Part shown: positions 1 through 64,000 of the stretch, piece after piece
Layout of the letters: each line of letters begins with the position of its first letter
Position numbering within the stretch: the first letter of the stretch is position 1
Origin: Amoebophrya sp. A120
Taxonomy: Eukaryota; Protista; Dinoflagellata
Direction: 5' to 3'
Assembly: GCA_905178155.1 (NCBI GenBank)
Contig: CAJINV010000008.1
Coordinates: 1,922,001 to 1,986,000, forward strand
Length of the DNA stretch: 64,000 nucleotides
The notes under the pieces: model-generated
Told to the model about the DNA's origin: nothing
Seen by the model: only the letters and a program-made list of their open reading frames with translations
The model's database searches: none
Made by a program: the position numbers and the translations under genes

Positions 1-29
1 CCCCGCCCGCACAGATTTGAGCTGTGATA
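1..29. mobile_element. Possible right end of an introner cut by the window edge
   Basis: Ends ...GCTGTGATA like other elements, where the GT25 frame leaves recognisable sequence; partner TIR is outside the window. Confidence 0.35.
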
Positions 30-998
30 CAGGTTCTCGGACAACGCGCCATGGATCTTGCAAATTCCCGTTTTATGGAACCGGATCACGTCCCATCCAG
101 ACTCGACCACCTGAAGGAGGTCCTGAATCACTGACGGCGTAAAGTGGCTGTTCACCTGAGAGAGATTCATTTTTTCGGTATGTCAGTACTTGTGTTGACG
201 AGAGGCATTTGATGGATTTGATTTGAAATTTTACTTCAGTGGCTGCACTTCTGAATGCCTCATTCTGCAACTGAATCTGAAGTTATCTTCGCTATACAGT
301 CCTTTCCTATTCCTATTCCTAGTACGCTTCTTGCATGTTCGCATAATCATTCTTCAACAGTAGGGCGACGGGAATTTCATTTGTACAACATCTTCATCTT
401 GTTCAAAGCGCCTGTTTCCTGCTCATCCTAAATTATCGAAAAGGGGAATTATTCCACCGTACCTTCACGTCATCTTCGAAGATGATCGCCGCCTTCAGAT
501 TGGGGCTGCTCTCGACCGCTTTCTGGTACAAAGCCATGTGGCTTCGCGTGCAACCTAACACGCCACCTTCCGGATCCAGATCTGCAACGTGGTAGTGCAC
601 CTTACAGCCCATGAACTCATCGGCCTTGTCGGGACTTTGCGCGAATTTACCTGAAGATGCCAAAGATAAACCATTTTCGTTCTCATGCATATCGAACCCA
701 AGAAGTGCACACGAGCATACAAGAAAATAATCCCACTTTCTTGCTATCCGTGGATAATTGCTAGGCCACCTACTCGCCAGGCGGATTCAAAATCGACGCC
801 TCGTTGATAACGCAAAAACTTCAAATCATTCATACCGACTTGCTCCCGCCACCCATGTTCGAAAAACGCGCGTCGCTCTGGGCACGTTCGCAAGCTGATC
901 ATACCGATAAACAATTCGGCCGACACATCGCCCTCCGGTCCACCCGAGGTGACGGCCGGGCCGGTGTCTACTTTCTTCTGTGCCATTACCGGTGCCAT
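30..998 (-). CDS. Glycosyltransferase family 25 protein, multi-exon, 3' end runs off the window
   Basis: Three exons carry GT25-type motifs: MISLRTCPERR (ORF 744-998), LGCTRSH...AIIFEDD (ORF 433-690) and, after a CAG acceptor near 149, HFTPSVIQDLLQVVESGWDVIRFH. Exact splice sites not fully resolved. Confidence 0.75.
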
Positions 999-2614
999 GG
1001 TCCACTGATTTTCAAAATCTCAAAAACGACCGATTTCCTTACGGGCTTATTCCAGCGTCCCGTACCTTCAAAAAGTAATACGGGCCGACCATACAGTGAC
1101 CGTAGCCCTGTCAATATCTTACACGACGAGCAGACAAGGGTGACTTTTTGCAAGCCAAGTTGTCTTGTTTCGTGATGGGAAATTGTTGTATCCGATTTTC
1201 TTTTATTCCTCGTCGCGTAAGTACTCAACTTCTACTTGACGACCGCCGTACAGCAGCCCTCACAATTGCCTTTCGCAAGCTCTAGCACCGAGCCACTGCT
1301 ACTGCAGAAGGAGCGAATGCTCTTCTACAGTCAAAAAATAAATCCGCGTCTACTCTTGAAACAGAATAGGCGAGACCTATCAGTAGTGGTTTAGTGTAGC
1401 CGTGCGACAATTAATATCAGGCGCTGTGCCGCTCTCTGATGAAGTATTCAAACTCCTGCTCTCAGAATGATGAAGTTGATGAAGCTAACTATCGCAGGAG
1501 CTTCTTCTCCACTTAGAAGTCCTTCAGCTTTCCACCCGACGGATGAAAATGTGGAACGATGCCAGGTTTTTGAGAATGTTGAAAAAAAAGTAGTTGTAAT
1601 GGAGTCTACTATTCCACGACTAGCAAGAAGCCACCCGGTGCCCCACCAAACAGGAGGGCACCACAGGCTTTTCCTTATCCAGAATAGTGTGAATGCTGAT
1701 GTATGAGGCGATTGATATCAGGTGTATGTTTCCAAAAATCCAAGGGGAAATAGTCATGGGGCTCGCTATTACATCTAAAATGTCCTATACAGGTTTCTTC
1801 AAATATTATGCTTTGGGATTTCTATGAGTTTTATGAGTCAGGTGCTGGTCAGCAGGTAAGGTGCAAATGGTTTTTGCGTGTAGATCCTACTACTCAAAGA
1901 ATCGATGGCCAACTAAAAGTCTACCACAGCTTTAAAAATCTCTCGCCCAAAGAAAAATTCAGATTTCTCTCGCAACCGTAAAAAAGCCATCTCTCTCGGA
2001 CCTTTTACTTTCACTTACACATACAACTGGAGGCAGAGGCAAAAACAAAACAAAGGTGGGTGTCGAAAAAAAAATATAAAAACTCCAGTACTATTGAATC
2101 CGCATTTTACAGGCAGAAAAAAAGTAGATCGCCACGATCATGATTTACTTGCACTATGGACAAGTGTAGCACAAGACAGAAATTACCGAGAAAGCACCGA
2201 ATGCATTTCCTCTTTACCGAAGATGAAAATCCAATTTTTGTCCGACTGCACAGATTTTTCACACCGAGCGGGCATCTCTACAAGAATTGAAATCATCGAG
2301 GGATGCAATCGAACACCGTCACGGACAAATTCAGAAGTGTCGGAAGTCCCTGCGCTCTTTCACCCCCTTGCGAAGCCGAAGGCAACAAGGTGTTCTTGCA
2401 GGTACGTTATTTGGCCTATATATTTTTTTTTTTTCAAACTCAGTTCAGTTTCGTTCTTCTTTTTCTTTGGCTGCTGTATTGAATATTCACTCTTCTAGTA
2501 CTCTGCCTGTAAGAGGTCCATCCTCTCGAATCAAGACAATTTTTTTCTTCATCGCCGAACATTCGTGGTTCTTCGTGTTTCATATTCATCGCAAAATTCA
2601 GTTCTTTCTCAGTT

Positions 2615-5600
2615 TCAGTGCTGTTTCATTTTCGACTCCGTGGTGCTCACAGTTTTCTTCAACAAAAATCCTGGCCGCGAACGCGACGACCCACTTTCTT
2701 CCTGTCCATTCCCCCTCGTCCCAGGGTCGTTCGCCGACCCGCGGTGGTCCCTGCACCTGATAGAAGACGTTGGGAAGTTCATCCCGCTTGTTGGTACTAG
2801 GGCAAAATCTTCGTTTTGCTCAAACGCTGTCAAACCCGTGCGCTCCTGCTGCGGTTTCTCCAGAGCTGCTTCTTTCGTGCGCGAGGACGAGGAGGGAAAA
2901 AATGAGATTAAGTTCTCTGCTTCTTCCGTTTCATCCTCGATGCTACGCATCGCGTCTTGAATAATGTGTTGGACTTTCGACTGCGATTCTCCTCGAGTCT
3001 TCCGACACAACGCGGGTGCGGACTTCCCTTGACCAGTGCTTCGAAGATGCTGCTCATTTAACGACTTTATTCCGAATGGATTATCATTGAAGTTCCCATT
3101 GTTTTCGCGAAGTTGGAGGTGGTGATTCGAATTTGCAACTTCGCCCAAGACATAATTCCCGCAACTGAAGAAGCTGCTCAAGTCCTGGCCTCCTGCGGTG
3201 CTGCTCTCAGCGGTCATCTGTCCGGTCATCTGTCGACAAATCGGTGTCACAGTGCGGCTCACCGCGGGAAGATCGCTAGTACCCTCGTCAATGAGTTTGC
3301 CGCTGACTCTTCTTTGTGTGCTCTCATCGACGCTTGGCTTGCAAGGATAATTTGCGCGAGGTTTGGAACTGTGGTCCTTTTGTTGACGATGCATTTCACC
3401 CCCGGATTTCGCCTCTCGTCGATGTTCTTCCTGACTGCGCAAGGGGGTGGTCCTCAACGTGGAAGATAAAGATTTCAACATACTTCCTTTTTCGTCCATC
3501 CCAAGGGGATCCATCAGCAACATCTTCGGGTCATCCGCCTGCAAAGGATCACTTGAGCAGTCTTTGTCACTGCTCAGGGGGCCGCTGCTCGTGATGCTCC
3601 GGGGAATCGTGGAACTCACCGGAGCAGCGACTGCCTCCGGCGATTGCCAACTCTATGCATTGCGAATATGTGTGGGTCAGGAAGGGTGCAACTTGCGATG
3701 CTACTTACTAGGTGGATGCTAGTACAAAAAAACCTGTATTGCTGAACAGATCGCGCTAGCAATTCAGGATTAGTTTTGGTCCAGTTTTTGCTATGCGGGA
3801 GGGGCGTTCTTCCTCATGCGGTACTACAGGAAACATCAGGAAACCCTCGTCACAGAATCTGTGATGCATCGGGTCAGCTAAAAAAAAAGCGCACGACAAT
3901 AAACATTGCGCTTTTCCAGACCCCGACATCTTTGCACTTGATAAACTCGTTGTCCGAACTACTTCGGGCAAAAGCAAATACCCTTGCTTCATCGGCCAAC
4001 TGCTCGTGCGCACCACCTCGGGCAGAAACTTCGGGCGGGGGCCCTCGCTCGCCCCCGCGCTCTGCTGCTTAAAAACGCCGCCGCTAGTGGCACTGGAACT
4101 GCTCGTTCCCAGCGCCGACGCGGACGCGGTTTTGTGCAGCGGCAAAAAGCTAGTCAGGGTTTCCGCCGTTCGTTGTCGCCCGCCATGCTTTCCGACTTGT
4201 TGTCGGTGGACGGATGGGTCAGGACGTGCAGGAGGGTTGGTGATCGCGGCGAAACCAAAATGGCTAGTACTACTATTCTCGTGAAGATGTGGTCTGGTAG
4301 TCGACGCAGAAGATGAAGCAAACACTCCTACTTGCACGTTCGGATTCACATTTTCCTTATCGACATTGACGTTGGACGTCTTCTCCAGTGAAGGTCTAGG
4401 TCCTGTTGTCCTGCTTTTCACGACGAGATCATATTCCCCAGTGCCGCACTTCTTGCTCAAATTATTCGGAGCAGCTTCCAACGCAGAAAGAAGACACTCT
4501 GATTTATTTTCACCCGCCGCTGGAATATCTTGATTTTCATTTTCACCCGCGTCCTCAGTGCTGGGCGCATTGAATTCGAACTGTTTCCGGTCGTCCCTGG
4601 GAAACGACTGCAGCTGCGGCGGATACGAGAACTGTTTGAGGACTAACTGACCTGCTTTCTCGTTTTCGCCGGTGTCCGCACTGCTTTTCATCCTTACTGA
4701 CGAAAAAACCAAATCGCAATCTTTCTGGTTACTGTGCGCGCTCCTTTGAACCTTATAGTCCTCGCCTTCCTCCGCCGGCACCGAACTGCATGCAGAGCTG
4801 CTACTTGCGTGAGAAGAGGACGAAAACCTCTCTACCTCCGCACCCAGATACTTTTGCTGTGCACTTTGATAAGCCCCCGGCCCGCTCCAGAAGCCTTCTT
4901 CTTCAAAACTGGGACTCCCGGCCCGTCCAGACAGCTGCTTCAGCTGCTCTTCATCGATGGACGTCAGAAGAAATTCCGGTACCGACGCCCTCTCGCTCGT
5001 GTGGCTCTGCGGCTGACCACCTCCTGTAGTTCCTGGAAAGGAACTACAATTACCTCCAGCCGCATGGCGAATCGGACCCCCAGGAGCACACGTCGGGATT
5101 TGGAACGTCTTCCGCCCAACTACGGGATCGAATACGTACCCACTGGTCGTCCCGTCGGCGTTGAAGAACACGGCCTCGTCCCCGCTTTCGGCGAAACTGG
5201 GCGGCTGCACAGGACCAGTCGCACATGATCGTTCTACCGGCGCTGCACCCCTGCGCTTCATTTCCTCAGAGGGCGGACTTCTTCGAGTCCAACTCCTGTG
5301 CGGAAATGAATGCCGATCTGCATTGTCACCGGTTCGAGCGAGATGTCGCCCATCTCGTCCAGGTGTCCCGGGCCTCCTGCCCGCGGCCCAGGTCCCCGCT
5401 ACTAGTCGTGGTGTTCCCGCCCCCGGGTCGACCACAGCAGCGTCAAAGTTTTGCTGCCGACAATGACTGTCCTCGTGCCCACGACTTCTGTGTTTCAGCA
5501 CAGCCTGACTCTTGTTTGGGCTGTCGAACCAAGCGGCGGCCACATGCGCCGCGACATTGCTGGGCACGACGAGAGAAGACGTCGTGCAAACGTTGCCAGG

Positions 5601-8600
5601 ACGTGGTCCTGCGGAAGCACGGGAGACGAGGCCGTGGTGGTCATCGGGATTTGCGTTCTTCGTCTCCGCGCAAGAAATAGTTGCGCCACCATCATCTCTG
5701 AGCTTCTCCATGTTGATGCCCTTCTTTTTCATACCCGACCCACCGGAATTATCCGCATCGCGCTTCGTAATCTTATGCTCCTCCCCCATCTGTATGGGTG
5801 TGTCAGAGTTGAAATCGACAAAGTTGAAATAATTTGTCATGCATAAAATGGATGCCAGTTGGAACCCAGTTTCCAAGTGGCGCATGACAAATTTCGGTGG
5901 TCCCTAAATCCAGTTTGTCACGCTGTTTAGGCAAAGAAGAGCGATTTTCCCATGCTCCTTTAGCAGCTCGAGCTGTAACCCCAAACAGGCTTACAATCGG
6001 CCTCACTTGCCTGCTCTGCAACACACGTACCTCGGGTCATGCATTTTATGCATTACAGATTTTTTCAACTTTGACGATTTCAAACCTGACGCTTCCATAA
6101 TCTGCCGCAAGACCGTATCCATGTTGTACGGCAGCTTCTTCATGTGAAGGCCCTAAAATATCCACCTTTTCGCCCATCTTTTCAAATTTTGCCCAGTTGA
6201 TTGCTCGGCGCCCTCGCCGATTATCGCGTAGCGCCTCTTCGATGGCGGCTGCGCGTCCGCCTTTGCAAACGCGTCAAGCCGGGCTGCCCTATTTCTGCCC
6301 CGAGGCCCGGGGCAGAAACGCAAGCCAAACACCCCAAAGAGAAAAGCCACCCAAACGAGCCTCCCAATCATATGAGGCCATGGACCCTGAGCGCGCCTCT
6401 GCTTGCGCAGGTAAGGAAAGGCACCCGCAATAGCGACAAACGCGGAAAATGCCCCCGGCCAATTTACCCTCGACAAGGCGCAGACGAGCGAAAGGCTGCG
6501 CCTCCCCTCTTATCAGCCCCGGCCTGGCTTGAGCCTGATTCGCAAACAACGCCCGCCACATCTTCTGCGCAGCTTCCCAAACCCCTAGCGGTTCAGGACT
6601 TGGCGCGCACCCAGTAAAACGAGGACAGGCGGCGTAGGCTTGGAAAATTTGAAAAGATACTACTAGCGCATCTTTTCAAATTTCGACAGCCGCGGAAAGG
6701 GTGAGCAGCCTACTCTTCTGCGTGGCTTTCAAAATTCGCAAACTTGCTGAGGGGGCATCTTCGCAATCTTCGGAGCCACAAAAGAAGCAAGCAAACAAAT
6801 GTCGCCAGAGGCACGGCTTTGCTTACCATCTGGCGACCCGCCAGCTGGAGCGCAAGTCAAAGCCTTGGACTTTGAGTGCCCGCCAAGCTGGCTCGCGTGA
6901 GTTGCCCTGATGGACCTCTTCAGGTTCGTTAGCGGTGGGTCCAAAGGCACTCAAGGCCCAGGGCTTCGATCCGAAAAACGCATCGCTGTCTCCATCGGAG
7001 CAGATTGGACGAGATCCAATGTTGAGTAATACATCTAACAAGAACCTCGACAAAAACTGCTCCGATGCGTTTTTTTCTGAAGCGAATCACGATGGAGAAA
7101 AATGCATCGGAGCAAAATGTCGGATACCCCATTCTTGAACCCCCAAGGACTACCCGCAGAGGCTATTTCCCGGGAGGCCGGCACTTGCCCTCATGGTTGC
7201 TCGGATGCAAATCCAAGACCTTTGGCTGGCCGTCAACGCATCGGGGCTCGCCGCACTCAAACGGCGCGTGAGGCTCCAAGCAGAATGAAAGCGCCGCCCC
7301 CAGAAAGAGGGCCGGGCGGAGAATGTCAGAGAGGCACTGGGGCAAAACACACTGAAACCAAGCGTAAGAGAAAAACCGGGGCCAGGGTAAAACACAGCCC
7401 AGCGTGATGCGCTCTAATTCTGGCGCCTAACCGCGAAGGCCAGCAATGCCGGCCACAGCGCTAGACTCAGGCCGGTTGAGGTGTCTTGCGGTCAGCCGTC
7501 CGAGACGCGCCACAAAAAACATTGCAAATTGGCCTGCAACAACCCCTGCAGAAACACCCTCGCACCCGGTCGGGCGACGGCGTGAGTACCATGCCCGCTG
7601 AGAAATTGGCGTCTAAGCACTCGAAGCTACGGACCACCAGGGCCGGGGATTTCTTGAAGCCAAGGTCCCGGAGGTCCGAAAACAACCGCAACATTGAAGT
7701 GCCACCCGTGCGTACTTTCAAGCGCTTCGGGAATCCGAGACACTACCTTTTGCACAGATGCCGACAGGAATGCATTTTTCAGAGGATTAAATCTTATGCT
7801 CCTCCCCCATCTGCCGCAAGACCGTATCCATGTTGTACGGCAGCTTCTTCATGCCCTTGCCCCTTCCGCCCTGTTGGTACCTGATCCATGATGTGATTTG
7901 GGTAGAATTTGCTATGTCGTGGCGCGAACACAAACTTCTTCCCAAATCCCCAAAGCGCTGGCGCCCCTCGACGGCTGCCAGCTTTTTTACTTCGTATGTT
8001 CTCAAAAGGTCACACCCTTCATACTGGTGCTGAACTCCGGCTCTGTATCAGTAAAGGCGTATCTGCGCTGCTTCGCAGCGTCTTGTGTACTACTAGATAC
8101 AGCAGCGAGGCGTGCAGCAGGGACCGCGCCGCGACGTCCGCGCCACAGAGGTGGCTACGGGCGTCGCACTTGTCCGCCCACAGACGTGGGTCGAACCGTG
8201 CTCCAGCACTGCAACGAGAGGTCGCAGCGCCGGGTGCAACAGAAGCTGCAACAAGTCCCGAACCCTCCCCAACAGAGGTCGCTAGCGGGCAGTGGCGGGC
8301 CACTGCGTCGCCGGAGAGAGGGGCCACGAGCCCGCTAAATTATATATATTCGCGTCATAGACGTCAGGATGTGCCTTGCTAGTGTGTGAACATAAAATAA
8401 GATGAGTAACAAGCCGCGCGTGCTTCTCTAGCATGCGCGCGCCATCTTCGCCTCCCTCTCCAGATTGATTGCGCACCGACATCGGCGGGGGCATCGGCTG
8501 CGCGTCTCCTGTGCTCCCCCGGTGTCGTCCATTTTTGTAGGCAAGGGCTGGCCACGGGAGAACAAAAATGGGACCACAGAGGTGGTTAGCCCATTCCGGC

Positions 8601-11600
8601 CCTCACGAGGTTCGCGCTAAGTAATGCTGCGCGACCTAGTCCTACTTGTGATGCCTAGAATGTGATGTCTCGAGTTTGTTGTCTAGATTGGGAATGAATT
8701 AGGTACCTTGTGGGCGGCAGTACCTGCCGCAAGACCGTATCCATGTTGTACGGCAGCTTCTTCATGTATGGGGTCGTCAACATTGTATTTGCCTCCGACC
8801 GTAAAAAAAATTCTGCGCGCATTTTTTCGCGGCGCAAAGCTAGTAAACCTGTGCACGCTAGTGAGGGGCTGACTTGAACGCGGTTTGTTTTACCTAGCTT
8901 GTCAGCAGCAGTGCTCTAGTAGGTAATTGGGTAGTGACGCGAAGGGGGGCGGGGCGCTGGGGGTTCTTCTGTGGCTGATATTTTCACCTAGAAAACGCCG
9001 GCGCGCGCAATATTTTGCTCCGTTTTCCGGATTGCTCTCTCCGTGCAGCTATTTGCCGCTATGGCCTGGGTCAGCGTGTGAGGCTGGAAACGCCCCGCGA
9101 GATGTCTACACCCTCCCTGGCCTCGTCGTCTCTAGCGGGCACCACGCACATATGTTGGCCGCGAAGGCCGTTCCGGAGCCCTTCCAAAAAGGGGCGGCCG
9201 GAGGGGTTCCCGGAACCCGAAAAAAAAGCCTATTCCTTTTTCTTCGAATCACGATGGTGCTACCCCTCCCCAAAAGGGGTCCCGGAACCCCTCTGGGAAC
9301 CCTTCCCGAAAGGCTCTCGGGCTTTTCGCGTTTTAAGTAAAGAGGCGCAAGGGCAAAAAGCGCGCGCGCCTGCCGGTACACGCGCGCACAGCTGCGCGAC
9401 ATTAGAGACAAGGGGAGGCGCAGCCGAGGCCGGTTCCGTTTGCGCCCTCGACTCCGACCGACTTGCACAGATTGAGGCCCATTGTCTAGCGGTTGGACTG
9501 CAAGAGGACCTGCCGCAGCACCTCCAGGCTGCAGGGGCGCTCCGAGGCAAGTCCGTGGAGCAGCAGCGCCGGATAGCTCCGTCTTTAGCCACTGTGAAGC
9601 GCTGCGAATGAGCTAGCTAGTTCATTAGGTGCGCAACATAGTGGGGGGCTATACGTGTGCAACGTGATGGATATCAAATACAAAAAAAGGCGCGCGGAAA
9701 ATTTTTTACAGCTTGAGGCAAATACAAGATCCTCCCCCATCTGCCGCAAGACCGTATCCATGTTGTACGGCAGCTTCTTCATGCCCTTGCCCCTTCTGGT
9801 GGTGCCGTTCTTGCATTTGCTGTTCGTGCTCTTTGTCGTTCCATGCCCGCCTGCGGCAGGGCGATGCGTTGTATCGTGGTTGTTTTTATCGTCGTCCCCA
9901 GCACAACATCTCTCGTCCCCGCTAGTACCCCGCCCCGCAAGACCCTCGCCCCCGCTGCAAGAACCTCCTCCAGCTCCACCAGGAACATCATGGTCGTGAC
10001 CCACCTCTACTAGGCGCTCGTGCTCACTGTCGCTGCCGCTGTCGTCTTGTCCGAAGCCCGGCTGGTCTCGTTCCGCGTAAAATTTTCTGTTCAGCACCCA
10101 GTCCTGCCACATCACCAAATTCGTCAGATCCCCCTGCTTGTCCAAAATGGTGTACTCGCGCAGCACTTTTAAGTCCGTCCGCTCCTCATCGCGGCGCCGG
10201 CGCAGGCGAATCTCCTCCTGCTTCCAGTCGTCTTCGTTCCTGTAGGCGCGAATCTCTCCCTTCAGCCCGAAGCTGCTCTCTCCGAAGTTGCGGAACTTGT
10301 CCTTGCGTGCCACGTAGTTGTGCAGCCGCTGGACGGTTGTACGCTGTGAGTGGAACGCGGCGACAAACTGGCTGTTCTTCTTCTTGTTGTAATCGCCATT
10401 AGCTGCTGTGTGCTGCAGCTCTCCGGCAGGTCGCGGAACAACAGCGACCTCGTCTCCTGTCGCCTTAGTTGTCATCGCGGTAGTCCCAAGCGTTGTCGTC
10501 GTCGTGGCGCGCGCTGGATACAGGAGTCCGGGAGGTGCAGCAAGAACTGCCGCAGCGGGGGCTCCGGCCGCGCTTCCGGGCGCCAAAAACGGCGTCTCCC
10601 CGCGGCGGTTGCGCTGGACCACCATCAGGTCGGCGGTTACGTCGAACTTCAGCTGCCCGTCCTCGATGTCCTGCAGCACGTGCTGGACCAGCTGCTGACC
10701 CTGTTTCCCGGTCATGAAACACTCGTCGCAGAGAGAGGAGCTCTTCAGGTAGTTGTAGCTCTTCTTCTTGTTATTCTTGCCGAGTAACGCGGTCCGCTGG
10801 ATCGGCCGGTCGTCGCAGGGGCTGTAGTGAAACAAGTTGTACTGCGGGGGCTCACCACTCGCGTGCCCGGCGCTCCGTCCGCGCTTCTTGTTTTTCTTCT
10901 CCTCGCGGCCCGCAGCGATACGGGCAATTTCTTGCCGTAACGACACTTCCGCCTTGCCGTACCAGTGCCCGTGCCGAGCCATCACGGTTTGCATGTGGTC
11001 CAGAAAGTCCGCCTGCAAAAAGGTCCGCCCCTCGGAACTCGTGTAGCTCGAGGAAAACAGTTCGCGCGACGAAACCGTCAACTCCTCCTCTCTACTACTG
11101 TCGTACCGACCTGAAGCAACGTCGAACGTTTGCCGGGCCGATACCCGCGGCCGGGCGTTTTTCAAATCGTAGTCCCAGTTCTCAACACGCGTTACCCTGT
11201 ACCTCTTCGCTTGCTTTAATCCACGGCGCGGGGTCTGGTGATCTTGTTCCTGGTTATGTTCTTTCTCAGACGCTGACGAAGACCTGGATGATGATGTTCG
11301 TCCACTACTCGTTCCACTCCGGTAGTGCTGTTCGACTTCCCAACCCTTTTCGCCGGCCCGATGCGTGAGCACAATCTGCTCCCTGCTGATATTTTTTTTC
11401 ACTTTAATATTGCGACCTCCATGAGCTTCGTTCTTCTTTTTCTGACACTGTACACGTTGTTTCTCATGTTTTGACTTCTCGTCATCTTCACCGTCCTGGC
11501 AGCTCTTCAACCCGGCGACACGGCCTTTTGTGAGGGACCGTGGTTGGCAGGAACTTTCTGGAAGATTTTTACGACGGCGAAGTTTTCTTCCCTGAGACTC

Positions 11601-12173
11601 CTCCTTCTTTCGCAACCCTTGCTTCCGCGCCAGCTTCTGTGCCTTCTGTAACGCGGTGCGGTAAAATTGAGTCCGCTGCTTTTTCGAATACAAATTGCTG
11701 TGCAGCTTGTCTCGCGTGAGAAAATCATGGCGGCTGTCCACCTCCGAAGGATGATAATTTTCCTCATGAAGATCATGGTCTTCTTCGTTGTCCTGTTTCA
11801 TGGTCGGACTTTCCGTGTAGTTCTTGCAAAAATTAGTTGCATTTCTGCCCTTCGTCCCAGCGCCCGCGTCGGAAAGAGCATCGGCCTCGGATGAAGTGGA
11901 AGTGCAGTCCCCGGCTTCTTCCTCCAAATACATCCGGGTAAACATGCGGTGCTCCGCTTGCCCAATCATGTCAATGCACGCCTCCAGTGCGTCGTTCAAA
12001 TCGCGCTTGCTCCAAAAGGGATCTTTCCACGCCTCGCCGAACGCGTTGCTCAGCGGCGCGAGCCGCACTTGCTTGTCGTACTTGCCATTTGTCCACCAGG
12101 ACCGCCCCACGCATCGCTTTTCCTCCTCGACGATAACTTGTGCGTCTATCGACTGCAAGAACTGCTTATCCAC
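2615..12173 (-). CDS. Large low-complexity hypothetical protein (~1770 aa); true start uncertain
   Basis: ORFs 9585-12173, 3756-5885 and 2615-3619 join in frame (12173-9744 + 5792-3944 + 3648-2615 = 5313 nt) once elements 3654-3943, 5793-6099 and block 6145-9729 are removed. Junctions read ...MKKLPYNMDTVLRQMGEEHKITKRD... and ...PEVVRTTSWQSPEAVAAPVSSTIP... Confidence 0.7.
3654..3943. mobile_element. Introner, GTCTGGGTCTGGAA family (degenerate), 290 bp
   Basis: TATGCATTGCGAATATGTGTGGGTCAGGAA...TTCCAGACCCCGACATCTTTGCACTTGATA; direct repeat AACTC at 3649-3653 and 3944-3948; removal restores frame. Confidence 0.9.
5793..6099. mobile_element. Introner with ~65-bp TIR, 307 bp
   Basis: TATGGGTGTGTCAGAGTTGAAATCGACAAAGTTGAAA...TTTCAACTTTGACGATTTCAAACCTGACGCTTCCATA; direct repeat ATCTG at 5788-5792 and 6100-6104. 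Confidence 0.92.
6145..7789. mobile_element. Long spacer between exon copies A and B; degenerate foldback-like element
   Basis: Only weak end-to-end inverted similarity; internal inverted repeats ATCTTTTCAAATTTT (~6176) / AAAATTTGAAAAGAT (~6644) and TGCTCCGATGCGTTTTT / AAAAATGCATCGGAGCA (~7058-7115); no credible ORF. Confidence 0.45.
7867..8722. mobile_element. Spacer between exon copies B and C; element with one complete TA end
   Basis: CCGCCCTGTTGGTACCTGATCCAT pairs imperfectly with ATGAATTAGGTACCTTGTGGGCGG; right end ...GCAGTA is intact, left end merges into the exon copy. Confidence 0.6.
8767..9729. mobile_element. Spacer between exon copies C and D; foldback element with one complete TAT end
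   Basis: TTGTATTTGCCTCCGACCGTAAAAAAAATTCTGCGCGC (~8783-8820) pairs with GCGCGCGGAAAATTTTTTACAGCTTGAGGCAAATACAA (~9690-9727); a second imperfect inverted pair at ~9160-9330 is centred on the element; starts TATGGGG. Confidence 0.7.
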
Positions 12174-12477
12174 TGCACAAATCGGTATGGGTCTGTAATG
12201 CTAGTCGCAACATACAAAATGAGAAGTAACAGCATCTCTTCACGAGTTTTATTTTCAAGAAACACGATACGTTTTACTTTTAGTAAACATCAATAATGCG
12301 TGGTCAAGTAGCATGTCATGAGAAGTGGCGCTCGTGCGTGACAATTGACCGGGTTGTAGTTCCGTCGATCTGCTTCGAGCATCGCTGAGGTCGACTCTAT
12401 CCAAAAAAAGAAAAACAATGCGCACACATAAATAGACCCGCATTCTTGTTCCAGGCCCAGATCGATAGTTGCAATGC

Positions 12478-15400
12478 TTACTGCTCGACGACCCGCTTCG
12501 TGTGGCTCGCGGCCGAAAAGGCCTCGCTCGGGGTACCCTGCTGGTTGTAAGGTTCCCTCTGCAGATCGAATGCATGGAACGTCGGCAGACCTGATTGTTG
12601 AAATGGCGGATGAACCCCTATCTGTGCAGCTGGCACGTGTAGCTGTTGTGACCACGTTCCCACCGATCCCGCAGGATGAGGCGAAAACGGCAGCGGTAGC
12701 AGGTGGTATTGCTGCTGCAGATGGAGCCCTTGATGTTGTAGGTGCGGCCCGGAAAGAATTGTACCGGAACAAGCGTTCTGCGGATAAGTTTGCAGGCCCG
12801 CTGCGGCAGCAGAAACGAACTCCAGCTGGCCGCTGGTGTGAGAAGTAGATGTCGCACAATTCACTGGCTGAGCTAGCTGTTGTTCCAGAGCAGGTCGTGC
12901 ACCAGAAGTAGTTTCTTTACTGCCTGCATGTGCATCTCCTGTCCCAGCCGTGCCAGCTCCGGTTATACTTGCAGAAGGCTCCTGCGCCACTAAAGTTTTA
13001 TCCACAACAACGGCGGCCGGTCTGAGTCCCCTGAAGCCTCCTGTGTCTGGCGGCGAAAGAAGGCCTGGCGCATTGGAATTTGACATGACACGGTGCAGCA
13101 TGGGCTGGAAGGGAAGTTGTTCTACCAGTGACGGGTTAATCGACGAGGTCTTTCGCACCCCCCCGGCGCGGTCAGTGGATTCTTGCTGGTTCTTCCCGAT
13201 CAGTCCGACGTAGTTTTTGTTGCCACTACTAGGTGGATCATTGGCCAATGCATCCTCTTCTCCAATCTGTCGCCGGTTTGCGTTCGCGGCCGGGGTGATT
13301 CGCGTCTCGCTGTTACCCCTCCGCAGTGAAAAAACCTTCGGGCGATTCGGCAGGAAAAAGCCGGACGCGTTCTTCTTTATTTCCGACTTCGCACCGACCG
13401 AACTATCCGGTCTGGCGCCTTGCGGCGCTCCTTCATTTGGTTCCTCACTCACAACTCTGTTCTTACGAGCAGGGCTGCTTGTTTTCGCCACTCTTTCAGC
13501 TACTTGCATCAGCAAGCGCTTCGTTTCGCTTATGGTCCCACTTCTGGTTACACCTTTCGACTGCTCGGGATCATCTTCAGAGCGGCCAAGAACATTTTCA
13601 TGATTTACTATTTTGTGTTGATGATCACTCGCAAGAACCCCGTGTTCTTTTGTCTCTTGCTTGCTCCTCGCCGCAGCAGTCTTCTCGCCGACAACGCCGC
13701 CTCCCCAGTTGGTCCACTTTTTTCCCTTTGCCTCTGTGTGGTCCTCGCAAGTAGCATTCCCCCCGCTGTCCTTTCCTCCTGGTCGCGCCTGCGCCTCCTG
13801 CCGGACCTCTCGTCCTGTTTTTAGTGTAGTGGTCCCAGCCGCGGATGTTCCAACGGAGAGGTTCTTTGCAAGAACTTCGAGCCCGAGCTCTGCGCGCGAA
13901 AAGAGGGACTCGCCGAAGATGACATTTTTCTCGAGCTCCGTGGCCGCCGCGTCCAGTTCGACCTGTGTGAGGTCCCGTTTCTGAAAGTCCTTCTGCAGCA
14001 GGACCGCCGCGTCTCCCGAGCAGAGCACGCGCCCCGGGGGACAGATTTCCACGAGCTTCTTCGTCTTGCGCATCTCCTTGCCCCACAAGTGGTAGTCCAT
14101 GCGGAACTTGCTGCGAATCAGGCCCCCCGCGAAGGGCCCGCTGTGAACGGCGATCTTCACATTCATCGGGTTCACCACCGAATCTACCCACTCGATTTCT
14201 TCGTCTGCTTTTCTCGCTGTAGCGGCTGCCTCAGCCTCGTCCGGCCGCGGCGCTTCTTCTGCGTCATTCCCGTCCTGGTCCTGTGCTGGAAGGTGGCTCC
14301 ATGGTGGGGGTGGGACGGGTGCGTGGAACGGGCTCACCGCCGAAGTAGACTCGTCCAGTGCAATGTTTTTTGTGAACAAGTGAGATCCAGCACCACCTCC
14401 TGGCGCACAGGCGAACACTGCGCTCGTAGCTGGCCCATACTGATGCAGCTGCTGGTGCTGCTGCGTGGTCCCCGGGTGGTTGGCAAAGAAGAGCCCAGAC
14501 TTGTGGTGGGGGTGCGCTGTCGCGTGTTGCATGTGCACCGCAGCACCTCCTGTTCTCATCAAGGTATTTGGATTGGCGTTGCCGAGCCGCGCTATACTGT
14601 CCCGTGCGGTTTTTTGCTTTACCACCCAAGTGCTCAAACCGGTCAAATTCGACAGCCCCATGGCGCGCTCGCTTGCGCGTGCTTGCAACTTCGTGCGGCG
14701 AGAGTCCAGCAACTGCTGCTGTCTGGCGCTGAACAGACTTTCCCGAGGACCACCTCCCGCTGGTGCTCCTCCTCCCGGTATAATACTGCTGCACTGGGGG
14801 GGCCAGGACATTTCCACGACCGGAGGGTGCTGGAGCACGTTGCCGCTTGCCTGCGCGACGGGAAGCGACTCTTCTTTGATGTGCCTTGCATCCCACCCAA
14901 AGGCGGGATGGATCGTGTTGCCGCATGCAAGCGCGGAGACAGTACTTCGATGCCGATGCAGAGTTTGCAGATGCGGCGCGGCGGCCATGGGCGGAGTGTA
15001 GATTTGCGTCATTGCTTCCCCGGAGGGTGCAAATGCACCCGTCACCCCCGTTGTGCCCAACTGGCCCGGAACGGGCACACGACTGGTGGACCGGTCCTGT
15101 CGAAACACATAACTTTGTGGCCTTCGTCCGGAGTGGGCGAGATCCGAAAAAGCATTGAGAGAAGGCACGGATTCGTTTTTAATGTTACTCGCATGCTCCT
15201 GCCCGCCGCCGCTACAAACTTGCGAGGCTAACGCAGCGCTCACCATGGGCTGGCCGGAGAGACGACTCGCCGAAGACACTAGGTCGGTGCCGCTACTTTC
15301 CAGCATCACCGGGCCGGGTGTATTTGCGCCTTTACCGGCAGACACCAATGAATCTGTTGGCACAAATTTTTTGGCCAGCGATTGCTGCGGAGGGAGATGC

Positions 15401-18400
15401 GCAGCTCCCGGTACTCGGGCCTCTTGGTCTGCACCTAGAAGAGGCGGCGCTCCTACGCAGCCTTGATATGGGAACTTCCCCGAGTCGTCCCGTTGCGCGT
15501 TAAAATCACCCTGCCGCCCCGGCTGCGAGTTCATTGTCGATAGCACGGGCCAAGTAATGGCGGCGGCATCATGATACGGTGGAGTAGTCAGGGTCTGGAT
15601 TGCGTCCGAAGATGAGGCTACTGCCCCTGATACAGCGACCGCACTGTTTTTGTTTGCAACGACTCCTGGGCCGCGGTGGTGGAATACATTAGAAATAGAA
15701 CAAGTCGCGGAGGTAATACTGTTGTTGATACCGCGCATTGTGTGATGTTGCTCGTAGAAAACCGGGTGCCCTGCTGCGGCCCCTCCAGCAAAACCGCCGG
15801 GGGTGGTGTTCAGAGTGCTGGCCGGCCCTCCCATCGGGGCTGCAAGGTGGCCACTTGTTCCGAGGTTTCCCATAGCTCGCCGATCCAATGTTTCTGTGCT
15901 GAACAGCGGGTCCGTGTCGCGCAAATGGTCGATTCGCTTCCGCGCATCCACCGCGAACCGCGCAATTGCCTGCGCGTGGTGGTCGTCTTCGTCGGGGATG
16001 CCCGCGGCCGCGATGTAGTAGACGCCGCTCGTCTGCACCCGGTCGATACCGTGTGTCTCGGTAATCAGGTCGAGCAACGAGAACACTTTGTCCAGGGCCT
16101 GCACGGCCTCTCGCGGCTGTTCCTGCTGCCACTTGTCACAGATGCAAACCTGCACCACGCAAACAGACACGCAGCGGTACTGCCGTGCGCGGGTGAATTG
16201 CCGCTCGTTGTCGAGCAACGCTGGGTTTTTCAACACATAGCGGTTCTGCTTTATACTCTCGTGCAGGTCCAGTCCGTGGGTGCTACTCACACTGGATGAG
16301 GTCGTCGAGGCGGATGATGTGCTCCTCGCACTCCCTCTTCTCCTCCGACGACTGGCACTCCCAGCACCACGTTGACCCCGCTGATCAGACTCTACATCTG
16401 ATGTTGAAAATGTTCTTGATCCACCACTACCAGTAGCGGAACTACGCGCGCAAATCGGGGAGGAGCTGCTGGAAGACGTCGAAAGCTCGTTGTCTTTTCC
16501 CTTTCGGAATAGCTTATCCAAGAAGCCGGCGCAGGACTTCGACTTCCTCCCGTCACGCCGCGGATGACGTGATAAGTGTTGTTCTCGATGATGTAGTTGA
16601 CCACGACCTCTTTCCTTTCGCCCACTTCTCGGCATCCTTTCCTGTCTTCTGCGGTTCTTCTGCCGCTCTAGCCTACTCCTTCTTCTACATGTTGGTGTCT
16701 TCATAGTACCCTCCAGTGTGCACGAGCTAGTACATGTCTGGTCTGCACCAGCATCGTCCCCGTCTTCGCTTCCGTAGAGGCTGGTGTCCCCGTCGACATC
16801 ACGATCGTCGTCCCAAGGGCGTGACAATCCATCATCGCTCCCGGAAGAGGGGCTTCTGCTAGTCGAGTCGCGAAAGAACAAGTTCCGACGAGGACTTTCG
16901 TTGCGAGGAGGGCGAGCATCCCCAATGTTCACCACGTGATCTTCATTCTGCTGGAGGTCTCTCGTCCCCGCGCGACTTGCGCTACGACCGGAATGTTGAC
17001 TCGTTGTTCCGTCGCAACTTCGGGAATTATTGCGGAGAAGTCGTCTCTCATCCGGGGAGGGAGACAAAAAGCCAAACGAATCTGGCACCTCAATCACGTT
17101 TTTGATGTTGTCAGGAGTGTATTTATCATCACGATCTTCCTTTCGCGATCTTTGTTCGTCGACACTGCTACCACACGAACTAAGACTTCGCCCCACCCTT
17201 CGGGAGATAATCATGCCACCTCGAACCGGGTCCGGCCGACAAACGTATTCGCTGCGCAGCGACACCATCTCGATCGCGCCTGACGAAGAACCCGTGTCGC
17301 CACGGGGCGTGGTACGTGGGGCCGCCGGGCGTGGCGTGTTGTAAGAACGGGAGGAATTGTAGTCATTTTCTTCATCTCTCCGTCCACCCGCCCCGAAGTA
17401 GAGATTACAACTAGCCCGCGTCTTTTCTTGCTCGCGGACAAGGCGCCGGTCCTGCTCCCTTGTTCTCAGAAAAGCCTCCATTCGCTTCTGGTCTTCAAAG
17501 ATCTGCGTGCTGCATCCCCCGGGCAGGCAAGCCCGGATCTCCCGCCGGTAGTGCTCGATTTCTCGTTGCAGCCGCAGTCTCGCGGCCTGGGAGTATCTCG
17601 GATCGAGGCCGCGATCAGATGAAAATTCGTTTCTTATTTCCTGATGCGGAGTTGTTGGAAGTAGATCGTCGGAGTCGTCGTCTGTTGAAAAGTCAAGTTT
17701 GCGCTTGTTCCCAGTTGTAGCTCTTGCGAAACCAGCACAGTTCGAGGACCTTTCGGTGTTGTACTGACGCGCACGAGCAGTGGGTCGTCGGCAACGCGGG
17801 CGAGGGGAAAAGAAATAAAGGTCGTCGGGGTGCGATCTTCTCCTGCTGCAGAAGGTGTTGGCGTGCAACAAGGACGAGAATGTGTCAGAATTTCCATCCT
17901 CGCTCCGCCCGACATCTTCAAGAACAACTTCTCGATACAATAAATCATCTTCCTCTACATAAGGGCGAATCAGGACCCGATCGCGCTTCTGTTCCAGTGC
18001 GCCGCCAAAATAAAAATGGCTTTTATGTAGCTTCTGTGGGTCCACCTCGCGATTGGAACAATCATAATTGCCGGATGATGTGCTATGCGCGGTCAGACCT
18101 CCGAGCCCGGCTTCTTCCTCCATCACCACCTCCTTGTAGATCTCGTCGGCCATGGCCTTCGGCACCAAGTTCTGAATGATTTGATCGCCAATCTCCCGCT
18201 CCTGCTGCAGCTGGTGCGAATTCAAAAAATCCTTCCGCAACAGGATTTCCCGGGAGTAGACGAAGAGGAGGAGCAGCGACATGATGACGAAAAAGAGCAA
18301 GAAGTCGATGATGGGCAAAAACACCCAGAACAGGGGTTTGTCCAGCGGAAAGATGAACGCCCCCGATTGCCGCGGGTACCCGAACAAGGTGATCAGTTCC

Positions 18401-21400
18401 TTCTCCATCACCTCCCGGTCGTTCATCGCGATGAAGGGGAGCAGGCTCTCGCTAATCACTGCCCAGCTCTTGGCCGAGTGGTAGTAGCACAGGTAGTATC
18501 AACCGTAAAAGTGTCTGGGTCTGGAAGAATTCATGTTTGTCATGCTTGTCTGGCATGACTCTCAAATCTGTCATGCACGTTACCCAAGAGCTCCGCTTTT
18601 CTGTGATGCAGAAGCGCAGTTTGTCATGCAGAATAGGCAACACCTAGGAGCTCAGAAACTTGTCATGCTAAGCCAGCACCTGTAGCCTCATCTTGAGACG
18701 CCACCCAGCCTCACAAGTTTCCAGACCCAGACATTTTTACTTTTGATAGGTAGAGGCAGGAGTACCCCGGGATGACATCAAATGTAAAAGCGTCTGGGTC
18801 TGGAAGAATGCAAGTCTGTGTCTGTCATGCTTGTCTGGCATGACTCGAGAATTTGTGTTGCATAGGCACGAAAAAGCCCTCTGGCCTGTCATGCAAAAAC
18901 GCAGTTTGCCATGCGGAATACGTAAGACATGGCAACCGAAAAATTTGTCATGCACAGCTGCGTACTCCAGTGCGTCTATCATTCACTTTTAGCATCACAA
19001 GTTTCCAGACCCAGACATTTTTGCAATCCATAGATGAACACGAGAAACAAGAAATACACAAACCGCAAGCGGAAGACGAACAGCGCCAGCATGTAGAAAA
19101 TGATCAGGTTCCAGGTCGTCTGCAGCGGGAGCCGCACGCTGTTCGGGGTGTGGTCCCACTCGTCCTCCTCGCTCGTGTTCTCCGCGACAATGTTCAGATT
19201 GGTGGAGATCCCCGTGTGATCAACTGCAAGGCGATGTCTGGCTTTGGACGAAAGTTGTCATGCTTCTAACGCATGGATGATGAGCAGAGAGCACAATGGT
19301 AGACGGGCCGAGTCGTGCGAGAACAAATTCTTATTCGAAAGCTCTGTGTATTCGGTATTATTCCGCATGAGAAGTCAGAGTCACATTTTTTTTGCAAAAC
19401 ATAATAAAAGCCGCTTTTATTATGTTTTGCAAAAAACGAAAAATAGCGATGCTGCTTCACGCAAGTTGCATCCCAAACTCTACAGGAGCCATGTGGTCAG
19501 CGTCAGAGGACAAGTACTTAATACAAGTGTAGTTACCGCGAGAATCTTCGTCCAGACCCAGAGATTATGTTTGCAGTGCATACGTGCGGGCCTCCCACTC
19601 GTCCCTCTTTCGGTGGTAGTTTGGCAGGTAACAGGGCAAAACAAAAACGATAACCCAATTCAGATAGCAGTGATCCAGTATCAACTGTAAAAATGTCTGC
19701 GTCTGGAAACTTGTGATGCTGTGTGGCGTATCATGAGGAGACGACAATTGCTGGCTCAGCATGACAAGTTTCTGAGCATCTAGGTGTTGCCTATTCTGCA
19801 TGACAAACTACGTTTCTGCATGACAGAAAAGTGGGGCTCTTTGGTAATGTGCATGACAGATTTAAGAGTCATGCCAGACAAGCATGACAAACTTGCATTC
19901 TTCCAGACCCAGACATTTTTACATTTGATATCCAGGAGGCAGAGAAGCGACCCCAGCAGTTGGTAGTGCTGCAGGAAAAACTCCCGACACCCGAGCAGCA
20001 ACAGAAACCACTGCAGCATGTAGACGGGCGCGAGCCAGTTGATCGCGGAACAGATGAAGCCGTGCTCCAAGCACTGGAAAAAGGAGAACAGCAGTAAGAC
20101 GCCGCCGATGCAGCACTGGAAATCCTCCGTGATCCCCTTGTTGCGGTGCATGTAGTCGAAGCAGAACGACTCTTCCATGATATCGTCCTTTTGCGACAGA
20201 AAGCCGCCGGTCGGGGCCCCCACCCCAGCCATCTGGTGCTCCATCCACCCTTGCAGCGTCATGGGATCCTTCTGCACGGGCACGCCGCACTCCTTTCCCT
20301 TGCCCCGCTTCAGTTTCTTCGTGCGCTTCCGACGCCTCCGCTTTTTTTTCTTCTGACCCGCTGGCGGTTCTTGCTGGTGCTGCTGCAAAACACCACCTTG
20401 TTGCGCGTTCATTGCGGACGTCGCGCTTGCAGTTGCGGTTGCGGATTCGGTTGCCCTGCCGGGGGCGGCATTTGTTCTGTTCTTCGCTGATTGATGGTGG
20501 TTGGCCATGTGGTCGTCCCTGTTGTGACGCAGAGTCGGGCTCCTGATCGGGTGTGTCGGCGTTGCAGTTACACCGGTGGTCGTATCATGGTGCGCAGGGG
20601 ACCGCGATTGGTCGCGCGGCTGCTCTCGCACGATCGTTCCGTTCACAATCTTGCAGGACGGTTGTGGTGCGCAAGACCGGGGCTGGATTTTTTCGCTCGC
20701 ACAGGGGTCCACCTCTTCCTCTTCCTCGTCGGTTACCCACTCAGAGTACTCTTCACTCGAAGAACTCGAGTTGTCCACTGCGGCGGCCGCGGCACTGCGG
20801 CCGCCCAGTGCCAGAGAACTTTTCCGTCCACTTTTTCGGTGTTTCTTTTGTAGCTTCTTCAATTTCTCTTCCGTAATTTCGCCAGGCTTCTCCCAGGCGT
20901 TTCGCGGGCTCCGGGGCTTGCTGTCTGTTTTCACCTTCTCCTCGTCCGTCGTCGATTCGAGCTCCTCCAGTTCTTTCAGCCGAAGCTGCGCTAGCTCCTG
21001 ATCTTTGCGAGCGTTCGCGAACTCCAGGCTCACAAAATGCATCGGGCGTCCGTACTTCTGCCACAGCGCGCGCCGTCGTGTGCGTTGCGCCAGCGATTCG
21101 TGCCCGTATCGGTCTTCTGCTTGAAGATGGCTGCCATGTCCTCGCGTTATTCCGCCTGAGCGGAAGTAGTCTGCCCAACACGAACCTGTTGACCCATAAT
21201 CTGCAGAATCCGCTCCTACCTTGTTTTTATTCCTTCTATGAGGAGGACAACGTACCCAAGAGGCAACTCACCCATGGGGGATCAAAAAAAAAGTTTCAAT
21301 TAGTGCCGGACTGGCCGGCAAAATACCTATATAAAATAGTTAATTGCAATAGCTAGGTGATTAAGTAGTTAGATAAGACGTTTTTTAGGGGTTGTAGGGT

Positions 21401-22544
21401 GCTAGATCGCCAAGTCCAGCTCCACGGATTCGCCTCGGAACCCTAGCAAAAAACCGAGGAAGCGCCCCATGGTGTGGCGTCTGTCTACTGCCCGCGCTTT
21501 CCATTGTGCGTGGCCTGTGGGAGATTTGGCGCAGCTAGCCGCATCCAGCGGATGGCTGACGACAAGCCGGCACGGTAGACACAAAAAGCCGCGCGCCCTG
21601 GTTATGAGAGAAGGCGGAGCAGCGTGCCATCGGCTGCCGAGGGGGGTTTCGCCAAAAAGCACCCGCAAGCCAAGTGCAACATGGCCCGCAGGCCGCGGCC
21701 TGCAGGGCCGCAGGCGAGAGGCGGGGGCGCGAGGGGGGGCCGCGGGAGGGGGTCCACACAGGGCCTCCCATAGGGCATATTTTTACCCCTAGCCCCGACG
21801 CTGTGGTCGTTTTGTCCCTTGCCAAAAAGGGGGCATCTCGGAGGGGCATCGCGGACGGGGATCCCGGACTCTCGTGTTGTCCTTTGTGAGGTCAATCTGC
21901 CCAGGTAGGAACACAACGAAGCCGGGGCACTTTGGGTAGCCTCACAAAATGGCTCCCAAGCTCGGCGGAAAGTGGCAGCAAGGCACAAACAAAACACAGA
22001 AAACGGCGGCAAGGTGCGACACGGCCGTCGCAACTACGTCGTCCTGCTGCCTTGCCACAGAAGGCTGGCCGCCGATCCTCTGCCCCCTGCGAACCTTCGT
22101 GCCCTATCTGCGCCAGGCCCTCGTGTGCAGTATCCCGGCGCCCCTGCGTGGAGACAACCGAGGCGAAGCCGTGGAGCTGGATATCGGCGATCTAGCACCC
22201 TACAACCCTTTGAAAGCGTCTACTTTACATAGCTAATTCACATAAGGCAAGCTAGTGTATTTTAACTAGCGAAATTACTTATGTTCAATTCGTTTACTGT
22301 GAAAAAAAAAAAAATTATCCCCTTGGGTGCGTTGCCTGTTGGGCACGTTGTCCTCCTCATACCTTCCTTCGCCTGTGTATAATGTCTCCACAGGTTCGCG
22401 AAAGATATTTCTGTTCCTCTCACCTTCTTGCTCTATGCCGTATCCACGAAAACAGGCACGGAAAAAACTCCTCAGACAGTTAAAAACTGGCATCCGGCTG
22501 CATGTTCCACCTCCCTGCGAATTGGGCCGCCGCTTCTCCGCCAT
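12478..22544 (-). CDS. Membrane class III adenylyl/guanylyl cyclase-like protein, catalytically degenerate (~2596 aa)
   Basis: Removing five elements gives a 7791-nt frame from MAEKRRP (start inferred): transmembrane block (…FVFRLRFVYFLFLVFIPGY…), helix QEREIGDQIIQNLVPKAMADEI, and cyclase halves VSVCVVQVC…AVQALDKVFSLLD…HGIDRVQTSGVYYIAAAG and MNVKIAVHSGP…YHLWG…PGRVLCS. Confidence 0.8.
18497..18748. mobile_element. Introner, GTCTGGGTCTGGAA family, 252 bp
   Basis: TATCAACCGTAAAAGTGTCTGGGTCTGGAA...TTCCAGACCCAGACATTTTTACTTTTGATA; direct repeat GGTAG at 18492-18496 and 18749-18753; join reads YSCLYLCYYHS. Confidence 0.95.
18776..19032. mobile_element. Introner, GTCTGGGTCTGGAA family, 257 bp
   Basis: CATCAAATGTAAAAGCGTCTGGGTCTGGAA...TTCCAGACCCAGACATTTTTGCAATCCATA; direct repeat GATGA; join reads FLVFIPGY. 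Confidence 0.95.
19218..19582. mobile_element. Introner (degenerate, 365 bp) with an internal perfect hairpin
   Basis: GATCAACTGCAAGGCGATGTCTGGCTTTGGACGAA...TTCGTCCAGACCCAGAGATTATGTTTGCAGTGCATA; flanks CGTGT/CGTGC; join reads WEARTGISTN. Confidence 0.85.
19388..19436. repeat. Perfect inverted repeat, 24-bp arms, 1-nt loop
   Basis: TTTTTTGCAAAACATAATAAAAGC-C-GCTTTTATTATGTTTTGCAAAAAA. Confidence 0.95.
19679..19930. mobile_element. Introner, 252 bp, inverted sibling of 18497-18748
   Basis: TATCAACTGTAAAAATGTCTGCGTCTGGAA...TTCCAGACCCAGACATTTTTACATTTGATA; direct repeat TCCAG; join reads LLCLLDHCYLN. Confidence 0.95.
21237..22361. mobile_element. Long introner (1125 bp) with two-tier inverted repeats
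   Basis: ~44-bp TIR TATGAGGAGGACAACGTACCCAAGAGGCAAC.../...GTTGCCTGTTGGGCACGTTGTCCTCCTCATA; second inverted pair 21376-21438 / 22158-22221; direct repeat CCTTC; join reads TGEGRNKNKVG. Confidence 0.93.
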
Positions 22545-25129
22545 TCTTGTCGTACTGTGCTCATAGTGTCGGAGGTTGCTCTGATTGAGTGCGCCACGGC
22601 TTTGGATTTTCACCGTCCCTCCGAGCGACACGCCTCTTCGTTGTCGGGCATAAAAATCTTGATAGTACGAAGCATTGTGTTCGTTTCTTCTCGACGCACT
22701 GCACAACGAAGGACAGCAGCGTAGGAAGTTGTAGTGGAATAGCGGAAGTCCCTTCTTCCGTCGCTTGGCTTTTGTTGTTCGGCGCGCCCGCCGCCCGTCC
22801 CGGCACCCACACCGCGTGCTCCGGCACCAATGCAGAAAGACAATCAGGAACGATGGCCACCTCCGCGGGTTGAAACGACGCTGGCACTTCTGAAACCAGC
22901 GCCGGTGCTCCTCTCTCTGTGCGCGGGCCCCCGCATCTCCCCGGGCAGCCGAAAGTGTCGCTTTGTGTCTTCTCTTCTTCAATGTCAATATGCAATTTAC
23001 AAATCAAGCACCCCCACCCACAGATCGTCAGTACGCAAGACGTGGTGCAACCACGAATCGGCCTCTGTAAAAATGCGACAACGGCAAAACCTTCTCGGAT
23101 AGATAGGACAAAAGGCCCAGGTTTTTAAGCCAGTTAATTTTTGTTGCTGCATCAATCGATGATCCTGTCCATAAATATCTCGTCAGTGAACCATGATACA
23201 TTTGATGGCGAGGGCACAAGGTCATTCTATACTCTTCCGCACGCTTCTCGTAATTTCATCTCGTGTCCTCGGCGAATCGTGCCTCAGGCGGTGGTGGTTC
23301 GCGTCAAAATTGCGCCCCCACACCCGCCCACGATTCGAACGGTGTCGTCCGCGATCGTGAAAGTTAGGCTCTTCGTCCGTACAACTCGCGTGCTGCTGCT
23401 GCTGCTGCTGCTGCCGTGCTACAGGGGTAACGATGCGATGTGCGGGAGTTACTAACGTGCCGCGGCGGTAATCGTGCCGCTGCTGGCTGCCTGGTTCCGT
23501 GCGGTCGCGCACCGGCTTTTTCTGCAATGCCGGAGCCACACCGTGGCCCTTCTTGAGCATCATCTTCTATCTTGTTTGAGGGACGCGGCCGCTCGCCCCC
23601 TGCATGGAAATTGTCGTCGCGTGGCGACGGACAACTACCTTTTCTTCGGTCGACGTCGACAATCTTTCCTCATCCTCGCTCTCGTTCGCTGCAAAAGATA
23701 AAGAGGTCGTCATCCTTATCACGAAGATAAGAGCGCTCGCAATCGAAACCGCCTCCCGGCTCGGCGTGGCCGTTGCCTTTGCCGGCAAGTTTTTCTCCTG
23801 CCTCACACGACAATGTACATCTTCTGCAACGACATTCTCCATCTTCGTTCATCCACCGTTGACGATCATAAGCGGAAACAAACTTCTTGAGCTTTCCAGC
23901 AGGTGAAGGTCACCTTCGGTGGAAAGCGAAGGTCCCCTAGCCCTACACCTTCGGTGCTGCACTATCATACTTAAAATACTACATATTCGCGATTAGAAGA
24001 CTTTGCACATCACTTAGATCGCTACAGAACCTTCAAAAATGCATAGTGCCTACGCCTCTAGCAGAAGAAGAAAAATTTTCTCCCGAGTCGCAGTTGTCTC
24101 CAAAAGTGGCTCTTGATTTTGATCGCTACTCTCTCACATTAGTATTGGAACCATTGAGCCATTTCTTTGCGCTTCAACGACTTCAAGCACCAACCGATCT
24201 TCAGATCATCTTCGACGACTCTACAGGCAAAAACCACGACCCAATCCATTGGCGATCGAACGAGAAAAAAAGACATGCAAGCAAAAGATTCGCACGCGCG
24301 CTGCAAAACGATACCTGCATGCAGCATCAAATAAAATGAAATGTTGGTGATACAGCTGCTCCTCGCGGCACCACAGCAAAACCGACAATTTTCTTTCGGT
24401 GGGTCGGTGGATTTTCACGAAAAAAAAATTTTTGCCGTTGCACGACGAGGGGCAGTCGTACAATACAAGTCTTTTTGCCCCTCATTTTCCTGGTCCCTCT
24501 TGTCTCACCGGCGCGCAGCGTCTACTAGCTGTGGGATCTTCTACACCGCTCTCGTTCGTGTGAGCGACGCTTTTATCGGCGCAGGTCGTAAATCAATGTC
24601 GTGGTCTAAAGACCTGTCAGTCATGATCCAGTCTTCATCCATTCTGAGACGCCAAGTCCTAGGAGAACACAACGAGAAATCCCAGAAATGACAGATATTT
24701 TGCAGCAGTACGCAGCCTTAAGTGGACGAAGTCCCGGACTGCTAAGCAATAATCCATTGGGCTACTTCTGCTGGGAAAGACATTTTATCTTCCCAAAAAT
24801 TCTATTCATATGTCACCCGTGAGGTTCTTTGATATGCTCTCAAATCCCACTTGTCTACGGCAGCAGGTCATAGCAGTCGTACTGAGTTTCTCAATCTTCG
24901 AAAGGAGGTTCGCAGCAAGCAGCAAAGCGGAATCTCGTCCGAGCATTGATCATTTATATGTAGTAGATTTACTAATCCTAGCGTGAAAACCAATCCACGA
25001 AAATTTCCCAAAAACACTTCTCATGAAAAATGTCGCCGGACAAAATAACAGGCTTCGCTTATCATGGCCACGACCAGCGCTTCCCGTCGTGCATCGAAGA
25101 ACGAAGGTGGTTTGATGAAATCTGTGTCG

Positions 25130-28100
25130 CTATGATGTTTGCTCGACCGGCGGTGGCGGCGGCGGTTGCGCCGCGTCGCCTGCTGCAGCCGGGTTGCCGG
25201 CCATCGCCATGGGATTCATTCCGCTTTGCATCATTTGCTGCATCAGCTGCTGCTGTTGCATCATCATCTGCTGCATCATTTGCTGCTGCTGCGGGTCCAG
25301 GTTCTGCATTTGTGCGGCCATCATCATCGGGTTCCACGTATGCCAGAGAAAAAAGCCAGCATGGCATATTTGAAAAAAAAGGAAAACAAAGAGCGACAAT
25401 ACACAGGCAACATTTTTCGAGGCCCCGCCCAACATAGGAAGCTGTTTAGAATGAAGGCTATGGTGCAAGACAAACTGAAACTTATTGCCATGCCCATGTG
25501 TATATTTTTGCATGATCATTATCAAACATGGCAGGCTCGCTTTATTCTTTTCTGGGATACATAGCGCCCGGCTGCATGCCAGGAGGCCCCGGTTGTCCCC
25601 CTGCCATCGGGTTATTATTCATGTTCATGCCGGGCCCGCCAGGTCCCATGCCGGGGGCGCCCATCATCCCGCCACCACCTCCCATGGGTCCCCCCATGCC
25701 GCCGCCGCCACCGTGCCCTTGCGGAACCATATTTGGGTTGTTTGGGTCGCCATACTTTCCGCCGTAATTGTTGCCGTCCTTACTGTTGTTCCAACCGCCC
25801 TTTCCGCCGTCATTTTGGTTGTAGTTATTGCTCCAGCCTCCTTTGTTGTAGCCCTTGTTAAAGCTTTTACCCTGCGAAAAGAAGAATGAATATGAATTTT
25901 TTTTTCAGTGTCTCCTTTTCCACAACGACGAACGAATCGCGTGTCTGCGTGTCTTTTCCAACTTCATTTCATGAGGTCTAGTACTTTCATTTTGTCCAAA
26001 CGTACTTACATTGTGTGTAAGTGTATTGAAAACTGTAATATATAACTTCTGGTAGTGGTGCCCAACATCTCCTACAAAAACTACTGATAGGTCGCGTTTG
26101 GAAGTAAGTACCTTTCCCTTGCCGCCATCGAACTTTCCTCCGCCTTTACTCATGTCGCGCATCTGCTCGCACTCTTTGACTCGCTCTTCGACAATCTTCG
26201 CGGCCACGGCCACCTGGTCGGGTGCGCCGGGTCCGACCTTCAACTTGCCGCAATTCACGGTCGGGTCGCGAGAGGGGTTCTGCGAAATAGACACCGACAT
26301 CTGCGGTATCCCGGAAGCTGCAAAAGACGCTTTTAACCTTTCAATGCCACTCCCCTGCGATCCGATCATCTGCAATGGTTTTTGATGCGAGAATTTTCTG
26401 TATGCTGGTACAGTTTCGGTTTCCTATGATCTTCACGAAAAATAACATTAAGAGAATGAATACTCCCAGCCACAGAAAAATATTTTCGCGGCCGAAAGCA
26501 GCACCATGAGCGACGCCCATGACGCTTTCGCTTGCGAATGAACAACGCGGAACATGGGGTGATCTTTAGCTCATCGATAAAATGCGAATACCGCGCCCAT
26601 CAGCTCTTTCGGCACTTCGACCTCGGCCACTTCCATGCCCGGAGGGCAGTAATCGCCCGCGCCGCTGTTGTATCCACCTTTCTTCCCGCCCTCGCCGCCA
26701 CTGTATCCGCCTGCGCCCTTGTGTGACGCGGCGCCCGGGTCACCGCCGGCTGCCATCTGCTGAAAAGTAAGCGGGTTGGTCCGCGGCCGCTGCCCGAGCA
26801 GCTCCTCTGATTTCATCTGAATCAGTTCCTCGCACTTCGCAATAATGTCTGGCGGCGCGGGACCCACACGGAGCACGCCCTGCGGTCGTAATCGTATGGA
26901 GTTTTTTTATCAAGTAAGCACCCAAGCTTGCGTGGTGAGAGAGGTAGAGCCACCATCATTATTTTTGGAAGTATCCACAACAGCTTTCGATACCAGAACA
27001 CACGAGAAGCGCTTCGAATGCGGTGCGCGGTTCTGATCATCAAGAAATATGAAAATGAATATCTACTTTGATCGCCACAAATAAAACATAGATACTTCTG
27101 ACGCCGTCCCCACTTTGGGCTGCGAGGCAATTTCGATGCGGACTTTGGCCGCTTTTCGGATTTGTGCGAGCGTGCTTTGTCTTGGGCCGATAATTCCGCC
27201 CATCAAGGTCGCTGGAATGGTGAGTTCTTTTACTATGCCGCCCGGGTATGCCGGCCCCAGGTCCTGAAGTTCGGCCAATTGCGCTGCTGCGTCAATCTCC
27301 TTCGCGACGATGGCAACATACTCTCCCCTCTCGTCAAGCATGGTTGGTGGTATGTTCGCGGGTACGCCGGTCGCCTGTGCCTGCGCTTGTCCTGCAGAAG
27401 TTGTATTTTTAAGGTGGTCTTATTTTTTGACCAATGACTTGCAATTTGGGTTTATTGCTTGCATATACCGTACAAATACTTCATTTACCTGACCACGTGT
27501 GTGTCCTAAGCGCATTATTTCATCCTTTCTGCAATCACACTGATTCACAGCAGGTTCTCAACGAACAAGCAGAAAAGCTAGCAGCAACACCAAATCACAT
27601 CAGCAGACAAGGCTGCATTTTTACAAGCTTCAGTACCTCTGGCAACGTAGTCGAGAAGTTTTTCGTTGACGAGCGTAACGCATTGATCGACACTCTCTAA
27701 TGCGCCAGGACCTATCTGCAGTTTTCCAAAGGGCATCTGCGGGTTGCTTATTACCTGTGAACAATGAAGCATATTGTTATTGCGTATTGAAGATACCTGC
27801 CCGCAGGCGCTAGAGCACAAGCGAAAAATGGGATGGAAACAACATCATTCGAGTGGTCCGCTAATTTTGCTTTCCCGACTGTAATTATCTTCCATCGCGA
27901 TTGACAACCAGCAACCACACTAAGAATGATTTGCAAAAGTACAGAAGCAGAGCCCGAAAGTGAGTCATACCTGCACGTGAACGCCTGTCGCTTGTCTGAA
28001 TGTAGAAATTGTGGCTCCTTTTGGTCCTATTACGTGGCCCATCACAGCAGAGGGTATTTCCATTTCTTTGCTGATTCCGCTATTTGGCTTGCTATGTCCG

Positions 28101-28598
28101 CCTCCAGAAACACCCGCACGAAGTTGCTGTTGTGTATGAAGAAAGAAAAATTGACTCTTTTTAGCAGGAATTTTCGCACAAGCTACCAAAACTGTCTTAT
28201 GCATTCATTGAGCATGTGGTCTGCGGGTGGTGGTCGACTTCTGCACACTCCCATCAGCTACAAATGTTTCGAAACATTCTAGAAGCCTTCAACAAGAATG
28301 GAGAGATGGCCAACAAGGACCACGACCAGCGCAACCCTGGCTGAGACTGGTCGTGACAGCATTAAGTTTATTGCATAGCACCAGAAACAAGTTCACACTG
28401 AAGTTGTACCTGTGGCGTTTGGGAAACCCCTCCGGAAGGTACTGAACCATACTGAGGCGCAGCCTTGAAGGTGTCGGTGACCCAATCCGGCACCTCGGCC
28501 GCAGCTTGATCGACGTTGTTCTCCTCGTCAGCATCGGCCCACTTGCTCTTTCTGGTTCGCCGCCGACTGCGGCTCCTTTTTCTGCTGTTTTCTTCCAT
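25130..28598 (-). CDS. Three-KH-domain RNA-binding protein (FUBP/KHSRP-like) with Gly/Pro/Met/Gln-rich tail
   Basis: KH signatures EIPSAVMGHVIGPKGATI, TIPATLMGGIIGPRQSTL and EVPKELMGA|MIGSQGSGI on successive exons; N-terminal RKSKW; flanking introns look GT-AG. Confidence 0.85.
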
Positions 28599-30373
28599 CT
28601 CAACAACGGTGTTCGTTGTTGATTGATTTCTTTTTTTTGTTTGAAAAAGATGATGACTGTTTGATTCAAAATTATATTACTCGAGGACTTTTATTGTTGA
28701 AAGGATTTTATTTCCTTAGGTTTGGAAAGTGAATCTCTTATTTTTTCCGCATTCAGATGTTGAAAATGGAGGAAGCGACCGGAACTCTTGGATTGTGTCC
28801 GATTTGATCCGAGGTAACTTCAAAAACGACAAAGCCCAACATAGAGGAGGACTTCTGAACGTAAGTTAGTGATTCGTCACTTGTTTGGGGGAGTAAAACT
28901 CCTGTTCTCAATAGTGAATGGGGGAGATGGTATTGTGGGAAATCAGCTATATTCTTTTTCGTCAGCAACTTCTGCTTTAGTTTGTTTCGTTTCTGCTCGT
29001 CACGACACCTTCTTTCATCTTTTTTTTCATAATTCAACAGATAGATTGACACGACAGACAGTCTCCGGGATTCGCCTTCTTTTTGATGGGGAAAATAAAA
29101 TCAACTTTGTCCAGGCTGTGCCGCAGCTTTATTTTCGCGATTTGTCAATAGAGCGTGCGAGCTATCATAATAGAAAAATGCTGACCCACATTTTCATTTC
29201 GGTTCTTGTCTAGAAGTGCAGGCTGCAAAATCATCTTTTGCAATATATTTTTGAACCGAAGATCGAAAAAAGAAACCACGACGATTTTGCAAAAAAAAAA
29301 TTGTGCGCTCTGAGTGTCCGTGAAAAAATCTACATCATGTTATTGTAGTCGGCGTCTGCCTTCTTTGAAGAAGGTGGCACACACATCAAGATACGCCATC
29401 TGCATATCTTGTGGAGGTAATAAATCTAAATTATCCATACAGCAGCACTAGCGAATCTTCTTGTGGGCTGCAAACTAGATGAGCCGTCCAGTGCGATTTC
29501 GTTTCTCTCTTACGTATAATGGAGCTGAGATTTTTTTGGATCCAAATTTAACATATGTATTTTGCGCGATAGCGCTCTTCCATACTCAATTCTAGAACAG
29601 GTGGCGTGAAAGGAACTTCTTCAGCGCGGTACGGTTAGTTGTACTTAACTTTAGCATCCGGATCGATTTTTGCGTGCAAAATTGCCTTGTCCGTGTGCCT
29701 AAACTAAATTGCGCCAAAAAGAAAGGGACGGAACTACTGCCGTGGCAGTGGCCACGCAATTATTTCGAAAGTACAACTTAGAACAGCTGCGCACTCGTGT
29801 TGATTCCTTGCGCAACCGAGTCAAGCACTTCTGCGCAAGCGGGCGACCTGCCCACGCAAAGCCGCCCATGAGTTTGATTCAGGTATGCCGTTGTAGTGTA
29901 CATGATTCGCCGACACGACATAGACGTAGCATCTTTATCTTCTACCAAAATGCATGAAACAGTAATAATGACAAGAGCGAAAGATTCTGAATCCTCGCTT
30001 GTTTATTTTACATGTGAGGCAACGGCAGAAAAAAATCACATCGACCTTTCGTGTTCAAAAATCCTAGAAAACTGCATGCATGACAACGTCATACTCTGTC
30101 GTTCTTCTGCTATTCAATTCTTAGTCACTATACACTTTCAGAAAAACGCAGTATAATTTTCATATCGCCAGGTTCGTTTCAAATAGGTGAATGATGGATA
30201 AACTTAAAGTTCGCTATGCCAGAAGAAAGAAAAATTATCGTGAAACAAGTAAAACGTCAAGATTTAGTGGCTAGTCGCACAGGTTGACATAAGATAGTCG
30301 ATAGTAGTAGGAACAATAATATAAAATCATGACCGGATCGAACCCCGGCGTGTTCTTGTCTTGGTGCCCATTA

Positions 30374-33300
30374 TTAACGCGTGGGACTTACGTCTTCTTG
30401 CACGCCGGGCTCGAGAAACGACGAAGCTCGCGTCTGGACCGCTTGTCTCTTCCCTTGCTCCTTTAGTTCGGTTTGATAGTCGGCTACTTTTGCTACTTGA
30501 TCCGGAAAAAACCGCCGCGCCGCCTCCCTGCCCAAATTGTGTCGTCCGGTCTTCATCCCTGACCACCCAAGGACTCTTAGTTCTCGACTCAGGCCATTTC
30601 GCCACATGTTGATCCCGCGCTCCACGACTGCTGCTTTTCGTAACACCTCCTCCTTCCGGGCATCTGGGGCCCGCCAGCAGTGCGATCCGCCGAACACCGA
30701 GCCACTGGCATCGAGGAGAAAGACTGGGGAGCCGATATCCAACTGCACCCCTGCGTCCTCCTTGCCGGCAACGCACGACCGCACACCCATGCTCGTCTCC
30801 CCGGGTGCTTGTGCGACGGAGAGCAGGGACGCAAACCGCGCCGCTTCCTCGTTCGTAACAAACACGAAGACGTACTCAGTTTGTGGTGAAGAATCTAAAT
30901 TCAGCAGTTGCTTCTCTTGAAGAAACGACGGCGCTTGTTGTATCGCGGCCAGTCTTTGCCGCTCCACTGCAGCGGCGGCCGACCTGGCCACCGCTGTCTC
31001 ACCATCGGACTTGACATTCATCGAGGTTGTTGCAATCTCGGTTGTAGTAGCCATTTCAGTAGTGAAAGACGCATCAGATGCGGCCATACCATTACCGGTG
31101 GTCCCCTCCGCATCCTCCAGAAACGCCAGCTGCTCTTTGCTGTGCTCTAGTACTGAAGCCACATCCTCATTCATCTGCTCTTCGGGTCGTGCCACTAGCA
31201 CTGCCTCCCCTGTATCAGACAGCGCTACCGCGGACGTCCCCTCACTCGTCTTTACGTTTGGGTTCGGTTCCCTTGGCGCGAGGAACTTCTTCGAGGGATC
31301 ATGCGGGACCTTTCCGATATCTGCAATCATGTCGCCAAATGCGGACGCAAACTGTTGCAAGAAGCTAGAAAAAGAAAATCCACTGCTAGGCGTCGCACTT
31401 CCATCCCCCACAACAAGTGTGTCGCTTGCGTCTTGTTTTCCCTGACGGTGTTCACTCGTTGCTTGTTCACGACCTTCTACTTTCCCACTGCCCTCGATTA
31501 TTTCGTCGCTGCTGTCGGAGTCGGACCGAGCTGCACTGTTCTGAGACTCTTGCATCAACTCATCAGATTTAGTTTCATACTGTAAAAGGGACCCCCTGTC
31601 TTCTTCTTCAGCTAATTTTGGGCTGTAGAAGTACTGCTCCGGGTGGTTCGTTGGTGCGCTCATGTGGACCCGGAGTGCGCGATCTTCTTGGAGAAACGAC
31701 TTCAAGGCGCGGTCGGTACCGAAGTGCGCAGCAGCGGAGCTGCGCTCGCCGGCAGACTCGCTCTCGTCCTCGTCACCATGATCAACACCTTTCGGGAACT
31801 GAGTTTTTCCTGTGGTGAGTCCACCACCTTGGACAAAAGAGGAAGAGTGTGTTGCAATGCCCAATTCCGCTCCTCCGCGCGGAGGCATTTGAAGGAGTAT
31901 CCCACGGGTAGGCAACTGCATTTTCGGCGAAAAAAACAATTTCTCCGGATCAATGCCGTCCCAGACGCTCGTGAGGTCATTGGAAACAAAGATCTGGTCG
32001 CCCCCCAACAGCAGGCCTTGTTGAATCGGCTGCTTCAGCCACTTCCACACGTCATCACCCTCGTCCCGTCCCTTTGCCAGCAACAGTTGTGCTGCGCTCC
32101 GTGCGTACTTTGGTAGGCTACTTGCGAGGCCTCGCAACAATTGCAGGCTGCTGCTTCTCGCTGCAGTAGCCCTCGCCCACGTCGCTTGGTGCGCTACCGC
32201 GTGCGTCCACGCGCTCGCTGCTAGCCCGTAGCTGATCGCGATCACGCCGGCCACAGCAGACACGTATCCACTGCAACTATGTCTAGGTCTGGAAACTTGT
32301 AATGCTAGGCTGTGAAAAATGAACGCTCTGCAATGCACAGCGAAGCATAAGAAATATTTGCCCAGCTACGTGACGCGCATCCCGCATGACGTTTTTGCAT
32401 GACAAGCAAAATGGCCACTTCGTGGACACGACGCATCATACATACATAAGCTCTACAATAACAGTCATGACAAACCTAGCATTCTTCAAGAACCTGAAGA
32501 CATCTTCTTTGCGTTTGATAACGAGGCACTCACCACCATCTCGGCACGTACGCTTCCCAGGGCACGTCGTTCCGGGTCCGTAGAAATTTGGGAGAGCTTC
32601 ATCAGGTCCCCCTCCGCGCAAACGCCGTTAAACGGCATTTGAAACTCATCACGCCACATGTCGTGCACGGCCTCGCAATTCTTGAACCGGACTACGCCAA
32701 ACCCGTGGGTCGGATTGGGCTTGATCTCGCCGTTCGACGTGTCCATCTCCTGCAAATATCACAAGGGAAAATCTCCTGAGACCCCCCCCCTACACAGTTC
32801 TATTCTCGAGCTGGACGATCATGATGCACTTGCAGAGATGGTAAGTCAGTAGCGCAGCAGGGTATTGTAAATTCAATAAGTTCTTGCACAACTACAGGCG
32901 GACGACCGGCCCGCACGTCCACCTCCTGGATACAAACTTTCTCTCTTGTAGTAGAAGCGCGCTATTTGTCTAGCATGCCAGCAGACGAGTTCTCGACGCC
33001 TGTAAATTCTCTTTATCCTAGGACTAGACTAGTAACTAGCAACAGAAACTAAAGTGCCCCTGCAATGAATGGGCCAGAAATAATGTCTCGCCGCATTTTT
33101 ATTTTCTTACAAACATGGAACATGATTCGCGTGAGTGTGCCTGTGCCCAAATCACACAGAAGCAACTCTAGTTGTGTTGAGACGCGGCTTGGCGACGGGG
33201 ATTTTTCCTCACGATATCTGCTGTTCTTGCTCCTGCTCTTGCTCCTGCTGTTGGTTTTGCTCCTGCTGTTGGTTTTGCTCCTGCTGTTGCTCGGCACTCG

Positions 33301-36300
33301 TCTCGGCGCCTTCGGTCGTGCCCGGAATATCGCTGCCTTGCCCGGTGGCCTCGCCCGGTGGCGTTACCGGGACGGGAAGTTTGGCCGGGAGCCGCTTCTC
33401 GGCGTGCCGCTCCGCGTGCTCCACGTACATCATCACGGCCCGATCCAGGGCGCGGAGCAGGCTTTCCGGAATGTAGGCGGCAAAGTTCCACTTCATGTTC
33501 TGCACGAAAGAGCTTGCGGCGCTGCGCACCACTTTCAGCGCGTCGGCAAATGTCGTGGGCCGCCCATGCTCCTCCCATAAGCCCTTCTCAAGCGTGACCA
33601 CGAACCTCCGCGACTGCTCGTACAACGCCACAGCCACGTGGAGGGACGCGAAGGGAAGACCCTTACTGCTCAAGAATTCCTGCTTCTTCGTTCCTGCGGG
33701 GGCAGAAAAGGACGAGCCTCGGTCGCGCAAAATTCGGCTCACTTTCTTGAGGAAAATCCGGCCCAGAGACTTCAGCTGCATTCCGATGGCGGCAGGGAAA
33801 TCCTTCCGTTCCGCCTCCTCTTCGTCAAACCAGGCATACGCCGTCACATCGCGCACTAAAAGGGAGCGTGCCGCGAACCAGGTGCTGTGGCGGGCCTGGT
33901 AATCAACAGCATCTCTCCACTTGTTTAACATGAAGTTCACAAAACCAAAGCTATTAGGGTCACCCTTACTCTCCTTGTCCAGCTCAAGCTCGATGCTTGA
34001 AAAAAAGTGGCGCTTGAGAGCAGCACACGCTCTGCCGTCCTTGTCGGTGTTCTCGCTACTTGTTGCTTCTCTTTCTTCAACACACGCACGGTAGTGGTCG
34101 TCCCGAAACTTGTAGATCTGCCGCGCGGACTCCGCGTCCAGGAAGATGGTCAAGTACTGCGTCTGTGGCAGCTTCATGAGACCCCGCATGCGCGCGTCTC
34201 CCTGGGCGGTTTGCTGGGCGTTCGTGACACCGAGCCGCAGGGCGCGGCTTCCGTCCGCGTGCGGCAGATCGGAACCCACCGTGTGTGGCTGGTCGAAGTA
34301 GTTAACGAGCGCCACTTTCAAATCCTCGACGCTTGCAAATCCAGCGGCCTCTGCAATTTTCACGTGCCGCGAACCAATTACGGGTACCGGTGGGGGCAGT
34401 TTTTTTGCATCACACTGCCGAGCAAGGAAGTCCGATTGTTGTTGTTCCGCCCCACCTCCCTTGGACAATGAATTTTGATTGAGTTGTAATACAGCCGGCG
34501 GAAAGAGCTTCTGAAACTCGTAAAGGAAAACGGCGCTTTCCCCCGGCTTCACGTCTACGTAAAACGCAATCCACGTTTTTTTCTCGTTGTACTTGTGCCA
34601 AACGTACAGCAGCCGGCAGGCCACCTCAAGCACGTTCATTCCGAGCGCCCCAAAGTACGCACCTGTGTCGATGACGGCGCTGAAATCTGCTGCCCTCACT
34701 GGAGCCACTTTTCCAAGTCCCGGAGTGTTTTCCGCCACGCTTGCAAACTTTTTCTGTTTCTTCCCGGTCACCGCATCCCGCTCGTAGTAGGGCAATTTTC
34801 CTAATACTGCTTTTTTGTACTTTGCCGCGTGGTCATCATCCTCGTCCACGCCTTCGAGTGCACCGAAAACTCGTTCTAGCACCAAATCGGGCAGCTTCCA
34901 AGCGACCGCGCCGGGCGCAGCCTTGTCGACAATCACCGTCGTGCGCCCGTTGTTCAGGATGTTGCGCAGATCGTCCGCGGTGTCATACTCATTCTCGTAG
35001 GTGACCAGGAGGCCGTTGGAAGTCGTGTCCCGACGCACGGGCTCCTGCCAACAGAGGGCCCAGGTCTCCTTGTTGAGCCGCGTGCCACTGTACCCAACGG
35101 TCGCCTGGGCGAAGTGCGCGAGGTCCATCGGGCTGGCCGCGGCTTGCACCGGGTACGTGGACAGCTGATTTTTGTCGTTGAACACGGCCTGTTCCAGGTA
35201 CAGAAAGATCAGCTCCGCGGCTAACAGTTGTCGTTTTTCTTTCATTTTTTCATCTTGGCTACTAGCGCTCGTCCCGAGCCGCACGGACTCGACGGCGTTG
35301 CGCAGTGCCACGGTCGCCTCCACTTTGGGGAGCCTATTTCCTTCCTCGTCCTCGAAGTCCTCGTCCCACAGCTGCTCGGCGGCCGATCGCTCGTCGCGCG
35401 GCCGGGACTGGTAAAAAATTTCCCCCGACTGCAGCATTTTCAGCTCCTCGTCCAGCTGCTCTCTCAGCAAAGCGATATCGTTCTCTTCCAGAGTGGCAAC
35501 TCCGCCCTCGTCGGATTGCGAAGCTGTCGTCTGCCCGCCGCGCGGCGTCAAACCAGCACCAAACCTCTCCCGGAGCAACAGGAGAAGCGCGCGCGTGATC
35601 GGGTGCACGATCGGGGCAAGGCGCGCGCGCGCTTCCTCGGAATAGGCCGCCAGATCGCGGGCCCGTTCGTCGACGTCGAAGGGGGTCGAGAGGAAGCTGA
35701 GGATGGCATAGAGGGCAAATGAGTGATCTTAGAGAGTGCTGCTACCCCTAAAGAAAATCGCAGCCTGTCATGCGGATTTGCTATTTCCTCCTGATTTGTC
35801 ATGCAAAGAGCACACCAAAAGCAACGCCACTCCATGCGGTCCGGAATGATTTTTGGTGGGCGTTTTGCATCACAAAAAGAGCCATCTAGGCGAATCCGCA
35901 TGACAGGCTGCCTTTTTTCTTAGGACTAGCAGCAGTCGGGAAGATCACTCATTTCCCCTCCATAGATGGTCTTGCTGATCGCCTCGAGCCCGTCCTTGAA
36001 CAGCGAGCGCTCCGTATTGTGAGGAAAAATCTCCCCTCCCCATATTGAAAGCGCAGCAATCAAAAAATTTGCGATGCAGATTTGCGACCACAAATCGCGT
36101 CTGTCTTGCAAGAAGGCACGTTCAGGCTGTCCGGCACGTTATGCAGGAGGTTTGTAATGCTGTAGGGCCTACAGGGCAGCCGTCTACCATGCTAGGCGCC
36201 TACACCAAACGGCCCCAGCCTAGGCTTGCCATCTGCGTCCAGTGCTCTACTGCAACACAGATTTGATTTGTGTACTCAAATACAGCATCACAAGTTTCGT

Positions 36301-39300
36301 TTTCGATATGGGGAGGGGGGATTTTTCCTTTTGATACTCCGTCCGGCTACTCTCGGCCGGTGTTTCGGCCGCCTTGAACGGCATCGCAATCAGCAACGCC
36401 TTCCCCATCACGCGCGAAAACCCGAAGTGTACGTTGGTCGTCTTCGCAAGTGCCTCCCGCACCACACTCCCCAGCAGCGCCACCGCCGCCCCCACCCGCT
36501 CCCGCAGCTGTTTCAGGAGGCTCTGCTGCTGCTTCTGCGAAAGACCACTCGCTACACCAGCTGTGGTCTCCTGCTGGCCCCGTCCCGCGTTCAACGTTTC
36601 GAAAAAAAATTTGTGTCCAAGATGCTGTGTTGAACCGTCGGAGGCAACTTTTTGGCAGTCCTTTCTACTACGTGCTTGCTTTGCACCGCCGGCAGATTCG
36701 TCGTCTTGGAGCACCAACGCGAAGTAACATTGACACTCCCGCATAAACTCTGACGGAGCCCCCGCTGCTCCTGCTTCCGTCGGCGGCCGATACTGCTTCC
36801 ACAGAATCTCCGCGCGTGCACAGACTTTGTCTGTGATGGTGCCGCCGAGCAGCTGTTTCAGTTCGTCCCGATTGACCTTCTGCGCGTGCTCGTTCGCTAC
36901 GACAAGCGCCAGCAGGCTATTCTGCGCGAACCGAAACAAGTCCCGCCACACGTTAACCACTTCTTCGACCACGTAGGGGAGATAGGCCTGCTTTTCCCCG
37001 GTGGGCAGGTGCTGCAACAGCTTGGATCGGAGAATGGTGTCCCCCTCGTCAATCAGGACGACAAAATGCTTCGCGATCATTTCCGCGATTTGCCGCTGCA
37101 CCTCCGCCTCCCGCCAGAGCAGCCCAACGCGCTTGCCAAGTTGGAAATGCTGCGCGAACTTCTCGTCCGCCTCCGTCCTCTGTTTCCCAGCCAGCGCGAA
37201 TCAAAGAAAAAAGCACACTCATAAAAGAAAATCTGGGGCGCTGTTGAACTCGTGTCATATAATGCGGAGACCACAAAAGAGGCAGTCTCATGTCATGCAG
37301 AATGCAGTTTTTTTGTGCTGCGACTTGGCGAGTAGACAGGTCCTCGCGCTATATAAGCTTGTCCTCGCACTGTGTGGCCCTAAAATACGCAGTAGGAGTT
37401 CTTGGTATGTGTGTACTTACTTTTCTGCCGGATAGCGCGTCCAGCAGTTCTTGCGGAGCCTCTTCCGGGTCTAACTCTTCCAACGTTACGCCGGACGCGA
37501 CAAACCTCCAGTTCTTAATCTCCACCTCCATCAAGAAGTCGTCCAATTCCTTGGATCCCCAGGCGTCAGCGGTGGATCGCACCTCCACAAAGCTGTTCGA
37601 CTTTATCGTGGGAAAAAATCGTGTTTCCCTTTACTCAAAACGGGTGGAATCTGTGATGCTAATAAATTTGCGCCCACAACTAGCGTCTGTCGTGCAACAA
37701 GAAAAAAATGCCAGAGGTGTTCGCCGCATGGCGCGAACGATTTCTGATGCCGTTGCGCTTGAAACTTCATCGAGGCACACGCTCCTCTTCAGGATTGCAA
37801 CCTACTGACTGTCTGCGATGGCTTACTGCAGGACAAACATGATTTGTGTACACAAAACCAGCGAACAGAAATTGCGTTTTGAATCAATATGGGGACAGGG
37901 GATTTTTCAGTTTAATAGACTCGCTGACCTCTTCCGACGCGCCGGACCCGGAAGACATCGGTCCCAGCGGCGCCTGCTCCAGAAAACTTGAGCTTCTGGC
38001 AGAGTGACTCCGTCCGTTTGGCTGACGTGGGCGGCCGCGCGGGCTCAGATTCAGACGGTCCTCAGTTGTGTGCTGTGGTTCTCTTGGGGTCGGGACTCCG
38101 CCTCCTGTCTGCCGAGCGTGATACACCCTGTTATTGTCGTATCCTAGGGGGGCCAGTCGGTCGAGCCTTTCGTCTTCTCTGAGATCGTACCGGTTTTTGA
38201 CTTCCTTCCAGCGCTCGATCAACTCCTCGTGGATATTGAAGCCCTGCCCTTGCATTCGCAGCAACTGCGATTCTACGTTCGAACCCTTAAGAAAGTCGCC
38301 TTCTATCTGCCGAAGTTTTTCCTTCAGGTCTTCCTCTTTGCTGGTCAGCCGCTTGGTCGACTCCTTGTGAAGCAATCGAAGAAGCCGCTGACCGGCATGC
38401 AGTGTGTCTTTCTTCCGTGCCTCTATTAGTGCCTCTTTTTCCTGTTCCGTCACCGCAAACACCAAGTGCCTCTTGTTCCTCGCGTCAGCTTCCATCGACT
38501 CCAGCTTCATCTTGAAGAAGGGATACTCGTCACTGGGGAAGACCGCCACGACCCGGAATTTGCCGCCCGCGCCAGCGTGTTTTGCTTTTGGGTCTTTATG
38601 TTCCACCTCCGCCCCGACGACGAACGCCGTCGAGGGAAAGGACACGCCGGGAAAAAACCAGCATCCTTTTTCGTCCCTAGTGGCCTGCGTCTCTTCCACT
38701 CGACCGTTGCCGTCACGGTATTCGTCGAGAAGCTGCGCTTTAGTCCTGCATGGAGGACGCAGTGAAGACGGCGCTGGGCGGTGCACTCGGCGTTTTTGGT
38801 GGGGCGGGCTCTGTCGTTGCTCGAGGGTCTGCTTGTGATGTTGCGTCTTCTTCTTTTCGTGTGCGGGTTGTCTTCCCATGTCTCTGTAGTCCTTCTCATG
38901 CTTCTCCGCCTCCATTTCTCCTTCTCCTGGTCCCTGCTGCTCCATGTCACGCTCTTCGTCCTCCTCCTGCTGGTCCATGTTGTCCAGCTTTTCCTGCTCT
39001 TCGGTTTCCCCGTCTCGCGGACTCGACTCCTCCGCCTCCTTGTCAAACTTAAAATCAAAATACGGCGGTTCCTTTTTTGGAAACACCTCGGTGACGAAGT
39101 ATTTTCCCTTCGCCTGCTTATGGCCTGGGGGTTGCACCTGTTCCCCGACGGCGAAAGCGGTGGAGGGAAGCGACACCCCTGGAATGAACCAGCACCCGTT
39201 TTTGTCTTTCTCGGGTTCACCTTCTGCATTCGCCTGTGGGTCCGCCATGCCTCTGCGTCTGCACCACTTGTTCTGTTTTTTCGGCTCTGCCTTTTGTTTT

Positions 39301-42300
39301 TTGACGCGGCTTTTTGGTTTTGGTTCCTGTTTTGCCCTCTCCTCTTCTCCGGCGGGTTGTTCATCAGGATGTTGATCATGTCCTGGCAGCAGGTCGCCTG
39401 TTGATGGGCGTTCTTCTTCTTCTTCTTCTTTCATCTGCATCCCTGCATCAGCAGAATGAGTTTGCTGATCGTCTCCGAATCCTTCGCTTCTGCCTCCGCC
39501 GCCTTCGCCCTGATCGCTGGCTTCATCTTGTTCTTCCTGCTCCTCCTCTTGCTCCTCGTCTTGCTCCTCGTCCTCCTGCTCCTCCTCCTGCTCCTCCTCC
39601 TGCTCCTCCTCCTGCTCCTCCTCCTGCTCCTCGTCCTCCTCCTCCTGCTCCTCTGCCCTGCCCTCTGAGGTTGCAACCACCCGCGTCCACTCCTCCTCCT
39701 CCTCGCCGTGCCCCGCGAGCCCCTGGATTGGTTGCGCGGGCCCCGCTAAGCTCCAGTCCTGCACGCTGGTGGTGATTTGGAGGAGGTGTGCATGCAGGCG
39801 ATCGTGGTCCTCCCCGTCGGTCGCGTGCTGGATTACGCGCTTCAGCAGGTCTGCGAACCTTTCTTTCCCCACCAAAACAACCTCCACTGGGCGGTGGTCT
39901 GCACTTTCTTCTCCCCGCCGCGACTGTTCCGCTTTCTCGGCGCTTTTCCGCACCACCAACTGGGATTCACACGCGGCTTCAACCAGCAACTCGAGCCAAG
40001 CAGCGCCGCGAGGATTCTTGCTCTCTGCAGAAGCAGCAGCGCCTTCTGGCGTTTCGTCTTTGCCCAGCCTGGCTGGAACACTTTTGTCGCCTCCGTCCGG
40101 GACGGATGCGTCGGACGTCCCCAACCTCGAAGTGGACAGCAGGACCTCGAGGGCTTTGCGTCTTCTTCGGACCGCGGCTACTTCATCCTGTCGCTTGTAT
40201 TGCAGGGGTTTGCCGACTGGAAACTGGACCTGATCTATCGTCTTTTTTCCTTCGTTTGTGCTAGGGTAGCCGACGAAGACGAGGTTTCCGTCATGCTGCA
40301 CAATGTCGACTGTCGTTGACGTTTCCCTCTGAGTGGCCGGCGTCGTTGTCATGTCCAATACCGTGACAAAGACTTCGCACTCCACAACTCGCCGCTCCTT
40401 ATTCTCACGACAGCCGCGCGCTTTTCCGTCCATGACGAGGCGAGCATTATTCCTATTCCGATCTGGCGGGCCATACACTTTTACGTCGACCTCGTCGCCT
40501 TTCTCAGCCTTGTCAAGCCCATTTAACTGGTTCTCCAACTTCTCCCACCATTCCGGCGACAGATTAAACGGCCACTCCTCGCTGTGCGCTGGATGATCGC
40601 AAACTGCCCCCTCCCCTGTAGCCTTACCCGAATCGAGATTCGCCATCAGGTAGTCCTTCTGATGCGTCCCTTGCGGAGAGGTCTTTGCCCCTTCAGCCGC
40701 GTAATCCAGAACGGGAGGTAGACGGAGGCTCCGCTCCTGCCCGTAGAGCCCCGCTTCAACTTTCAGTGCGAGCTTCCCCTCCGGTTCCTTCATGATCGCC
40801 TCCACACCGTCCTGAAAACTGGACAAGACGCTGGGACTTCTCCTCCCCGAAACACCGTCGTCCGATGCGGGACGAGCGGCGGTACCTCCAGACTGCTTCG
40901 CCAGGCGGTCTTTCGCCGAGAGCAGACCCTGCAAATCCGCCGCTGCGCTGAAGGAAAGCCAGTGCCGGTACAGCGCGAGATCGTCGGCTTCTGCAGATGT
41001 TGTCCCGGCGCTCGCCTCTCCGCCGGACGCCGCCGCGCGTCTCTGCGCATTTAAGTGCGCCGCGAAGTCGAAAGGCGGGTCCGGGGGATTTCCGTCCGAG
41101 GCGGGGAGCGCTGTATTACAATGAAAAATACCCCCACCCCCGAACTTGGGAGCATTTGTATTGCAAACCGTTCCAAATGGAACGCTCGCCCTCTTGCATC
41201 TACCAGCATCACAGGTTTCCAATCGTGAATAGCAAATAAAATTTGTATTGCAAAAGACCCCAGCAAGAGCGGCGCTTATCATGCAAGCGATGCGATACAC
41301 GCCTACACTCTGCATCAGAAAGATTCATACTCCTTTCATGCATGACAAAAAGTTTTCATTGGGAAACTTCGGATCACAAATTTTTGCAATTTCAGGGGTG
41401 GGGGGCACTTTTCACTGCAATAGAGCGGCCCCGCGGTCCTGTGCTGTTCCAGCCCGTCCGCGAAGAAGTGCTCCAGCAGACCCATGCGCACCTTTTCCGC
41501 GATCAGATCCGCTAGGGCGTTCAGGGTCTGCGCATCCTTCGACTTGCACGTGAACACCAGGTCGCGATCCCGCATGGCGTCCCGGAGCGCCTCGCGCAGC
41601 GTCACCAGCGCCGCAAAGTTATTGGAGGCCTCAACGGAGAACTGCAGGACCTTCACCCGTTTCCCGAAGGACTGCTGCAGGGAATTCCCCAAGTCCGCCG
41701 TGTTGGAACGGTGCAGTGCGTCCGTGAACACCACGATCGGAATGCGACCGTGCGTCGCGAACTGTGCCGTGTATCACACAGAAAAAAACTGGCAGGTCAT
41801 ATTAGTAATGCAAAAACAAATACACAAAAAAATCTGTCATGGGCGGCCTCATAGCATGCTGATTGGGGTAAGTGATTTGTGTCTTTGTTTTTGCATTACA
41901 AATATGCCCTGCCAGCTTTTTTCTGTGTGATACCGTGGTCACGGGAGTCAGGAAGAAACTCTTTCCCTGGCCCATAAACAGCTGCTCCGACATACTCGCG
42001 ACGTTCAGGAACCGCGGCAGGCGCAGCGCGGGGGCCGGTGCAGACGCGTAGAGCGCTAAGCATGCTTTGGTGGAGCCACATTGCCGCATCTTACCGTCAT
42101 CTCCGAACACCTGCAGCGCGCCCGGCGAAGCTGGACCGCGATCCACAACTGTGCCTTCCTGCGTCCCGCCCGTTGGTGGAAGTTTCGGTACTACACGGTC
42201 TCCGGGACGGAAATAGTCGAGTTCTTTTTCATTGAACAATTGGGTGAACAAGACCCAGCCACTCGTCTCATTTTCTGTCCGCACTTCCAGCCAGCGGATA

Positions 42301-45300
42301 TCCGATCCCACGGATATGATCGTGACGATTTGTTCCGGGGTCGTGCTATCTGGGTTCTTTCCCGACACTTGTGATATGAAACGGCTGCTCAGCAGAGGTG
42401 CCTCCCGAATGCCTGGCACGCGCAGTTCTAACACGTCGCCGACCTGAATTCGGTGCACCTCGCGGTCAACAAGCTTCTGCAGGGACCGTACCTGCTTCCG
42501 CCAGGGCATAATCTCCTGCCGCACGACGAACCCCAGCTGCTCGGGGAATGTCAGAGGCGGGAAAAGCTGGCAGGCGGTCACGGCGTTGTAGAAATCGGCA
42601 GCCCCGGCGCGCCCCGGTTTTTCCAGTGCCAGTAGAGCCACCTTGCCCTGTGACAGCCGGATTTGTTTCAGCAGGTACGCAAAAGTCAGCACCCGGAGCT
42701 TGTCCAGATCTTCAAAGCTAAGAGGGTACGCTAGTGACGCTGCGCCGTCGGGTCCTGCCTCGCCAGCATCAGATGGCGGTGGTGTTCCCGCCACCCCGGG
42801 CCCTTTCTTGGCGCGCCGGATAGCAAACAGCCTTTTGTTGCCAACGTAAAAATCCCGCGAAAGACCCAGCAACGGATCATCGAGCACTGCCGCAATGAGG
42901 TCGCGCATACTTGGAATCGCCCGTGTGCCGTCAAGAAAATGCAAAAACTTCCCGTGCATCCAGTCGCACGTGTACTGCCCCCCCTGCGGTGCGCTTCCTG
43001 ATGTCCCACCCTCTCTTCCATGGTTCTTTTCCCAAGCTAGCGACAGGGCCCGCAGCGCTTCCTTTTCGAATGCTCGCGCTGCTTTGAAGTCTGTTTGCAT
43101 TGCGTTTTGGAGAACCGACCTCGGATCAGCACTTGCCCCGGCGGCGGCAGACTGCAAAACATCGGCAAAGACGCGTTTTTGCGCTCCGTGCTTCTTGATT
43201 GTCTCCACAGCATCCAGCACCACCTTCTGTTTGTCAGCGGCCTTAGCCTCGGTCTCCGCCCGCGACGGACCAACGGATACGCTCACTGAGCGGTGCGCTG
43301 CCCGCAAATACGCTTGGACCTCTCGCTCGTGCGGCTGCGTATTGCTAGGATCAAAGCTACTACGTGCACGACCAGTCCCGGTCGTGCGGCCACTCAGTCC
43401 AGCCACGGGAAATACACCCTCCAGCCGCGACCAGTTCACCTGGCTCGCGTCCACCTGCCAGGAGCCCTTGAGCCGGTCCCGTCCCTTGGCGTGTTCGCTG
43501 TAGTCCCCGAGCGCGCAGGCAAACTTCGTGTTCGTTTTGGTTTGATCGAAGGCCCACTGTGGGCAGTCGACGCGATTCATGTCTCCGTGCTGCAACCACG
43601 TCGCCCACAACTCTGCGGCCCCCTTCGACTCTAGAGCGACCTCCGGCTGGTTCGCGACTCCAGTATATCCGATCGAGGGCGGGAGGTTGGCAATGGAATT
43701 GGCGCCACGACTGTTAGGCGGCATCTGCCAGCCGAGGTCCCCCAGGTTGTGCAGCATGATCACGCACGCGACTTTCAAGAACCTCGCGCGCAACAAGTAG
43801 TCGCCCTGCTCGTCCTCCTCGAGGAACATCAGCTGTCGCTCGTCGCCAACGTTAGCTTGCGGCCGCCCTTGCAGAGCGTCTCCAAGCGTTTGGAAGGTTA
43901 CCACAAGGTGGGAATAAAACCGCCACAGCTGGCCAACCGCAAGTGTCCGACGAAGAGGGTCTTGTTGGTTCGCGCCTTGAATGTACCAAAAATACATCCA
44001 GTCGTAGATGTTGCGCAATTGGCAGCCAGCGAGGCCGGCCGCGGGACCCGCTCGAGGCACCGTCAAAAACGGACTGGGCTCCCAGTGCCCCAAGTCGGGG
44101 CGGGCCTGAAAATCGCGCTGGCCGCTGCTGTCAAAGGCCTCCCCTTGCGCCGCGAAAAAAACCTTTCGAATATGGTTCCCCTGGTTCTCCTTTTGGTTGC
44201 TGCCGGGCCCGCCGAGTAGATTCACCACTCTATCACTAACGCCCGGCCCACTAGGCCGATCGACGCTAGGTTTGCTGTCATGAATGTGCGTTTTTACTTG
44301 CGGATTCCCCCGCGTGCTCCAGAAGTTTCCGACGTCGTGAAACCGTACTCTCTCGTATTCAACAGACTCATCAGAGAAAGTCTTCGTGCTCGTCTCGTCG
44401 GCGTGGTACTTCGCGAGTCTCTCCACGGCTTGTAGGAACGGCCGGTCGGGCTCTCCTCCCGCATTGGATCGAAGCCAGTGTAGCAGGTACTGTAACTCCC
44501 CGGGCGAAAATGCCGACGCGGCGACGTTGTTGTTCTGCAGGGGTACGTTGCCCACCACCACGTTATCCAGTAAAACCGCGACCACCTTGGCCAAGTGGAC
44601 CTTTTTCGCGAGAAACCACTCCCGCTGCGGTCCCGGCACGCGGCCGGGGAAAGACCGAAAGTTCTCCAGGATCTTCAGAAGCGCCAGCATACGACACTGC
44701 AGCGCGCTTGTGTGGTACTTTTCTTGATGCCACTCTTCAGAATGTTTTTCACTTTCCACGATCCACTCCAGCACCTGCAGGTCCGGTAACGACCAAACCG
44801 CCACGTGACTGTCCCCGATTTGCCGGAGCTGTTCTACGCACTGCTGGCTGCGGCCGTCCAGAGACAGCAAGGACAGGTAGGCCAAGTACAGCTGCGTCGT
44901 CTGTTGTACCGCTAGCGACCCGGAAAACGCCGCCGCTAAATCAGCCTGAACTGCGGGAACTCCCGGCTGGGAATCAGCGTGTGAAGAAAACATGTCCGCG
45001 GCCGTGTAAACGGCGTCTACCGGTACGAGGGACCGCAGATTTTCCGGCTCCCCGAAGTACACCCGTGTCAGCACGTGCTCGTCTGCGCGCGTCAGCGGAA
45101 GCCGCATTCGTAACATGAGCAGCCGCGTCTTCTTCGGTATCATCTCGAGGTTGGCGTGTTCCCGCGCCGTCGGAGTCGTTTCGCTCAGCACGAGCAAGTG
45201 CCGCAGGCTCGGACGATTGAAGACAACCTGCTGCGGATGCAGCCGCCATTTGGCATCTGTGGCCAGGAGCCAGTGGCCAGCACTCCCACTTGCAGCTTCC

Positions 45301-48300
45301 ACATGTTTCCCTTCCGCGATGAAGGTTAACCACGACGAGCTTGTTTCCCCGTTGTCCGCATTTTCTTCCGCCTGCGACACTAGGGGAAACTGCACTGCGT
45401 ACAGAGCCCCGGAAGCCTGTTCCTGGCCGGGCGAGACACTAGTGCTACTCCACCCGCGCCACAGCATGAGATTTTTGTGCACCGTGCCCAGCTGGGAGAG
45501 CGCGACCTCAAAGTCCAGATTTGGCTTACTCCCCCCTTGCGCGGGGATCAGGTCCCACCTCAGCCCAACGTAATTGTTGCCAGCTGGTGCGGTCGCCGCG
45601 GTTCCGGCCGCAAACCAGTTTTCGGGAAGAGCGTTGCGGGAGGCGAAGGCCTTGTTTGCCCCACCTATTTGGCCTGCGAACCACGGACGCTGGACGCGGC
45701 CGTCGCGGGTGACCTGCAGCAGCGGCATGGGCCCGCCCGCCAGACTGGCGCTGCCTTTCCCGAGCAGGCCCGATTTCAGGCCCGCCGTCAGCACCGCAAC
45801 CACACATCCCGCGTCATCCTCTCCCGCCTTGCACAGGCAATTCCGGTTCTGCTCTCGAACCACCCACAGGTCGTACAGGTGCAGCTCCTGTGCCAGCACG
45901 TGAGTCTTCGGATACTGCACCAGCTTCTCCAGCTGCTTCTGTACATCCTCCAAGAGGAGTTCCCGGGAGCTGGTTCCACCGCCGTCGTCGGGATCGGTGC
46001 CGAGCTTCCCCACCGACGGAAGCCGTTTGGTGGTGGACACGAGCTCCAGCAAGCAAGCCACATTTGAATTATCCTGACCCTCTACCACCTGCGTAACTGA
46101 AACCTGCCACCAGACTCTCGGGAAAAACTTTGCCACTTGCATCCGCTGGCTCGGTTCTCTAGCAGCGGCCTGAAACAAAAACGACTCAAAAACTTCGTGA
46201 TCCGCGATTTGGAAAAATTTCTCCCTGTTTCCGTTTTTCCCGACCGCTTTCTCCTTCAGCGGCAGACCGACAGCCTGTTTCGCAGGATCGGCAAACAGCG
46301 ACGCGAAGAGGTCACTGCTGCCCCAGTGGATCGGAATCTTCTGCTCTACCACTACCGGATGCCACGACAAGACTGCGGTGGAACCGCTGGGAACGGTGCC
46401 TTTCAACATGTGGCCGGACAGTGGATTTAACTTCACGAGAGTTTTTTCCTTTTCTCCCACCGCCGGAAGCGGAGCCGCTCCAAGCGAGATGAATAAGAAT
46501 GGGAAGGCGCTACTTTCGCCTTGCCTGTTCGATACTTCAATGCCTCGCTGCGCGACGGACCGGTACACATATTCAGCGCAGAGGCCGAACGCCAGCTTTC
46601 CGAACTCCTTAGCCCTATCGCTATCGGGATCCACTTCCAAAAGGTAATCTCGAACAAGTCCGCGACCGCGCTCCACGTCGAAGGGAAACACCGCGTCCAG
46701 CTGGAAGCTCAGCACGGGTTCCTCCTCTATGCGGGTCTCGAATCCGGCAATGACACAGTTATACCATACGACCTCGCTCATCATCTTATCAACTACAGAA
46801 GCATCTACTGGTTGGGCACGACCAGCAGCTTCGCGAGCCGTTTGCAGGGCAACCACCCTCGCTCGTGTGTCCGTTGCACTCAAACCTACGGCCGCAGCCA
46901 GTCGCAGGTAGTGCAAAATGGTGTTCCGCGTGCGCTCTCGGCTCATGCCGTGATCATCCGGGTCGTTTCCTCCAGACGGTTTCATCTTTTCCCCGCCGGC
47001 CCCACCGGACCCGCTTTGGTCCGCGCGAAGGTGCGTCTCCTTTTCATGAAAATTTTTCAGTCCCTCTTGGAGCCAAAAGCTTAGCTTTGCAGTGGCCTTT
47101 TCAAGCAGCTGAAAAAGTCTCGAATAACTCTTGTTCATCTGCCCCGGAGGTACCCCCGCCGGCACCAGGTTTGACACTGCGAAGTCACAAATTTTTGTCA
47201 CCAAACGAAAAAGCATGAAGAAACGATGCACGTTTTGCTTGGCCAGTAGCTGAACCCTCGCCATCTGATCCGGCGCTTGCACGTGCAGCTCCACGTACGC
47301 ATCGACAAAGAAAACCAGCGGCCCCCTGTCCTTTTCCTGCGCGTTCTCCTGCACCGCGGCTCCACTGGCTGCGGATGCGGGAGAAAGGGGCAAAAAAGCC
47401 TCATCGAACTCCAGCATTCGCTCGAGCACCTTCTCCCGCTTCTGGCCCTGTCTTACCTGAGCCGCTTCTATAATTGCGTTCGCGTATCGTGTAGAAGTTT
47501 CTCCGAGTACGCGAGCAGCGAACGACGTGAAGCGGACGGCCAGCAACTCCTGCTTGGTGATCTGGTCAAAAAACCCGTACAAATCGGCCAGTACTACCTG
47601 GTAAAAAACGCCCAGCATCTCGTGTTGCTCGAGCCACTGCGGGAACCGCTCGAACAGGTCCAACAAAAGAGACAACTGCACTTGGTGCTCGACCTGCAGC
47701 AGGCCCGATGGGCTAGAGGTCCCGCCCGACCTCCCGCTCGCACTAGAACTTCTTCCATCGGGAGCTGCTGCTCCTGCGGTGGTTACCGCAATGGGAGCGT
47801 GGAAAATGCTCCGCAGTGCGAACCACTCCTCCGGGTGCGGCCGCACTTCCTCGCCGGCCGCGTTCGGGTCAACCCACCCATTATAGGCCAGTGCCTGTTC
47901 CATCGAGGACCCCGCCGGCGGCTGACGATTTGCTCCAGTGTCTACCAAGGGCATTAAAGCTGCATTGTAGGGTCCCACCATCAAGTGCAGCCGTCGGTAC
48001 TCTCGAAGCATACGCAACAAGTGCGGATCGCCGTCTGTCTTGCCGCCGTGTCCGAGACCTCCGGCGCTGCCCGCGATTCCCGGCGACCGTCCATGTAGTC
48101 CCGAATGCTTCGCATGAGCATTCTGCATCGCAAACGCATCAAGCAACGGATGCGGGAAGAGATCGGTGGGTCCAGCGCGGTCGTGCGTGTCCCGAGAATG
48201 CAGCGCGAAGGGCTTCGGAAGTTGTTTCTCTCTCAGTGTCTCGCTTCGCAGCTGCGCCCATTCCCCGACTGCCCCCTCCGCTAGCGAGCTAAAACTGGAA

Positions 48301-51300
48301 CGGCCGAGACCCTCCGACGGGTCCACCATGATGCCCGCCAACTTTACGTGTTGCTCAGACTGCAGCCTGCTCTGCGAATCGTCCACGACCGCGGTAAAGC
48401 GGAAGTCGGTCAGCCGGCCGGTGTGCATCCCCCGCTGGTCGCGTGCCAGGGTTCGCCGATAAGTGCGCCACTTCACGGCGCCGCCAGAACCGGAACGCGC
48501 TTTGCTACTGCTAGCAGCTCCCCCGCCCACTTCCCGCATGCCGTGCCACAGCCAGCGCAATCGCACGCGCCAAAGCAAAAAAGTACGCACCATCGGTCCC
48601 CACAGCCGTAGACGTTGCTCGAACGCTTCGGCATCGGCTGGTGCTTGCGGACGCTTCTTATACCCCGTTCTCAAACTCGCCTCCATTTCCCGTTTTCCAA
48701 CTTGTCTTTTCCACATCCGCTGCCGATCCTCCGCGAGCATCCTGCAATATTTCAAAAAAAAACTAATCTCTTTGTTAGGCTGCGATTGGCATAGCTTTGC
48801 GTCCAGCGGTATTTTTTGAGCAGGTTTCATGTTCACGTACTGTTTCCAGTGAGGTAGTAGTTCCTCCGACCTTGTTCCAACCCAAAAGTCCTCTCCTGGA
48901 GTCGAAGGCTCGTACGCCATTCGTAGCGGATCCGTCCACTCCTGAACGCGAAATCCTTGCCCATTCTCAGGCCTTGGAATATATGATCTACCGAGGATGC
49001 CCGCTCGAGCATAAAGCCCCGCCTGTGACGCCGGAAAGGGTTCCCATTCGGAAGGCTCTTCCCCCAAGTCTCCGTAATTGTATGCTATTTGCATCTGCGC
49101 GAAAAAAAAAATGCCTTTCATCCCGCCTGCTGCTTCTCCCCAGTTTTCCAGCTGCCGCCAATCATGCCCTTGCCCGAAAGGTTCGAGCTGCAGTGTAGTG
49201 TAGTCCTTTTCTAAATCCTTTGTCTCTTTAAGCTCTTTCGTATCGGTTCCAGCCCCTTTTCCACAGGTGAAAGGACCGGAAGCGCCCGGGTCTTGGGAAG
49301 CTGCACCATTCCCCTCGTCCTTAGTCGAGATCTCCACCCGCTGCACACTAAACATCTCCCCGGCCAAGTGCAAATGTAGTTCCGGTCTTTCGCATCCCGC
49401 CCTGCTCGCCGCAAACTGACAGCTCCTACACTTATTCATACAAGCCATTTCCCCGGGGAGCGTCTCCCATCGCTTTCGCAACTTGGCTTGCACCGCGCGA
49501 GCCTCCTTCTCCCACCGTGCGAAATCCTCGTGTTTGAAGTAAGTGCTGGGTTCTCGGAGCAGGACTTGCAACGATGCGGCGCTGGTAGCAGGTGCGGCGG
49601 TCGTCCGCGAATCCTCGTCCAGCGGTGTTCCAGCAGCGGTAAGCTGAAACAAAAGCCACATGTCGGCACAAGCCGATGGCTGCTGCATGCCCAGGCCGTG
49701 CAGGCACAGGAGTTGTCCTTGCTGAATTATCCCACTGGCGACCGACAACGGCAACAATTGCTCCTGGATAAATTTTCGGTCCGGCACAAACACCAGTTGG
49801 AGAAGTTTCGCGGCGGGTACGGACTGCAACTCCACTGGTTGGGCGGCGCCGCCGAACCGCTCAAATAAGTTGTCAAACTCGTCTTTTTTTACCTGATCGT
49901 GGAGCAGGGGTTTCGCAGGGTGCTTCTCAAGCTGAAAGTGGTCGTGCAAAAATTGTGACAGCTCAACCACGTCGCGCGCCCCCTCGGGGTCCAGACCCGC
50001 CCACTGCGACATGAACGATCGACACTCGATCTCCAGTGGGTGGTCCCCCTTCGCGGGCTGGTTCCGCCGCAGAACCGTGGCGGCTGCCGGGCGGACCTCG
50101 GTACTGGCTCCAAACCTTAGCCACGACGCGTGGTCGTCCCAAAATCGCAGGCTATCGGGCTGCGCGCCGCACAAGTGCGGCAGGTCAATCTGCTGACGAA
50201 AGTATCTCCGGAACGTCGCCGCCTGATCCTGGCTCCCGATGATCCCAAACGCTTGCAGACTGCTCTCCAGCAAAAAGGCGAAGTTGGCGTAGATGCGCAG
50301 ACTAGCCGCCCAGGCGCGCGCCGGTAGCGCCTTCTGATCCCGATTGTCGTAGTTTTGCAAGAGATATGCTGTGCAAAAGTATCGTACTCGTATAAATGCA
50401 ATACAAATTTTCTCAGCATGAGAAATGAAATTTGTAATGCGGAATTACCTTAATAGTGCATGATTGCAATACGAGTACGATACTTTTGCACAGGATAAGA
50501 GAAACTGCTTTTCCGGCGGGCCACTTTGCAGGGACCGGTCCACCATCCACTCCACGAGCAGCCACAGCTCTTCCAAGCCACGCAACGCAAGTTCTACGTC
50601 CTCTGTGGAGGTGGCAGACGGTGTGTTCATCCAGTACTCCGGAATGTGCATTTTTGGCAACACCATCGGAACGAGGAACTCCAGCACGAAGTTCAACAGC
50701 TGAGCGCGGCCGCCGCTGCGTTTCTCCGGCCAAAGGTCCGTCACATCCAGGGTTGCATCCTGGTGCCGCAGCTGCGTCCCCGCTGCGGAGTCGAAGACAC
50801 TGACAAGCCGAGCAAGAACCGCGAGGCGCGGTGGGAGCGCGTGCCCCGCTGCTTCGCCGGGTGATGCTGAGGATGCGGGACCAGCAGGCGTTTTGCTCGA
50901 TGCTGCTTTTTTTCCGCAAAACAGCAAGCCACCTGTACACAGCTCACGGACACAAGACCATCCATCCGCCCTCATGGTCTCCTGGTGGTTCATCTCGGTG
51001 CTTGCTTTACACGCGGATTTCAATTTTCGCACAGCAGCTACAAACCATTCAGAACTGTCTTCGTTTGACTCCGCCGGCTGTCGTGCGTCCTCCGCAATCA
51101 GCTCCTGCCATGCTTTTTCTACCCCATTTCTTTGCTGCTGCGGCGACGAACTGCGTTTCTTGTAGGAGGTTCCAGTCTTCTTACTATCTGAATCCGCCAC
51201 TGACTTCACTGCTTGCGTCAACAACTTTGGCAATTGCGAAGCTTCGCTCACGAGCAGTTGTTTGGTCCGCTTGTTCAGCACGTCGGATTTCTTCTCCTGT

Positions 51301-53837
51301 ACGAACGTGGCCGTTTCGAGAATGGCCTTCGCGTCGACGTCCAATCTGCCCACCTGCGGTCCCTGTGCCTTTCCTGCTGCCGAAGATGCCTGCGCTGCCG
51401 ACTTTGCAAGCTTTTCTCGAATGCGATTCAGTTGCCGGGCCGTTTTCTCGGTACTGTACTCCAGAATCTGCAGCATGCTCCAGATTGCCGCGGTCGCACC
51501 CTCCTGCTTCGGCGCGTTGGGATCGGAACTCACGGCCGCCGGAGGCTCGATGTTGGCAACTTTAGGGTTGGCCCACAGTGCGGCGATGCCGTCCTGCAGG
51601 TCCAGCAGTAACGCCTCGCCGCCGAAAAGGCTGAAGTACTTGTAGAGACCCTTCCCCAGAAAAAACCGCGACCACGCCAGAAACGACTTGAAGCTGCAGT
51701 GGCCCGTTCGCTGCGGAGTTTGCCACAGGTCCTCCTCCTGCTCCGGACGCGCGCCCGCTGAAAAGAGTGTGTTCTCGCGGCTCGGAGGGGTCTTTGTACA
51801 GTGGGCCTGCAGGCGCGGAACGAGGTCGTCTTCCCCGCGGAACGGGGGCCGCAACTTCCTTTCTGCGTCCCGCTGTTTTATGTCGGCCATTTCCTTCAGC
51901 TCGACTATGGCAACCCAGCAGTTGGAATTCTGACCGAACAGTGCCTCGTAAGAAACATCTTCGTACAGCAGCAACGCTTGAATTTTCTGCTTTCCCGTGG
52001 CGTCCGTTAAGGCCGGATGATACTTCAAGACATTGCCGCCGGTATTGAAAAGCCGAACTTGGAGAAGCTTGCTTCCCTGAACCGTGTCAGCCTTCGGCGA
52101 CCACCGAACTTCCAGTACCAGGGCGTGGCCCCCGGATTCCAGATCGGGGTCTTTCTTCCAGGTTATCCCAGCCATGGCGACACCGTCGGTTAGCAATGCT
52201 CGAAGCATGTCGGATTTCAGCCGCTTCGCCCTCACACGAATCTCGCAAGCGAACTTCCACAGCTCGGGCGCCAGCTTCCCGGCGTTTACCTGCGGAGGCA
52301 TCACCGCATTCTGCGGCCTACTCCTCTCTTCCATTTTGTCCCTCTCCTGAAACACTAGGGCGCGTCTGTCGGATAAGGTCTTGCAATCATCTTCGACGTC
52401 CCCGCCTTCCGGCCGGACGAGTTCAGCTCCCTCCAGGCGATTCTGTGTGTTCGTCGATGTCGCAACCACCTTTTTGAAGTCGCTCCACTTTTTCACCAGC
52501 AGATTCTCCTCGGTCTGCGATCCTCCTTCCGCATTGTGTTTCCTCGTCCGCCCCGCCAACTCGGGAATCGCGAGCTTCAGAATCTTTTGGTCCAGGAGGG
52601 TTAATGCTTGCGGCTCAACCTTTTGGGGATTGTTCAACAAACGGTTCATCGCGGAGAACATCGTGCTGGCCGTATTCCCTTCGAGCTTCTTTTGATTCTG
52701 CTCCCACATTTTATCCCACTGCTTGCCTTCCGTATCCAATAGGAAGCGGTCCGCCAGGTGCCCGCTGTCATCCAATTTCACTCCGGCCACCCACTCGCCA
52801 CGCAGGGTGTGGGCGGCGAGCGCCGCGAGGTCCACCGCAGACACGCCAGTGGACGAGGCATACACCACCGGCTGCCGCGACCGTGCTTGGACAGGTCCCG
52901 CTTGCTCTCCGCAGGTGTGCGCCAGAGAATCAGTTAACATGCCAAAAAACTCGTGCGCGGAACGCGCCGCGGTCCCAAACATGCCCAGCATTCCTCGCTG
53001 CCGAATCGGTGCGAGTAGCGTCGACTCCGGTAAGACAAAAGGATTACCCTTATCACGTTTATCCGTATATCCTTGAAACCACTTCTGTACCACCTGGGGA
53101 TCCAGCGCCTCGCACTCCCCGATATCTGGAACTGTGCGGGCCGCGAGGTCTGCTGCAAACAGGTGACTCTTGCCGATGCGGAACAAATCTTCCATTGTTT
53201 GCAGGTTGACCTTGACCTTCTCCCCCCCGGTCAATGTTTGGTGCGGCGCGACCCCAGGTGCGGTCCCTTCCGCCTGTTGTTGCAACAGGGGCAGGGTGTC
53301 GTCGGGCTGCAGAAACATACCCGGCTGGACCAAAATCTCCGCTATCTTGGCGCAGCGTAGATTCTCTCCCGGGGGCAGCTCCTGGCCAGCGTGGTCCATT
53401 GGCCGCGCCGCGTGCAGGGCGAGGGGAATCCGGCCCGGTTGTCCGAATTGTTCGCACGCCGGGCTGCTGCCAGTGCCTGGCGTTGCTTGGCAGGCCTTCT
53501 CCCGGATTGCCTTCGCAATCGCGAGACCGAGCAGGTACTGCGAAGCTGGTTCCTGGACACCTTGAGGTTGCAGCTTTTGCTGTGCAAGTTGCTCGCCGAG
53601 GGACCTCTCCGGGTCACATGGCAGCCGCCCGACCTCCACCGCGGCGTTCCCGCGATGGAGGAGCCACACGGGAATTCCATCTGCCGTGACTAAACGACAG
53701 GAGCCAAGAAACGCGGTAAGAAAGGCGACATCCGCACACCGGCGAATAATTGCCCAACACTGACGCGATCTGCCGAGGACTCCACGCGTTCCGTTTTTCG
53801 CCTCGCTTCCGACCTGAGATGTAGACACGCGCATCAC
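30374..53837 (-). CDS. Giant DUF3638/DUF3645-type protein (~6987 aa) with N-terminal hydrophobic leader and cysteine-protease-like motifs
   Basis: Ten exons join in frame after removing 8 elements and one GT-AG intron (23464-2500 = 20964 nt). Motifs recognised from memory of the family: EQLFMGQGKS, VLIDEGDTIL, IAMPFKAAETP, VGYSGT, VIDTGA, YFDQPHTVGSDL, QGDARMRGL and the EQEQEQ run. Confidence 0.8.
32265..32520. mobile_element. Introner, GTCTGGGTCTGGAA family (degenerate), 256 bp
   Basis: TATCCACTGCAACTATGTCTAGGTCTGGAA...GACATCTTCTTTGCGTTTGATA; flanks diverged (ACACG/ACGAG); 261-nt removal gives VVSASSAVAGV. Confidence 0.82.
32757..33216. mobile_element. Introner, GGAAAAATCCCC type, 460 bp
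   Basis: TATCACAAGGGAAAATCTCC...GGGGATTTTTCCTCACGATA; flanks CCTGC(+AAA)/TCTGC; join reads EQQEMDTS. Confidence 0.8.
35707..35964. mobile_element. Introner, 258 bp
   Basis: CATAGAGGGCAAATGAGTGATCTT...AAGATCACTCATTTCCCCTCCATA; direct repeat GATGG; join reads ISKTILSFLST. Confidence 0.93.
36015..36336. mobile_element. Introner, GGAAAAATCCCC type, 322 bp
   Basis: TATTGTGAGGAAAAATCTCCCCTCCCCATATTGAAA...TTTCGATATGGGGAGGGGGGATTTTTCCTTTTGATA; direct repeat CTCCG; join reads SRTERSLFKD. Confidence 0.93.
37180..37420 (-). other. Canonical GT-AG intron (241 nt) containing introner-like internal sequence
   Basis: GTAAGT donor at 37420, CAG acceptor ending 37180, phase-0 join LSGRK|RTEAD; 37260-37318 resembles 55684-55744. 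Confidence 0.8.
37604..37917. mobile_element. Introner (degenerate TIR), 314 bp
   Basis: TATCGTGGGAAAAAATC...GATTTTTCAGTTTAATA; flanks GACTT/GACTC; join reads VSESNSFVEV. Confidence 0.82.
39535..39655. repeat. Coding 12-bp tandem repeat (CTCCTCCTCCTG)n, acidic EEQE tract
   Basis: Translates to EEQEEEDEEQEEEQEEEQ... in the giant protein. Confidence 0.85.
41114..41422. mobile_element. Introner, 309 bp
   Basis: TATTACAATGAAAAATACCCCCACCCC...GGGGTGGGGGGCACTTTTCACTGCAATA; direct repeat GAGCG at 41106-41110 (followed by extra CTG) and 41423-41427; join reads TAGPLPASDG. Confidence 0.88.
41772..41932. mobile_element. Short introner (161 bp) with ~57-bp TIR
   Basis: TATCACACAGAAAAAAACTGGCAGGTCATATTAGTAATGCAAAAACAAA.../...TTTGTTTTTGCATTACAAATATGCCCTGCCAGCTTTTTTCTGTGTGATA; direct repeat CCGTG; join reads PVTTAQFATH. 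Confidence 0.95.
50365..50497. mobile_element. Short introner (133 bp), 29-bp TIR
   Basis: TATGCTGTGCAAAAGTATCGTACTCGTAT...ATACGAGTACGATACTTTTGCACAGGATA; direct repeat AGAGA; join reads KQFLLQNY. Confidence 0.95.
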
Positions 53838-55155
53838 TTAGTGCGGCTGCTCGCGAAGTAGACTCAAGAAAATGCAGTAGCACACCATATTTATTCGCTC
53901 GCCGCGCATACTTGCCCGACAACTCCAATTTTACTCAGATTCTGCTGCAGTGTATTCAAAGAAATTCATATCCTCGAAAAGTCGAAAAAGGTCGTACGAA
54001 ATCATGGATTTACATTCAACGAAACAAATACTTCGCTGACGGTTTTCTTTACTGGTGTTTCCTTCATCATACAATCGCGGAATAGCTCAGAAGTATCAAG
54101 AAGTGCTTTTTTCCGGTTCACCTTCTTTCTCTTTCTACTATAATTTTCTTAGCCTATTCAAAAAAACCACAGCAACCTGTAGGAATTATTGACAGAAAGT
54201 GTCGACCTTGTCGTGTGCAATAGGTGCTGTTTGCACCTATAAACAAGCACCGTCCAAGACGATGCCAATGTAACAACGACGACGACAACGAAGACGATGT
54301 GAGCGACCCTGACGACCCCAAGTCTAAAATTTTCAAGTACTTCCAATTCTCGAGATACCGATAAGAGAGATTCACAGCTACGACTTCCTGCAGTTACGAA
54401 TTGCGCACACACGGCTATGTGTTGCCAAAATGCGCTGTTTCGCATGTGCTTCCAAAATGAGCCGAATTCCGTGGCTAAAGAGCTTCAATGGAACAACTTT
54501 GAACACAGCACGGAGAGGGAAACAGCACGGTCAGCCTGCTGAATGATACCTACTTTACTGAAATTCGGGCAGCACAAAATTACTTGTACAGGGAAATATT
54601 TTCCAAACCATTTTTGTACAATATTGAGACACACCCGCGTATTCAGGACAAGCACCGCCCTTGCATACCTCGCCGCCAGAAATATTGTACAGTGCCGTAA
54701 CCATAACTAGAGCGTCCAGGGCCCGCCACAAACATAACTCAGAGCACCGTATACATTATCAAACCAGGTTTCAGATATTACCATCGAAGAGCAGCAAGGC
54801 TTTGTCGAACATAAAGGTAACATAGTGTGACATGTCTTATTTTTAATTCTTCAACATACTTAATCTAACTTGAGTTACGACAGAACCCACTCTTCTGTCA
54901 AAACTCTTGCGTAAAAATGGCTGAAAGGAGAGGTCGAAGAATACGACTATCACCTGGAAATCACAACAAGAAGGGCTCAGGTCGATGTTGAACATACGGA
55001 GAACACAAGCAACCTGAGAATTCCTTGTGGCTCTTCCGAGGCGTTCGTGAGTCCCTCAAAAACCACTCACATCTGAGCCATCATGTCGCGTTGCGGATCT
55101 ACTTCGTCAAGATAAAAGCATGCACCCGAAGAACGAACCCAACAAGAACTACCGC

Positions 55156-57791
55156 TCAGATATAGTCCCAGGTCTTGTCCCTCTGCTCCCCCTTTTCTTC
55201 CGCGGTCTGCAGCTCGACCTCATACACGACCTGCTTCTTCCCCGCGGCGCGCTGCTCGGCGGCCGCCTTCATGCGCTGCCAGTTCAGCTTCTCCTGCCCC
55301 CGCTCACGGATGTCCTCCAGGTAGTACCGCCACTCGACCTGGTCGTAGAACCGCGTGTTCTGCCGGTCAATCTCCTCGTAGATCTTGATCATGTAGAAAC
55401 TCTTCTTCGCCAAAAAGTCCGCCCGGTTCAGGGTCTGGCAGATGGTGCTGATCTGCTGGATCTGGTGCCGGAACTTGATCTGGTGGTACCGCTCGCACCA
55501 CCGCCGCATGTCGATCTCCTCCCGCAGCAGCGCGCGAAACTTCTTCTTGGGAATCACGAACGCCGTGGCGCCGGCGCCGCGCGCGACCATGTACAGCTTC
55601 GTGAACTTCGTATGGATTGTAAAAGTGTCTGGGTCTGGAAGGTTGGAACTTGTAATGCTAGCTTTCCATACCTAGAAAATCTGTATTGCATAACCAACAA
55701 AAGTCGCAGCCTCTTTTGTCATGCAAAAACGCAGTTTCTCATGCGGATTGCCTATGAGAAAGCGTTTTGGGAAATTGTCATGCCGGACTGCATTCGGAAG
55801 TGTTTCCATCATGCACATTTTAGCATCACAAGTTTCCAGCCCCAGACATTTTTACATTTGATACTTCGCGTCCTTTACCCAGTCCCGGACGCCGTGCGCG
55901 TTCGGTCCCCCGTTCAGCACCTCGCCCATGCCGAAGACGAGACCTGCGTAGAGATGGGGAAAAAAAACAAATCTTTATAAACTGAAATGATGAATTCGTC
56001 CATGCAAAATACGTACACATGTAAGGTGGATAGCAATGCAGACCTGCGCATCAACATCCCATTTGCTTCGAACGTGTCGTCGCCGACACCGTGCGACAAC
56101 AAAAATACTCTTCGAAACAGAAAATGCATCGCGCATCGTCCTCGGGCGGAATACCGAGCACTGATACTACAGTTACAATTACAAAAAGAAAAACTTTAGT
56201 CTACAACTCGAAATAAACAGGTCAGACATTTTTTACTATTGCATTTATTTTCACTTCGCACCACTTGATGCGTCAACAAAACAATCATGAATGTGCATGA
56301 TACCTGGTTTGTCGAATTTGAGTATGGGCACTTTTGTGAAGGTCTTGCGCGTTTTCTCCCCCTCGTTCAGGACCGCGTTGCCGCTGCTGTCGTACATGAG
56401 TTGCGCTTGCGTTTCCGCCATGTTGAGCTCGACGTCGGCCAGAATTTCAAAATTCCCCTTCCGCGTGATGATCAAGTGCTCGGCTAAGTTGGTTCCCGGA
56501 CACAGCTCGCGGTCCACCTGGATGTTCCGCGTCTCCATGCACGCCGCAATCTTTCGCTTGAACGGCGGGATGTACTCGGAGAAAGGAATGCAGTGGTGCA
56601 CGCACGCGTAGGCCTGGGCCTGCGAAATGGCCTCCTGGTTTGACACCATCGCGGAAAACGTGTGGCGGGACAGCAGCCCGCACAGACACGCGGTCTTCGC
56701 CCGCACCGTTGCCGCCCGCGGCGTGTCGTTGATCAGAGCCAGCTCCCCGAAACTCTGACCCGGCCCCAGGGACGCGATGGGGCGGGCACCTTCCTGCAAC
56801 AAAATATCCACCTCGCCGAGGAACACACAGTAGAAGTGGTGGCCTGGAGTGATCGTTGATGATGATAGTAGAAATCGTCCTAAGGTGCACGAATGTTGAA
56901 CTTCTTATATATCATCTTCAGGCGACACTGGGCTCCTTCTCCTTGCTCGTAATATTTTCAATGAAGAAGTAAAGCTGCAACCACCTACCAGGTCAGAAAG
57001 TTCTTCGTGACCTCACTACACATGACCTTGTTCGAACAAATAAGTCGGGCTGACCTTAAGGTGAAATGGACGAGGAGTAAGTGCGCAGTAGCCAGAGGGC
57101 TTCTGGAAAAATCGAATGAATCATACCTGTGGTTCCTTTTCTGAATATGGTTTCTCCCGCTGTGAACTTCCTGACTTCCATTAGGCTCGCGGTTTTTACC
57201 AACTGCTTCACTGTCATGCGCTCGAAGAACTTGAAGTCCATTGCAATGATCAGTTCCGCTATGACGTGGTGAATCTTTTCCATCTCCCGGTTGGTTGCCT
57301 CACACTCCCGCATATGCACTGCAAACATGTTCGGGTCCGGAAGATTGTCATGCTCGGCTAACTCTAGAGAAAGTGAAAGAACATCAGATTTTCAAATATG
57401 CTGTAGCACAGCGCCATAGGTATATGATCGTCATGCTGCAAAACTACAGTCTATCACGTGCTTTACGTATAAATGTTGTAGTCACGTAAAAACTTGTTAT
57501 GCGTGGCCCCGGAGTAGACTGCTTGCCATTGCAATGATCCATTCATCTTCGTTCTCCATGTCTGTTAGCATCACAACACTTACACTCCCGAACGCGAGAT
57601 ATTATTTGCTGATCATACCGCACGTTCCTCCTTTGGGCGGCGGTCTGGATTTTTTTCATGCTCGCGTACTGGTTCATGATCCCAGCGACCTTGCTCATAG
57701 ACACCACCGGTCGCCCCTCCGCAATGGCTTTCTTCGCTCTCGCCAACTCGCCCCGCGTGTCCGGCGGCGCTGTGGCTGGACGGGTAGCCAT
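55156..57791 (-). CDS. Cyclic-nucleotide-binding protein with two cNMP domains (PKA-regulatory-subunit-like / CNBD)
   Basis: FTAGETIFRKG…FYCVFLGEV…GQSFGELALINDTPRAATV, then a second degenerate domain (KPGLVFGMGE). GT-AG introns 56844-57126 and 55944-56303 plus two introners. Start MATRP inferred. Confidence 0.85.
55611..55863. mobile_element. Introner, GTCTGGGTCTGGAA family, 253 bp
   Basis: TATGGATTGTAAAAGTGTCTGGGTCTGGAA...TTCCAGCCCCAGACATTTTTACATTTGATA; direct repeat CTTCG; join reads VKDAKFTKLYM. Confidence 0.95.
57313..57617. mobile_element. Introner (degenerate), 305 bp
   Basis: TATGCACTGCAAACATGTTCGGGTCCGGAA...TTTGCTGATCATA; direct repeat CCGCA; join reads RRNVRECEAT. Confidence 0.88.
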
Positions 57792-58881
57792 GGCGTGATG
57801 GTGTGGGGGGTCGTTCCGACGCGGGTACCTACTTCTTACTCTACGTATCGGACCTCGGGTATGGTATTGGCGCAGCAGTGATCTGTTGGGATTAATACTT
57901 AACAAGAGCAGAAAAACGGAGAAGGACTCACAAAGCCGAAAAAAAAACAGGGGGATTGAGTCAGGGGGTGCGTGAGAGGGGATGGGGAAAAAAACAGTGG
58001 CTATGTGGGACTACGGTAAACAACCTTCTGAATTCATCTACTATCAACCTCCTCGTTGCTGAAAAGGCAACAAAAAGGAAACAAACGACTGCATGCACAA
58101 ACGGCAGCTTAGGTGCGTCGAAAAAGCATCGGTAGATAGGAATCTGCCAGACAGTAGGACCGATGGTAGAGCCTCTGTGCGGGAAAATGTACACCGTGAT
58201 GATACTGTGGGTAGCTGTGACGTTTGGAAAAATGAAAAACGATGTTCACGATTCTTGCAAACACGACCTACGAGAGACGCCTGACGATATTTCGGAAATT
58301 ACCTGGATAATATGATCCACGTTCATTGGAAAAAAGAGCAGGAAAAAATTGAACGATGGCTTTGCACGAATCACGAGAAGGAGAAATATCAATACGGAAA
58401 AAATTGAAATCGCCTGGACTTCGAGTACCGATAATTTTTGCGGCGCACGATTCCACAATACATCACGACAGTGCGGTCTGCTTCTTCAGTATTGTAGAGC
58501 TTCTGTATACTATGAAGTTCTTGTAATCTTTCAGTTACAACGCTCTTGGTAAAAAGTGCCACGCTTGAATTGACCAGCTGTGGTGCTAGATGTATCTGGA
58601 GCAAGCTTGCGAACACGAGAAAACCTCACAAAGTTGTGGCGGAACATAGGAGTAAGAGCTCTTTTAATTCTGACACGCGCGCAATTTTTACGCGAACCTC
58701 ATTATGTTCGAGCTTTTCAGAAGATAAAAGTGATTCTTCGCGTCCTTCTAAGCATCTTCCCACGAATGCAAACAAATCCCGTAATGTGTACCAGAAACAG
58801 CGCAATCTGAGTTTTCGGTTATTTCCCCGAACATTCCTTCTACTTGGTCGGATGGAAATATCACGAGTTTTTGTTCTCTTC

Positions 58882-59193
58882 TCAATTCTGACTCGAACGC
58901 ACGTTTCCGCCACCACCGTTTACAGCAGTCGCACTGGCGTCGTTCTGCGCCGCGTACGAGGAAGTTTCGCCGGCACTCGTCCCCGTGGTCGTAGTTGACA
59001 GCAGAGGCAAAATCCAGCTGCCGTACACGTTGCGCACGAACTTTTTCCGCCGGAAGCACGCCATCAGAGTGAGCAACACCACGACTAGCATCAAAGAAGA
59101 GACGGACAAAAAGGGAAACAGACTCGTCCGGTCCATGCAGTGCACCGAGATCGCGCTCGACTCCGTGCAAGCAGCGAAGTACTGGACACACAA
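58882..59193 (-). CDS. Possible small single-pass membrane protein (exon; start unresolved)
   Basis: Hydrophobic run FPFLSVSSLMLVVVLLTLMACF followed by RRKK; same strand as all other genes; no family recognised. Confidence 0.35.
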   Translation of the reverse strand: MCVQYFAACTESSAISVHCMDRTSLFPFLSVSSLMLVVVLLTLMACFRRKKFVRNVYGSWILPLLSTTTTGTSAGETSSYAAQNDASATAVNGGGGNVRSSQN

Positions 59194-59526
59194 GAATCAC
59201 TTGGAAAAGAGTTTGTTCCTACTGCTGGACGTACTACCACAGAAAAGAGCACTTAACGAAGCAGCTCGACCAGAGACACGCATGGGTGCATGATGATATT
59301 GATGTTTTATTTCATCATAGGGCAGGACATCAGCAATTCGTGCAGCGGGGTGGGCAAAGAAATCCAGGTCGCCGTACGGGTCATTTTAGCCCTTATTTGC
59401 TGGCTTTTTGGGTGCAAGTGACTCTGGTTATGCTAAATCTGATAATTGCGCGCTTCGTATAAATACAAATTCGACCCGTCACAACAGGTACGCTTTTCGA
59501 CGCTGGCGCCAGCGGAACTACTCTTT

Positions 59527-62500
59527 TCATCTTGATAGCAACGACGGTTCGCACAGCGAGCAGCCTTTCTTACTGGGTATCAAGATGGATTTCGGTTTCT
59601 TCTTCTTTCGTTTTGTCGAGCTTGCACTAGAAGTGTCCTTACTGGAGGTGGTGAGGCGTTTTGTGATTTCTCGCCGATAAACAGTTTCGCCGTGTATTTT
59701 TCCGCCCCATCTGAGTGACGCTGTTTCCTTAGTCTTTCTCACGCTTGTCTTGTGTGTAGCGGCGGACTTCGCTGTGGTCGCTGCCGGAGCGGCGGAACTG
59801 CTACTGCTGCTGGTACTGCTCTGCCCGCCGACAGCAGTCGCTGCGGAAGTAGAAGATACCGACGCAGGCACCTCATTGGTTGCAGTGGCGATGGAGTTTT
59901 TCGCCTCGCCCCTGGTTGCACTGGAGGATGATCCACTAGATGAAGATCCAGAAGGAACTAATGACGGACTGCTTCCTCCACCAGGCGTACCCGGCTCCGT
60001 CGCTTCGGCAGTGACATCCGTGACCTCCTCGCCGCTCGCGTAAAACTCCTCGTCTAGTTCGTCTTGTATCGCGAGGAAAAACGTCCCCACCACAAACTAG
60101 TTGTGCAGCGTATTCCCATGAATAGCCCAGCATCTCTCACGCGGGTCCGCCGAGGAGGCGGTTTCTACTGTTTGGAAGTCGGTCGCGCGCTAATCAGGAT
60201 GCGCGAATGGCTTTGTCATGCGTCTGGAGGACTACCTAAGCACGACTATACTGCGTAAGTAACCAAACTTGTCATGCGTGAGTCCCAAACGTTCTGGAAA
60301 TGTCTTGCAGGAATTCCCATGTTGACTAGCGGGTGGGGACGTTTTCACGCAGCATAGCCTGCACCGCGTCGTCGGCGTCGGAGCAGAGGCAGTTGCAGAT
60401 GTTACCCACGTCAATTGCCATTCTCTTTTCGCACTAAATTGGTCGATGCACAAATTCTGTTTGTGCTTCCCTCTACAATCACGTACAGCTGAGGCAATCG
60501 ACGTGCTGATACCAAGGACCGCTAGCTTATGGCAAAAGCTGAAGAATTTCGGTGATATTTTAAAGAATCATCTCCACCGATGATATTGAATCGCCCAGAA
60601 GTTGCTTGTCAAAAGTCCTACACGAACTAGGATGGAAGAACACCTCTCGAGCTGCTACAGCACTTCACTAAACTGGTTTCATCCCGAAAGGCACCGCAGA
60701 GGGGAGCAGCAGCAGCGAACAACGCACCTGCGCCTGCTCCGCGGGCAGACCGAAAGAACATGATGCGGTGTCCTGCTCTTGCAAAGAATTTTTACCCCCA
60801 GCAGTTGCTGCACTGGTGTCTGCACGCGGTGGTACAACTCCACCTCCTGTTGAAGCTCTTTTCTTTTTCACGGCAATGGGCGATATTCCGATGCCGCCAA
60901 CTGTGGGTGTTTTTACCGTGTTTGCGATCACTGAGCTGTTGTTCACATTGACGGCTGCGTCAACGCCATCGGGTGTGTATCCTGAGCAAAAACGTACCCA
61001 CACCAGAGTTGTAATGCAGATTTGCAAAGACAGGAAGACTTGTAATGCGTATCCCCATGAGAGCCATTTCCAATCGTGTTTTGGAATTTGTGATGCTGTG
61101 AACAGGATGAGCAGATGAATCTGTGACGCGGCTGCACTTGCTAACCTGCACTACACTGCAGAGCGCAACTTGTCATGCGTGACTCACAAAACTCCTAGGT
61201 TTGTGTTGCAAAGTCCCCATCTCAACTCTGGGGTGGGTACGTTTTTACTCAGGATAGTGTGGTGTTTGTGTTTTGTCCCCTTCCGCTGCTTCGCCAAGAT
61301 AGGTTTTTCCCCGCTAGTACCTCCGGAGTCGCTGCGGCATTCGTAGCATTCACGTTACTATTTGCAGCTAGGGTCGACGTCACATCCGCTGCTCCACCAC
61401 TCTGCCGACTGACAACGCTGACTCCGCCGCCAACTCGCGGCACGGAACTCCCCGCCTGCTCGCGGCGCGCGTGCAACACGGTCTTGATAAACTTGGAAAC
61501 GTGGTGCAAACACACGTGCTCCGGCATGTCATTGTGCCCGTGGTTGGGAATCCAAAGTGGCGGAAACTTCACCACGCTGGCCGCCTGGTTCTGCTGGCAC
61601 TCTTATCAAAGGCAACCACGTCTGGGGCTGGACATTGGTGATGCTCGAGTCTGTATGATCATCAAGACACTGACTTCCTACTGCAGCCACGCATGAAAAA
61701 ATTTTGGACGGATGCAGCCTCACACGCAGCGCGCATGACAAACCGCATTTTCATCGCATCGTGGCAAACGTAAAATTCACTTGCACGCTTTGTGTGTTCT
61801 TTTTCACCGATACACAACTACTTAACGGCTCATCCCGACCGAGACGCATTTGCGTTGCATAACTCCCGCACGCGCTTGTAGAGGTTCCGTCCGTTCGTGA
61901 TCGGAACAACTTCGTCTGCTTCGCCGTGCATGATACAAACCGGCGCCTGCGATTGCGGTCGTATGGCTTTAATCGTCGCACAGATAAGAGCAGGACTTCG
62001 CTTCGCGCTCTGTCGCAAAAACACAGCTGTTTCTTGTGCAGTCAACCTCTTCAACTCGAAGAACCCTAAAATCATCGTCATCAACATCATCTTAGTTGCT
62101 AGCATAGGCATAGGGGGGCTGCTCCTAGGGCTTTTGGAAACAATCAATTACTGTCTCACTCGATACCCTCACTCGTTCGATCTTCTCGATGTTCTTGAAA
62201 ATGTCCAGCCCACTGCCCACTGTCGCCACTACCGAGCCGAACACCGCCCGCGCCCCCGATTCGATCGGGCTCTGCAGAACCAAGCCTGCGCAACTGGGCA
62301 ACCTGCTCGCCAGGTCCGTGCTGGGCCCGGAGCCGATGGAGCGCCCGAACACGAAGATGCTCGACGGCTGAAACTATCAAATGCAAAAATGTCTGGGTCT
62401 GGAAGAATGCAACTTGTGATGCTGAATTTGGATTCCAGAAAAATCTGTATTGCATGAGCAGCAAAGGGAATGCAATTTTTGCTACGTGGAGAGGGCATCT

Positions 62501-63275
62501 GTCATGCGGAATAGGCATCGCGAAGCCCTCAAAAAATCTGTGATGGTAGGGCATGCATCACAGACATCACGGCCAATGCAAAACATGCGTGACAAGTCTC
62601 GCAATCTTCCAGACCCAGACATTTTTGCAATTCATAGAAACTGCAGCTTCTCAGTCAGGTACTTGTACGCGGCGTTTACCGATCGATAGCACCCCTGTTC
62701 GGTCGGCTCCCCGTCTGACAGCGAGTACCTTATCGATTCGTTTTCTTCCTTTCTGATTCTTCGATCGATCATCGGGAAAAAAGATCCGAACGTCTCCTGT
62801 GGGGAAGATGAACATAGTCGTACTGAGACGGCACAAGGCTGAGCGGAAGCCTCAAGCAAAGAAAAATATGAACTCGTATGCTGTTGCCGGACTTGCCATC
62901 TCATCGATTTTTGGCTAAGATGTTGAGCAAACACAACAACACGACTGCTCACAGGCGGTGGAACAACTATGCTCACACTTTGTACCCCTCATATTCGTAG
63001 GCAAAGACGGAACATTCGGTAATCTTCGTGAGCTCCTCCAGGTAGGGTATAGCCAGCCCCACGTCCTCGGCATTGCCGTGTGAGTAGAGGATCACAAAGT
63101 GCTCGCCGTCGTGCGCCCGGCGGGACCGCTCCTCGTTGTTCAGATACACCGCGAGGATGCGGTAATTTTTACTCGTTTTAAAGTACACCACCTGATCGCC
63201 GCGCTCTTCGAGAAAGGGCTGCGAATACCGCGGGTCCGGCGCCGGAAACGCCAGTTGATTCACTACGTTCCCCAT
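59527..63275 (-). CDS. ABHD17-like alpha/beta hydrolase with long Ser/Thr/Ala-rich C-terminal tail
   Basis: LAFPAP, ILYSHGNAED, YEYEGYSLSDGEPTE, nucleophile GRSIG, HGEADEVV, GHND. Three GT-AG introns (62729-62985, 61947-62166, 60434-60727) and four introners. The tail downstream of 60727 is less certain. Confidence 0.85.
60067..60356. mobile_element. Introner, AAAAACGT(A/C)CCCAC type, 290 bp
   Basis: TATCGCGAGGAAAAACGTCCCCACC...GGTGGGGACGTTTTCACGCAGCATA; flanks TCTTG/GCCTG; join reads DAVQ(D/A)ELDEEF. Confidence 0.85.
60978..61256. mobile_element. Introner, AAAAACGT(A/C)CCCAC type, 279 bp
   Basis: TATCCTGAGCAAAAACGTACCCACACCAGAGTTG...CAACTCTGGGGTGGGTACGTTTTTACTCAGGATA; direct repeat GTGTG; join reads NTNTTPDGVD. 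Confidence 0.95.
61604..61861. mobile_element. Introner (degenerate GTCTGGG family), 258 bp
   Basis: TATCAAAGGCAACCACGTCTGGGGCTGGA...TCCCGACCGAGACGCATTTGCGTTGCATA; flanks ACTCT/ACTCC; join reads RVRECQQNQAA. Confidence 0.85.
62375..62636. mobile_element. Introner, GTCTGGGTCTGGAA family, 262 bp
   Basis: TATCAAATGCAAAAATGTCTGGGTCTGGAA...TTCCAGACCCAGACATTTTTGCAATTCATA; direct repeat GAAAC; join reads KLQFQPSSIFVFGRS. Confidence 0.95.
62729..62985 (-). other. Canonical GT-AG intron, 257 nt, flanked by a 5-bp direct repeat
   Basis: GG|GTAC…AAG|GTAC joins YEG-YSLSD; GTACC at 62725-62729 and 62982-62986. Confidence 0.8.
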
Positions 63276-64000
63276 AATCGCTGCTCCCGCGGTGAGCCTG
63301 CTCAGGAAGCAACTACGAACGGGACACCAACCACCTCAAGCAGGCGTGGAGACCCACGTCTTTTTGCGATCGGTTTGCGGGATAGCGATCCTTGACTTGC
63401 GGCAGAAATAAAAGTTCCATCTTCAACATCTTGTTATTTTGAAATAGAGTACGAACAAAGCTAACGCGGAAAAAAAAGCGAATGGATGTGAGATCGACAG
63501 GAGGATTTACTTCCTTATTTTCCAATCCGGATACTCTTCTAGCCTAATTGACAAACAACGAAACTTCTGAAGCAAGTGGCAAATGGCTACAACGCGGCAA
63601 GGTCACTGCACGAGCCAGGAGAAATTTTCACGAAACAGGAGCGGGTGCAACGCGTACATGTCAGGAACAGCTTACATCTTGATCAGCGCGCTTCTGTCGG
63701 GTTGTCAACACAAGAAGGCTGACTGAAAAATTACTGCTTTGATTTTCGCATGTACATTTTGGACACAGATGGCCTTTGTTTCACAGCAAGGGGCGTTGCT
63801 TTGCAAAATCCGTTCCTCGGAATCGAGACCAGTACGAGTGTGCGATAAATCAGAACTCGCCACTGGTCTCGAACTCGGCAGGTACGTTACTATAAACTCA
63901 TCGACCGTGTTAAAGATGATGAATCGTCGAGTCGCAACTTGGTTGCCGATCAGTGCTCGTCTCGTCGTGAAAAGGTCTACGCAGGCTTTTTCTATGCCCC

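Follow-up and report, generated by a model that had tools for sequence, protein, structure and literature searches.

A fourfold exon segment stacked between repeated elements in an Amoebophrya sp. A120 gene, with lopsided insertion as a candidate origin

The introners of Amoebophrya sp. A120 have been described as repeated, non-coding inserts in exons with hairpin ends, which carry 3–5-nt direct repeats and inverted repeats starting with TAT, and which are removed without fixed splice dinucleotides (PMC7789003, in an analysis that covered introns of 40–1000 bp). The same source reports that no U1 snRNA was detected in Amoebophrya and leaves the choice of splice sites unexplained. Elsewhere, in aberrant retroviral integration one end is inserted normally while the other is often truncated and primes on nearby DNA by short homology, at times using several templates before rejoining with a duplication of host sequence (PMC5041404). 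Aberrant one-ended integration has been seen for Sleeping Beauty as well (PMC5801840).

Here, we describe a 77-base exon segment that an exact-match comparison across the window (the whole 64-kb stretch of A120 DNA analyzed) finds as four copies between four repeated elements, in a block of about 4 kb (Table 1). Repeated, non-coding inserts located in exons are shared with the A120 introners of PMC7789003, as is the inverted repeat starting with TAT of the elements I0 and S3; in contrast to those described there, the locus displays 54–64-bp repeats, one clipped end and a four-deep stack over 4 kb. As in the one-ended retroviral events of PMC5041404, a normal end is combined with a truncated one, a host duplication and, possibly, appended foreign sequence; however, those events were induced by drugs or mutations, whereas the present case is natural, apparently occurred three times in one exon and is still spliceable. 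The combination of a copied insert with a re-replicated host segment recalls the cycles of templated insertions (PMC7025897), although these are somatic cancer events and two of the three inserts here are near-complete terminal inverted repeat (TIR) elements. The long target-site duplications of LINEs (Dualen, R9) likewise flank an insert with more than 50 bp, but they copy contiguous target and cannot yield the observed order (PMC9977147), and neither LINE features nor coding capacity were found in the spacers. Finally, in intron gain by tandem genomic duplication or break repair, a duplicated exon piece also provides the splice positions and imprecise gain can add codons (PMC3443670); here, unlike in that process, the copies are set apart by foreign repeats, and non-canonical joins predominate. 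By analogy, the origin would resemble one-ended integration together with templated-insertion cycles more than long LINE duplications, and the outcome would resemble imprecise intron gain by duplication. Target-site duplications of more than 50 bp are also known for IS1549-type elements; these, too, copy contiguous target, placing the observed order out of their reach. A literature search, with most subscription papers outside its reach, returned no description of stacked long duplications in Amoebophrya-type introners. The stack is a new form of known processes at one locus, and the idea of an undescribed mode of insertion or repair gives way to a mechanism class that PMC5041404 already describes.

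Table 1. Exon copies, repeated elements and host reading frame in window coordinates. Exon positions are numbered after copy B.
Feature	Coordinates	Strand	Description
Copy A1	5769..5792	-	positions 1-24; runs on into downstream exon
I0	5793..6099		ordinary introner with TA at its ends; arms of 62 nt with 84% complementarity; flanked by a 5-bp direct repeat (positions 20-24)
Copy A2	6100..6144	-	positions 20-64
S1	6145..7789		multi-copy repeat of 1645 bp, lacking a convincing terminal inverted repeat
Copy B	7790..7866	-	positions 1-77; sole unbroken copy; likely repair template
S2	7867..8723		multi-copy element of 857 bp with an intact right end (GTAC); ~5 nt missing on the left, where it is fused to B
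Copy C	8724..8766	-	positions 22-64; candidate 39-nt extra mini-exon
S3	8767..9729		multi-copy TIR element of 963 bp with an intact left end (TATGG); ~15 nt missing on the right
Copy D	9730..9796	-	positions 11-77; runs on into upstream exon
Host reading frame	2615..18495	-	at least 3771 codons after in-silico removal of the block and two other introners

Exact matching reproduced the four copies of the original prediction at their coordinates, with overlaps of 64, 56 and 54 bp between successive copies. The identity claimed for B, C and D extends to copy A: all copies are 100% identical wherever they overlap. Beyond the listed copies, the 64-kb window holds no match to B longer than 14 nt, and the exon copies are its sole exact direct repeats longer than 28 nt, short-period tandem runs aside. 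Two spacers had been said to start at the same base, and S1 and S3 both do so, directly after position 64; two of the three predicted spacer lengths are likewise right, the third (856 bp) being one base short. The copies show no differences in 179 compared bases, against 27 in 1262 between the spacers and contigs of their families (P about 0.02), which hints at later conversion or selection and counts against the preferred reading given below.

The runs X1 and X2 are DNA from one sample, possibly the source of the assembly, and test copy number rather than independence. The two flanks have equal depth in both runs (42.1 and 42.7 in X1); one single-copy DNA contig runs from the flank through A1 into I0, and another begins at 9767 in D. 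A 106-nt X1 contig, reaching from the end of S1 across all of B, has a depth of 77.6, where the 31-mer multiplicities of the window predict 78.7 for four copies, 70–71 for the best three-copy sets, at most 63 for the other sets compared and 42.4 for one copy. The four-copy prediction is the closest, with three copies less likely, as far as a single contig decides. The block is thus real DNA, as predicted, and a concatenation of alleles is rejected at this depth. The junction of B with S2 has a depth of 46 in X1, and at least four of the nine junctions were seen among the contig matches listed. Depth is identical for every order of the copies and hence silent on order.

The four elements fall into two kinds. 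I0 has the TAT-starting terminal inverted repeat and the direct repeat of the 3–5-nt class, is repeated and spliced, and is an ordinary A120 introner; its family has a very high summed depth in the DNA runs. S1–S3 are each multi-copy, with spacer contigs at depths of 149–499 (3.5–12 times the single-copy depth), which bears out their reading as repeats rather than unique sequence. S1–S3 would work like introners, but the direct repeats at their boundaries measure 54–64 bp, outside the 3–5-nt range of introners. All three had been called foldback spacers. In shuffle tests (n = 200 each), this is clear for S3, with arms of 45 nt that are 82% complementary and a score reached by no shuffle; weak for S2, with arms of 27 nt at 74% (17 shuffles reach the score, none by duplex energy); and doubtful for S1, whose inverted ends are equalled by 6 shuffles in score and 2 in duplex energy. 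No Pfam match was obtained for the 14 open reading frames overlapping the spacers, the best Rfam match (28.5 bits against a cut-off of 70) was rejected, and the S3 end motif had no match in metagenome contigs.

The ends of the spacers carry much of the argument. Two spacers had been predicted to combine one intact TA end with one end fused into exon sequence; S2 and S3 do have one intact and one truncated end each, judged against other family copies (one contig each), but the intact end of S2 fits GTAC better, as a TA end would mismatch at position 21. On the gene strand, this GTAC end forms a GT donor. Another member of the S3 family has its left end at the identical base, next to a different flank (one contig), and another possesses the ~15 right-terminal bases missing from S3 here (the loose end of one contig); run X3 also has loose contig ends at the S3 boundaries 8767 and 9728. 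The lost right end of S3 is replaced by exon bases 11–21 of D, which pair with the intact end: the predicted stem has −44.4 kcal/mol with these bases and −32.2 kcal/mol without. For S2, another family copy has a matching left end including the ~5 bases missing here (again one contig's loose end), and the last 6 bases of B (exon 72–77) equal the next 6 bases of that left end, with a loose contig end before 7861. The final 32 bp of S1, together with the base that follows, are found again at another locus, absent from the 64-kb window, and an X7 contig has those 33 bases between unrelated flanks; this contig's loose end suggests that the right end of S1 is a captured piece of another gene. Homology at the fused junction comes to 6 nt for S2 and 1 nt for S1, with none clear for S3.

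The block interrupts a long gene with an adenylate/guanylate cyclase domain upstream of it. The upstream frame corresponds to an Amoebophrya sp. A120 protein (100% identity over 92% of the query). In protein searches, one query (P0001) matched the A120 protein only and a second (P0002) matched nothing, yielding no orthologue; a metagenome protein search gave one locus, ending at window position 4732, short of the block. The public gene model (P0003) is partial and ends at 9963, stopping short here.

Transcript evidence comes from runs X3, X4, X6 and X7, which derive from one sample and are likely RNA, a status guessed here, with none on record as such. X3 is likely RNA because its ratio of I0-family to exon depth is ~5, compared to ~3100–3300 in X1 and X2; it also contains pieces of S1 with 0–1 differences from the present copy. 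Contigs of X4 and X6 end 3059 nt beyond A1, a point near the T-run after the stop if the introner at 3654 is spliced, and inside the frame otherwise. In all three of X4, X6 and X7, the core is joined to the downstream exon (A1) without I0, a form not seen in X1. These contigs of the likely-RNA runs are devoid of the whole 4-kb block, and one long frame stays open in the one-unit as well as in the two-unit form. A 58-nt contig seen in X4 only (depth 15.9, with 18.9 at its upstream entry) jumps back from position 59 to position 21. The window contains none of its 28 31-mers, and the contig agrees with an mRNA holding a second KKLPYNMDTVLRQ unit in frame. This non-genomic join, seen in one of three runs of one sample, adds 39 nt, that is, a second 13-residue unit. 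Six copy pairs could produce it, none of them with GT–AG ends. Of the copies, C alone gives seamless joins to other copies with GT–AG ends, and its join to A1 amounts to a seamless 2934-nt GT–AG intron. This speaks against an mRNA that simply encodes four units through GT–AG introns.

Splicing likely removes the block from the mRNA without a shift of frame, and the contigs lacking I0 together with the 39-nt join in X4 agree with the earlier proposal that it can be removed in frame to give a repeated mini-exon. Most likely, D would splice to C, which contributes the 39 nt, a pairing favored because the join sits at the base of the S3 stem; C would then be linked to A1 through the GT–AG intron, for a total of two 13-residue units. 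One unit would result if D were joined directly to A1. For X6 and X7, the one-unit contigs may reflect simplification by the assembler, as contigs of this kind pass through repeated nodes in X1. Thus, the mRNA may carry one unit, two or both. Removal at the DNA level, with the copies as 'pointer' repeats, had also been proposed; among the X1 DNA contigs matching B, in which rare forms get lost, no seamless block-free form was found, and the proposal gains no support from them.

Taking the assembled order as given, we compared two models of how the stack could have been built. Under strict duplication, where the duplicated stretch must be contiguous in the target at the time of insertion, two of the six spacer orders are reachable and the observed order is not among them, as originally argued. 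The layout is not one of ordinary 5-bp target-site duplication either. If templating from the same chromosome is allowed, all six orders including the observed one can be reached; this rule is loose and shows possibility, not history. The shortfall amounts to just 11 bases (11–21), which copy B has at a distance of 1.9 kb. As the original prediction held, templating or recombination of some kind is required, but an mRNA or cDNA template is not, given that B holds positions 1–77 on the same chromosome.

The reading we rate best, with even confidence for and against, is that three non-autonomous repeat elements, inserted in a lopsided manner, and a single ordinary introner built up the block, which is spliced out in frame. 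Each element would have joined cleanly at one end, S2 at position 22 and S3 and probably S1 at 64, while its other end was trimmed, used an exon copy close by for priming, re-copied 54–64 bp and was then rejoined. S2 would have come first; S3 may then have entered the third copy, taking positions 11–21 from B, and I0 would have gone into copy A after S1. At the right end of S1, repair would have copied a second template. One-ended insertion with such repair gives the observed order, so cDNA is not needed. The explanation concerns a single locus and calls for three rare events in 77 bp, two of them at the same base, which is explained only in part: with a spare copy present, later insertions in the block would probably be tolerated and have templates adjacent to them. 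S1 offers no proven element ends, nor the fused junction of S3 clear microhomology.

An unlikely but coherent alternative is an unequal crossover between a chromosome with S1 and S2 and a chromosome, or rearranged sister, with S3, each with its long duplication, through exchange in the common 43 bp. Both parents could be built by strict duplication, one exchange within positions 22–64 gives the exact order, and the perfect identity of the copies is accounted for. However, the origin of the long duplications would still be required, and two alleles, none of which has been seen, would have to meet with 43 bp of homology only. Improbable, to a clearly greater degree, is that C formerly began at or before position 11 and that the intact end of S2 later deleted at least 11 neighboring bases. 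One-end deletions are known for transposons, and the intact end of S2 lies directly against position 22 and lacks a short repeat; nevertheless, this demands an extra event and a transposase, and leaves the clipped ends unexplained. In PMC7789003, putative transposases are reported for A25 alone. A shade less probable still, four real copies could be mis-ordered in the assembly, the true order being one of the two strictly buildable ones: no contig spans the block, and the depth and the junction count above (at least four of nine among the matches listed) would fit. Against this, each copy is phased by less than 80 bp, and the published A120 assembly, if the window derives from it, used paired Illumina reads and Nanopore chimera checks (PMC7789003).

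We give very little credence to copies templated from spliced mRNA or cDNA: B, C and D are without I0, and retro-type introners are present in A120 (PMC12130899), but such a template is unnecessary if I0 arrived last, and recombination with cDNA would be expected to delete introns rather than to insert exon copies at element ends. Last, an assembly artefact joining alleles with one spacer each, although its layout is what loop-walking in an assembly graph yields, is scarcely credible against a depth of 77.6 where 42.4 is expected and with both exits past position 77 at single-copy depth.

If the preferred reading of lopsided insertions extends beyond this locus, A120 introners might, tentatively, possess a recurring insertion mode that copies 40–65 bp of exon, with the copied bases replacing the lost end and closing the hairpin, so that the insert stays spliceable and spawns an optional in-frame mini-exon. 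Were this true, transposons would drive the emergence of tandem peptide repeats, and hairpin geometry, not GT–AG, would define the splice sites. The locus illustrates how introner insertion can lead to exon duplication, and it separates two candidate splice cues, namely four identical exon copies versus four different hairpins. Elsewhere in the window, a similarity at 36.0–37.9 kb was considered as a second case and rejected, consisting of two related introners. Counting I0, the window contains 13 TA-ended elements with 5-bp direct repeats, one of them 1125 bp long, compared to 0–1 in five shuffles.

When the block and two other introners are removed in silico, the host gene of the repeated exon segment reads as a single frame of at least 3771 codons in which a Guanylate_cyc domain was identified (E 1.2e-15). 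The gene may reach farther upstream than this frame; its public A120 protein model (P0003) is partial, with 1232 aa. ORFs longer than 470 codons are all minus-strand, an arrangement that matches the unidirectional gene clusters described in Amoebophrya.

Upstream of copy D, the contigs from two putative RNA runs (X6 and X7) both end 135 nt away, at a stretch that is G-rich on the gene strand, and that from a third (X4) ends 85 nt away. As the runs come from one sample, the X6/X7 stop may reflect either a coverage drop or a transcript start. A metagenome locus (L001; JACKZZ010018515.1, 1–4729) matches the window's beginning at 99.85% identity, with the introner at 3654 present, and the block may lie on another contig of that assembly.

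Features by window coordinates
Feature	Position	Strand
All ORFs > 470 codons	2615–53837	−
Host-gene frame	2615–18495	−
P0003 end	9963	
X6/X7 contig stop	~9931	
L001 match	1–4732	
S1 terminal bases	7758–7790	
S1 repeated motif	6176–6683	
S1 replaced segment	6193–6646	
S2-family right end	8719	
I0-family left end	5793	
TA-ended element	21237–22361	
Introner pair	18497–19025	

Among the spacers, S1 may be composite, since its family contigs in both DNA runs (X1 and X2) carry 23 other letters in place of one internal segment. A 14–15-nt motif recurs within S1 in direct and inverted copies. The last bases of S1 are likely exon sequence captured from another gene: an X7 contig (depth 68.5) has them between flanks of unrelated sequence, and X1 has them next to the same right flank. 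X1 and X2 each also yielded one single-copy-depth contig in which the S2-family right end is followed by the left end of the family of I0, the block's ordinary introner, probably representing another locus where both families adjoin.

The TA-ended element (1125 bp), whose arms are near-perfect and whose direct repeat is the ordinary 5 bp, provides a control matched in size to the spacers S1–S3. Elsewhere, two related introners are spaced 25 bp apart, the second starting with CA, not TA.
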